NCBI RefSeq assembly: GCF_028641065.1
Contig: NC_073409.1
Location: 11,346,001 to 11,410,000 of the forward strand
Length of the DNA stretch: 64,000 nt
Direction: 5' to 3'
Origin: Leucoraja erinacea
Taxonomy: Eukaryota
Positions 1 through 64,000 of the stretch are shown one piece after another. Position 1 is the first letter of the stretch, and each line of letters starts with the position of its first letter. The position numbers and the translations under genes were made by a program. The notes under the pieces are model-generated. The model saw only the letters and a program-made list of their open reading frames with translations. It had not been told where the DNA came from and did not search any database.

Positions 1-52
1 AGGGAGAGGAGTGATTTCACATCAATGGGAAACCAAGTAATTGCCAACATAC

Positions 53-191
53 CTGATGCCTTTGATGTAGTAACCAAGCCAGTTAAATTGACCACTCCTC
101 CCGGACCAATAATGAATTGTGGTGCAGCGCTGTGAACTGTGATTGTATCAGAGCAATCTGTGTTTGTGTTGATCTGGTTCTCCATTGCCCT
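53..191 (-). CDS. GABPB1: GABPB1 coding exon 4 (139 bp)
   Basis: ctacag|AGG GCA ATG GAG AAC CAG ... GCA TCA G|gtatgt; [46 protein letters not shown]. Confidence 0.9.
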
Positions 192-1047
192 CTGTAGAAT
201 AAGATAGAACACATAAAACATTGGGCATTCCTTAATGAAGCTTCATATTGTTAGAAGGGATCTATCCTTAATAAATAAACTGTTATTAAACTATTCAGTC
301 CAATCTTTGTTGGATTAGACGCCATTAAAAGCAACGCAAGAAATTGCTGAGAGTTGTCCAGTCCACCATACAAACCAGCCACCCCCATCAACTCCATCTA
401 CACTTCACTTCTCTGCCATGGGAAAGCAGCACATGATCAAGGACCATTTACACCATGATAATTCCTTCATCTCCCAATGGGCAGAAGATACGACAGGTTA
501 AAAGCACATACTACCAGATTTAGGTACACCTCCTTCCTCCAGAACAGACCTCTCAGAAGCTGTGTGTAGTCCTGATCTCCCAACTTACCTTGATGCACTT
601 TTATTTAGTCTGCATTTTCTCTGTAACCGTATCACTAAAACACTATATTCTGCGCTCTGGTACTTTTCTCTTTGCACTAACTGTTGTACTTGTGTCTGGC
701 TTGATTGTATTTGTATATAGCATGAATTGATTAAATAACAAGAAAACAAATGTTTTCACTGTACCTTGGTACAGGTGACACAAATAAACCAAAACCAACA
801 TCAATAGCTGGAGTGGCAGGTAAACAGGTGCACTTATTAACTGTGACTCCTGGGTATTTCATATAAAGGCTAGTCAGTAATTCTATGGAGGGCAGCAATG
901 TAAAGATACAAATTTATTTTTGCTTCAAAAGGAACAATTAAAAGCTACATATGCAGAGTTGGACACAGTCTAAGATCTCACCACAGAACAACACATTTTT
1001 AGATTCCATAAAAATGAGCTACCAGTTGAACACAAATGATAGCTCAT

Positions 1048-1336
1048 AGATAGACACAAAAAGCTAGGGTAACTCAGCTGGACAGGCAGCATCTCTGGAG
1101 AAAAGGAATGGGTGATGTTTCGGGTCAGTGACCCTCCTTACGACTAGTTAGGGAAAAGGGAAACGAGAGATATAGACAATGATGTAGACAAAGGCAACGA
1201 ATAAAAGATATGCAAAAGGGTAACCCGAAACATCACCCATTGCTTCTCTCTAGAGATGCTGCCTGGCCCGGTGAGTTACTCCAGCTTTTTGTGTCTATCT
1301 TTAGTTTAAACCAGCATCTTCAGTTCCTTCCTACAT
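1048..1336. mobile_element. Penelope pLTR-derived fold-back element with 14-bp target-site duplication
   Basis: Inverted arms (gacacaaaaagct...gtttcgggt / acccgaaac...agctttttgtgtc); TSD AAATGATAGCTCAT at 1034-1047 and 1337-1350. Confidence 0.75.
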
Positions 1337-1419
1337 AAATGATAGCTCATTGTACCCATTAATAGTAAATACTTTATTTACAAAGTTATTTTTCATAGTG
1401 CACCATAAGCTTTCTAGTG

Positions 1420-3342
1420 TATGCAGTCCAACAAACACCTTCCGAGTGTTTCCTAACCAGAAGCCTTGGATGAACCATGAGATACGCATTCTTCTGAAGT
1501 CCAGATCCCGGGCATTCAGGTCTGGTGATGCAGAGGTTTATAAGAAGTCCAGATACGACCTTGGTAAGGCCATCAAAAAAGGCCAAAAGGGACCTGCTCT
1601 AAGCTGGAGGATGAGACGGATGTTCGGCAACTGTGGCAAGCTTGAATACCATCATCCCCTACAATGCGAAATCAGGAGGTGGCTCAATCGACAGCGAAGC
1701 ATCACTTCCTGATGAGCTCAATGCATTCTACGCACGGTTCGATAGGGAGAACACTGATGTACCTTCCCGAGCCCCTTTTCGCCCTGACGGTGTTACAGTC
1801 ATAGACACAGAGGCCGAGGTCAGAAGATCCTTCAGGGGGATGAACCCTTGGAAAGCGCCTGGACCTGATGGTATACCCGGTTGAGTTCTCAAGACCTGTG
1901 CAGACCAACTGGCGGGAGTTTTTGCAGACATTTTCAACCTCTCACTTCTGAGGTCTGAGTTTTTCCACCTGCTTTAAGAGGGCATCAACAGTACCGGTGC
2001 CCAAGAAGAGTAAGGTGACGTGTCTCAATGACTATCGACCAGTGGCACTAACGTCTGTGGTGATGAAGTGCTTTGAGAGGTTGGCTATGGTGCACATCAA
2101 CTCCTACCTCGACAAGAACCTCGACCAACTAGTTTGCATTCCGCCACAACAGGTAGATGCAATTTCACTGGCTCTCCACTTCGCACTGGACCACTTGGAC
2201 AATAAAAACACCTACGTCAGGCTGTTGTTTATAGACTACAGCTTGGCGTTTAATACCATCATCTCTTCCAAGCTGGTTACTAAGCTCACGGAACTGGGCC
2301 TCTGCGCATCCCTCTGCAATTAGATCCTCGACTGCCTCATCAACAGACCAGTCTGTTCGAATTGGAGGAACCACTTCATCCTCAGTAACAATTAGTACGA
2401 GAGTACCTCAAGGCTGCGTGCTCAGCCACCTGCTTTACTCACTCTACTCATGACTGCGTAGCCGGTCATAGTGCGAACTCCATCATCAAGTTGGAAGAAT
2501 CACAGATGGGGACGAGTCAGAGTATAGAAGTGAGATTCACCGACTGACCAAATGGTGCCAGCACAACAACCTAGCTCTCAACATCAGTAAGACCAAGGAA
2601 CTGATTGTGGACTTTGGTAGGGGAAGGATGAGGGCCACAATCCTGTTTATATCAACGGGACGATGGTGGAGAGGGTCAATAAATTCAAATTCCTGGGTGT
2701 GCATATATCAGAAGATCTTTCCTGGACCCAGCATACCGATGAAGTTGTAAAGAAGGCACATCAGCGACTCTACTTCCTGAGATGATTACGGAGATTCGGC
2801 ATATCGAAGAGGATTCTCCTAAACATCTACAGGTTCATGGTAGAGAGCATACTGACAGGTTGCATCGTGGCCTGATTCGGCAACTTGAACGTCCAGGAGT
2901 GTAAAAGACTACAAAAAGTTGTGGCCACTGCCCAGTCCATCACCGGCATTGATCTCCCCACCGTCGAAGGGATCTATCGTAGTCGCTGCCTCAAAAAGAC
3001 AGCCAAAATCATCAAGGACCCACACCATCCTGGCCACACACTTATCTCACCACTGCCATCAGGAAGAAGGTACAGGAGCCTGAAGATTGTAACGTCCAGG
3101 TTATGGAAGTTTCTTCCCCACAGCCATCAGGCTATTAAACACAACGAGTAAGCTATGAGCTCCGAACTGCAAAAGACTATATTATTATTTGTTATTTGCA
3201 CTATATTTGGTATTTATTGAACTTTTTCTTTTTTTTTCCCCGTTATATACAATGTTTACATATTCACATGTTCTGTTGTGCTGCAGCAAGTAAAAACTTC
3301 ATTGTCCCGTCTGGGACATATGACAATAAAACACTCTTGACT
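1420..3342 (+). mobile_element. 5'-truncated, degenerate Rex1/Babar-clade LINE (reverse transcriptase)
   Basis: Fragmented ORFs [58 protein letters not shown] with stops and frameshifts; 3' end gacaataaaacactcttgact. Confidence 0.85.
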
Positions 3343-3992
3343 TCTGTGGCTTGTAAACATGATTTACCTTTCATAAAACTATGTTGACAGTTTAATTACA
3401 TTATGCTTCTCAAGGCGACGAGTCATTTCTTTCTTGATTATAGACTCCAGCATTTTGCCAATAGAAATTAGGTGAAAAGACCAATCGTTCTTTATTTTTA
3501 TATTCCTCCCTTCCTAGACAAAGTAAACACATTTGTAGTTTTCTTGTCTGCTGGTATCTCACGAGAACTCGACGCGTTTTGAAAAACTTCAAGCAAAGGC
3601 TCCAGTATTTCTACAACCACTTCTTTAAAAGGGTTAGAGAATAGCACAGCAATTGGGGAAATTCTATGCATACTTTTGGCTTCCATAACAATAGATGGAT
3701 ATTGTTGCCCATGATTACTTCATGTAAAATTCCCTGTGAAAAGTATTTCAACATAAGCATGTCAGAATGCATGAGAGAATAATCCACTTTCTGAAGGGGA
3801 ATTGGCAAATAGAAATAGTTCATTAACTACCAAAGCCAAAAACTTCTGGCAGGTTCCTTTCAATTACTTTTGCAATTTTATTTCTCTGCAATTAACCATT
3901 AATTTGCTACAGTTCCCCTGTATAATGTGATGCTTATGTCTATAATCCATCTTAATCATAATCTGGAGCCTCGATTGTATTAAATCAATTAC

Positions 3993-4187
3993 CTGAAGCA
4001 TTAACATTAATTCTTCATCGCCATTATCCACTGCAATATCAAAAGCTGTTTTGCAGAATTTACTTGGTGTGTGAACATCAGCTCCATATTTTATCAAGAG
4101 TTCAACCACGTCTTGGTGACCGTGCTCCACAGCCCAGTGAAGTGCTGTCATCTTAAGCATATCCTTTGCGTTTATGTCAGCTCCATT
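3993..4187 (-). CDS. GABPB1: GABPB1 coding exon 3 (195 bp, ankyrin repeats)
   Basis: ttttgacag|AAT GGA GCT ... CTT CAG|gtaatt; [65 protein letters not shown]. Confidence 0.95.
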
Positions 4188-4516
4188 CTGTCAAAAGTAA
4201 AGAGAATGTGTAGGTGGCATTATCACTTTTATTAAATTAATTATCTGATATTATAAACATTATCCACAGGAATATCGAAAGCTATTTTGCAAACATTGTA
4301 ATAAAATGTGAACAGAGGGAAAGTAAGGGTATGCATTTTAAAAGAAAATTATTCTGATGTTCATACAAATACTCTGAGCACAAGAACATTACTATGTCTG
4401 AAATAGAGTGCTGATATGTTTTGATTTAAATCAACATTAGACTTTAACATTCCTCTTTTAATTTGCAATAGTTTTATGGATCAGAAGGAGGTATAGAGGG
4501 ATATGGGCCAAATGTG

Positions 4517-5942
4517 CAGGCATGAGACAGGAAAAAAATGAAAAAAGAGGAAGAGAGATGGGGATTTAGGAGTTCCAAGTCCACCCCCTTTATGCAGAAC
4601 ATTTTTGATAATTATGCCTTGAAATGACAGTTTTCTTGCCTGTTTACCCTTAATTTAGACTTGATTTTTTAAATTGTACCTTAAAATAACACATTTTCCT
4701 TGCTTGTCACTTCTTAATTTACACAGAAAATGTGTGATAATCATACCTTAAAATGACACCAACTCCTTGCTTGTTTACACTTAAGTCATATTGAAAATAT
4801 TTTATATTACACGTACACCTACACTTGTAACATATTGTTCCTTACTTGTTTATTCTAATTAGAGAGTATTCTTTACACTGGAAATGTTTTATAACTTTTT
4901 GATAATTATACCTTGAAATGACCCCATTTCCTTGCTTGTTTACCCTTAATTTATACTGTAATTATTTTTTAAATTATACCTTACAATAACACATTTTACC
5001 TGATTGAATCAGGTAAAAAAACAAAAAAGAATATTGTAGTTTCTATGACATACAGACTCTTGAATGCTTTTGTTTTACAAATGAAACAGTTCTCACATTT
5101 TAACAATGTAATCGCTACTCTACATGTGCGGAGCTGAGCGCTAGCCATAGAGATGCGCATGCAAAGACGGTCGGCCCGGTAAAATCGATTCCGCAAATTT
5201 CCACGCACTCAACCATTGGCACAGCAGCTCACACTCCATTTATAGCGGAGATTTAGACCGATTTTTTTAAACTGTATTTCGAAATCCACGGATCCGCGGA
5301 GAAAACTCATGCCTGCCTACCTCCACTCACCTTCTCTCCCTCCCCTGTCCCACCTCCACTCACCCTCCCTCTCCCACTCTCACTCCCCCTACTCTCAACT
5401 CCCCCCCTCTCCTACCTCCATTCCCCCTCCCTCCCACCTCCTTTCTCTCCCTGCACTCACCCTCTCCTCGCCTACCACACCCACTCTCCCTCCCATCTCT
5501 CCTACCTCCACTCTCCCTCTCTCCTACATCCACTCACCCTCCCTCCCTGTCCCCTCTCCTACCTCCACTGACCCTCCCTCCCCCTCTACCTCACACACCC
5601 CTCCTTCCCCTCCCACCCACCCCACTTAATGCCTCCACTTACCCCCCCTCCCACTCTCCCCCCTGCTACCCACTCTCCCCCTCCCCCCTCTCCTTCCTAC
5701 CTCTCTCCCTCCCTCCCTCTCCCACCTCCATTCACCCCTCCCCTATCTCCACTCACCCTCCCTCTCTCCCCTCTTCTACCTTTGCACATGCGAAGACGGT
5801 CAGCCCGCACCGCGTACAAGCTTTCCGCTAAAATCGACACACTTTCCGCTAATAGCCATTTATATTGGAGATTTAAGCATTGTTTTTTTTTTTAAATCGT
5901 ATTTCAAAATTCGCAGAAATTCGCGGATCAATCTCATGCCTG
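4517..5942. mobile_element. non-autonomous TIR element (hAT-like CAGG termini) with internal AT-rich degenerate tandem units, a C-rich tract and a duplicated right end
   Basis: CAGGCATGAGA at 4517 against TCTCATGCCTG ending 5942; a second CTCATGCCTG at about 5306-5315; no clear TSD. Confidence 0.45.
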
Positions 5943-6229
5943 AATAGTGCCTGACAGCCTGGTCACCACATATGTATTCTCAGAGCCTACACCATCTCCA
6001 GGACATTCACCATGTTCTTTGTTTAATAACCCAGTAAACCTTTATCATCAAGGCCTTGAGAAAGTTTTAGATTAACATTGCATCTGAAATGCTTAATAAC
6101 GTTCCCTCGGTACTGCACTGAGACAGTCATCCAAAAGTATCTGATGTCGGCTCTGTAATAGAAATTGAACCCACAACTGCAAGTATGATCCATGGTTGAC
6201 ATAGAATGATAGAATTTGTCCAACCATAC

Positions 6230-6397
6230 CTTCACTAGTACCTCCACAATGTTTGCATGACCTGCTGATGCTGCCATATGCAGTGGTGTTCTGTCCACTT
6301 TGGTTCTTGCATCCCGACTCACTCCTGCGCGAAGCAGCACTTCTGCTGTTGAATAATGACCATATTGAGCTGCTAGATGAAGGGGTGATGTTCCAAG
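6230..6397 (-). CDS. GABPB1: GABPB1 coding exon 2 (168 bp, ankyrin repeats)
   Basis: attacag|CTT GGA ACA ... GTG AAG|gtatgg; [56 protein letters not shown]. Confidence 0.95.
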
Positions 6398-6911
6398 CTG
6401 TAATATTGGTAAATAGAAATTAACATAAGAATGGCAGTTATAGGAAAGCAAAAGAAAAAAATGAAAATCTGAAATTAAAAAATTGCAGGCAGCAATTGTG
6501 AAGAAAGAAATTAATGTTTATGTTAATATCCTTTTGTAGTTGGAGTTATCTAATCTGAAACCTTTAGTTTAACATTCATAGAATTATAAGTTGTACACCA
6601 CTGAAAAGGGCATTTAGGCCCTCAATGTCCATGACAAATATTTGTCCATCTAACCAATCATGTTAGCCTGCATTAAATGTATATCCTTCTATGCCTTGCC
6701 TATTTAAGTGTTTGTCTAAATGTCTCTTAACTGTAGGGATTGTTTCTGATTCCAAATGCCAGAACCCAACCACTCTCTGTGTAAAAAAAAAACTTTCCCT
6801 TCAAAATCATTCCTCTCACCTTAAACCTATGCCTCTTGTTTTTGATATCTTACCATGGGGTAAAGATTATGACTATCTACCCAGCTATCATGTGCCTCTT
6901 ATGACTCTGCC

Positions 6912-7755
6912 TTTTTTTTAATTTTTTTTTTTTAATTTCAAAATAGACTTTATTCATTGATAAATATATACAATTCCTGAACCATTCAAACAAACAAATT
7001 CATCCGACATTTTCGGAGACTATACAAGTTTTTTCAGTACAATTTTTTTACATTTTTCAAATTTCACCAAACAGTCCCCCACCCGTGCCACTCTGTGGCC
7101 CCTGTCCAAGTAATAAATATATACAGTGTTTACAGTGCGAAAATTCCATTTGACATTTTCACTTCCACAAATAATGTCCCCCACCCGTGCCACTCATGTG
7201 GCCCCCTGGCGTGGGATACCTTCCCTTAATTTAATTTGAGGGGCGTCTCCACCATACCGTGCCCCCTATGTCCAGCAGCGGAAGGACCCTAGACTGTGGC
7301 CCTCCCCCACCGAGCCTTGGCGTTGGCTGCACCAAGCTTCAGCGAGTCCCTTAGCACGTACTCCTGCAGTCTGCAGTGGGCCAGTCGGCAACATTCCCTG
7401 ACGGACATCTCGCTCTGCTGGGTGGTGAGCAACGCTCGGGCAGACCAAAGAGCGTCTTTGACCGAGTTGATGACCCTCCAGCAGCACTCGATGTCAGTCT
7501 CTGAATGTGTCCCTGGGAACAGTCCGTAAATCACAGAGTCCTCTGTGACGGAGCTGTTCGGGACAAATCGTTCCAGGGACCCCTGCATACCTCTCCAGAC
7601 TCTTTTTGCAAACCCACACTCTGCAAAGAGGTGGGCAACCGTCTCCTCTCCACCGCAACCGTCCCGGGGGCAGCGTGCGCTGGTAGTGAGGTTCCGACGG
7701 TGCAGGAAGGATCTAACTGAGAGGGCTCCCCTCACCGCCAGCCAAGCCAGGTCTT
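6912..7755 (-). mobile_element. Tx1/L1-clade LINE 3' fragment with poly(A) tail, inserted in a CR1 remnant
   Basis: ORF 7735-7289 has a C-terminal zinc knuckle CPRDGCGGEETVAHLFAEC...VW; poly-T tract on + at about 6912-6935; 3'UTR segment duplicated. Confidence 0.75.
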
Positions 7756-7979
7756 TGCCTGTTTATACCTCTATTGAAATTACTCCTCAACATCCTTTGC
7801 TCCAAGGAAAGCAAGGCTGGCCTATCCAATTCCTTAACTCCTTTGATCCAGACTGCATTCTAACGCATTTCCTCCGTACTCTCTTCAGCACAACTATGTT
7901 CCTTTCTCTCCGAATGCTGACAGAATTACTAAGTATTTCCATCATTCACATTTTATTTTATAACAGAGCAGTGGCTTTG

Positions 7980-8760
7980 TAGCTAAGTTTGCCGTTGATA
8001 CTAAGGTAGGTGCGGGGGAAAGTAGTGTAGAGGAAGCAGGGAGTCTGTAAGAAGGATGTGGACAGGTCGGAAGAGTGGGCAAAGAAGTGGCAGATGGAAT
8101 TCAGCAAAGCAAAATGTGCTGTCATGCACTTTCGTAGTAGGAATAAAGGCAAAGACTATTTTCTAAATGGAGACTTGACTTGACTTGATTCAGATATCGG
8201 ACATGCAAAGGGTGTTGGCAGTGCTGGTACAGTATTTCCAAATGATTAATTTGCCGGTAGTGAGGAAGATAAATGCAATGCTAGCATTCATTTTGAGAAA
8301 ATTAGAATATGAAAGCAGAGAGGCTCTAGAAGGTAATGGTCAGATCACATTTGGAGTATTGTGAGCAGTTCTTGAGCCCTACATCTGAGGAGGTATGTGT
8401 TAGAGTTGGATAGGGTCCAGAGGAGGTTTATGAGAATGATCCCGGGGATGATTGGTTAACTTAGGATGAGCGTTTGACAGCTCAGGGCCTATATTTGCTG
8501 GAGTTTAGGATGAGAGGGTTCACATTGAAGCTTACCAAATAATGAAAGGCCTAGATGGAGTGGATGTGGAGAGAATGTTTTCACTAGTGGGAGAGTCTAG
8601 GATCAGAGGGCACAGTCTTAGAATAAAACGATGTACCTTTAGAAAGATGATGATGAGGAATTTCTTTAGTCACAGGGCGGTGAATATGTGGAATTCATTG
8701 CCACAGATAGTTGTGAAGGCCAAGTCTCTGGGTATTTTTAAAGCAGAGATTGACAGGTTC
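7980..8760 (+). mobile_element. CR1/HER1-type LINE 3' fragment
   Basis: KFAxDTKVG motif; RGHSLRI...FFSHRAVNMWNSLP 3' ORF2 signature. Confidence 0.8.
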
Positions 8761-9025
8761 TCCTTCTCAGACATGAGCTCCCAACAGCTCTACCCATAAC
8801 TGATACATTCAACACTTATGGGGTGTAAATTAGGCTTATATTTACTCAATTCCCAACGGCTGAAGACTATAGCTAACTTCAGAATGTACCGAATCACAAC
8901 TCTACTTCGGCGCACATAAGCATTTGCTGTCCACTACCACAAGTTTATTTCTTTATCTTACACACTAGTTCCTTGCTGTCCCACAGTTCAGAATTAATTC
9001 TGTCAGACTATGGCCATTTATATCA

Positions 9026-9202
<177 letters not shown>

Positions 9203-9399
9203 CTAGTCAAAAGGTAGATAAACACTATTGAATAATTTGTTCAACCATACCGAGGTAATCATTTATTGTGGCATAACCGTTGAGGAAAATCATGGACTTG
9301 CAGAAAAACAAGAAAATGAAAATTTCAATTTGTGCACAATTCATTTATTTCCACAAATTATCAGAGTTTGAAGTGTCCTTTGCAAAATGATATTGACAG

Positions 9400-10545
9400 G
9401 AATCATTTTCCAATGTTCTCTCGACTCTGGATCAGTTCCTGAAGACTAGAGGAGAGTCAATGTAACCCCACTTTTTAAGAAAGGAGGGAGAGAAAAAAAA
9501 ATGGGGAATTATAAACCGGTTAGCCTTACATCGGTGGCGGGGAAGATGCTTGAGACGATTGTTAAGGATGTTATAGCAGCGCATTTGGAAAGCAGTGGCA
9601 GGATCGGTCAAAGTCAGCATGGATTTATGAAGGGGAAATCATGCTTGATTAATCTTCTGGAATTTTTTGAGGATGTATTAAGTAGAATGGATAAGGGAGA
9701 GCCAGTGGATGTGGTGTATCTGGACTTTGAAAAACGCCTTTGACGAGGTCCCACACAAGAGATTAGTGAACAGAATTAGAACACATGAAATTGAGGGTAG
9801 GGTATTAACATGGATTCTCCGTGGATTGTCACCTTGTTGTGGTGGAGAAGCTTATGTGGTCCTGAGATCCTGCGATGCTGTCTGGAGCTATACTCCTGGT
9901 AGGGCCATCCATGGTGGTACGGTTGAGGGGGAGGTCTGACAAAGAGCAATCCAACCAAGACCTCAACAGTGGAACAGGTGGAGGATGATGGCTGACTTTA
10001 GTAGACAGTCACAACGTCTGGGAATGCGGATGAAGACTGCAGCCGGTCGTCTTGGATTCCATGCCACTGGATTCTGACCCAGATCTGTCAAGGACCGTGT
10101 GGTAGCTGTCTGGCATCCGCCATGAGAGGACATTCATACTTGTTTCGAGTGACTGCCGATGATTGACATGGATAGAGAACTGCAAAGAGTAGGAATTAAC
10201 GGGCCTTTTCAGAATGGCAGGCAATGACTAGTGGGGTGCTACAAGGCTCTGTGCTGCGACCCCAGCTTAGATGAGGGAATTAAATACGGCATCTCCAACT
10301 TTGCGGATGACACAAAGCTGGGTGGCAGTGTGAGCTGCGATGAGGATGTTATGAGGCTGCAGGGTGACTTGGATAGGTTGGGTGTGAGGGCCAATGCATG
10401 GCAGATGCAGTATAATGTGAGGTTATCCACTTTGGTGGCAAGAACAGGTAGGCAGTTTATTATCTGAGGATTTTCAGATAATAAGAGGATTTGAGTTTAG
10501 GAGCAAGGAGGTCCTACTGCAGTTATGGAGGGTCCTGGTGAGGCA
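9400..10545 (+). mobile_element. CR1/HER1-type LINE RT fragment interrupted by an RTE-like insert
   Basis: GNYKPVSLTSVAGKMLE...QHGFMKGKSCLINLLEFFE...VDVVYLDF, SNFADDTKLGG. Confidence 0.8.
9816..10165 (+). mobile_element. short RTE-related non-autonomous retroposon with 8-bp TSD
   Basis: Starts with RTE 5'UTR-like caccttgttgtggtggagaagctt...; flanked by ACATGGAT (9808-9815 and 10166-10173); splits the CR1 sequence. Confidence 0.55.
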
Positions 10546-10760
10546 ATTGTGTTGTCTAGTTTGTACGTTCTACCTGTGACCGCGCGGATTTCCTCTGGGT
10601 GCTCCAGTTTCCTCCCACACGCCAAAGACATGCAGGTTTGAAGGTTAATTGGCTTCTGCAATATTACATAGTGTGTAGGATAGTGCTAGTGTGTGGGATG
10701 TTCGCTGGTCGGTGCGGTCTCGGTGGGCCAAAGGGCCTGTTTCCACGCTGTATCTCTAAA
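10546..10760 (+). mobile_element. HE1/V-SINE-like SINE fragment
   Basis: V-domain-like core gtttgtacgttct...gggtgctccagtttcctcccaca and a CR1-like tail gggccaaagggcctgtttcc. Confidence 0.7.
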
Positions 10761-10792
10761 GATACGATTGTCATTCTTTTCAGTGAAATTAT

Positions 10793-11528
10793 AGGGAGGT
10801 TTCACGGCAGTCGGGTCACGACCCATGACCCGTACTGTTGCTACGCTACTCCAAATGGAGTACACGCGATGAACTGAAGATAGGCACTTACCATTGTTTC
10901 CAGTGTAGCGGGCCCGTTAAAACACGCTGAAATTGTCAATTTTTGCGCTGTAAATAATTATGGAAATCGGGATAAGCGTGTGAGACATTTAACCTACTTC
11001 AGAATTCCGAAAGTGAGAAGAAATTTGGCTGTAGATTTTTTAAATCGCCCATGGTTCCCAAGTGGGTTTTTATATACAAAATGAAAACGCATCTGAAGAA
11101 AAATTTACAGCCAGATTTATCACTTCTGAGATACCAAAGGAATCAAGAAAAAACACAAATAAGGCCTTACTTGATGAAATGCAGTGAGCAAACGCAATAA
11201 TTTCCAATATTTTAAATTCCGATATCTGCACGGCCAATGTTTACCAAGCACTTTAGCTGTTGTTGTCCCTTCAGTTCTCGCTTGTCTATACCTTCATTTT
11301 GCTTCAATTTTGGAATTCTAAAGTTGGGTACATGTCTCTCACACTTACCCCGACTCCCACAATTTTTTCAGTGCAAAAATTCAACATTTTGCCGGTTTTT
11401 AACAGGTAGGAAAGTACGCGTTTCTTGTATTAATAACATATACCGGAAGTGACGGATGTCTTCCAGATGGATTGAGCGGCTCCGTGCATCAAGCCCTATG
11501 ACCCAGTGACCTTACGTGCAACCCCCCT
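10793..11528. mobile_element. ISL2EU/PHIS-like non-autonomous DNA transposon with THAP remnants
   Basis: TIRs AGGGAGGTTTCACG / CGTGCAACCCCCCT, AT dinucleotide on both flanks, degenerate THAP N-termini on both strands. Confidence 0.65.
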
Positions 11529-11924
11529 ATACATTTATTGTAATGTGATTATTAGAACTGTGGAGTTCTCAAGATGTGGTCTAACTGGTATTGTATAGAT
11601 TTATAGTATAACTCCCTAGTTCTAGTGCACTGCCTTGATTAATTGAGGATAGCATCCTTCATGGCTTTTTTAACCACCTAAATGAATTGTGCTGCTATAC
11701 ATAATGATCAGTGTATCCACTGGTTTCCTGAAATGCAGGTGCTAATGGAATCAGTGCTGAAGGAGGTCATTGCAACATTGTGTAGAGAGGAAAAGACACA
11801 AAGTGCTGCAGTAACTCAGCAGATCAGGCAGCATTTCTGGCCCACTGAATTGCTCCAGCACTGTCTTTTTTGGTAAACCAGCATCTGCAATTCCTTGTTT
11901 CTACAGAGAGAGATGGATTACTGA

Positions 11925-12383
11925 AGGCCTTTCCCACTAGGGCGACCTAATCCGCGAGTTCTGGTGAGTTTCCCCTCGACTCATACTTGCAGCATGGTCG
12001 GCTCGAGAGTGGTCTCCGCTTACTCGAGGCCTCAGCTAGGTCGCAGAGTTTTTTTTTCCAATATGTTAAAAAAATGCCAGCGAGTAAAAAAAGGTCGCCA
12101 TGGAAAAAATCGATACTTTTTTTTACTCGTAGGTTTAGTCGTAGTAGATCATAGTAGGTCGGCATGTTAGTCGAATATAGTCTTCATCATAGTCAAAAGG
12201 AGGTCAAAGGAGATTGAAGGAGGTCCTCTTCACTCTCCACTATTTTCCAATTTTCCCGAAGTTAGTTGTAGCTAGTCTTCAACATAGTCGAAGGAGGTAC
12301 ATAGTCGAAGGAGGTCTTCAACATGTCATTTTTTTAAACTCTTCTAAACTCACCAATTAGGTCGCCCAAGTGGGACAGCTCCT
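11925..12383. mobile_element. PIF/Harbinger-like MITE with 3-bp TSD (TGA)
   Basis: TIRs aggcctttcccactagggcgacctaat / attaggtcgcccaagtgggacagctcct; TGA on both flanks; internal atagtcgaaggagg repeats. Confidence 0.65.
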
Positions 12384-12631
12384 TGACAGTGCTGCTGTCA
12401 GACCATGGCCTGTGCTAGGAACTGGGGCAGATCCTGCAATAAATTACCCTTTAGTAGGTGCGGAGAGGCTGCCTGGGAAAACAGGCTGGGACAAGGCAAT
12501 GCATTCACTTTGCGGTAAGGTGTGGAGCTTGGTGCTGCATATTCATCAGCAAGGCAAGTGCCGGTTGTTGCTGGGACTTGGCAATGGCTGCTGCCTAGGT
12601 GGACTGAGTAGCCGGACCCTAACATCTCCCT

Positions 12632-12805
12632 GTTTAAGAAAGAACTGCAGATGCTGGTAAAATCGAAGGCGAGCACAAAATGTTGGAGAAACTCAGCAGA
12701 TGAGGTAGCATCTATGGAGCGAAGGAATTGGCAACATTTCCAATTCCTTCTGTCCATAGATGCTGCCTCACCCACTGAGTTTCTCCAGCATTTTGCGTCT
12801 ACCCA
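12632..12805. mobile_element. Penelope pLTR-derived fold-back element
   Basis: aagaactgcagatgctgg...gcatctatggagcgaaggaattgg / ccaattccttctgtccatagatgctg...ccagcatttt hairpin. Confidence 0.65.
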
Positions 12806-13829
12806 AAAGTCTCTCTTATCTCCCCAGCCCAGAGATGCCATTATAGTACTACTGTTGAGCATGTTACCATAGTAAAGACTCTGGGCTTGAGTGAGCTGTG
12901 TAGTCAAACAAAAATTGGGAAGCTGCTGTCTGTCCACAGCATTGCCCACACTCACTGTGAAGATCATCCCCCATTTCAACATTGAGCAGGCAATTCACTC
13001 TCCCCATCCAGTCCAAGGCCAGCCCTCATCGGCAGCCAAACCACAGCAAGGTTTGCTGAATGATCAGTGTTGCGTCAGGTTACTGGCACAGTCTGTGAAG
13101 TTATGGACGGAAGGACCACATTCAGTAAACAGCATCCTAATGAACTAGAGCACGGAGCAAGGTATTGGTATGTAGCCCCACGTCCTTCTGTTCCTTTACC
13201 TCACTCAATAGCCTCCCACATATCTTACATTCCCTTGCTTTAGCTTACACGTCTTTGAAATCAAGATACCTTTTGTCAAATCGATCAAAACATAGTTTTA
13301 TTTCTCACCAACGTTTGTATCATCTGTAAATTTCCTTATCAGTCCCCTAACGTTTCGATCCCCATCGACAATAATATGTACTACCAAAAGCAACAGACCT
13401 AACACTGGGTCCTGCGGAATTCCCCTGATAAGCCTTTTAGTCACAAAAACACTTGCGAACTTTTACTTCGTGTCACTAAATCAATTTTACATTAAATTGG
13501 ACATTGTTTTTGATCGCACGTTCTTTTGGACATGGTACCGGTCTGCAATGTCATTTTCTCTCCACAGCTTCACTAAACCCACCTGGAAAACATCAAACAT
13601 TGAGGGGTGGGGGTCTAATCTCCCTCCCACCTCCCAAATGTATTAAAAAAATCTGCAGCCACTTTCAGAACCTTCGAGCCGAGGGAATTTGTCCGTTTTT
13701 ATGGTGTACTCGTGGTGGAGATGGTTCTCGCATCCTCCGGGAAATCCTATTATTGAACTGATTGAGAGCGGGCACCGCTGCCCATTTCTGCCCGACCTGG
13801 ATATTTGGAGAAGGGCTGCTTCTATCTGC

Positions 13830-14410
13830 CAACCCCCGGGTTCGCACTGACCCAGCTCTACAACTACCCTGTGCGCCATTCCCTTCCCGCCCGGGCCCGA
13901 CTCATAGGGGGCGAGCCGAGATTCGGCCCTGGCCCGCGGACGGAGAATCCAGCGAACGCCCGGGCCTCCAGGCCCGGACAGGCAGCAACCCGGGACAGGA
14001 CACATCCCGACGGTATTAGCCGTAGCCTTGCTCTCGCCGCACTCGGGGCAACAGGAAGCGTGCGGCGGCCCGGGGCCCGGCGCCTTTCCGGGGGAAGTCG
14101 ATTATTGTTTAAGGCGCAGAGAAAGGGATCAACTTCCACATCCGGTCGGCCATCGCCTCAGCGTGACCTGGAAAAGCTTCAGGCCGCCCGCGCGGGGAGC
14201 AGGAGCCTGCATCTACCTCTCACTGCGACTTTCACCTACCTCGACCGCCGTCTCTGGCTCCGGGTCGGTGTGAGGTTCGGGCTGAGGACGGGCGCCGCGT
14301 GCCGCAGGCCCCGCGCTGGCATACAGCGCAAGGCGGACCGCGGAGGGCGAAGGTGGGCGCACGTGACCCGGGCCGCGCGCTGAGGCCACAGCCGCCGCCA
14401 TCTTGGTGCA
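13830..14410 (-). promoter_or_regulatory. GABPB1: CpG island / GABPB1 promoter with probable non-coding exon 1 (about 14405..14240)
   Basis: GC- and CpG-rich stretch; minus-strand donor cgag|GTAGGT at 14240/14239; YY1 motif CCAAGATGGCGGCGGC (minus, 14391-14406); E-box CACGTGAC at about 14360-14367. Confidence 0.7.
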
Positions 14411-14423
14411 GGAATCATCGACA

Positions 14424-15290
14424 CATAGAAAATAGGTGTAGGCCATTCGGCCCTTCGAGCCAGCACCGCCATTCAATATGATCATTGCTGATCATCCAAA
14501 ATCATTACCCCGTTCAGGCTTTCCCCCCATATCCCTTGATTCCCTTAGCCCTAAGAGCTAAATCTAACTTTTGAAAACATCTAGTGAATTGGCCTCCACT
14601 GCCTTCTGTGGCAGGGAATTCCACAGATTCACAACTCTCTGGGTGAAAACGTTTTCCTCATCTCAGTCCTAAATGGCCTACCTTATTCTTAAACTGTGAT
14701 CCCTGGTTCTGGACTCCCTCAACATAGGGAACATTTATCCTGCATTGAGCCTGTCCATTCCCTTAAGTATGTTATATGTTTCTATAAGATCCCTCTAAAT
14801 TCCAGTGAATACAAGCTCAGTCGATCTATTTCATCATATGTCAGTCCTGCCATCCTGGGACATAACCTGGTGAACCTACTCTGCACTCCCTCAATAGCAA
14901 TAATGTCCTTCCTCGAATTAGGAGACCAAAATTGCACACAATACTCCAGGTATGGTCTCACCAGTGCCCTGTACAACTGCAGTAGGACCTCCTTGTTCCT
15001 ATATTCAAATCCTCTCGCAACAAAGGCCAACATGCCATTTGCTTTCTTCACTGCCTGCTGTACCTACGTGCTTACTTTCAGTGACTGATGTATAAGGACA
15101 CTCAGGTTTCATTGCACCTCCCCTTTTCTGAATCTAACACCATTCAGATAATAACCTGCCTTCTTGTTCTTGCCACCAAAGTGGATAACCTCACATTTAT
15201 CCACATTATATTGCATCTGCCATGCATCTGCCCATTCACCCAACCTATCCAAGTCATCCTGTAGCCTCATAGTATCCTCTTCACAGCTCA
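14424..15290 (-). mobile_element. CR1/HER1 LINE 3' fragment abutting the GABPB1 promoter
   Basis: ORF KKANGMLAFVARGFEYRNKEVLLQLYRALVRPYLEYCVQFWSP; 3' tail catagaaaataggtg on +. Confidence 0.85.
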
Positions 15291-15561
15291 TGGTCGCTAC
15301 GTTCTATAACAATCCACATGGACCTAGGTACATATTTCTATGAAAGTGATGACACAGTTTGACAGGATGATGAAGGCGACATTTAGCAGGCTGATTGTTG
15401 TATAGTTCCCAGAATTGAGACATAATGTTTGAAACTTGTGCATTATACTGTGTGATACTTTTTCACATGAGAGTTGTGAGTCTGTGGATCCATTCTCTGG
15501 ATGCTTTCAAGAGAGAGTTAGATAGAGCTCTTAAAGATTGCGGAGTCAAGGGATATGGGGA

Positions 15562-16215
15562 AGTCAAGTCAAGTCAAGTTTATTTGTCACATACACATAC
15601 GAGATGTGCAGTGAAATGAAAGTGGCAATGCTCGCGGGTTTTTTGTGCAAAAGACAAACAACAAAGCAACCAAACAAATTATAAACACAATCATAACACA
15701 CATATTCTTTTACATAATAAATAATAGAAGGAAAAACGTTCTGTAGAGTTAGTCCCTGGTGAGATAGGCGTTTACAGTCCGAATTGCCTCTGGGAAGAAA
15801 CTCCTTCTCAACCTCTCCGTTCTCACCGCATGGCAACGGAGGCGTTTGCCTGACCGTAGCAGCTGGAACAGTCCATTGCAGGGGTGGAAGGGGTCTCTCA
15901 TGATTTTGTTTGCTCTGGAGTTGCACCTCCTGTTGTATAGTTCCTGCAGGGGGGTGAGTGAAGTTCCCATAGTGCGTTCGGCCGAACGCACTACTCTCAG
16001 CAGAGCCTTCTTGTCCTTGGCAGAGCAATTCCCAAACCAGATGGTAATGTTACCGGACAAGATGCTTTCCACCGCCGCTGCATAGAAGCACTGGAGGATC
16101 CTCGGAGACACTCTGAATTTCCTCAATTGCCTGAGGTGGTAAAGGCGCTGCCTTGCCTTCCTCACGAGTGCCGAGGCGTGTGATGCCCATGTCATATCCT
16201 CAGAGATGTGGACTC
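15562..16215 (-). mobile_element. Rex1-type LINE 3' fragment with (CTTGA)n tail, nested in a CR1 fragment (about 15450-16315)
   Basis: ORF LRVHISEDMTW...KARQRLYHLRQLRK...SFFPEAIR; tail gtcaagtcaagtcaagtttatt. Confidence 0.8.
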
Positions 16216-18177
16216 TGAGGAATGGGGGTACTGATTGTGGATGATCAGCCATGATCACATTGAATGGCGGTGCTGGCTCAAAAGGCCGAATGACCTACTC
16301 CTGCAACTATTGTTTATTGTGTATTGTTGCAGCTCTACAATACATTGGCCACGTTTGGAGCACTGTGTATAATACTTGCGGACTGCTATAGAAAGGATCA
16401 TTAAACTGTCAAGGGTGCAACAAAGATTTACAAAGATGTTACGGGGTCTGGAAGGTTTGAGTTACCAGGAGAGCTATGGGGATCATTATGGATGCCTTTG
16501 CTACCTCCTAGAATTGTCAATGCCTATGCACTTGTGGATGATGTTTCATCAAATAATATTCACATTAGACCAGTGCAAAACAAGTTGGAATATAACCATC
16601 TAGTTTTAATCAAAGGCATTACTACCATAAAATATTTCTACAATCACCATTGATCAAAAACTCAATTGGACTATCCTCAGAAATACACTGGCTGCAAAAG
16701 TAAGTAATGCAGTGTATGACTCAATTGACATTCCATTGCCTTTCCAGCCTGATCAAATATTCATTTGCTTGGATGAGAACAGCTCTATCAATGCTCAAAA
16801 AACTCAACACCAACATCCTGGACAAAACTGCCCACTTGATTGCTACTCCATTCAATACCTGAAATACTCATTCCCTCCTATATTGGTGAACCGTTGCTTC
16901 AGTGTGTACCATCTATAAAATTCACTGCAGCTCAGCTTCTAGGCTGTAACAGACATATTCCAAACCTACACCCTCTCACTGAGCAATGTGCTATCATCTG
17001 CATTTATTACCAACCCTAACATGGAATCTAAATCCTGAAACCTCTTTCCTAATGGACCATGAACAGCTTCGCAAGAAGGGCTGCAGTAGTTAAAGTGCTC
17101 AGCAACAATTTCTCAAACAATTAGGAACAGGTAATAAATCATAATCATACTTTATTAGCCAAGTATGTTTGCAACATACAAGGAATTTGATTTGCCATAC
17201 AGTCATACCAATAATACTGATCATGTAATGAAAAATTAATATCTTTTGATTGCATCTTCCATCCTCCATAACCTGTGCTCACGTAAAAACCCTGAAATGT
17301 ATGTTGTGATATGTACATCTGTCATGCTTGTCATCTATTAATTGGCTGCAGCCTTGCAATGCTTCAAATTATTTGTGCTTCTTTAGTTTGATATCTCTGA
17401 TTGTAATAATGTAACATTAAATGCAATATCTTCAGCTGCCAAGGCTCCAAACTCCAGAATTCCACCATACATCTCCCTTTTTCTAACTTTAAAGCTGTCC
17501 TTAAAATCGATTTGGTCGTCACTCCTAATAATCTCTTAATGCAGTCTGGTTTGATAATGCTCCAGTCTTCTTAGGCATTACCTGAGGATTGAGAACGATT
17601 TGCTTCCATTATAGTTCTGTTCATTTTGAGTTAATAATGAGGCTAATTTAGAAAATGCAGACTATTTTGCAGATGGGGCAAAGATGTTTGATGATGCGGT
17701 TGGGTAGTTTGGAACCTGGTGTACAACGTCTTATTAACAATGGGGTTGTGAATCCCGTTGATTCACGGGCTAAAAGTTCTTAATACCACCATGTCCTTGC
17801 TGACTTCCACCTAGTTACATTAACCTACCCATGTTAGGAAGATAGCTCGCTATTTCATTCGTATCTGCCTATGCACCTATCTGTCTGTCAGTGTCACCTG
17901 TCCATGAATCACTTCCTTTTCTCCCCATGGTAGTCTGTGAGTCCCATATTGACCTCATCATTCACCTCAGAATCGACGTGAAACAAAGAATCGACGTGAA
18001 ACAAGTCATCCTCAACCTCAGTGAGCGAGAGCAGGCTCCTCACAGCGACACTCGAGTGCAGTCCTGAGAAATGAAGTGGCCGCTGGTGTCTTTCTAAATA
18101 TTTTAGGGGAAAATTAGGCTCGAGTCTTGGGTACATTCATCCCTTAAACTTGTCTTGGTGATGTTAATTATCTAAAT

Positions 18178-18305
18178 AGACAAAAATGCTGGAGGAACTC
18201 GGTGGGTGCAGCAGCATCTATGGAGCGAAGGAAATAGGCAACGTTTCGGGCCGAAGCCCTTCTTCAGACCGATGGGGGGCATCTGCAGTTCCTTCTTAAA
18301 CAATG
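18178..18305. mobile_element. Penelope pLTR-derived element with hammerhead core and 12-bp TSD
   Basis: TSD AATTATCTAAAT (18166-18177 and 18306-18317); minus strand GGT-CTGAAGA-A-GGGC-TTCG-GCCC-GAAA-C-GTT-GCC. Confidence 0.7.
18236..18272 (-). ncRNA. putative minimal type-I hammerhead ribozyme motif
   Basis: CUGANGA / GAAA core, helix II closed by a C(UUCG)G tetraloop, palindromic AACGUU helix III. Confidence 0.55.
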
Positions 18306-18384
18306 AATTATCTAAATGTTCTCTAATCCCATGGGACAACACTTCTTTACCACCGATTTAGATCCGGTAGATGAGTGATATTTT

Positions 18385-18800
18385 CAGCCTCCCGCCACAG
18401 ACGGCAATAGAGAGTTCCTCCTGCTTGGAGGCCGCACCCACAAAGCTTCCTTGGTTCTGGAAGATGCAACAACCCAGCTGATCGACCGGATCTTACATGC
18501 TATTGCACATGCGCACTGGGAGAATTCTGTGGTCGCGGAGTGAAACTGAGCGGAGCGGAAACGCTGGAGAGCGGCGGACTGATTCTTCACTACGTTGCGT
18601 ACGGTACCCGAGTGTTTTTTTTTTGGAAGTTACAGAACAACCGGGTTTAAGTCTCCTTGCAAGGATTCGCGGACTAAGCTTGGACTTTGATTCTGAGGTT
18701 TGGGCCTCGATTCCGAGCCGGGGCCTGGAGTCCGGAACCTTTCCATCCCCCTTCCTTCACCTCCGCGGATCGGGCCGCTAGACTACTTCCTCGAGTCTGA
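18385..18800 (+). promoter_or_regulatory. USP8: CpG-rich USP8 promoter / probable non-coding exon 1
   Basis: Local CpG enrichment 1.3-1.6 kb upstream of the USP8 ATG exon; NRF1-like GCACATGCGCA at about 18505-18515; possible weak donor cg|GTACCC at 18603/18604. Confidence 0.55.
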
Positions 18801-19419
18801 ATCTGGACCCTTGCCATCCCTGAATACAGGTCCTGGACCCCTCTGAAAAATCTGAATGTAGATCTGGCTCATGACTTGTGTACATCAGTCGACTGCTTTA
18901 ACGGCAGCAGAAGTACGAAGTCTAGGCATAAACCAAAATCTTGTTATTATTAGGATCAATGTTTCTGATGTCTGACCAAGCTTGGGTGTCTGGTGTTGGC
19001 CAAGCTTGTGGAAGAAGTATTGAGAAGCTTGTTTCCTTGCAGAGATGCGAGATTCAAAAGATCTGTTTGGTTGACTATTAAATGAGAATGAATCATAGTT
19101 ATATGGCATATAAATAGGTCATTTGGCCCCAACTTGCCCATGCCGACCAAGAGGTTTATCCAAACTTGTTCTATTTGCCTGTGTTTGCCTCATATCCCTT
19201 TAAATCATTTCTATCTGTAGCTATTAAATCCTTCAGGGCAGCATGTTGGCCTGGTTCATTGTTATTTTATTTCCCCCTACCCTGCACGTTGATTAAACAC
19301 ATTTCCAGTATCCATGACAGGCTTGTGATATTGCAATAATTTTGTCCTTCACAAGCCATCAGTTTACTCACAGCACAGGGCACCTGGTGGAAAACAAAAG
19401 AATTGCAAGATTTTAGTTT

Positions 19420-19690
19420 GGTGTAGAGATACAGCATGGAAGTAGGACCTTCGTCCCACCAAGTCCACACTAAACAACGATTACACTAGTTCTATGTTAT
19501 TCCTAGTTTCTTGGGCCAATTTTTACAAAAGCTAAACCTGCGTCTTTGGAATGTGGGAGTAAACGGAAGCCACCAGAGAAAACCCATGTGGTCGCAGGGA
19601 GAACTTACAAACTGCAGACAGCAGCTGTAGTCAGGATCAAAAACCCGAGTTTCTGTCGCTGTCAGGTAGCAACTCCTCCACTGTGCCCGC
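19420..19690 (-). mobile_element. HE1/V-SINE-like SINE
   Basis: Reverse complement of the V-SINE core (tgtgggagtaaacggaag...gggagaacttacaaact). Confidence 0.65.
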
Positions 19691-20037
19691 CAGTTGTCAA
19701 TTTTCACGGTTCACTAATGGGGATGTTTTGCAAGTAAGAATGAAACTGGAACTGTATCTTTCAGTCTCAATGACATCGTGGGCGTTTGTTTGACCCTTTT
19801 TGTGTTTAAAGGAAGTTCACCAAACAGGGCATTTGTTCTTTGTGTTGCCTATGAGACATTACAATACCCTTTAAAGATAACTTTAATGTTTCTTTGAATT
19901 GTTAAAGCCAGTTGGGAGCTTAATTTTTTTTTAATATTTCTGCAGCCAAATTATGTGCATATTCCAGCTGCGCCTGAAAGTAAATATAGAACGGACCACT
20001 TCTGTTCTGGACTGTTGAAGATCACAGATTTTTCAAG

Positions 20038-20141
20038 ATGCCTGCAGTTTCAAGTGATGTGAAGAAATTGTATGTGTCTACGTGTTTGGCTGATCTCAAT
20101 AAGAAAGCAGAAGTGAAACTGGAAAAGAAAAGCACTAAAAG
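20038..20141 (+). CDS. USP8: USP8 coding exon 1 (ATG at 20038; exon acceptor probably at 19946)
   Basis: MPAVSSDVKKLYVSTCLADLNKKAEVKLEKKSTK(S); donor AG|gtaagg. Confidence 0.93.
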
Positions 20142-20571
20142 GTAAGGAATGTGCAACAACATTGAAATGTGTTTTTGCAAAGTCAAGATAAATATGAGAA
20201 ACCTTAAGAGTAAACCTAACTGAAGTTTCAAAATTAAGTTTAAGATTGCTACATAGGTCATTGAGAAAATGTGCAAGCTATGCATAGACAGCATCTGAGG
20301 TCACGATTGAAACTGGTTCCGTGTGGCTTTAAGGCATCTATTTCCCTGTCATGGGTTGCTCAGTTACTCATTGTCATTTGATAAGTTGTTAATTTTATTT
20401 GTGAAGCAGAAATTAAAAAAATTTCTTCTGAGTATGACGCAACATACTCAATTCAAGTAAGAAAATCTTGTCAACACTAACTGGACGAGGGAGTAATTAT
20501 TCAACTGTTATTTATCTCCTGCACAATGCAACGATCGCATCTTTCTAAACCGTTGTCCTCTTGTTTTCTAG

Positions 20572-20716
20572 CATTGTTGCAAGCGCCTGTAAAATTTTCA
20601 AGGCTGCAGAAGAAAGTAGGTTGGACAGAGATGAAGAAAGAGCCTATGTTCTTTACATGAAGTATTTAACTATATATGATATAATTCGGAAAAGGAACGA
20701 TTATAAACATCAGCAG
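20572..20716 (+). CDS. USP8: USP8 coding exon 2 (MIT domain)
   Basis: ttctag|C ATT GTT GCA ... CAG CAG|gtac; IVASACKIFKAAEESRLDRDEERAYVLYMKY. Confidence 0.95.
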
Positions 20717-20779
20717 GTACTTACTGTTCTATTTTGTGAAATAACATTCAGCTTTTGCCATAATATTCATAGGAATTAT

Positions 20780-20960
20780 GTAAAAAAGGAACTGCAGATG
20801 CTGGTTTATGCTAGAGATGGACACAAATGCTGAAGTAACTTAGTGGGACAGGCAGCATTTGAAGAAAATAGATAAGTGAAGTTTCAGATCGGGACCCTTC
20901 ATCTGAAGAAGGGTTCTGACCCAAAACGTCATGTATCCATTTTCTTCAGAGATGCTTCTA
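20780..20960. mobile_element. Penelope pLTR-derived fold-back element
   Basis: aaggaactgcagatgctgg ... ctgaagaagggttctgacccaaaacgtc ... agagatgct. Confidence 0.65.
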
Positions 20961-21635
20961 TTGACATTTGTGCAATGATTCTCTGTTAGGCAGTGTAACA
21001 TGCAATAATGTTAGCTTGCAGTTACATAAATAAACTGATTGCTAGTGCAAAGACCTGCAATTTTTAAAATCTTGCTGGGAAAATGACTTTCTTATTAAGA
21101 GTCTGAAACACTATCCCCTAACCACCTTTCACCCCATTGCCACAATTTTTAAAAAAATATTGTGGTTTTCTTTGACACAAGGATTCGGAGGAATACAATT
21201 ATTGCATGCTAGCAGAACTACTAGTACCTGGTTTCAGTGTAAGTTCACGACAATCTGTAATACTTAATATGCTACAGATGCAGAGTAAGTTTAAACCGAT
21301 CTGTCTGAGATGAATGTTTTAGTTGGCAAATTAGGATAGACCTTCCAGTTGACCAACATAAATGGAAGGGCTGGAAGAACAACAGACAATTCAAGAATAC
21401 TTTGCAACCGTTTTTAATATCGATCAAAGACCATTGCATCTCTGCCTTTACAGGTCTGATGAAAGGTCACATAGAAAGTATTGATCTGCCTTTCATCTGC
21501 AGGCACTGATTTGAAGTTTTTATTGTCTGTTTTTAATTTGTTCTTTTATGCAGCCATTATTGTTCAGGATTGTAAAGTTGTTTCGTTTTAGGAACTGCAG
21601 AATTAGTATAATAATAACATTTATTTTCTTTGCAG

Positions 21636-21721
21636 GACTACTATGTTTCTTTACTTGGCCCGACAAGCTTCCGAAAAGCCTTAGAAGAAGCAGAAAGACT
21701 TTCTGAAAGCCTGAAATTAAG
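21636..21721 (+). CDS. USP8: USP8 coding exon 3
   Basis: ttgcag|GAC TAC TAT ... TTA AG|gtatg; DYYVSLLGPTSFRKALEEAERLSESLKL(R). Confidence 0.93.
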
Positions 21722-22255
21722 GTATGTTGTGACTCTGACTTCGTAATTCAACTAATCAGGTTGTAAGAAATAACAGGGATATACACAAGCAACTGTTTGG
21801 GCTCATCAAGCTCTACACTGCATCTATTAACCACACAGTTTTCAGAATTTAATTTATTTTAACCATTGTCCCAATTCAGTGTTAATTTAAGTTTAAATGT
21901 TTTCTCTATTTGTCTGCCATATTGCTATGAGCTGTAATACAAAAATCTTTTGTCAAATTATATCCCATAATTGGAGTGACTATATTTCCCAGCATTAATT
22001 CGGTTGAGTTACACTATATTTGGCACTTGTCCGCAATTATGTTTTTCCATGCATCTGTATTAGGGATAAATTGGAGGCCAGTTTGGCTGAAGTTTGGGCT
22101 CTGGACAGTCCTTATGTTGTTCAGCTAACTAGACTTTGCATTGGATCATAGCTGAATTGCTGTATCATATACAGCCTGTACTGAAACATGGCCATTAATG
22201 TACTGCTAATTGGTTGACTTTGAAGTGAATCTAGTATTTAATTTTAATCTGTTAG

Positions 22256-22415
22256 ATATGAGGAAGCTGAAGTACGTAAAAAGCTTGAAGAAAATGATAG
22301 GCTGCAAGAAGAGAAATGCAAAGAGCAAGAAGAAACAAAAAGCAAGGGACAAGACTACAATTTAGCAGCAGCAACCAGAGGTTCTTCAGGCCAGGTTGAG
22401 AAAGGAAACGTTAAG
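22256..22415 (+). CDS. USP8: USP8 coding exon 4
   Basis: gttag|A TAT GAG GAA GCT ... GTT AAG|gtttgt; YEEAEVRKKLEENDR... Confidence 0.9.
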
Positions 22416-23058
22416 GTTTGTAATAACCCGAGTAGAAATTATCATTTTACAATAATGTTTTTAAGAATAGAAGAACAATAAGATATAGTAGTAGACCAAA
22501 TAGCATCTTGAACCTTCTCTGCCACTTAATAAAATAGTGACTAATCTAATCACTGTGCAATACTACAGATAGTCTACTTCAGGGTTCAGTTCCTGAAAAC
22601 ACTCTGTAAAGATTTTCTTACCATGTCGGGAATGAACAATTTCAACAATTAACACAAACCTTTATTTATTGTCTTCCCTGAGTAGATACAATGGTTCACT
22701 CAATGAAATGTTATTTATTTCTTGTCTAACAAGTTTGACTCAAGACCTGCTGATCCTAACTGAAATGGGCTTGCTATTAGGGCAGATTGGGATTGGCAAT
22801 AAACGTATTCCTGGCCAGCAGTGTCTCCAAAGCTTGAAATAATTAAGGAAATTGTTCAGATACTTGACTGTAATAGATTATGAAATTATCCAACTGTTGC
22901 TACAGAAGCATATCTGACTTTAGTGAATTGCAGAATATTTTAATGCTAATGGGGGGGGGGGGGGGAGGCAAGGGGGGGGCGGGGGGGGACGCGCTCAAAT
23001 ATTCTTAATATTTGGAATGTTTACCGGCTGTTTGTAAAGCTGCTTTTCATTTGTTTAG

Positions 23059-23095
23059 GGTGACAGTGTGCTGAGCGACAAATCAGAACTCATTG
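23059..23095 (+). CDS. USP8: USP8 coding exon 5 (37 bp)
   Basis: tgtttag|GGT GAC AGT ... ATT G|gtaag; supplies the phase 0 to 1 change needed to join the flanking exons. Confidence 0.8.
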
Positions 23096-23361
23096 GTAAG
23101 ATATCTGTTATTACTGCTTAGACATTAAACTTAGAAAAGATTTTATAGCGTAAAGCAGGCTGCTCAACCCAGTTGTGCCTAAGACAATTTAATGTTCATC
23201 ATTAGTCCCTCTTATTCTTTATCTCATTCCATCAACATTTCTCATAATCCTGAACAAGTTCCTAATCACCTCCTAATCGCCTCCTAATCCTACCACCATC
23301 CCCTTCTCCTGTAGAGCTTCCTGCACAAATCAGTGGACAGCACACAAGAGTGGAATCCATG

Positions 23362-23526
23362 ACAGCATCTCTGGAGGGAAGGAATCGGTGACGTTTCGGG
23401 TCGAGATCCTTCTTCAGACGGTCACCCATTCCTTCTCTCCAGAGATGCTGCATGTCCTGCTGAGTTACTCCACCCTTTTGTGTCTATATCTTTGATTTAA
23501 ACCAGCATCGGCAGTTCTTTCCTACA
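23362..23526. mobile_element. Penelope pLTR-derived fold-back element
   Basis: gacagcatctctggag...gtgacgtttcgggtcgagatccttcttcagac / gtcacccattcc...agagatgctg. Confidence 0.7.
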
Positions 23527-25279
23527 CTTTGATGGTTAGACCTTTTGTAATATCTATAAATGACGGATGGAAATGTGGCGGGTCTGATTAGGACGTTTGC
23601 AGATTATAAAAAAAAATTGTTGGAGTCATTGTTGGAGTCATAGATCACAAATATTATCTAGAGATACAATGGGACATAGATCAACTGGAAAGTTTGGAGC
23701 AGTGGCAGATGTGGATAATAAGGGAAGAAGCTGCCAGATGGGTCGATGAAAGCACATTGAATTACAAGGTTTGAAAGGCATTTGGACAGGAAAGCAGTAG
23801 ATATCTTAATGCAGACAAATTAGACTAGCGTAGTTAGGCATTTATGGTCAGCACGGGCGAGTTGGGCCAAAAGGGGCTGTTTCTGTGCTGTCTGTGTCTA
23901 CGATATTATAATTCTATGTTCCATTGACACATTCAGTCACTGGTTCCAGGTCTTTTTTTTGTGGCACTGAGATATGAATGTCTTCCTTTGTTGTTTATTT
24001 TTTTTAATTTTTTTTATTTGCCATATGGAGGGAAAATGGTCTATTTACTAGGTCCTGATATTGGAAGAAGCCCGACCAAATTCAGCTTGCAATGATCCAT
24101 GTGCAAAAAGTGAGAGCAGTTGCGAACAATTTTGTAGAATGGCCCAAGGATGAGAGCATAAGAACCTAGGAGTAGGCTACGTCCTCTCAAGCCTGCCTCC
24201 CCATTCCATGTGCAAGTCAACCATAGTTCTCAATTCGCCAATCTTTCAACAACAAAAAAATACTTCCTCTTTAAATATCCCAGTGATCTGTTTTAGACAA
24301 CCATTCAGGTTAGAAAATGTCACCATCTTCAAAAGAGATCTGGCCAGTTCTAGTACAAAGAGAAAATAAGTGAGCCATCTGTAATATTGGACCTGATATT
24401 GAGTCTCATAGGCTGTAATGTGCCCAGGCACCTGATGAGCTGTTGTTGGGCTTCATTGAAACAGTACAAGATACTAAAATGAAATTTTTTAAATGTTCTC
24501 TAATTATTTTAAACTGACATCACAATATTCCATAATTTTGTCAGAGTAATAGAGAAAGGGTTTTCCAACCTGTGTGCTTTTTCTGCATTGTGGTCCAATT
24601 ATCTCATTTCTTCCCTCTTAGAAGATTGATTCATTTTTAGTTTGGGTTCATTTTTAGTAACTGACTATTTTCTCGGGTTTAGTATCAAAATTACAGGCGT
24701 CTCCTGAGTTGAAAGTTGTCTTTTAATTTTGCTTGAATGGTTTGAATGTTCTGAAACAGTGCAATAACGTACGATGGTGGGATTTGCAAAATTTGAAATA
24801 AAAAAAACACAAATTATTTGCTTCTTAACAAATTCATTTTGTATGTCATAGAAACATAGAAAATAGGTGCAGGAGTAGGCCCTTCAAGCCAGCACCACCA
24901 TTCAATATGATCATGGCTGATCATCCCGAATCAGAACCCCGTTCTTGCTTTCTCCCCATATCCCTTAATTCTGAAAGCCCTGAGAGCGATATCCAACTCT
25001 CTCTTGAATACATCCAGTGAATTGGCCTCCATTGCCTTCTGTGGCAGAGAATTCTACAGATTCACAATGTCTTATTGTAAGTCTCTGTTGCACATTCAGT
25101 TTTGCTCTGCTAGCTTTCAAAATGCAAAGCCAATTATTGCAGCTTTTGTGGGGAACGTTTCTGAAGTGCTTTTGTCCTGTCAGTGACACAGAAAAAGGGT
25201 TTTTGCAGATTGTTCCTTTGCCCTCATCATGATTGACTAACTGCTTTTTTATTTCTATCATTCTGTCTTTTGGAAGCAG

Positions 25280-25448
25280 GTTCACCTCGAGACACAATTA
25301 GTGCAGAAAAATTGTTTGCAATGCTGCAAGATGGAAACACTGAGGTGATCATTATGGATGCACGGAGCTCCAAGGATTACCAGGAATCTCACATACACAT
25401 GGCCAGGTCATGTTGTATAAGTGTGCCGGAGGAAGCTATCAATCCAGG
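25280..25448 (+). CDS. USP8: USP8 coding exon 6 (rhodanese domain)
   Basis: SPRDTISAEKLFAMLQDGNTEVIIMDARSSKDYQESH...SVPEEAINPG; donor GG|gtagg; the acceptor is a NAGNAG (aag cag). Confidence 0.9.
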
Positions 25449-25586
25449 GTAGGAAATTCAGTCCATTTGGAATTGATAGCAGATGCTATTTTAAAGATTG
25501 AGAAAGAAGTTGGACACTGCTTTCATGAAGATTTAAGTTTCTGTCTCACTGCCTCAAGTTAATATTTCTGGAATTCTTCCCTACAG

Positions 25587-25749
25587 AATCACTGTCAACC
25601 AGATAGAGTTGAGACTGCCAGAAGAATCAAAGGAGACATGGCGGAAGCGGCAGTTTGTTGATTACATTATTTTGTTGGATTGGTTAAGTTCCATCAACCA
25701 GTTGACAAGAGGAACTGTTCTTCAGAGTCTCAAAGATGCACTTTACAAG
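25587..25749 (+). CDS. USP8: USP8 coding exon 7 (rhodanese domain)
   Basis: ctacag|A ATC ACT ... TAC AAG|gtttgg; ITVNQIELRLPEESKETWRKRQFVDYIILLDW...SLKDALYK. Confidence 0.93.
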
Positions 25750-26068
25750 GTTTGGAAATTACTTACAACATGAACAGTGTGGAGTTGTCTTATGTTTATG
25801 ACTGTGTGCCATCATTCTTTGTGTATATCATTCTTTGCTGTATGATCAAAGAATGGCGCATCCAGATTGAATTATTTCCCTGAAATTCTCCACATAGTAT
25901 CAGCTCCATCTTGATACGCTAAATCCATTGTCAACAATTTGCAGTACACACCTGCACCACAATATCCCTTTGCATGAAGATGGGAATATGGGACAGCAAC
26001 AATATCTGTTGGTGATGGAAGGGTTGCGTGCGCTAGACTATTGAATGTTCCACTTTTATCTTATGCAG

Positions 26069-26213
26069 TGGGATAGCCAGGTAGTTCTTCGGAGTGAACC
26101 AATGGTATTGGAGGGTGGCTATGACAGTTGGCTTCGCTGCTACCCAATGTATACCACCAATCCCAAAGTGGCTGTTCCAAAGGAAGAATCCTCTACTGCT
26201 GTCCAAGTGTCCT
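26069..26213 (+). CDS. USP8: USP8 coding exon 8
   Basis: atgcag|TGG GAT AGC ... TCC T|gtaagt; [31 protein letters not shown]. Confidence 0.94.
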
Positions 26214-27182
26214 GTAAGTATTCTGTATCCTGAATAAATTATGGCTTTGAAAACATTTTTAACATGACTATATAACATCCTTCAATAGAGGGGTGAAAAT
26301 ATTTATAGTACGTTTCCTTGAAACAGTAAGTGGAGCATAAGCGGTCTAGTGCAATGTGTGTGGCGGTGATTGGTGAATTTTCTTAGGGAAGCAGGGACAG
26401 AGGGATCGCAAGAATATAATATTTACATTTCAGAAATGTATAACACGTTTTGGATTTGGTATCAGCCTGAGAATAAATTATAAATCTGTTGGCCTGATGT
26501 AGAATCACCAAGCTTTGTGGTGGAAGGGATAATATTCATCTGAAATCTCCTCCTCTGTTAGGATGACACAAAGAGGACCTGGCCAGTTCTTAACAGGCAT
26601 TCAGTGGGACTTTCAATGTCCACACTCTTTAAGCTACTAAGCGTTGGAAAATTTGAATGACATAAAGGTATTAAATACAGAGTGAATTTCCTCAGAGAAA
26701 ATGTGTGTTTGAAACTTGCTGTGGGCGATGGAAGGGAGAATAACAAGAATAGATTCCATGTGCGATCTTGTAATATTTCTGGGTGTGAAGTAGAGATAAT
26801 TTTGGTTATGTTCTCACTGTTACCCACCCCACCCTCCCCCGTTTCTCGTAATTACTTAATGGTAATAATGCCCAACAAAGAGCTACCAGCTTTGCTGTGG
26901 TACCTCACCAATGCACTGAAACTATGTCATTGCAGAAGATATTCCAGCCTATCCTTGTAAGGGAAAGTTACTGAATATTGAGTGGAAATGTGTGACTGAG
27001 TTTTGTGTCGCCTCCAACCTTAAGCCAATTATTACGTGGGTAACTAAGTCACATTTACTATAGCAACTGTGCTCACCCTATGAGCTTGATGGGAATGAAC
27101 GCTCTGTGGAATTTTAGTTTGTGCAACCGGATGCTAAATCAAAGCTTTGGAGCCAAATACTGTGTTCATTATTTTATAACAG

Positions 27183-27412
27183 TGAACTTTAGTTATCCAT
27201 CTTTGGAGGAACCACCACCTCTTCAACCACCTCCTGCAGACCATGATGAAGTGGAGGCTTTCCAAGAATTGGGAAGTTTTAATGGAAGCATCGCTGAGTT
27301 GGAAGGGATTACAAAAGAAGTCAGCATAGAACCAATTGCTAACGGAGTTCCTGGTCCGAAAGTTTCAGTATCAACTGGTGTGCTGCCTGTTGCAGTGAAA
27401 ACCATTCCACAG
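27183..27412 (+). CDS. USP8: USP8 coding exon 9
   Basis: aacag|TG AAC TTT AGT TAT CCA ... CCA CAG|gtatgt; (L)NFSYPSLEEP...KTIPQ. Confidence 0.92.
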
Positions 27413-28564
27413 GTATGTGTGCTATACTACTGAGAATGCAGTGTCCTCTAAAATTCTAGCTTCCATGGTTCTGACCCATATTTCATTCTTACTGTATCAA
27501 AAGGGGATTCAAAAGTAAAACGAAAACAAACCTTCTGCCCAGAGTTAATTGCTGTGAAGTCTTATTTAATTTTTCTTCTTGTCTTTAAGGCTGGTGTGAA
27601 TAAAACTAGGATTTTGTAATGTGAGATATTTCTGGAACTTTGAAGTGGGTTAATCATTGGGTTGATGGCAAGGATAAGCTGGGGGTACAGAATCTGTATA
27701 TTTTACACCTTTCCATTAGTGCAGCGTGTCCTTTGGGCAAGTCCTATGGCATCGCATTTTAAATCTCTTTGTATTTCTTTGTTTATATTCTTACTCAGAG
27801 CTTTTGTTTTACTTTTTCTCTCTCTAATCTACTGATTGTACATCTTCTACAATTTACCCAATGGATCCATTACAGCATCATGCCTCCCCCACACATTCTG
27901 TGTAACTTATTTCCTTCTTGTTATAAGATCTGGCTTCTTGGCAGCCAGATATGTCCATGCCAATATGTTACCTCATGGTTCTTTTTTTTAATTCCGTGAC
28001 CTTTGTGATACCTAATCGAGTCTTCAGTAATCATCAGCAAGCAACTATTTCTATTGGATATCAAATAGCTTAAATTATAGCTTCGGCTTTGGGAGCTCAA
28101 TGCTGCATTGTGACATTGTGAATTCACAAAATATGAATTTAATTGATCTGCCATTTCTTAATTCTACATTATTGAAATGGAAATTGGCCTTATGTAACAA
28201 TAAAATTAGCTTTTTTTCATATTTTAAAGTCCTACTTCCTAAAAATCCCATGGTTTGTGCTTTCCCCAATCTAGTCAACTTATGTTCTTCTGCATGTATG
28301 TGCGCATCTGCAGCCAACATTCACCAAGTAGATAAACAGTCATGGACCATTGCTAGTTATGTTCCCATTTTTTAATAATGATCCAGTTATTCGAGTCTGT
28401 TTTGCATTGATTTGGCATCTTGAGATTGAAAATGTGCAATGAATTCCAGGTGTATTGTCTCTGATTGGCGCCTTGATTGTGAATTCTAGATTGTAAAAGT
28501 GCTTCTTACAGTGAATATCTTTTAAGATTCACAAGTACAATTGTATTTTTATGTATTTGAACAG

Positions 28565-29122
28565 ATTGATCGAACTAAGAAACCTGCACTAAAAATGCCA
28601 GAGAGGTCTCATCCCAAATCTGACATTGCTGGTACAGAGAGCCTGCCAGTTCACAACGGACCAGTGATACCAGATCGGTCAACAAAGCCATTTGTGGAAC
28701 CACAAAACCCTTTAACAGATGAAGAAATAAGTCAGATCCATGCTGAAGCAGCGCAGATTAAGGAGAAGGCCAGAAAGGAAAAAGAACAGCGTGGACGCAG
28801 ACAGGAAGAGCAAAGAAAAAAGGAGCAATCGGAGAGAGATAAGGAAAAAGAGCAGCAAGAGGAAGAAGAAAAAGAGCTCAAACTAAAAGCAGAGCTTGAC
28901 AAACAGAGCAAAGAAACCGAAGAGCATAGAAGACAGGAACAGGAAGACAAGGGGCTGAAAGAGGAAGATGAAAGGAAACTATTAGCAGAGCAAGTCAAGA
29001 AGTCTCTGGAAGAAAAGGGTAAAACTGAAGGTCAGAAAAAAGAGCAAGCGGATATGAGGAAAGAAGCGGAAGAGCAATCTGTACCTGAGCCAGAGGCCAG
29101 CAGCTCCAGTAGAGAAAAGCAG
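28565..29122 (+). CDS. USP8: USP8 coding exon 10 (SH3-binding motifs and charged coiled coil)
   Basis: aacag|ATT GAT CGA ACT AAG ... AAG CAG|gtact; IDRTKKP ... PVIPDRSTKP ... E/K/Q-rich. Confidence 0.92.
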
Positions 29123-29784
29123 GTACTTCAAAATATAAAAAGCTTATAAACAGCTTTAATAAAATGTACTAGCAGGGACAAACTTGATGGCTTGGTATTA
29201 TATTTTCAAAGAGATTTTAAATTTGTTGCAGCAGTGGTCCTAAAAATGAATATATTCTGGCTAAATGTATCTGCATTGGTAAATTCTGGATTCCTTTTTA
29301 TTAATCATAATTATATTATTAACCAAGTATGTTTTGCTAAAGAAGAATTTGATCTGCCATAGTCATACCAATAAAAAGTAACAAGACACACAAAATACAT
29401 TTTAACATAAACACCCACCACAGTGACTCCTCCACATTCCTCACAGTGATGGAAGGCGGAAAAAAATGTCAATCTCTTCCCTTCTTTGTCCTCCCACCGT
29501 TGGGGGCTCCCGTAGCCGGCGATCAGACCCTCCTCGTCGGGGTGATCAAGCTCCCACATCGGGGGGATCTCTGCTCCCCCGCGTCGGGCGATTGGATCCC
29601 GGGTCGGAGCTAGTCGAACCTCTTACGACTTTGGAGTCTAGTTTGACATCTAAAACCTAATATTCCTTCAGCAGCCACAGAGCAGCACTTTGGCATATCA
29701 TTGCCTGCAAGTAATAAATGTTCCTGTACTTTTCTTTTAAGAATATGTATTTCCTTTTAAAACAAAGAAAAATATTATATTATA

Positions 29785-30090
29785 AGGGGTCACAGTTTAA
29801 GGATAAGGGGGAAATCTTTTAGGACCGAGATGAGGAAATAATTTTTCACACAGAGAGTGGTGAATCTCTGGAATTCTCTGCCGCAGAAGGTAGTTGAGGC
29901 CAGTTCATTGGCTATCTTTAAGAGGGAGTTAAATGTGGCCCTTGTGGCTAAAGGGATCAGGGGGTATGGAGAGAAGGCAGGTACAGGATACTGAGTTGGA
30001 TGATCAGCCATGATCATATTGAATGGCGGTGCAGGCTTGAAGGGCCGAATGGGCTACTCCTGCCCCTATTTTCTACGTATGTTTCTATGT
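29785..30090 (+). mobile_element. CR1/HER1 LINE 3' end
   Basis: ggggtcacagtttaaggataaggggg...gaagggccgaatgg...tatgtttctatgt tail. Confidence 0.8.
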
Positions 30091-30505
30091 TCTGGCTCTT
30101 CTCCCTAGAGAAAGAGGATTAAACGAAAACAAGTTTTCAAATGAGAATTTATTTTGAAGTAAAACTGTTCTGTCTGTTTCACTGACAATTAATCAAAATT
30201 CAGACAAGATTTTTTTAATTGTTATTGGTACCTGGAAAGTTCTTCATGAAGGAAAAAAAGTCACTGCACTTATAATTTCAGAGTTTTTGATGAAATATTT
30301 TGGTTTCTAACCAAGTGTGAAAGTGTGACTGGGCATTCGTGGTCAACGAGCCTACAAGGGCATGACTGACTGAAACTCCCTCTGTGCTGCATTGTGATTC
30401 TGAGACTGCAGTTTTAAGCAAATATATTAATAATGGTTTATAAGAAAATTAATCATGCACGATGTTTGAGAATATTTTCCTTTAAAATGTTTATTTAAAA
30501 TGTAG

Positions 30506-30586
30506 GAACCTCGAGATATGTTAACCAGAGCAAGAAGTGAAGAAATGGGTCGGACTGTTCCAGGCCTGCCACCAGGATGGATGAAG
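30506..30586 (+). CDS. USP8: USP8 coding exon 11
   Basis: tgtag|GAA CCT ... ATG AAG|gtacag; EPRDMLTRARSEEMGRTVPGLPPGWMK. Confidence 0.92.
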
Positions 30587-31189
30587 GTACAGTGGGCATG
30601 TTTTGACTTATTAGAAGTGTAAATAATCAGGTGCATATTCTCCCATATTTTTTATTTGTTTTTTTGTCTAAATACGTGAAAAAAAATCTATAATTTAAGA
30701 AAACAAGTGCTTTATACATGGTCCCATCTTTTGTCTCTTAGTGCCTGCTGAATTTCTCCAGTACATGCATATCATAAAACAGTGTCATGCTAGGTTCAGC
30801 AAGACACTGACATTTTATTTTCCCAATACACTTGTGACTGTAGCACAGTAAAGATGGGCCTTTTAAACCTGCTTGTTGGGCTTGCATGACTTTCACTTGA
30901 AACATTGGGAGCCAGATTTAATTGTGTGGAGGTTGGTTTTGGAATCAAGAAACTGACTATCCAAGTTCTGCTTGTAAATTCTGCATACATACATTCTTAA
31001 GTGAGGGTAGTGATTTCTGTCGGCGAATATCGAGGCATTTTATTACGGTTTTCATAATCCTGCGTGATCTTCTTTATTTTCCATTCTAAAAGATTTGGCT
31101 TTCCGATTCCTCCTTTGATACTTTGATTAGGATAAAGCAAATCTCACTATCTTGAGTATAATTTTCACTTTGACTCTCTTCCTTATTAG

Positions 31190-31452
31190 TTTCTTGATGT
31201 GGTGACTGGAACCTACCGATACTATCATTCACCGACCAATGCTGTTCACATGTACCCACCTGAGATGGTGCCATCGATCACACCACCTACAACCCCTCCA
31301 ACTCATAAAGCCAAACCACAAAGTGCAACAGATGCTGATGTCCCCAAACTGAAACGCTCCTACTCCTCGCCGGATATTGCTCAAGCAATTCACGATGAGC
31401 AAAGGAAGGTGATAACAATCAAACCGGTGCCCACAATCAATCGGGAAACAAA
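31190..31452 (+). CDS. USP8: USP8 coding exon 12 (WW-like segment; 14-3-3 motif RSYSSP at 31355-31372)
   Basis: attag|TTT CTT GAT ... ACA AA|gtagg; FLDVVTGTYRYYHSPT...KLKRSYSSPDI. Confidence 0.95.
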
Positions 31453-31644
31453 GTAGGTTTTTTTAAATCTTCAAGCGTTTTTGTGTGTGTTTATGTATTG
31501 ACATTGCTTTTTATATTATACTTTGTAATCTCCTTTGGGTTTGTTCCTACTCCTTTGTCATGGACACACTGGACTTAACTAGTGAATCCATACTCGGCCA
31601 ATATAATCATTTCCCTATTCCCCTTTTGAATCTTGTACCCCCTT

Positions 31645-31678
<34 letters not shown>

Positions 31679-31897
31679 ACTGCAAATCATCTGGCATAGC
31701 TCTGGCTTAACGGCCACGAGATTATGGTGTACTTGATAATGCTGTGTCTGTTGTAATTGTCTTAATTGCAGTGTTGTAGTGTCATAATCAGCTAAACCAC
31801 GAACATTCTCTTCAATAACCAATTATAAAAGCTTCACTTACAGTGGTTTGTGTTTTAGACAGTAAGAGGTGTTCCACTGTTCTGAGTCCGAAAATAA

Positions 31898-32134
<237 letters not shown>

Positions 32135-33109
32135 TAAAAGTTTTCACTTATAAACAAGTTTAAGTGCAACAGTCTAGAACTTAGATCAAGCAAGGAACAT
32201 AAGAAACGTGGGGTGCAGTTAGGAGGGAAATCAGGAGAAAATCTAGGGTTCCCTTTACTTGCCAACCTTGCCCCATCACCCCACCAGGAACGTGCTGTCC
32301 CTGAACTCTCGCTATCTCACTTTTTAAAAAGTACCCATTTGCCAGTCGGCCCTTTACTTGCTTGATCAACCTCTGCGAGTTCCTATGCATTGCCTCAAAT
32401 TGCTCTTTAGGTTTAGAATCTGAACTTGTAAATTTGTAGACTGGTTCTATCTTTCTCCACAACTATTTAAAAACTAATAGTTATGGTCACTGGTCCCAAA
32501 TTACCCCCAAATTGACATTGTAATCACTTGACCTCCCTCCTTCCCAAAAGGTCCAATGTTGCCCCCTCTGTAGTAGGGTTCTCAGTATTGATTAAGGAAG
32601 ACATTTAACAAATTCCACCTTGTCTTTTGCAAGTGGGTAACCCTGTCAATATTAGGAAATTTACAATCTCCCACTGATAATATCCTATTGTTCATACAAC
32701 TATCTGTGATCTCCTTACATCTGATCCATTAATTCCCACAAATGATTGGGAGCGGCAGCTACAATACAGTCCCATTCAAAGCGACGACCCCCTTTTTGGT
32801 TTCAAGTTATATCTCACTGGATGATCCCCCAAAAATATATTTGTGCAACATGGTCAAGAACACAGAAATATACAATCCGCTTGCAGTACTGAAGGCACCA
32901 TCGCTTCACAAAAGCAGAGTATCTTTGAGTTCCTGAGCTTGAAGCCGTTTCACCGAGAACACAACACATATTTGAAGTGGAAATCTCTTCCTGCTCGTTG
33001 GAACTAGGCCAAATTTTAAAGACAACTTGCCCTCGCAGCAAGTGAAGAAATGCCAACAATTGATAGCTCAATATGTATTGTTAATAATGTTAATCTACTT
33101 TTCTTGTAG

Positions 33110-33320
33110 GTCAAACATTCTTGGTCATAAAGGTGAGGTTGCTGAAGAGTTTGGTATAATAATGAAGACTTTGTGGTCAGGACAATACAAATGCATCAGT
33201 CCAAGAGACTTCCGGGGGCGCATTGGAAAAATAAATGAAACGTTTGGAGAGTATGCGCAGCAGGATTCCCAGGAACTACTCCTTTTTCTCATGGATGGGC
33301 TTCACGAAGATCTAAATGAA
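33110..33320 (+). CDS. USP8: USP8 coding exon 14 (QQD box)
   Basis: ttgtag|G TCA AAC ... AAT GAA|gtaag; GHKGEVAEEFG...QQDSQELLLFLMDGLHEDLN. Confidence 0.96.
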
Positions 33321-33432
33321 GTAAGAAGTGATTGCATGCTGTGTGTGCAGAACAAAGACAAATTATTTGCAGAGATTTGTTTCAGGGAATGAAGATAGAT
33401 ATCTGTGAGACAGTTTGGAGAATATGTAGGTA

Positions 33433-35047
33433 CAGTGCCCTTCATAATGTTTGGGACAAAGACCCATCATTTATTTATTTGCTTCTGTACTCCACAATTT
33501 GAGATTTGTAATAGCAAAAAAAATCACATGTGGTTAAAGTGCACATTGTCAGATTTTGATAAAGGTCATTTTTATACATTTTCGTTTCACCAGGAAAAAA
33601 TTACAGCAGTGTTTATACATAATCCCCCCATTTCAGGGCACCATAATGTTTGGAACACAGCAGTGTCATGTAAATTGAAGTAGTCATGTTTAGTATTTTG
33701 TTGCGTATCCTTTGCATGCAATGACTGCTTGAAGTCTGCGATTCATGGACATCACCAGTTGCTGGTGATGCTCTCTGGTGATGCTCTGCCAGGCCTGTAT
33801 TGCAGCCATCTTTAGCTTATGCTTGTTTTGGGGGCTAGTCCCTTTCATTTTTCTCTTCAGCATATAAAAGGCATGCTCAATTGGGTTCAGATCGGGCGAT
33901 TGACTTGGCCACTCAAGAATTTACCATTTTTTAGCTTTGAAAAACTCCTTTCTTGCTTTAGCAGTATGTTTGGGATCATTGTCTTGTTATAGAATGAACC
34001 GCTGGCCAATGAGTTTTGAGGCATTTTTGAACTTGAGCAGATAGGATGTGTCTATACACTTCAGAATTCATTATGCTACTACCATCAGCAGTTGTATCAT
34101 CAATGAAGATAAGTACCTTCAGCAGCCATACATGCCCATAACACCCCCACCGCCGTGTTTCACAGATGAGGTGGTATGCTTTGGATCTTGGGCAGTTCCT
34201 TCTCTCCTCCATACTTTGCTCTTGCCATCACTCTGATACAAGTTCATCTTCGTCTCATCTGTCCACAAGACCTTTTTCCAGAACTGTGGTTGCTCTTTTA
34301 AGTACTTCTTGGCAAACTGTAACCTGGCCATTCTATTTTTGCGGCTAACCAGTGGTTTGCATCTTGCAGTGTAGCCTCTGTATTTCTGTTCATGAAGGCC
34401 TCTGCAGACGGTGGTCATTGACAAAGCCACACCTGAAGAGTGTTTCTGATCTGTCGGACAGGTGTTTGCCGATTTTTCTTTATTATAGAGAGGATTCTTC
34501 GGCCTTCAGCTGTGGAGGTCTTCATTGTCCTGTGCCAAGGAAGTAAGCTCACCAGTGCTCTCTTTCTTCTTAATGATGTTACAAACAGTTGATTTTGGTA
34601 AGCCTAAGATTTGGCTGATGTCTCTAACAGTTTTATTCTTGTTTCTCAGTCTCATAATGGCTTCTTTGACTTTCATTGGCACAACCTTGTGTGTCCTCAT
34701 GTTGATAAACAGCAATAAAAGTTTCCAAAGGTGATGGAAAGACTAGGTGCTGAGAGCTCCCTTACACCTGTATTAAGGAGGCAATTGAACACACCTGAGC
34801 AATTACAAACACCTGTGAAGCCATGTGTACCGAACATTATGGTGCCCTGAAATGGGGGACTATGTATAAACACAGCTGTAATTTCTATATGGTGAAACCA
34901 AAATGTATAAAAATACCCTTTGATAAAATCTGACAATGTGCACTTTAACCACATGTGATTTTTTTCCATTACAAATCTCAAATTATGGAATACAGAGGCA
35001 AATAAATAAATGATGGGTCTTTGTACCAAACATTATGGAGGGCTCTG
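33433..35047 (-). mobile_element. full-length degenerate Tc1/mariner transposon (IR/DR type), 1615 bp, TA TSD
   Basis: TA|CAGTGCCCTTCATAATGTTTGG ... CCAAACATTATGGAGGGCTCTG|TA; TIRs about 225 bp with an internal direct repeat; minus-strand transposase pieces RDISQILGLPKSTVCNIIKK, ARCKPLVS, WKKVLWTDETK, SVKHGGGGVM with frameshifts. Confidence 0.92.
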
Positions 35048-35239
35048 TACAGGCAGATGAGTGATTTATTATGGCATTATGTTCGGCACAGTATTTGTGG
35101 GCCCTAGTGCTTGTTTTTGTGCTGTTCTATGTAATTGGGGAAAGTCCCATTGTACGGGCTGCCCACTGTTTTTTTCACAGGCATCATAAACCATAGTAAG
35201 CATGGCAGCTAACTTTCCTCTCTTTTAATCTTCCTTTAG

Positions 35240-35473
35240 GCTGAAAAGAAACGGTACAAAGAGGATAATAACGACAACTTGGATGATACAAGAGCAGCTG
35301 ATCTGGCCTGGACGAAGCACAAATGTCTCAACAAATCCATAATAGTTACCTTGTTCCAAGGCCAGTTTAAATCAACAGTACAGTGTCTGACTTGTCATAA
35401 GAGGTCACGAACGTTTGAGGCCTTCATGTATCTATCTCTGCCACTTCCTTCTTCCAGCAAGTGTTCTCTGCAG
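35240..35473 (+). CDS. USP8: USP8 coding exon 15
   Basis: ctttag|GCT GAA ... CTG CAG|gtaat; SIIVTLFQGQFKSTVQCLTCHKRSRTFEAFMYLSLPL. Confidence 0.95.
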
Positions 35474-35799
35474 GTAATGTAATTAACTTACCTAAGTTTT
35501 GTAGGTAACGGCCATTTGTAGTTTGTAAACTTGTTTTATTCAGGATGGGGCCCATGATTGGTGGAGCAAGAGAGCAATGAGTACAAATTTCTGCTCCTGG
35601 TTTGCTGCTTGAGGATTTCTGATGAAAAGCAGCCATGCGTAGGTTCATTGGTGGTGCCTCCTTCAACTGAGTTGTCTGCCATTACTCTTTTTTTTTTGGA
35701 TATAGATAAAGGCGAGACATTTTGTCAAACGTTCCATTGAAGCAATGGGTGTGGGACTGCACCTTGAGGACACATTTAATGCACAGTGTATATTTCTAG

Positions 35800-37910
35800 T
35801 CACCACAAGATAGGGAAAACGTGCAGACGTGGCAGAGTGCGATCATCGGGATGTTATTTGGGATGGAGTGTTTCAATTCTGAGGAAGGGCAGGTTTGCTT
35901 TCCTTGGAGCAGAGTAACCTGAGCAGCAGACCTAGTAGAGAGGTGTATAAAATTAGGAGCACCATGAATAGGGTAGATAGTAGAAAACTTTGCCTGTTGG
36001 CCAAGATGTTAAAAACGATAGGAATATGGTCACGTGGGACGGGAGTACACGTGAGGCGATCAGAGGATTAAAGGAGAACATGAAATGAATCGGGTGGACA
36101 AAGTAATGGAAAATCCTGAGTGTTTCTACAGGTATATTAAAAGGATGACCAAGAATAGGTGCCCGAAAGAGCAGTATCATTGTCTTTGTGTAGTGCCACG
36201 AGATATGGGGGCAATATTAAATTAATATTTCTCATCCGTACTTGCACAAGCATCAGGTCGCTAAGAAATTGTGGCATAGAATTATGATGTCTTAGGCCAT
36301 ATATGAATTACCAAAGGGGAGGTATTGGTAGCTTTAAAGCGGATTAAGATGGTTAAATTGCCAGAGCCTGACCAAGCATATCCTCAGACCTTATAGAAAG
36401 CTTGGGAAGAAATCGCAGAGGCCCTTGCATAGATGTGTGCACTATCTTTAGCCACAGATGAACTTTGAAAGGGGGGAGTGGACTGAAAAAGACTGGACAT
36501 TATTACAGTTGGGTGAGCCTGGCGTCAGTGATGGGACAATCGTTGAATGAAATTCTATGGGGCCGTGTGTGTTGGCACCTGGATAGATAGGGACGGATAC
36601 GAGTATGCCAGCATGGCTTTGTGTGTGGGAAATCTTGACTCACAAATCTGACATGGTTTTTGAAGAGTTCACCAAGAGGATTGATCAGGGCAGCAATCGC
36701 TGACTATATGGATTTTAGCAAGGCCTTTGACATAGTCCCACATGGTAGGCTAGTTTGGAATCACGAGGAATCCAGGAGAGGCAGCCAATTAGATTCAAAG
36801 TAAGCTTGGATGCAGGAGTCAAAAAGTAGTTGTGAAGCATTGTTTTGCTAGTTGGAGGCCTGTGACCAATAGTGTGCTGCAAAGGTCAGTGCTGGGTCCA
36901 CTGTTTGTTATCTACATTAACAATTTGGATGATAATGTGGTAAACATTGTTGGTAAAATTACAGGTGACACTGAAATAGTGCAGTCTACAACAATGCATC
37001 AGAAATAGTAAGCCGTTTAGCTCTCAAACCTGTTCATATAGAGTGTTTGATCTTTGACAAAATCTTTTTTATACTGAAACATACAGTTTCTATGGTGGCA
37101 AAACAATGCTCATAAATTTGTACATATTTGCAAAAAATCTTTTTGAGAGGTGGGCAAAGGAATGGCAAATAAAACAAGTATAAGGTGTTGCACTTTATGT
37201 CAAACCAAGACAGGACTTGTACAGCAAGTTTTTGGTTTGGTTTATTTATTGTCATGTGAGGCCTGTGACCAATAGTGTGCTGCAAATGTCACAGTGAAAT
37301 GCTTGTTCCGCATGGTCTCCAGTCAAATCATAGCACACATGTGTACAATAGATCCTCTTCTGGAACAGAACACAATCTTTAAATTCCAATGCCATCTTGT
37401 AGCTTCCACATTTCTGAGAACTCCAATCTTGGCCGAGGGAGATAAGCAAGTTCTTGTATTCTCACTTTATAGCTTGGTGTCTTAGTGGCATTGGATCGAT
37501 GAACTAGATGTTATTCTGGCCCAGCACGGTGCCCTGGAGAGTGCTGTGGAATAGAGAGATCTAAGTACATGGTGCCTTGAAAGCGACGGTTCAGATGGAC
37601 AAGGCGGTAAAGAAGGCATTTGGCAATCTTACTGCCTTAGTAAAATGTATTGAATACAAAAGTCAGGACATCGTGATGCAGATGGGGAGTTTTGGGGCAA
37701 CTTTTCACTTGGAAGGTAGTCTGTATTTGGAATGAACTTCCAGAGTATGCTATAATAAATAGATACAATTACAATTTTCAAAGATGTATGGACAAATATA
37801 TGGGTAGGAAAGGTTTAGAAGAATATATGGACCAAATGCAGGCAACTGGGACTGGCTCTAAATACCATCTTAAATGGCATGGACACATTGGGCTGAAGGG
37901 CCTGTTTACA
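35800..37910 (+). mobile_element. old, fragmented CR1-type LINE sequence
   Basis: Decayed CR1 RT landmarks (cagcatggctttgtg, tatatggattttagcaaggcctttgac, gtgctgggtccactg) without long ORFs. Confidence 0.55.
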
Positions 37911-38583
37911 TGCTGTACAGCTCTGGCTCAAACCCACTACCCACTGTGTATACCTGGCTAGGTTTTGATCTTGATGCGTTTTTCTGAGTTTTTGACACAG
38001 TCATCACCTTCACTGGTTTCTTCCGAAGTCTCACTGTTGGTGATCTTGTAAGGCACTTCTTTGTACAACTTGGCTCTTTATTACCATTTACACAGCTGTA
38101 ATCCCAATCTTTATTCATCCTTACCCTTAACAATTTCAAAGTCCTGCTACTGCCAGTCCACAATTACTTCAATCATTTGGTCCTTTAATTATCAGATTAG
38201 TTGTTTGTTCTTTTGCAATATTAGATTATCCCTTTCATAAACATACCCATTTATTTAGCTTGTTCTCTGGAATGGTTTATAATGGGTTAGTTCTCAGGGC
38301 TGTAAAGCTGTCCACTATATTCTCAGTTGGCACTGACCCAGGTGTTGATTACATGACCTTCCTTCCCTGTGCTTTGTACAGATGTGTGCATCTCTTTTTA
38401 GTCAGCAGAGTGTCCTTCAGAGCCCAATAGGATACTTGCCATCTCTCTGGCTGCTACAAATGAGTGGTCAAGACACATTATTTCTTGCAAGCGTAGGTGG
38501 ATGTTTTCAACAATCTAATACTTAGTCGCTCGTTGCTGATTTAATTGCTTAGTTTCAATTAAAATCAACATTTTCTTTTAAAG

Positions 38584-38726
38584 GATTGTCTCAAATCATT
38601 TTCCAAAGAAGAGAAACTCACAGACAACAATCGCTTCCATTGTAGCAATTGTAAGGCTCACCGTGATTCCACAAAGAAGCTAGAGATCTGGAAACTGCCC
38701 CCCATTCTACTGGTGCATCTGAAACG
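38584..38726 (+). CDS. USP8: USP8 coding exon 16
   Basis: taaag|GAT TGT ... AAA CG|gtagg; DCLKSFSKEEKLTDNNRFHCSNCK...WKLPPILLVHLKR. Confidence 0.95.
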
Positions 38727-39305
38727 GTAGGCTCTTTGATAAGTTATAGACTGATACAGTGTGGAAACAGGCCCTTCGGCCAAACTTGCCCATACCGGCC
38801 AACATGTTCCAGCTACACTAGCCCCACCTGCCATTATTTGGTCCATATCTCTCCAAACCTGGCCAAGCCATGAACCTGTCGAACTGTTTCTTAAATGTTG
38901 GAATAGTTCCTGCCTCGACTACCTCCTCTGGCAGTTTGTTCCATACATCCACCACCAAAAAGATACCTCTCAGATTCCTTTTTTTTTTTTTTTCGCCTTA
39001 TACCTATGTCCGCTGGTCCTCGATTCACCTACTCTGGGTAGGAGACTCTGTGTAACAGACTCTGTGCAGCTACCCAATCTATTCCTCTTATGATCATATA
39101 CACCTCAATAAGATAACCCATCCCCTTCGCCTCCACCTATGTCCGCTGGTCAACCTCGATTCAGACCCTACTCTGGCACATCCTCGGAGATCTTCTGTGT
39201 TTCCAGACTCAACATCTGTGCATCTACCCAATCTATTCAATACTATAAATGTGGGTATGATCATATACACCTCAGCGGGACAGGCAGCATCTCTGGAGAA
39301 GGAAT

Positions 39306-39340
39306 GGGTGACGTTTCGGGTCGAGACCCTTCTTCAGACT
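39306..39340 (-). ncRNA. putative minimal hammerhead ribozyme motif in a Penelope fragment (39272-39575) nested in CR1
   Basis: Minus strand AGT-CTGAAGA-A-GGGT-CTCG-ACCC-GAAA-C-GTC-ACC. Confidence 0.55.
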
Positions 39341-40289
39341 ATAAATGCGGCCTCACCAACGTCTTGTACAACTGCAACATGACCTCCCAACTTCTATACT
39401 CAATTCTATTCCGCTTGGGCAATTTACACCCCAACGGCATGAACATTGGCTTCTCTAATTTCAGGTAGCCCTTATTGTCTCCTCCCCTTCTCAGCTCTCC
39501 CTCAGCCCTCTGGCTCTTCCTATTCCTTTCTTCTTTCCACACCTGCTGAGTTTCTCCAGCACTTTTATCTACCTTCTATACTTAATATTCTGGCTGATGA
39601 TGGCCAATGTGCCAGAAGCCTTTTTGACCACACAATCTACCTGCGAATCCATCTTTAGGAAACTATCAACTAACTCCTAGATCCCTCTGCTCTACAAAAC
39701 TACCCAAAGCCCTACCGTTCACTGTGTAGGTCTTGCCCATGTTAGACTTATTAAAATGCAACACCTCACATTTTTCTGCATTAAATTCCATCAACATTCC
39801 TCAGCCTAATTGGCCAATTGATCAAGATCCTACTACAGTTTTTCACAGCCATCTTCATTATCTGCAAAACCAACCTACTTTTGTTTCAAAAGTGACAAAT
39901 AATGAAAATTAAGTTGGCAAATGTGGGTTGGAGGTGGGAAATTCTAAATTAACTGTAGTTGGACATGCAAATCAAACTCAATGTTATAATGTGTGGATAA
40001 ATTGACCAAAGTGGTGCTTATGATAATGTCCACTTTGAGAAATGTGCATATGATTGGTGAAGGCTGGGTTGGAGGGGCTGTGAAGCCTTCATGAAGACTA
40101 TCAGCGCATTATTGGTGACGAGGGAACTATGTAACTGGTGCATATGCGTAGTACTGAGCCTACATTCCTTCACACCAGCTTGCCTGCGTGTTCTGTGCTG
40201 ATTGGTTCTCAGTGTGGAGAACGGCAGGTCCAACTGAGAGGAGGAATTTGGTTGTAGAGCAGGTACGTCGTCAGGAGGCAGATGTGAGA

Positions 40290-40730
40290 TGTGTAAGGAC
40301 AGTAGCTCGGGTTTAGCAGGGACAGTGGATGAGCTGGGGAAGTGTAAAGAGGAGGTTTAGCTGGAGGGACCTGTGGTGCATGGAGGCGGGTCATGTAAGT
40401 TTCCTTACCAGGGTTATTTATGATGCGCTGCCATCACGGCAGAACCTCAAACAATGGGTAGGTGGGGACCTGACCCCATGTGTTCACAGGTGGCAACATT
40501 GAGGCATATTTTATCAGGATGTAGGACTAGTCTTTCTCAGGGTTGGTATACTTGGTGGCATAACCAGGTATTGAAGTGCACAGCTGCAGCAATTGAGGGG
40601 GGCGGTGGGGAGAGTACAGGTGAATTTGGTAGGCATCAGGACTGGGAGTGTAGCGATTCATTTTGTCCGTGAGAGAGAGAAAGGCAGAGGAGAGAAGTTT
40701 GCGGATAGGTATGAGTCAGGCCAGTTATGG
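40290..40730 (+). mobile_element. fragment of a Hero/R2-like (RLE-type) non-LTR retrotransposon
   Basis: YDALPS..NL, CSQVATLRHILSGC...GWYTWWHNQVLK: CCHC zinc knuckle followed by the RH(N/D) motif that precedes the RLE domain. Confidence 0.6.
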
Positions 40731-41134
40731 ACCGATTTCGGGAGCTCCAACCACACTAGCTTCGACCGCCCCGATCACCAGATGTGGGAGCTTCGATCAC
40801 CCCAACTGCGGATGGTTCGACTCCCCCGACCGCGGGAGAAAAAGGAGGAAAGAAGATAAGACTTTATTGCCTCCCATCACAGTGAGGAATGTGGAGGAGC
40901 CGTTGTGGTGGATGTTTATGTAAAATTTTATGTATTTGTGTGTCTTGTTGCTTTTTTGGTATGACTATGGCAAATCAAATTCCTCATATGTTGCAAAACA
41001 TACTTGGCTAATAAATTATGATTATGATAATACTTAGGTTTTGGGCTTGTTTTTCTTAGTTGAGCGCCTACATGGAGTTATAGCACAAGTACTTTGTGTT
41101 TTAATTGAAATCTCGATCATGGTTTTCATCGCAG

Positions 41135-41267
41135 ATTCTCTTACGAAGGAAGATGGAAACAGAAGTTGCAGACAAATGTTGACTTTCCTTTGGAGAATCT
41201 GGAGCTGTCAAACTATGTGATTGGTCCAAAGAACAATGTGAAAAAATACAATTTATTCGCGGTGTCG
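41135..41267 (+). CDS. USP8: USP8 coding exon 17
   Basis: cgcag|A TTC TCT ... GTG TCG|gtagg; FSYEGRWKQKLQTNVDFPLENL...YNLFAVS. Confidence 0.95.
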
Positions 41268-42170
41268 GTAGGTTGTTCCTTTATTGCTACATTTCTGGTC
41301 TAACATTCTACTTAATTTAGGGTAAGTCCTGCAGAGGTAAGAGGGACTCTCGTAAGGTTATACAGCATAGAAATGGGCCCTTAAGCCCACTGCATCGATG
41401 CTGACTATTATGCCTGTCCATACTAATTCCATATCCCTCTATGCCCTGCTCGTTCAAGTACCTGTCCCAATGCCTCTTAAATTGTGTTACTGTTTCAGCC
41501 TATACCACCCTCCAGCAGCTTGTTCCAGATACCAACTATACGAGTTACAAATGTAGCAGTAAGATACCGTTTAATCCAACCCTTTGAGCTTTAGACACCC
41601 CTGCCATGGAAAATGGGTCATTGGCTATCTACTTTATCTGTGCTTATCATTATTTTAAATACTTGTATCACATCACCTCTCAGCTTCCTTCACACTGGGG
41701 AAAACAGTCCTGCCTGTACGATCTCTCCTTTAAAATAAAGCCTCCAATCCAGGCAATATCCTTGTGAATTTTTTCTGCATCCCCCATAGCTTCATCATGC
41801 CCTTCCTGTAGAACAGTGAGCAAAACCGCACTCAATTCTCCAAATGGGTCCGAACCAATGATTTGTAAAATGATGTCCTAACTCTTGTACTCAATGTCAC
41901 AGCTAGTGAAGGCAAGTATACGATATGTCATCTTCACCACCTTTTTTTACCTATGTTGCTACTTTCAGGGTTTGCTAGTATAACCAAAGTTTTCTCTCTT
42001 GAACAACACTCCACAGGGCCCTACAACTCACTGAGTATGTCTTGTATTGGTTCAACTTCCCAAAATGCATAATTTTGCACTTGTCAGAGGTAAATTCCAT
42101 ATACCATTCCTTTGCCCACTTTCCCAGTTGCTCAATATCCTGTTGTAACTTTAGACAACCTTCTTCATTG

Positions 42171-43033
42171 TAGGTATGTTACAAAACCTACCTGAATCGC
42201 CATTGGGAATCTGCCCTCAGCCATGTCAGCGATTTTGGCGCTGTTTGGAGGGGGCGGGTTTAAAACGCGATTTTTACTAGGCTGTACTAATCGCACATGT
42301 TCAGCCTAGTAAATCATTAACGAAAAATCGCTGCAAGACCCGGTCGCAAAAGGTATTATTAGTTTTATAGGCCTCGATAATATAGTTATAATAGTCTTAA
42401 AATTACTGTTTTATTCCGCGACCTCTCGCAGCCCCAGGGTTTTATAGAGCAAACAATTAAAGGTATGTACCTTATTTTTACATTAAATGGGGCATATATA
42501 TAACCCTGTAATTAAAGTTATCTATAGCGAATAGTTTATTTTGGGCTTTTTATAATCCCGCAGTATTTTTCTCGGCATTTGAGGGCACTAATCTAGCGCG
42601 CTGTCAACATTCTAAACCAGCGCGTTCACAGAAACCCACTGGAAAGCCGATTTAAATGGGCATTTATTTACAGCAATTGAACACTAAATTCCTTCCATTT
42701 GGCCTATAAATTAATGTAAATTAGATATAAAAATCATGTTATATTGTGAATTATTTGTGAATAATCTTTGGACACTTAGGCTATTTAAAAATGTTAATCT
42801 TTCCTTAAGAAATGGCCTGTTGACTATCCAAGATCACAGCTTTTTTGTAATGTCCATTGAAAATCAATAGGGAACAAGATGCTAATTTCCGAGTATGAAA
42901 ATGGCCATAACTTTTTTAATACTTGAGATATGAAAGTGAATTTGGTGTCAAATTAAACTTATTGTTATGCTTTATCTGATGGGATAAATTGCAGACTTGA
43001 TTTTTAAAATCTCAAAATTTTGTAACATTGCTA
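42171..43033. mobile_element. 863-bp non-autonomous DNA transposon with TAG..CTA termini and 7-bp TSD, inserted in a CR1 remnant (about 41360-43100)
   Basis: TIR TAGGTATGTTACAAAA / TTTTGTAACATTGCTA; TTCATTG at 42164-42170 and 43034-43040. Confidence 0.7.
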
Positions 43034-43123
43034 TTCATTGTCCGCTTTAATGTTAATTTTGGTATAATTTGCAAATTTATTAATGATACCACCTACATTA
43101 TTTTCCAAGTCTATAATATTCGT

Positions 43124-43352
43124 GTGTAGGAAGGAACTGCAGATGCTGGTTTAAACCGAAGATAGACACAAAAAGCTGGGTTAACTCAGCGGGTCAGACA
43201 GCATCTCTGGATAAAAGGAATAGGTGACGATTCAGCTCGAGACCCTTCTTCACACTGAGAGTCAGGGGACAATCACGACCCAAAACGTCACCTATTCCTT
43301 TTTGCCAGTGATGCTGACTGACTCGCTGTGTCACCCCAGCTTTTTGTGTCTC
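43124..43352. mobile_element. Penelope pLTR-derived fold-back element
   Basis: gtaggaaggaactgcagatgctgg...acccttcttcac / acccaaaacgtcacctattcc...agctttttgtgtc. Confidence 0.7.
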
Positions 43353-43481
43353 TTTAAGATACACGATGAACAAGAAAGGAGGCAGCACTAATCCCTGTGG
43401 TATACCACTGGACAAAGATCTCCAATCTGAAAAACACCTCCACCACATTCTGATTCCTAATCAAGGCAATTTTGTATGTTA

Positions 43482-44370
43482 CTAGACTAAGTGGGACCCG
43501 TTGGGTCCCAGTCACGTGGGAGGCCTGGTCCCCCAACACAACCTGTTCCGCAACACAATATTCCACCACTCACCCATTCCCACGAAGCAATATTGCACCA
43601 CTCACCAATAGCACCCACGGGAGGCCGGGTGCACCAAAGCAACCCGTTCACCAAAGCAATATTCCATCATTCACCCGTTCCCCCAACGCAACCCATTCCC
43701 CCAACGCAATATTCCATCACTCACCCATAGCCCCTAACTGAGCAAGCACGGCTCAATTCCTCTCATTCTCTCCCTCCTCTTCATCCTCCCTCTTCTTTCC
43801 CCTCTCCTCCTCCCCTCCCCAATCCCTCCCTCACCTCTCCTTTACCTTTCCCCTACCCTCAGTCACCCTCCCTCCCTCCCTCCCTCCATAACTCATCTCC
43901 CCTCCCTACCCCCTCCTATCCCTCTATCCCCCACCTCACCCCCACTCCTCACCTCCCCCTCTCTCCCCCCCACTATCCTCCTGACCTGCTCCACTGCCCC
44001 TCCTCGCCCTCTATCTCCCCCCCCACTCCCTATTTCCCCCACTTTCCCTCCCTCCTCCCCCTCCTCCCCCACCCCCCTCCTCACCTCCCCCACTTTTCCC
44101 CCTCTCCCTCAATCTCCCCACTCTCCCTCCTCACCTCCCCAGGATCTCAAGGTTGCAGGGGTCGGCCTCAGTCGGCCAGGCTCTGGGCGACACCACTCCA
44201 GCCGGCGGTGGTGCACAAACTCTGCTCGCTCCGCTCCTTCAATTCTCCCCGCCCGTGAGTGACAGTGGACCCGTCCAATCAGTGTGGCGATATTGCACCG
44301 GAAGGGGTGTCGCTGTCCCAGGTGACTGACAGGAGAGGAGACCAATGTGCATTTTTAAATATTTTTAAAC
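43482..44370 (-). mobile_element. Helitron-like non-autonomous element (3' end at 43482)
   Basis: Minus strand ends GGGACCC-AAC-GGGTCCC hairpin + ACTTAGT + CTAG followed by T; internal caatattc repeats and a C-rich tract; 5' end not defined. Confidence 0.6.
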
Positions 44371-44501
44371 TGGAACTCAACTATTATTCCCAAACATCAA
44401 ATTCTGTTAAGTTTCAAAAATATTTTGTTCTGTAACCAAGTGACGTTGTTGGTCATTTTGAAAAGTGGTTGATGTTAATCACATTGTTTTAATTTGTATA
44501 G

Positions 44502-44687
44502 AATCATTATGGAGGACTAGATGGAGGGCACTACACAGCATACTGCAAGAATGCAGTGAAGCAGCGCTGGTTCAAGTTTGATGATCAAGATGTTTCGGAG
44601 ATATCTTCTTCCTCGGTGAGGTCTTCAGCTGCTTACATTCTCTTCTACAGTTCATTGGAGCTCTGTGTAGCCGACTTAGCTACATAA
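44502..44687 (+). CDS. USP8: USP8 last coding exon (His box, stop TAA)
   Basis: gtatag|AAT CAT TAT GGA ...; [17 protein letters not shown]...WFKFDD...AAYILFY...DLAT*. Confidence 0.96.
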
Positions 44688-46928
44688 CAGCATTTATTGC
44701 TCCACTTTGTTGTACTCTGTTAGTGTTATATCTGGCTGCATTGGGCATGTGCCTAGAAGAACTAGCAGTATATTCTGCTGAAGCAAAACACTTTCACAAT
44801 GAGATCTTAACTGGATGATCTGCCTATTGTACTTTGAGTACCTGCATACCAGAAAGGTGAACTTCAGTTATGTAATAGAATTAAAAGTCTTCTATTAGAA
44901 TGTCAAATTCTGTTCTCTAAGCAGAGATTGTAGTTTGCGATAGTTTCACAGCCAAAATTCCATTGCCCGTCAGATTATCTTTGCTGCTATGTGAAAAAGA
45001 GGTACTTGTATGATTCTCCCAAATTAACTTCCTGTTGTATTGGCCTTTCTATATCAGTTATAGTGAATCTTTCTGTACTGTGGAAAATAGCCGGGAGTAA
45101 TATAAACTGATGGAGATGTATCTGTACATAATAACTGCAGATTGCACAAAATGTCTGTGTGTGTGTGTGTGTATATAAGCTATAAATACTTTTAAAAAGT
45201 AATACTTTTTTTTGAAGTAATGTTGGCTATATTTCTACCTAAAACCTGAACAAGTGCTTAATTGAAAATGTAACTGCTGCACCTGATCTTATCCCAAAGT
45301 TGTATTGCAATTTTTTTCAGATTTTTGCAAAACCTATGCATTTAAAATATACTAAACAGTTAATCCAGACAACCTGTCTGATTTGCTGATGAATGATTGT
45401 TCTCTCTATTGGAGAGTAGTGGGGCCATTTCCACATTGCCTATATAATTGCCTGTGTTTATTGATGTACCGATACTGCAGTCTCGCGGTAATTTAAGTGG
45501 AGGAATGTAAGTAAACTCTAATGAAATCTCCACTCTGCCTGCTTCTCAATAAGGTTGTTGATATTGCTGACATTCTTATCTCCTTCCTTGGTGAAGGCAA
45601 AGAATAATTGGGAAATGGAATGTTGATCTTGGGTTAGAATGGATGAAAGAGATGTTGAAGCTGAAGGGTTCTGTTCAGACTCCATCTACGACACTTGGTT
45701 CACTTCTCAAAGCACCAGCATTGGTGCAGTGCAAATTTGCCAGAGTGGAAATGCAGCTAAATTAGTTCAATTTGGAGACTTCTGTACACAGTCCAGGCCT
45801 GTATTCCCATATAGTTTGAAAGTGAGGGAGTAATTTACCCAAGATGTTTAATGTATTCAAAGGATGTGGATCCAACTAATCTCCTTCGATCTCTTCCCCC
45901 CCCCCCCCCCTATCATCCCCAGGCCCTAGCAGTAAGATTCTCTCTCAATTACCAAAGGTTACAAGACCATTGCTGTAAGAAGAAACTGAGCAAAGTATCC
46001 CGCTGGCAGGTAAAGCCAGCTCTGCTTCGAACGATGCAGGTGGGAAATGAAAATAGTTTCTTCTAATGGGAGAGGCTGAAGAATCCAGGCTATGTTAACG
46101 CAGATCCTGCCGGGGTTCTGAGGGACTTCAAATTACTGTTTGAAATGAGTGCTTTTCAAATAGTACTTTTTACTCTTGACAAAGTTAAAAATACATGAAT
46201 TATTGAGCAGTAGATATTGTGAGTTACAAAACAAAGTTGGGTAGTTAGTGTGGAAGAAACTGGCCATGATCTTATTGAGGGTACGTGTATGACCACCTCA
46301 CTCTCTCCTTTGCCTTCCCCTGTGTTTCTTGTGTGTCCCTGGGATCACAGTAAGGGATTGTGTACAAATTACTTTTGGCATCAACTAAGAAAATGTTGCT
46401 GTTGCAATCCCCAGTTCCTCTTTTAGTGGGAGACTTGCATAACAGATTGACAATGAAACTTCGACAAAGTCCTTGCCTAAATGATTAAAAAAAATGATTC
46501 AGCTCAGAGCAATATGGTACACTGAGTTAGCAATTTTAAACAGCAATCCAAACATTAAATATGGAAACCCATTCACCAAGTGGAGATTATACTTTTATAG
46601 AATAGACTAAACTTCTAATGACCGTCTAGAAATACCAGCACATGTTCTACAGAATTCATTTTGCTCAGAAAAAGATTTGTATTGGCACTTTGATTTGAGA
46701 AACATTTTATTTAAATGTTTATTTTTATCTGCTTCTTGTTGGAGTTAGTCATTTATATTCCCACACTACACATGACAGGAAGATCTGAAATCACATCAAG
46801 ATGCATGATGGCCTGGCTTAGTCCAAATTTGATTTTGAGGATCTAACAAGTTGCTGTCCTTGCTTGACCGCCTTTTAATGAATCTGTAGTCTTAGTGTGG
46901 TAACTACACTAAATATTTCATTTGGATT

Positions 46929-46934
46929 AATAAA
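46929..46934 (+). terminator. candidate USP8 polyadenylation signal AATAAA (about 2.2 kb 3'UTR)
   Basis: AATAAA near the end of an AT-rich, largely repeat-poor stretch downstream of the stop; an ATTAAA alternative lies at about 47218. Confidence 0.4.
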
Positions 46935-47264
46935 ATATTATCTGGTTATATTGACACTATTTGTTTGAAATTATTCAACTTCCATAATTTGAAGATGGTC
47001 CACTGTGTTTTCAACATTTATTAATAACGAAAGCAACAGTGGAAACGGGTCTTGGGTGGTATTATAGTTGTAGTACAAGATATTCCACCTTATCCTCCTA
47101 TTTCTGTGACATCTATCATATGACATGCCTTAAGTTGTATTGTTTTAATACTTCACATTAGGAGTTTTGTTCCTGAGATGTGATGCTTTGCTAGCATTTT
47201 TCTGTATTTTTCTCAATATTAAACATTGCTGATTCAAGTGATCATTTGCTGAGCTTGGCTTTGT

Positions 47265-47420
47265 AGACTTTAGAGATACAGCGCGAACAGGCCCCTCGGC
47301 CCACCGAGTTTGTGCCGACCAGCAATCACCCTGTACACTAGCGCTATTCTACACACTAGGGACAATGTATAATTTTGCTGACGCCAACTAACCTACAAAC
47401 CTGTACGCCTTTGGAGTGTC
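47265..47420 (-). mobile_element. HE1/V-SINE-like SINE 3' part
   Basis: tttagagatacagcg...aacaggcccctcggccca...acctacaaacctgtacgcctttggag. Confidence 0.6.
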
Positions 47421-49289
47421 CCACATGGTAAATTAGTCCAAAAAGGTTGATCACGTGGAATCCAGGGTAGAAGACGGAGGGTGGCACATTGGAGAACTAC
47501 AACCATTGGTGCCCTGCAGAAATTGGTGCTGAATCCCTTATCTCACTCACACACACGCTCACACATTCGCTCCCGTGCTCAATCACACGCTCACTCACGC
47601 ACACTCGCACTCAGAAAGGAAGGGAGACCCGAAGGACATGTTTTACCCCACAGGATGTTGGAATGAGCTTCCAAAGGGATCAGTAGAGGCAGGTATAATT
47701 ACAACATTTGATAGACTTTTGCACGTGCATGGATTGAAAGGTTTAGAGATGAGGCAAACGCAGGAAAAGGATTTGCATAGATTATTGCTTTGACGAGTTG
47801 GGTTTTAAGTTTCTATGCTGTATAATGTCTATGAAACAGTGGTCCTACTTTGCATGTGAAAGAGCATGCTGATTTCAAGGTGTCATAGAAGAATACAACA
47901 CAGGAACTGGTCCTTTAGCCCACAATGACTGGGCTGTGCATGATGTCAACTTAAACTAATCTCTGCCTGCATTGTACTCATATCCCTCTTATCATATCCA
48001 CGTGCTTATCTAAAAGACCCTTAAACGCCACTATCATATCTACTACTATCACCCTGGTAGCACAGTCCAGACACCCATCACTATGAATAAATAAAACATG
48101 TCCTGCATATGCATTAATACAGAGCTGTATATTAATTTTATTTGATCCGGGCCATGGATTTGGGCTGGGGTCAATGGTATAGGCATTATGTTGGGGTTTA
48201 GCTAGAGCCCTCTTACAAACAAACCTTTAGGATTTGTTCTTGGTTAGTTTAAATATATTTTGCAGTTGACTAATTTCAGATGAGGATGAATGAATTTGAT
48301 AATTTAGATGCTGTGCCCTTTTATGGGGGGTAATTGTCCAAAATCTGACCCATGGGTAGACTGGCTGTAAGAGAAGACCTTTACAGTGGTTGACGTGGCT
48401 ACAAAGAGGCATGGGGAATGGTCAACAAGGGCTGAGGATTATTCTTCTCACTCGTCAGTAGGCTTGTGTTCAATCTACCTACATAATAACCTGCTTCAGT
48501 GAGATTCTGGGGCTTCAGTGTGAGGCACTCACTAATCACTTAAGCACCTTTGAAATTGAACTGAAACATCTTGTGCAACTTGTGAAAAGAATTAGTGCTA
48601 AGCGACCCTGTTCTAAACTGGATTCCAGAATTTTGAGGAAAAAAAATGTAAATCATTTGGGCCTAGTATAATCTGTAGTCTATTGTCAGTAAAACGGAAA
48701 AGGTGCAGAAAAGATTTGTGAGGAAGTGACTGGAACTGGAGGTTAAATTGAGAGGCTGGATAGGTTGAGCATGGGAGGCCGAGTGATTAACTTAAAATCA
48801 TGGCAAATCTAGATAAGGGATGATCAGTCTTTCCCCAGTGTAATAGCGTTTAAAACTAGAGAGAATAGATTTTGAGAGTGGATTGATTTAAAAAGGGATG
48901 AATGGGGCAACCTTTTCACAGACAGGGTGATGAACTGTAGGAGAAAGCTGTAGAGACAGCTGGAACCTGTGTAGGGTAGAGATGGTTTAGATGGATAGCT
49001 GGGATAGAATGGGATCTACTGGATAGACATCTTGGCTGGCATGTATGAGTTGGGCCAAAATAAGTTTTTTCCCATGCTATAAAGACTTGGTACCAGAACG
49101 TGATCACATACTGCAGCATGAACTGTTTGCAGAGGGGATTCCTTTAATTCATGAGACACTGTCCACTTTAGACAATAACCAACAAAATAACAGCATATGT
49201 TAGCCAAAATTAGAACAAATTCCATAATTTATATAGATTGCTGCCCTTTAGGGCTGGTACAGAATGAAAACTGGATTATGGGGAAACTG

Positions 49290-49295
49290 TTTATT
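49290..49295 (-). terminator. candidate USP50 polyadenylation signal AATAAA
   Basis: TTTATT on the + strand about 20 nt past the USP50 stop codon. Confidence 0.45.
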
Positions 49296-49314
49296 ACGAT
49301 GATCCAGGATGCCA

Positions 49315-49491
49315 TTATTGAGGCCATTGAAAATTCACACAATTATAGAAGAGTACATAGGCTGCTGGCGACTGGACCTTCTGCTCAGAAATGCTGGTTA
49401 CTTTTGCATCGTTGAACTCATGCCAGTTCTGTGTCACTGGGTTCTTGCAGAAGGCTGTGTAGTGGCCACTGTCCAAGGTGCCGGTGTGGTT
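49315..49491 (-). CDS. USP50: USP50 last exon (His box, stop TAA)
   Basis: ccacag|AAC CAC ACC ...; NHTGTLDSGHYTAFCKNPVTQNWHEFNDAKV...AAYVLFYNCVNFQWPQ*. Confidence 0.92.
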   Translation of the reverse strand, partial: NHTGTLDSGHYTAFCKNPVTQNWHEFNDAKVTSISEQKVQSPAAYVLFYNCVNFQWPQ

Positions 49492-50175
49492 CTGTGGACA
49501 GGGCACAGAAATTTGACAACTTCAGGTAAAGATCTTATATGAAACATGTTCACACATTGAAAAGCTCAATGTATGGCTTACACTTTGGATCCAAAATTGG
49601 CTTGGCCATACATAAGAGGAGAATGATAGCAGGGAATTTTCCTGAATGGAGGTCTGTGATCAGTGGCATTTCACAAGGATTAGAGCTAGAACCTCTGTAA
49701 TGTAAACAATTGATGCAACGGAAAATCAAGGTGGGCGGATTACATTTGCAAATGACACAAAAATTGAAGTGATTAGTGAACAGGTTGTCAAAGGAAGCAG
49801 CAAGACATATTTGAGGAGGAGGTGGATACATTTCTGGTACATAAAACATCTGTGGCAAAGATCTGGTATTATGATACATGATCAGCCAAGATAATGTGGA
49901 AGAGCTGAATGAACTTCTGTTTGTAGTTTGCCATGATTCTAAGGTTCATTTGTGAACCGCCATCTGCCTGATCTTTCAGTTAGATTACATTCATGTGGAG
50001 ACGGGACTGCCCATCCATCACTGCGAGTTCCCATCTGTTACCAGCGTCCATACTCCCCTGACCCAGCCCCTCGAACAGACACGGATCTTTATAAAATGCT
50101 GCTGTATACTTTGCAAAAGAGAGTTTGATGAATGGATCGGAACTTCATTAACAAACAGATGAAGGTGAGACTCAC

Positions 50176-50308
50176 CACCACAGCATAGAGCTGATACTTC
50201 AGCTGCTGACTTGATGGATTGGTTGTGTACTGTGTCAGATCGAGATCTTCAAGTGGAAAAGTCACCGTGCTCGTCAGTTTCCTGTGGCCATGATCGTCTG
50301 ATTCAAAG
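50176..50308 (-). CDS. USP50: USP50 exon (133 bp)
   Basis: caccag|C TTT GAA ... GTG GTG|gtgag; FESDDHGHRKLTSTVTFPLEDLDLTQY...KYQLYAVV. Confidence 0.92.
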
Positions 50309-50650
50309 CTGGTGGGGAAAGGGAATGATTATAGCGCAGACAGCACTATTGAACAATTGTGAGGCAAGACATTGACACCGAAAGGGAGAACAACAGGGAG
50401 AGAGGGGCAGTCCATGCCCTTGAATATTCCAGTGGAAGGTGTTTGATGGCTCCTACACAGAGACAATCCCCATCATTTAAGTTATGCAAAGATTGGCATC
50501 AAAGACTGGCACTGATTAATCATTAATGGAAACTCTAGCTCACAGAGAGTCAAGCTCGGTCACCGAAGCTGGTGCTTCCTAGTGGGACTAGGGACCATCT
50601 CCTGCCCCCACCTCCCCTGACGGAAGGAAACCAAAGCTGGGAGAACTCAC

Positions 50651-50793
50651 CGCTTCAGGTGGATGATGATGATGTCAGGAGCCTTCAGCAGCTGGATACT
50701 CTCTGCCTGGTCCTGCTTCTGGCCGCAGAAGGAGCAGAAAGGCTGGTCCCTCGAGCTCAGAACCTCTTCTTTAAAGAACAGCCTGAGACAGTC
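50651..50793 (-). CDS. USP50: USP50 exon (143 bp)
   Basis: ttgcag|GAC TGT ... AAG CG|gtgag; DCLRLFFKEEVL...CSFC...KAPDIIIIHLKR. Confidence 0.92.
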
Positions 50794-51679
50794 CTGCAAT
50801 CAGCAGCCATCATTAGCAAAGCTGCAGCAGACGCCACACACCCCAACACAACACAACATTGTCAGCCTGATACAGATCCCCTCCCTGTGGGCCATTGGAG
50901 CCTGAGGTCAGGAGATCCACGTTGACCAGCCTCTACTGCAGAGGTTTCACTGACCACATTGCTATCCCTGCAGCGCTGCCCAGCCCAGGCTGATGCAGCC
51001 GGCAACCAGGAGACAGCCTACACACCAGCTGTGCAATTGCAATAGCCCAGAAACATCTACCACTGGAGTGTGAAAAGGGGAATGGTTAAAGATGTACAGG
51101 GCAAGTTTTTTTTACACAGGTGCCTGGAATTTGCTGCTGAGGATGATGGTGGAAACCGATACGATCGTGGCATTTTACTGGTTTTTGGAGAGACATATAA
51201 ATACCCAGGTAATGATGGGATCTGGATCACATGGAGGAAGAAGATAAGATTGATTTGGCCTTGTGTTCAGCAAAGATAATGTTGGCCACAGGGTCTGTCT
51301 TGTACTGTACAGTTCTACATACTTGATGAAAGGCAAACGGTGATTCGAATGAAGTCCGTGCAGATTGAAATCCTACCTCTCACCACAACAATACATCTCA
51401 ATCCCAACAAGTTTCACCTGGGAGCACAACTAATCTGCATGATGAATGAGAAATTGCCCAACCTTCTAGTTCCCCTCCTGACGTTTTGTTTGACCCCTGT
51501 GTCTGTTTCCTCCCTCCACCTCGCAACCTTTTGAAACGTCTTTGGAAACGGAAGGTCGCATATCGGCAGGTTTCTGGCCAACTACACAATCAAGTGTTAG
51601 TGCTAAATGTGGTATCAGGTTAGTGCACCGAAAGTTTGAAATCCATTTTCTTGGCATTAACATAATGGTGAGTCTTTAC

Positions 51680-51844
51680 CTGAATGGAACATCTGCTGTC
51701 AGTTGGCATGGGGAGTGAGAGGCTCAGGAAGTTCTCGGTTTGGTTGGACTTGTGGTAACAATTCAGGCAGAGTTTTAAGTAGCTCAGTTGCCCTTGGAAC
51801 AACTTTGTAACGATTGATGTTTCTATGTTTCTCACACCTGAAGA
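51680..51844 (-). CDS. USP50: USP50 exon (165 bp)
   Basis: tctcag|TCT TCA GGT ... ATT CAG|gtaaag; TSIVTKLFQGQLSYLKLCLNC...FLSLSLPMP. Confidence 0.88.
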
Positions 51845-51929
51845 CTGAGAAGAGAATATTCTTCAGTTCACTGTCCATCTCAAAAGGTCTGGTGTGTCTT
51901 AGTCAATACTCGCCAACAAGGGTGATTAT

Positions 51930-52190
51930 AGGGCGGCATTGCAGTGCAGCAAGTAGTGCTGCTACCTTGCAGCTCCAGTGACTTGGGTTCAATCCCAACC
52001 TTGGGTGCTGTTGATGTGGAGTCTGCTCGTTCTCCGTGCGACCACACAGGTTTCCCCAACTGCATTGGTTTCCTCCCTCATCCCCGTGCGACTGGTGGCT
52101 ACAAATTGTCCCTGGTGTTTGTGGGCAGTGGGAGAATCATGGCGGAGTTAATGGGTTTGTCAGAGAGATGAGGTTCCAGGGATATAAGTG
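51930..52190 (+). mobile_element. tRNA-derived V-SINE (HE1-like), near full length
   Basis: tRNA-like head ggcggcatt...gggttcaatccc (B box) followed by the tgtggagtctgctcgttctccg core. Confidence 0.6.
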
Positions 52191-53041
52191 GGACAATGAA
52201 ATATCTGTGAGGGACATGTCAATGGGGCTGCCCCATGGAGAGAGGCTGTGGCAAAGGTGTTGGAATTGTTGTCAAATATCAATCAATACATGATGGTATT
52301 ATCAATCGCAACATCGCCAGCAAATGCAATGTTGGGCTGGTACAGTGAATAATGAAGTGATAGTCACACAGCTTGGAAACAGGGCCTTTGGCCTGACTCA
52401 TCCATGAAGCCCCATCTCAGTTAGTCCATGTACACGTTTTTGGCCCATATTCCTCTAAACCGTTCCAATCCATGTACCTGTCCAAATATCTTTGAAATGT
52501 CACTACTGTACCAGTAGCTACGGCAGCTCGTGTCATATACTCACCACCCAATGTTTGAAAAAGTTATCACTCGGGTTCCTATTAAAACTTTTCCCTCTAG
52601 TGTTTTACTTCCCTATGGAATAATGGAATAATGGCAACTAAGTTGGAGGAACTCAGCGATTCAGACATCATCTGTGGAAGGATTGGACGAACCCCGTTTC
52701 AGGTTGGGACCCTTCTTCAGACTGAAGAGTCCCGACCCAACACATTGTCTGCCCATTACTCTTACAGATGCTGCCTGACCCAACTACGTTCTCCAGCAGT
52801 TTTTGTTTTGTTTAAGAATTCAGCACCTGCAGTCTCAGGTCACTATTGGCAAGTGAGTTGTCTATTTGTACATTTTATGAGTAAAGTAATCTTTTGAAAG
52901 AAGAAGGGCCAGAGGGGCAACAGCTGTTTTAAGCAGTCAGGTTGTCAGGGAAGGTGAGTGGAATGGGCTGCTGACTGCTCTTCAGTGTAAATGTCCTCTC
53001 CCTTCAGTGCTGTCCACTGCGTACATTCCCCGAGCACTCAC

Positions 53042-53237
53042 TCTCTTCAGATCATTTTGGAGAACGTTGAGAAAGAAGAGAAGCAGCTCCTGGGCATCTT
53101 GCTGGGTCCCATCGGAGAAGGAAGCGTGCATCTTTCCCAGAACTCTCTTCACTTCATCCGGAAAGATGTACACACTATCCCCCAACCACATGTCCATCAC
53201 TAATGCCGAGAAGGCATTAGATAGCTCCCCACGGCCT
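53042..53237 (-). CDS. USP50: USP50 exon (196 bp, QQD box)
   Basis: atgcag|A GGC CGT ... AAG AGA|gtgagt; GELSNAFSALVMDMWLG...QQDAQELLLFFLNVLQNDLKR. Confidence 0.92.
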
Positions 53238-53738
53238 CTGCATAAGGAAAGATCTGTCAGAAGTGGAAAAACTATCCGAGTGCAGGTGATACTGATCCAT
53301 TAGATGGCGCCAGATTTCACTCACAGCCCACAATTCATGCCACAACCCCCTCCCCTCACCCCCTCACCTCAGCCAACCCCAACCCCATTAACCCCTCACC
53401 CTCAACCCCACTCACCAAACCCACCTCTCCGCGTATCTCACTCACCCACTCCTGGTTTACCCAGCTAACCCCCCTCCACCAATCCCACCACGACCCACAC
53501 ACACCCACTCAGCCCTTACTCTCCTTTCACTCCTTCACCTCACTCACCCGTTCCCACTCACCTCCCCTTTCACTCAGCCCTCACTCCAATTCTCATCTTG
53601 CCCCATCCAGCCTTCCCCTGGCCCTCTCAACCAACCCCTCCCATTCACCTCATTCCACCCACTTCTCCCCTTACCCTCGCCCCTTCAGCCGACTGCTGGG
53701 GGTGGGGGGTGAGGGCCGAGTGCTGAGCTGGTGCCCAC

Positions 53739-53960
53739 CTGCTTATATCATCAGCGTAGGCCCCGGTGATGAAGTACTCGACCAGTGGCGTGGTGTTGCT
53801 CAGGCACTGCAGGATGCAGTTCATGTAGCAGGTGTTGCCCGTGTTGCCCAGGCCTGTCTGCCCGGCGCCCCCATCCTGCCGCTCGATGCCAGCGCTGGAG
53901 ACGCTGGAGTCAAACAGCGAGCCATTGCTGTACTTGGGGACAAGGTGGTAGTATCGTGCT
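53739..53960 (-). CDS. USP50: USP50 exon (222 bp, Cys box)
   Basis: ccccag|A GCA CGA TAC TAC ... AGC AG|gtggg; TGLGNTGNTCYMNCILQCLSNTTPLVEYFITG. Confidence 0.9.
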
Positions 53961-54114
53961 CTGGGGAGGGGGGGAGGGGTAGAGGGGAAAGTGGGGGATG
54001 AAGAAACAGGAAGAGGGGGTGAAGAAGGGGGGGGGGGAGGGGGAGGGGTGAAGGAATGAGAGGAAGGTGAAGGTTGGAGTATGGATGGGTAGCAGTTGTG
54101 GAGAGGGGCGGGTA

Positions 54115-55250
54115 GAGAGGGTGAGGTGGAGGTGGTGGGAGGTGGGAGGGGGTGGGAGGGGAGGGGAGAGGGGTGGGAGATGGAGGGGTGGGAGGTGGAG
54201 GGGTGGGGGGTGGAGGGGTGGGAGATGGAGGGGTGGGAGGTGGAGGGGGTGGGAGGTGATGGGGGGTGGAGGGGTGGGGTGGGAGGTGGAGGGGTGGGAG
54301 GGGAGGGGTGGGAGGTGGAGGGGTGGGAGGGTGGGAGGTGAGGGGTGGGAGGTGGAGGGGGGAGGTGGGGGGGAGGTGGAGGGGTGGGAGGATGGAGGGG
54401 TGGGAGGTGGGGAGGGGAGGGAGGGGTGGGAGGTGGAGGGGGTGGGAGGTGGAGGGGTGGGAGGTGGAGGGGAGGGGAGGAGGGAGGGGTGGGAGGTGGA
54501 GGGGGGGGAGGTGAGGGGTGGGAGGTGGAGGGGGGTGGAGGTGGAGGGGTGGGAGATGGAGGGGTGGAGGGGTGGAGATGGAGGGGTGGGGTGGTGGAGG
54601 TGGAGGTGGGGTGGAGGGGTGGGAGGGGTGGGAGGTGGAGGTGGGAGGGGTGGGAGGTGGAGGGGGTGGGGGTGGGAGGGGTGGGGGTGGGAGAGGAGGG
54701 GTGGGAGGTGGAGGGGGGGGGGGGGTGGGAGGTGGAGGGTGGGAGGTGGAGGGGTGGAGGGGTGGGGGGGTTGGAGGGGTGGGAGGGGGAGGGGTGGGTA
54801 GAGGGGTGGGAGGTGGAGGGGTGGGAGGTGGAGGGGGGTGGGAGGGGAGGGGTGGGAGGTGGAGGGGTGGGAGGTGGAGGGGTGGGAGGTGGGCTGGGTG
54901 GAGGGGTGGGAGGTGGAGGGGTGGGAGGTGGAGGGGTGGGAGGTGGAGGGGTGGGGGTGGAGGGGGTGGGAGGGTGGAGGGGTGGGAGGTGGAGGGGTGG
55001 GAGATGGAGGGGGGGGGGTGATGGAGGGGTGGGAGATGGAGGGGTGGGAGGTTAGGATGGGGTGGGAGGTGAGGGGTGGGGGGGTGGAGGGGTGGGAGGT
55101 GGAGGGGTGGGAGGGTGGGGGGGGTGGAGGTGGAGGGGGTGGGAGGTGGAGGGTGAGGGTAGGGGGTGGGAGGTGGAGATGGAGGGGTGGGAGATGGAGG
55201 GGGTGGAAGGTAGAGGGGTGGGAGATGGAGGGGTGGGAGGTGGAGGGTAG
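54115..55250 (+). repeat. G-rich minisatellite, about 15-bp unit TGGGAGGTGGAGGGG
   Basis: Directly visible tandem units over about 1.1 kb. Confidence 0.9.
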
Positions 55251-55354
55251 TTGAGAGGGTTGAATAAAAAACTAATCACAACTCTGCCACTGACGGGACG
55301 TTGCCCCTTCGCCGGGCTGACCCCGCGTGACCCCACCCGCGTGGGTACACTGTG

Positions 55355-55368
55355 GTTTCCATGGCAAC
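55355..55368. promoter_or_regulatory. RFX X-box GTTTCCATGGCAAC in a small CpG-rich patch
   Basis: Exact match to the palindromic RFX consensus GTTNCCATGGNAAC. Confidence 0.6.
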
Positions 55369-55450
55369 CACAGGCCAGGTCGCGCGGGCACAGCCCGGTG
55401 GTGAGTCTTTCAACCGCAGGACCAGGCCTGGGGCGATGGGCCGAGCACAC

Positions 55451-55567
55451 CTGGTCCAGCAGGCTCTCATGGGGCCCTGGCCTGGGAACAGGCCTTGGGA
55501 TCGCCCGACATCAACAGAGGGGGCGAGACCACGGAAGCAGACCAGTCGTCCCACCGGCCCGCGTCCA
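55451..55567 (-). CDS. USP50: candidate symmetric (phase 2-2) 117-bp USP50 5' exon, or alternative first exon
   Basis: ttggcag|T GGA CGC ... TGG ACC AG|gtgtgc is open and in frame with the Cys-box exon; contains an internal ATG (MRACWT); no homology support. Confidence 0.35.
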
Positions 55568-55634
55568 CTGCCAAGAGCCCGTTAACCATTCAATTTATGG
55601 GACTCAAGTAACGCTGTGGGTACGGGACATGATA

Positions 55635-56320
55635 TAGACAATAGGTGCAGGAGTAGGCCATTTGGCCCTTCAAGAGAGTTAGATGTGGCACTTGTGGCCA
55701 AGGGGATCAGAGGGGGATGGAGAAAAGGCAGGTACGGGATACTGAGTTGGATGATCAGCCATGATCATATTAAATGGCGGTGCAGGCTCGAAGGGCCGAA
55801 TGGCCTACTCCTGCACCTAATTTCTATGTTTCTATGTAAGCCAGCACTGCCATTCAATATGATCATGGCCGATCATCCACAATCTACCCCGTTCCTGCCT
55901 TCTCCCCATATCCCCTGACTCCGCTATCTTTAAGAGATCTATCTTACTCTCTCTTGAAAACGTCAAATGAACCAGCCTCCACTGCCTTCTGAGGCAGAGA
56001 ATTCCACAGATTTACAACTCTCTGTGAGAAAAAGTTTTTCCTCATTTATTTCTAAATGGCTTACCCCTTATTTATAAACTGTGGCCCCTGGTTCTGGACT
56101 CCCCCAACATCGGGAACATGTTTCCTGCCTCTAGCGTGTCCAAACCCTGAAGAATCTTATATGTTTCAATAAAATACCCTCTCATCCTTCTAAATTCCAG
56201 AGTTTACAAGCCCAGCCGCTCCATTCTATCAACATATGACAGTCCCGCCATCCTGGGAATTCACCTGGTGAACCTATACTGCACTCCCTCAATAGCAAGA
56301 ATGTCCTTCCTCAAATTCCT
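55635..56320. mobile_element. two CR1/HER1 3' fragments in opposite orientations
   Basis: + copy ends tatgtttctatgt at about 55835; - copy 55840-56320 includes RKDILAIEGVQYRFTR. Confidence 0.75.
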
Positions 56321-57022
56321 AAAGCGACAAGTGTAGCATTTCCTGCGGTTGCAAGGGAACGTACCAGGGGAGGGGATGGTTTGGGTGGGAAGGGATGAAT
56401 TGACCAGCTCCCTGTCCACTCCCCTGGTACTTTTCTTTGCAACCACAGGAAATGCTACACTTGTCGCTTTACCTCCCCCCTTGACTCCATCCAAGGACCC
56501 AAGCAGTCTTTCCAGGTGAGGCAGAGGTTCACCTGCACCTCCTCCAACCTCATCTATTGCATCCGCTGTTCCAGGTGCCAACTGCTCTACATCGGTGAGA
56601 CAAAGCGCATGCTTGGCGATCGCTTCGCCCAACACCTCCGCTCAGTTCGCAATAACCAACCTGATCTCCCAGTGGCTCAGCGCTAAAATTCCCCTCCCAG
56701 TCCGAATCCGACCTTTTGGTCCTGGGCCTCCTCCATGGCCAGAGTGAGTCCTACTGCAAATTGGAGGAGCAGCACCTCATGTTTCGCTTGGGTAGTTTAC
56801 AGCCCAGCGGTATGAACATTGACCTCCAATTTCAGGTAGTCCTTGCTTTCTCCTTCCCCTCCCCCTCCCAGCTCTCCCACAGCCTACTGTCTCCACAACT
56901 TCCTTTCTTTTTCTCGCCCCCCCCCCACATCAGTCTGAAGAAGCTTCTCGACCCGAAACGTCACCTATTCCTTCGCTCCATAGATGCTGCCTCACTCGCT
57001 GGGTTTCTCCAGCATTTTTGTC
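56321..57022 (+). mobile_element. Penelope-like element 3' part: GIY-YIG endonuclease + pLTR with hammerhead core and 5' inversion
   Basis: + strand reads ...KCYTC...GPKQSFQVRQRFTCTSSNLIYCIRCSRCQLLYIGETKRMLGDRFAQHLRSV (IY...YIG-E-T-R signature); ends cagtctgaagaag...cccgaaacgtc...ccagcatttttgtc; 56321-56370 is an inverted copy of about 56420-56470. Confidence 0.85.
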
Positions 57023-58289
57023 CAAACTCCCATGTCTGCTGCTCTCCCTTCACAGCTGTTTCTATGATTCTCTACCTCGCACTATGTTTTTGTTTCCGGT
57101 TTACGAACAGTTTAGATTACGAACCGTTCTCAGGAACAAAACCCTCGAGGTAACACATGCTTTGCTTGCACCTCCCTCTACTCTGCAAACCAAAGATCAC
57201 CCAAAACTCCATTCCAACAATAATTTGGCAAGGCTAGAAAACAAGGTGAGCCAGTCTTATGGACAAGATTCACTTAAATATAGGGAAAAAAGTAAGTCAG
57301 TCCAAAGACAGAGCAGATATGGCATAGAGTTATACATCATGGAAGCAGTCCCTTCAGCCTAAATCATCGACACCATTGTCTAGTAGAGCTAATCCCACTT
57401 GCTTGCGCCTGGCCGATATCCCTCAACAACTCTCCTATCCTTGAATCTGTTGAAGAATCTTTTAAATGTTAATTGTACCACCTCTACCAATTCTTCTGGC
57501 AGCTCATTCTACTTATGCACCACATTCTGTGTGGAAAAGGTTGACCCTTAGACCACTTTCAAATCTTTCTCTTCACACCTTAAACCTTTGCCTTTCAGTT
57601 TTAGACTCCCCTGCATCGGAGAAAACACTATGGTTATTGGTAAGGCAAATAGAAAGATTGGAAAGCTGAATTGTCAGGGCAATGTCAGACAGAATTTGAT
57701 CCTGTTAAGTGTTCTGGGGAAATCAATCAAGGATGGTTATATCAATGAATGGCAAGCCCTGAGGGAGTATTGAGAAATAAAGGTATCTTGACATACTGCA
57801 CTAAACCAAAAATCCCTGAAAGTGGCAGTGGAGATAGATAGCAGGGTGAATTAGGCATATGGGATGCTTGCCTTTATCGGCCAAGGCACAGGAGGGAGGT
57901 CTTGGTTTGACTTTATAAAGCATTGTTTTTGCCATAGCTGGAGCACTGTGTACAGTCCAGTTGCTACACTATATGTGATTGCACTGGAGAGGGTGCAGAG
58001 GAAATCCACCTGAATGTTGCCTGTAGTAGTTACCTAAAATTGGAGATTTCAATGTTCATACCATTGGGTTGTAAGCCCCCCACACATTAATATGAGGTGC
58101 TGTTCCTCCAGTTTGCATGTGGCCTCATCCTGGCAATGGCGTTGTTCAAGCACTTAAATTGCCACAGAATGAAGGCCTATGGACTAAGTGCTGATACTTA
58201 AGATTACTGTAAAGATTTACTTGATTTTGGCATGTACATGATGGCCCCAAGATCCTGTTTCTGTGTTAGGTTACGCAATGACACAAACA

Positions 58290-60118
58290 TTACCTCACCC
58301 TACCCACACCCCCACTACCACCTCATACACCCCCGCTACCACTACATACACCCCCACTACCACTACATACACCCCCACTACCACTACCCACACCCCCACT
58401 ACCTCTACACCACACCCCCACTACCTCTACACACACCCACTACCTCTACATACACCCCCACTACCTCTACCCACACACCCACTACCTCTACATACACCCC
58501 CACTACCTCTACATACACCCCCACTACCTCTACCCACACCCCCACTACCACTAGATACACCCCCACTACCACTACATACACCCCCACTACCACTACCCAC
58601 ACCCCCACTACCACTACATACACCCCCCACTACCACTACATACACCCCCCCACTACCTCTACCCACACCCCCACTACCACTACCACACACCCCACACCTA
58701 CCTACTACCCACACCCCCACTACCACTAGATACACCCCCACTACCACTACATACACCCCCACTACCTCTACCCACACCCCACTACCTCTACATACACCCC
58801 CACTACCACTACCCCACACCCCCACACACCACTACCACTACCCACACCCCCCACTACCACTACATACACCCCCACTACCACTACATACACACCCCACTAC
58901 CTCTACCCACACCCCACAACCACCCACTACCACTACACTACCCCCCACTACCACTACATACACACCCACTACCTCTACCCACACCCCCACTACCCCACAC
59001 CCCCACTACCACTACCCGCCCCCCCACTACCTCTACCTACACCCCCACTACCCCTACATACACCCCCCCTACCACTACCCACACCCCCACTACCACTACA
59101 TACACCCCCACTACCACTACATACACCCCCACTACCTCTACCCACACCCCCACTACCACTACATACACCCCCACTACCACTACCCACACCCCCACTACCA
59201 CTACCCACACCCCCTACACTACCCACCACCCACCTACACACCCCCACTACCTCTACATACACCCCCACTACCACTACATACACCCCCACTACCACTACAT
59301 ACACCCCCACTACCTCTACATACACCCCCACTACCACTACCCACACCCCCACTACCTCTACATACACACCCACTACCTCTACCCACACCCCCCCTACCTA
59401 CTACATACACCCCACTACCTCTACATACACCCCCACTACCACCCACACCCCACTACCACTACACCTACACACCCCACTACCACTACATACACCCCCACTA
59501 CCACTACATACACCCCACTACCACTACATACACCCCACTACCACTACATACACCCCCACTACACTACACCACCCCACTACCACTACATACACCCCCACTA
59601 CCACTACATACACCCCCACTACCTCTACATACACCCCCACTACCTAACATACACCCCCACTACCACTACCCACACCCCCACTACCACTACCCATACACCC
59701 CCACTACCACTTTACCATACACCCCACTACCACCCCACACCCCACTACATACATACACCCCACTACCACTACATACACCCCCCACTACCACTACATACAC
59801 ACCCCACACCTACCACTACACCACCCCCACTACCACTACATACAACACCCAACACTACCACTACATACACCCCCACTACCTCTACCCCACACCCCACTAC
59901 CACTACATACACCCCCACTACCACTACATACACCCCCACTACCACTACCCACACCCCCACTACCTCTACATACACCCCCACTACCTCTACATACACACCC
60001 CCACTACCACTACATACACCCCACTACCACTACATACACCCCACTACCTCTACATACACCCCCACTACCACTACATACACCCACTACCACTACATACACC
60101 CCCACTACCCACTACATG
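58290..60118 (+). repeat. C/A-rich minisatellite, about 21-bp unit CACCCCCACTACCACTACATA
   Basis: Directly visible tandem units over about 1.8 kb. Confidence 0.92.
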
Positions 60119-61019
60119 AACCCCATAACCCTCATCTATCTCTTGTTTCACCTCTCAACCACATCACTCTCTTAAACCATCCTATTATTCCCATTGAAGC
60201 CACGGGCCTCCCTCCAGCAAAGTCACACTCACTTTTCCATCCCCAGATCTTTCTCCTCCCACCCCAACATCCCTCGGCAGCTTCTCCCAGTTCTGGGACA
60301 TGCCTGCAGCACTGAAGCCCCCAGAGAAGGGAGATACTGTTGCAGTGAGAGAGGCCCTTAGTTTAGTTGCACATTTTGGTAAACCCTCAAAATGGCTTTT
60401 AAATCGTAATTTGAAACGCTGGTCTTATATTTATACAAAGTGACATTCCTCTGAGGCTATTTATGATCCCATCAGGATCCTTGAGTTATATAGTGTGGAC
60501 ACAGGCCCTTCAGCCCAACTTGCCTACGCTGAAGTTGTCTAATCAAGTTTGTCATACTTACCCGCTCCGGGCCCAAATTGTTCCAAATCTTCCATGTACT
60601 AAAGTATCTTTCAAATGTCATAATGCACCTGTCTTTCCTACTTCCATTGTTCAGCCGTTCACTAAACTAATTAAAAAATCTCTAGATAGCTAGAATCCAT
60701 TTTTGCAGGGCTAAACAGGCACGAGGAATCTGAGGTGTGTGGGCAAACTGATTCCAAAGTTGGCTGGGTGATAGGAGGCAAAGCAAGTGGTTTATCTGAC
60801 TGGAAGTCTGGGACCAGTGGATGACTGGGGCGTGAGTGGTCCTTGAATATATTGGATGCTTTCCCGAGGCATTGTGAAGTACAGAAGAAGTGGAGAATTT
60901 GTGGGACCAGCGCAATAATTACATTGAATTAATTAATTATGCTTTTGATTAAACTCATGATTAGGAAATCTTCCAACCAATAGATTTTCTGAAAAATGAT
61001 CATGTATTGGTTGTCGTGT

Positions 61020-61530
61020 TGCAGTTGAGGAAAGCATTGTCCAGGCTGCACTTGGAGTATTGTGTACAGTTCTGAACGCCACACTACAGCAAGGATGTGG
61101 CAACAATGGTTTCAACAGGATATTGCCTGGAATGGAGGCTTTTTGTTACAAAGAAAGATTGAATAGGTTGGGTTTATTCTCACTGCAACACAGGAAGTTG
61201 AGGTGCGACCTGATAGAGATTTATAAAAAGTATGAGGAGCATAGATATGACAGACAGGCAGAATCATTTCTCCAAGACAGGAGGGATCTAAAACTAGAGG
61301 GTTACTTAAACGGTAAGTTGTTCCAAACTAAGAGTGGTAGTTATCTGGAACAAACTGCCTGAGGAGGTGGAGGAGGCAGGTACAATTACAATAGTTAAAA
61401 GGCATTTGGACAGTTATTTAGATAGGAAATGAATAGACAGATATAGGCCTAATGTATGCAAATAGGATTAGTATAGATAGGAATTACAGTCGACATGGGT
61501 CTAAAGGGAGTTACTGGGCTGTAGGGTTTT
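61020..61530 (+). mobile_element. CR1-type LINE 3' fragment
   Basis: cacttggagtattgtgtacagttct; YKERLNRLGLFSL..RKLRCDLIEIYK. Confidence 0.7.
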
Positions 61531-61568
61531 ATGATTCTTTAGCTGAAGAGAATACAGTCAGAACTTAC

Positions 61569-61588
61569 CTGCTGTTGTTATCCTCCAT
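61569..61588 (-). CDS. USP50: candidate USP50 first coding exon (MEDNNS(R))
   Basis: ATG GAG GAT AAC AAC AGC AG|GTAAGT: consensus donor in the phase 2 required by the next exon; CRE-like TGACATCA about 110 bp upstream. Confidence 0.5.
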
Positions 61589-63784
61589 GAATTTGGATCA
61601 TTGTTACAAAGCTTAAACTGTAAGAACTCTGTGACCTGGATCCTTTCCCATTAATCTTCAGCAAAGCACAGCTCCCATGATATCATTGCCTGAAGTGACA
61701 TCACAAAGTGCCCACAACAGACAGTGCAATTGATATAGTGTACCTTCGCACCAGTCAAATACTCAGTTGAGATGGTTGTAAACAAGCTCAGTGAAAAGTG
61801 ACCAGGATCTTGCTGAGAGTCCCCATCCAAACCCGACACTCTAATAGACTGTGTAGAGCTATTACAGCATGGACTCAGGCCCTTTGGCCCAACTCGTCCA
61901 AAAGTAGGGAGATCAAAGAGCAGGGAAGGTGGGTGGAGCTTGCTGAAGGTGATGCTTAGCCAATCATTATAATACAATTTATAAGTAGCCAATTACATAA
62001 CATGGGTGAAGCCACTTAATAAATTCCTGGAACTGTCATCTGGATTCTAGAACACTGTTTGGTGTCTTGTCATTTCATTAAATCTGATATTCACTCGGAA
62101 CATCACTGCCTAGCCAAGAGGTCCTCTAGCAGCTGCAGGGTTTGAAACACTTCTTCCTCAGATATTACATTAGTAAACCTTAAACCAGCTGAATCCAACA
62201 CAGTTCCTCTGTAAAGCTTCCTATTGAAGGGTTTATGTTGCGGCCCACAGCTCCCAGTGGCTCTTGTGGCCAACGCCTTCCTGTTATCTAATCTTCCAGT
62301 CACATTCACAGCCGAGGTTTGGATTGAGGTGGGTAATTTTGAGCCGTAACTCCATCCATGGCTCAGTTATTGGCACGATAATAAGATCATATGTCATCGA
62401 ACCAGAATTAGGCCAATTTTCCCATAAAGTCTGCAAGGCCATTCGATCTTATCTGTACTTGGGACTTTGGACTTTTTTTTTTACATGAACAAATGTTTTT
62501 TAATGTAATTGTTTTTTGTTAATTATGTTATATAAGAGGTTACCATGGTTACAGACCTTTATGTTGCTGCATTTATATGCTGCTGTAAGTAATAATTTAA
62601 TTGTTCCGATCTTGATACACATGGCAATTAAATACTCTTTACTCATGACATAATATAGAGAACAAGACTGGAAAGTTTAACAAATTCAGTTTTAATGAAA
62701 GTGACAATATGACAGCAGGTTATCTGTGTACAACAGACTGACCAATGACAATGTTTGCAGCAGATCCCAAACAGGGGAAGCACCGTTTCTGATTTCTGTT
62801 CATGTCTTCACCACCAGCTTTAGGGGAAAACAATCATTGACAGAATGGAGCTTCATCAATCTGAACCGTAAACTGATGTCAGGTTCCTCAGTCTCTGCTA
62901 TAATACAGTGCAAGTTTTCTTCTTGATCGTAATGTTCTCCCCACTTATAACGTTCTGCATCAATCCATCCCTCGCTGCCTTCACTGCCGCAATGATCTGA
63001 GGGAATTGGAGACAATATTTTGTACACAAGAGCCAACAAAGTCCAAAAGCTTCGAAAAACACAAACATTGTTATTGTCAGAGTTTCTCTCTCACACGTTG
63101 GAGGCTGGCGGACATGTTCAAAGATAAATTAATTCAATGTGTATCAACATGGACTGTGGACACGGGGCAATCCTAGAAAAGGCTGCTCGCTCCGTGTGTG
63201 CACCCTCCCTCTGAAAATGACCATTGTTACAAGTTGGAGAAGGACCAGGCACTCCTTCCTCAACGTGTCTCAACTGCATTTCGTTCTCTCTGTACTGTAC
63301 ACTGACAATGACAATTAAAGTTGAATCTGAATCTGAATCTGAATCGGTCTCCTGATTCAGTAGTATTGGGAATAGTTCTTTATCTATTTTCCAATCCTAT
63401 CCCTTCATACCCTCAATATTTAAACATGAATCATTTGGCACCATCAGTAGTCACCAGGGTAGAGAATTCAGAAGATTCACTGCTCTCTCAGTGAAGACAT
63501 TTCTTCTCTTCCCGCCCTAAAACCATGGTCTCTTATCCGGAGACTCTGCATCGCCCCAGATTTCAACCTGACAAACAGCCACGACCCTGACCGTGAAATC
63601 CCTTCACACAGTTCTTTCTTAATGAGATCATCTGTCATTCTTCAGTGCTGCAGATCTTTGTTAAACTCCCCTTGTGATGCAGCCCCTCATCCCCAGAATC
63701 AATCCAATGAGTATACACTGCACCGACAAGGCAATATTTTCCTCCGTCCCTCTAGTGGTGCAAGCCCTGAACTAGCTCAACAAA

Positions 63785-64000
63785 TCCGTCTTATTTTCTT
63801 ATTTCTGCATCCCACACCCTTACTGTAGCCAGGGGTTTGCCTGGATTAGAGGACTTCAGTTATGGTGAGAGATTGTATAGGGTGGGCTTGGTTTCCCTGG
63901 AGTGAAGGGCACTGAGGGGGTGATCTGATGGGCACTGTTTGGAGAGATTGTTCAAATCTTGTTCCCATGGTAGAGGATATTAAAAATGCCAAAGGTTTAG
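63785..64000 (+). mobile_element. CR1-type LINE fragment (runs off the window)
   Basis: cctggattagaggacttcagttatggtgagagattg...gcttggtttccctggag...ctgagggggtgatctgat. Confidence 0.55.

What the first reader, a model, noticed from the sequence alone, without database searches (positions are those of the whole stretch)
18178..18305. Family of short Penelope-derived fold-back elements carrying a minimal hammerhead ribozyme, with helix-II covariation
Seen in the sequence: at least 8 related 130-300 bp elements (1048, about 11790, 12632, 18178, 20780, 23362, 39272, 43124, about 52640). They match the 3' terminal repeat of the GIY-YIG Penelope fragment at 56321-57022 and are mostly arranged as inverted arms. 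Two have clean TSDs of 14 and 12 bp, so they inserted as discrete units. Several copies keep CTGAAGA-A-[helix II]-GAAA-C-GTH. Helix II is GGGC-TTCG-GCCC here (a C(UUCG)G tetraloop) but GGGT-CTCG-ACCC at 39306-39340, a compensatory C-G/T-A swap. Helix III is the loopless palindrome ACGT and helix I is only 2-3 bp. Established: Penelope-like elements carry minimal type-I hammerheads thought to cleave as dimers, and an extra A after A9 occurs in some natural hammerheads. Inference: this is a non-coding, ribozyme-bearing retroposon family (retrozyme-like) mobilised by Penelope. It places potential self-cleaving motifs and long RNA hairpins in GABPB1/USP8/USP50 introns and about 200 bp from the USP8 promoter.
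Basis: partly seen in the sequence, partly recalled or inferred. Interest (0 to 1): 0.7.

Follow-up and report, generated by a model that had tools for sequence, protein, structure and literature searches.

The report
Penelope stubs with minimal hammerhead
These short repeats are end pieces of a protein-coding Penelope-type jumping gene that carries an already described minimal hammerhead-ribozyme motif; each mirror-image copy was likely built anew at its landing site from two short DNA copies of the element's uncut RNA, so they record how the element inserts rather than being a separate ribozyme-driven family.

Summary
The repeats, both TSDs and a textbook minimal type-I hammerhead at 18178 are real. 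The rest needs correcting. They are the terminal ~95-133 nt (hammerhead, stem, optional ~36-nt tail) of Neptune-type Penelope elements. Full-length parents exist, and 0.1-5 kb insertions share the build. 18178 is not a fold-back: it is a tail-less arm plus an inverted 24-nt tail, one of 549 such with varied joints. The 'covariation' is a private T>C on a subfamily U.G pair (23 of 2765; loop control 15). Only 2 window copies keep an intact motif, both antisense to USP8. Head-to-head insertions carry exactly one tail (37 of 38 with TSD; 30 of 30; 20 of 20). They join at hammerhead palindromes (1640 identical joints) and mirror private variants in both arms. Short arms start at +1, not at the cut site, and form no lineage of their own. 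Best model: two-site twin priming on uncut RNA with run-off at the RNA start. The architecture and motif are published; I found no paper stating this mechanism. The scan has already reached this reading many times, in this genome and others.

The parts
18166..18177 (.). Left target-site duplication copy
   Evidence: 12-bp direct repeat with 18306-18317; may extend to 17 bp with a 2-nt indel (read)
18178..18278 (-). Tail-less arm: Neptune pLTR from about -9 to about +93, ending at the inner priming site
   Evidence: 93 of 103 nt identical to the pLTR of full-length L208
18237..18270 (-). Minimal type-I hammerhead motif (C3 at 18267, extra A 18260, helix II 18259-18248, predicted cut 18240/18239); C at 18256 is a private variant
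   Evidence: descriptor hit; 23 of 2765 cores; family reads carry the other base at 18256
18279..18302 (+). Inverted tail-only arm: last 24 nt of the ~36-nt tail, ending at the outer priming site
   Evidence: 24 of 24 identical to the L208 tail
18306..18317 (.). Right target-site duplication copy
1048..1336 (.). Head-to-head insertion: tail-less minus arm with 3' UTR piece, tailed plus arm, 14-18-bp TSD; cores decayed
11793..11898 (.). Small decayed head-to-head stub without hammerhead
12631..12803 (.). Fold-back joined at the helix-III palindrome (centre +28.5), tailed and tail-less arms, no core
   Evidence: 183 loci carry the exact joint
20781..20958 (.). Fold-back in a USP8 intron, joined near +1; cores fail the descriptor
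23361..23526 (.). Asymmetric fold-back in a USP8 intron; helix II broken
39270..39578 (.). Minus arm with the second intact motif (antisense to USP8), plus a sense piece of GIY-YIG end and UTR
43124..43356 (.). Fold-back, tailed minus arm and tail-less plus arm; core broken
52638..52833 (.). Fold-back joined at the palindrome around +1, inside the minus-strand UCH gene; core broken
56320..57022 (+). 5'-truncated Neptune-type copy: CX4CxxC linker, GIY-YIG, 3' UTR, decayed hammerhead, tail-less end; first 57 nt inverted

Best explanation
The 18178 element and its relatives are stub insertions of Neptune-type Penelope-like retrotransposons, likely made when the element's enzyme primes reverse transcription from both cut target strands at two fixed sites about 36 nt apart on the uncut leader RNA. 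One cDNA would start at about +95 (tail-less) and the other at about +133 (tailed). Each would stop at the inferred RNA start (+1, an initiator-like TCAGT just ahead of the hammerhead), earlier, or far upstream on read-through tandem RNA. The two would then be joined head to head, often by annealing at palindromes inside the hammerhead, and repair would leave a 13-15-bp TSD. At 18178 the outer cDNA stopped after 24 nt, so there is no hairpin. The hammerhead belongs to the parent's pLTR. Its cleavage likely needs a dimer or the element's protein, and it did not define these inserts. Shown here: the anatomy, parentage, one-tail rule, joint hot spots and +1 pile-up. Inferred: the priming order, that +1 is the transcription start, and any ribozyme activity.
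For: Full-length parents L202 and L208 have direct pLTRs, and the hammerhead and tail run on into the element's leader; L208 is flanked by an 11-bp TSD. Exactly one tail in 37 of 38 TSD-bounded head-to-head insertions of 97-4971 bp; displaced-flank control 1 of 407 (binomial p 3e-10). Also 30 of 30 palindrome-joined copies (one decayed tail judged by eye) and 20 of 20 inverted-tail copies. Head-to-head pairs 136 versus 45+-6 random; tail-to-tail 35 versus 37+-6. Joint centres match self-annealing minima at +21, +26-28, +61, +15-20 and -3; 1640 and 183 exact joints. The tail lies on either side of the joint's central mismatch (18:12), which one self-primed cDNA cannot give. Variants mirrored in both arms: 25 versus a mean of 6 and maximum of 14 in shuffles. 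177 of 198 short arms start at -12..+6, mode +1/+2. No pile-up at the cut site. Agrees with anole Poseidon in vitro: two start sites, both strands extended, uncut RNA used (PMC11167929).
Against: No enzymology or transcript-end data for this family. Without the TSD filter only 62 of 77 classifiable close pairs are one-tailed, although about 45 of the 136 pairs are expected by chance. Only 38 of 423 candidate pairs had a TSD. 212 of 467 arms start inside the unit rather than at +1. The 18178 arm itself starts about 9 nt upstream of +1. The +1 edge could be an RT stop at the pyrimidine tract rather than an RNA end. The data do not separate one RNA copied twice from two sister RNAs. The inverted piece at 56320-56376 is not anchored at either site.
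Confidence: 0.72

Rival explanations
1. Complete +1..+133 stubs are re-transcribed from an internal promoter and mobilised in trans by Neptune protein, as a SINE-like family.
For: Shared 5' and 3' ends. About 4 of 5 front-reaching arms are short. D. virilis Penelope has an internal promoter in the pLTR (PMC2377424 passages). Progeny of a stub would look the same as run-off products.
Against: No site differs between 190 short and 47 long arms beyond chance (170 tests, smallest p 0.022), and the main haplotypes occur in both. The long fraction is similar in both lineages (6 of 33, 40 of 201). The UTR types I read trace to GIY-YIG ends. The test is weak for small or very young stub lineages.
Confidence: 0.12
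2. Retrozyme: the hammerhead cuts multimeric transcripts into monomers that circularise and are re-inserted.
For: The motif fits the minimal consensus. Non-LTR retrozymes derive from pLTRs and were reported in one cartilaginous fish (bioRxiv 10.64898/2026.07.22.740005, parts 1-3 read). Same-strand neighbours are somewhat enriched (104 versus 75+-8).
Against: Only 2 short arrays (1.9 and 2.9 copies) overlap the motif in 1.064 Mb, and no ends fall at the cut site. Inserts span the uncut site. The helices are minimal, not canonical. Of 239 copies, 47 keep core, helix II and helix III.
Confidence: 0.05
3. Inverted arms arise by self-priming (fold-back) of one cDNA or of an antisense RNA, with the endonuclease resolving the ends, as proposed for Adineta and in reviews.
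For: Palindromes at joints and mirrored variants fit a fold-back. This is the published interpretation (PMC3846280 and PMC8557442 passages). The 56320 inversion may be such a case.
Against: In 18 of 30 copies the tail is on the arm that would be the copy of a tail-less template. In the 18178 class the arms do not overlap at all and the joints vary (549 matches).
Confidence: 0.1
4. The 18178 copy is co-opted as a regulatory ribozyme or promoter element of USP8 or the ankyrin gene.
For: It lies in a CpG-rich stretch about 200 bp ahead of USP8 reads, keeps its core, and is present in two other organisms' DNA.
Against: It is antisense to USP8 and 10% diverged from its parent, with an ordinary substitution in helix II. 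The monomer prefers a competing hairpin (-12.4 versus -10.8 kcal/mol). About one arm per 2 kb makes proximity unremarkable.
Confidence: 0.03

Closest known systems
Minimal type-I hammerheads in pLTRs of metazoan PLEs (Cervera and De la Pena 2014, PMC4209133; main text parts 1-2 and supplement 2 parts 1-2 read)
   Same: Fits the consensus CUGANGAH, G10.1-C11.1, GAAA, palindromic 15.2/16.2, NUH and a short helix I. Mostly single motifs in truncated copies; opposite-strand pairs were noted there.
   Different: No cartilaginous fish is in the supplement text searched (file 1 not searchable). Helix II is only 4 bp here.
EN+ PLE insertion unit: partial tandem, adjacent inverted 5'-truncated pLTR, 30-40-bp tail at one end, TSD (Arkhipova 2013 PMC3846280; Craig 2021 PMC8557442; passages read)
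   Same: Identical architecture from 97 bp to 5 kb; Neptune-type CX2-5CxxC linker before GIY-YIG.
   Different: Those papers suggest self-priming and endonuclease resolution. Here the one-tail rule is counted and argues for two primed cDNAs.
Anole Poseidon PAc in vitro (Frangieh 2024, PMC11167929; parts 1-2 read)
   Same: Two internal RT start sites bounding the tail, both strands extended, AT-rich targets (TSD GC 35%), hammerhead cut not needed, no RNA ends at the cut.
   Different: A different clade. That paper saw no strand difference in start site and did not link the two sites within one insertion.
Non-LTR retrozymes (Cervera 2020, PMC7229834 passages; Li 2026 bioRxiv)
   Same: PLE-related, type-I hammerhead, non-coding short units, long TSDs.
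   Different: Defined by tandem arrays of hammerhead units and circular RNAs. Here units are single or head to head and are not bounded by the cut site.
L1 twin priming (recalled, not read here)
   Same: Inverted piece plus sense piece inside one TSD; the 18178 class has exactly this layout.
   Different: The second primer site is fixed, not random, and the arms usually overlap in template.

Membership tests
EN+ Penelope-like element, Neptune/Nematis type | Single ORF with RT and C-terminal GIY-YIG | tested here: met
   L202 844-aa open frame with RT motifs through GIY-YIG; GIY-YIG Pfam hits; RVT_1 only weak on a fragment (E 0.047)
EN+ Penelope-like element, Neptune/Nematis type | CX2-5CxxC linker and two Cys between GIY and YIG | tested here: met
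   CX4CxxC and CxxC in the translations; definition from PMC8557442
EN+ Penelope-like element, Neptune/Nematis type | RT phylogeny placing it in Neptune rather than Nematis | not tested
   no reference set in hand; the clade label rests on the linker motif
EN+ Penelope-like element, Neptune/Nematis type | pLTRs (direct or inverted), optional 30-40-bp tail, TSD | tested here: met
Minimal PLE hammerhead (min-HHR) | Core, extra base after A9, G10.1-C11.1, palindromic 15.2/16.2, NUH, short helix I | tested here: met
   18178 and 39272; 39 hits in 1.064 Mb versus 0, 0, 1 in shuffles; consensus
Minimal PLE hammerhead (min-HHR) | Covariation in helix II across masters | tested here: not met
   only one-sided U-A to U.G changes between lineages; the C-G form is private
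Minimal PLE hammerhead (min-HHR) | Self-cleavage as a dimer or with protein help | not testable with these tools
   no assay available
Non-LTR retrozyme | Tandem repeats of hammerhead-bearing units | tested here: not met
   2 short arrays among 31 TRF arrays of period >=50 in 1.064 Mb; the sample is 0.05% of the genome
Non-LTR retrozyme | Unit ends set by ribozyme cleavage | tested here: not met
   5' starts at +29..+35 number 3,3,1,1,3,1,5 of 495, like their neighbours
Non-LTR retrozyme | Circular or monomer RNA | not testable with these tools
   fragmented libraries only
Independent non-autonomous family (SINE/MITE-like) | Own lineage, fixed joint and arm-specific variants | tested here: not met
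   limited power for small lineages

The most novel reading that the evidence does not exclude
Penelope-like elements insert by two-site twin priming. A protein dimer extends both target strands, one from each of the two fixed start sites on an uncut hammerhead leader. Run-off cDNAs ending at the RNA start anneal through the ribozyme's own palindromes. This single rule would explain the inverted pLTR, the tail at one end only and the flood of 95-230-bp stubs, and would put the transcription start 3 nt ahead of the hammerhead core.
Probability: 0.55. Interest if true: 0.6.

Novelty: new member of a known kind. Interest (0 to 1): 0.3.

Why it matters
As a ribozyme or element family it is ordinary: a further PLE minimal hammerhead, here at very high copy (15,042 exact cores of one lineage; 606 arms in 1.064 Mb). 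The value is mechanistic. How PLEs make inverted ends and one-sided tails is stated as open in the papers read. The counted one-tail rule, the either-side tail around the central mismatch and the +1 pile-up give sharp predictions for the existing in vitro system. Searches for this mechanism in print found nothing relevant by title or abstract start (subscription papers not covered). The scan's own notes reached it repeatedly, which is not independent support.

Tried and rejected
Rfam at E<=5: no hammerhead family. The 1419-aa frame at C18 was a pyrimidine repeat, not a full element. The first junction pattern without a central base gave only 4 loci; the 15-nt overlap form gave 1640. The all-versus-all upstream extension was confounded by inverted arms and was replaced, which overturned my earlier 'random truncation' view. 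Core versus flank conservation (0.93 versus median 0.91) is uninformative, because copies decay after insertion. The dimer energy omitted helix I and is not used. No RNA holder was listed for the stretch. RNA reads laid came from another coded organism, and 80-97% ran on unlike the window. They show no locus-specific transcript, and no begin/end pile-up at the cut site in fragmented libraries; I use this neither way. No empty site was found. The first exon of the ankyrin gene was not located, so intron status of 1048, 11790, 12632 and 18178 is open. The names GABPB1 and USP50 rest on recalled synteny; the calls show ankyrin and UCH domains only. Supplements of the bioRxiv preprint were not available and may list this fish's retrozymes. 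File 1 of PMC4209133 could not be searched.

Full report
Observation. The element at 18178-18302 lies between 12-bp direct repeats. On the minus strand it holds a minimal type-I hammerhead with C3 at 18267, an extra A, a 4-bp helix II, the ACGU palindrome and a 3-bp helix I. All nine listed places and 56932 match one 132-nt profile. The profile finds 606 arms at 14 bits or more in 1.064 Mb (the window plus 100 ten-kb stretches chosen by position, 6 of them next to the window) and none in reversed sequence. Eight of the nine are head-to-head pairs. 18178 itself is a tail-less arm joined to an inverted 24-nt tail, with no hairpin (z 0.09). Only 18178 and 39272 pass the descriptor in the window.

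Parent. The 56399 frame is GIY-YIG; the first look found 58,393 candidates in the genome. Among 44 GIY-YIG copies, shared sequence reached 21 to about 950 nt further upstream in the 42 with a match. L202 and L208 are full-length units of about 3.8 kb with direct pLTRs. In them the hammerhead, stem and tail continue into a shared leader. L208 ends tail-less inside an 11-bp TSD. The CX4CxxC linker points to Neptune or Nematis; no tree was built. The 18178 arm is 93 of 103 identical to the L208 pLTR and its tail 24 of 24.

Covariation. In 239 copies the inner helix-II pair is T-A 171, T.G 36 and C-G 3. Genome-wide, 23 of 2765 exact cores carry the C, against 15 for a loop T>C. The swap is therefore a subfamily A>G plus a private substitution. 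The two lineages differ by one-sided, wobble-keeping changes in helices I and II, which is compatible with structure but weak evidence.

Ends. The 3' ends are bimodal near +95-102 and +126-132, as for the two RT start sites of anole Poseidon (PMC11167929). Of 423 candidate head-to-head pairs (sample plus search-selected loci, 5 duplicate loci dropped), 38 had a TSD, against 1 of 407 with displaced flanks. They range from 97 to 4971 bp, and 37 carry exactly one tail (23 of 24 in the unselected part). TSDs are mostly 13-15 bp. Without the TSD filter, 62 of 77 classifiable pairs are one-tailed. Head-to-head pairs are three times random expectation and tail-to-tail pairs are not enriched.

Joints. 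1640 copies share one joint at a 15-nt palindrome overlapping helix II, and 183 loci share one at the helix-III palindrome. These positions match computed self-annealing minima. In the first 30 of the 1640, each has one tail, 18 on one side of the central base and 12 on the other. They come from several subfamilies, show no fixed arm-specific change, and 26 gave a TSD of 8 bp or more. In 26 of the 30 (4 dropped for indels), 25 variants are mirrored in both arms, against a mean of 6 and a maximum of 14 when arms are shuffled. The 18178 build has 549 exact-flank matches with varied joints. All 20 examined have a tail-less sense arm and 11 pass the TSD score. Its own joint type occurs 3 times, at 2 independent sites.

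5' edge. A scan note suggested that arms stop just ahead of the ribozyme, and I tested it. Of 246 anchored arms, 48 run on into UTR. Of the other 198, 177 start at -12..+6 with a mode at +1/+2, close to a control built to start at +1. A further 212 of 467 arms start inside the unit. There is no pile-up at the cut site. The +1 base sits in TCAGT, which I recall as an initiator consensus. D. virilis Penelope starts inside its pLTR from an internal promoter (PMC2377424 passages). Short and long arms share haplotypes.

Mechanism. Inferred: both nicked strands prime cDNA, one at each site, on RNA that is uncut at the hammerhead. The cDNAs run off the RNA start or stop earlier, are joined head to head and repaired. 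A single self-primed cDNA cannot place the tail on the copied arm, nor give the non-overlapping 18178 class. Re-mobilised stubs are not excluded but have no support.

Host context. Pfam places ankyrin exons on minus (3867-6517), USP8 domains on plus (20549-44684) and a second UCH gene on minus (49318-55051) (265 of the 361 frames of 60 aa or more were scanned). Stranded reads of a related coded organism put a plus transcript from about 18.5 kb. Both intact motifs are antisense to it. Contigs of two other coded organisms run from unique flank into the 18178 element, so the insertion is shared and not recent.

Comparison and verdict. The motif class (PMC4209133) and the insertion architecture (PMC3846280, PMC8557442) are published. 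Retrozyme criteria (PMC7229834 passages; bioRxiv 2026) are not met. PMC8969392 was seen as passages. Searches found no paper stating two-site twin priming for PLEs. The scan's notes hold 35 similar findings in at least 15 genomes and 119 in this genome. Verdict: a new member of a known kind, with a testable mechanistic by-product; interest 0.3.

Noticed in passing
window 56320-56376 / 56415-56471: The 5' end of the GIY-YIG fragment is a 57-nt inversion of coding sequence, not anchored at either priming site. It may be a true fold-back or a randomly primed second cDNA; Rfam's MIR6462 hit is this hairpin.
   Followed up: no
window 53246-55275 and 58242-60312; L161 3720-7090: Long purine/pyrimidine-skewed or low-complexity tracts giving spurious long open frames (shown for L161; the window frames had no Pfam hit beyond a UCH exon). 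In L161 the tract abuts a truncated Neptune copy.
   Followed up: no
L208 3961-4342; L204 3715-3786: A 36-bp tandem array inside the N-terminal part of the Neptune ORF region, varying in copy number between full-length elements.
   Followed up: no
L202/L208 model +51..+58 with +109..+116: The tail is predicted to pair with the stem downstream of the hammerhead, enclosing the inner priming site; the overall fold is no better than shuffles.
   Followed up: partly
L080 6810-6998; L070 about 5020-5100; L104 6100-6380: Short head-to-tail repeats of pieces of the element end (period about 64 in L080); same-strand neighbours are modestly enriched.
   Followed up: no
window 17969-18004: An 18-bp tandem duplication upstream of the element that both other organisms' contigs lack.
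   Followed up: no
window 55634-55879: Nested inverted arms of another abundant repeat, likely a LINE 3' end (recalled), just left of the Neptune fragment.
   Followed up: no
L002/L003, L136/L137: Identical flanks on a large and a small contig, suggesting duplicated haplotigs that slightly inflate genome-wide counts.
   Followed up: partly
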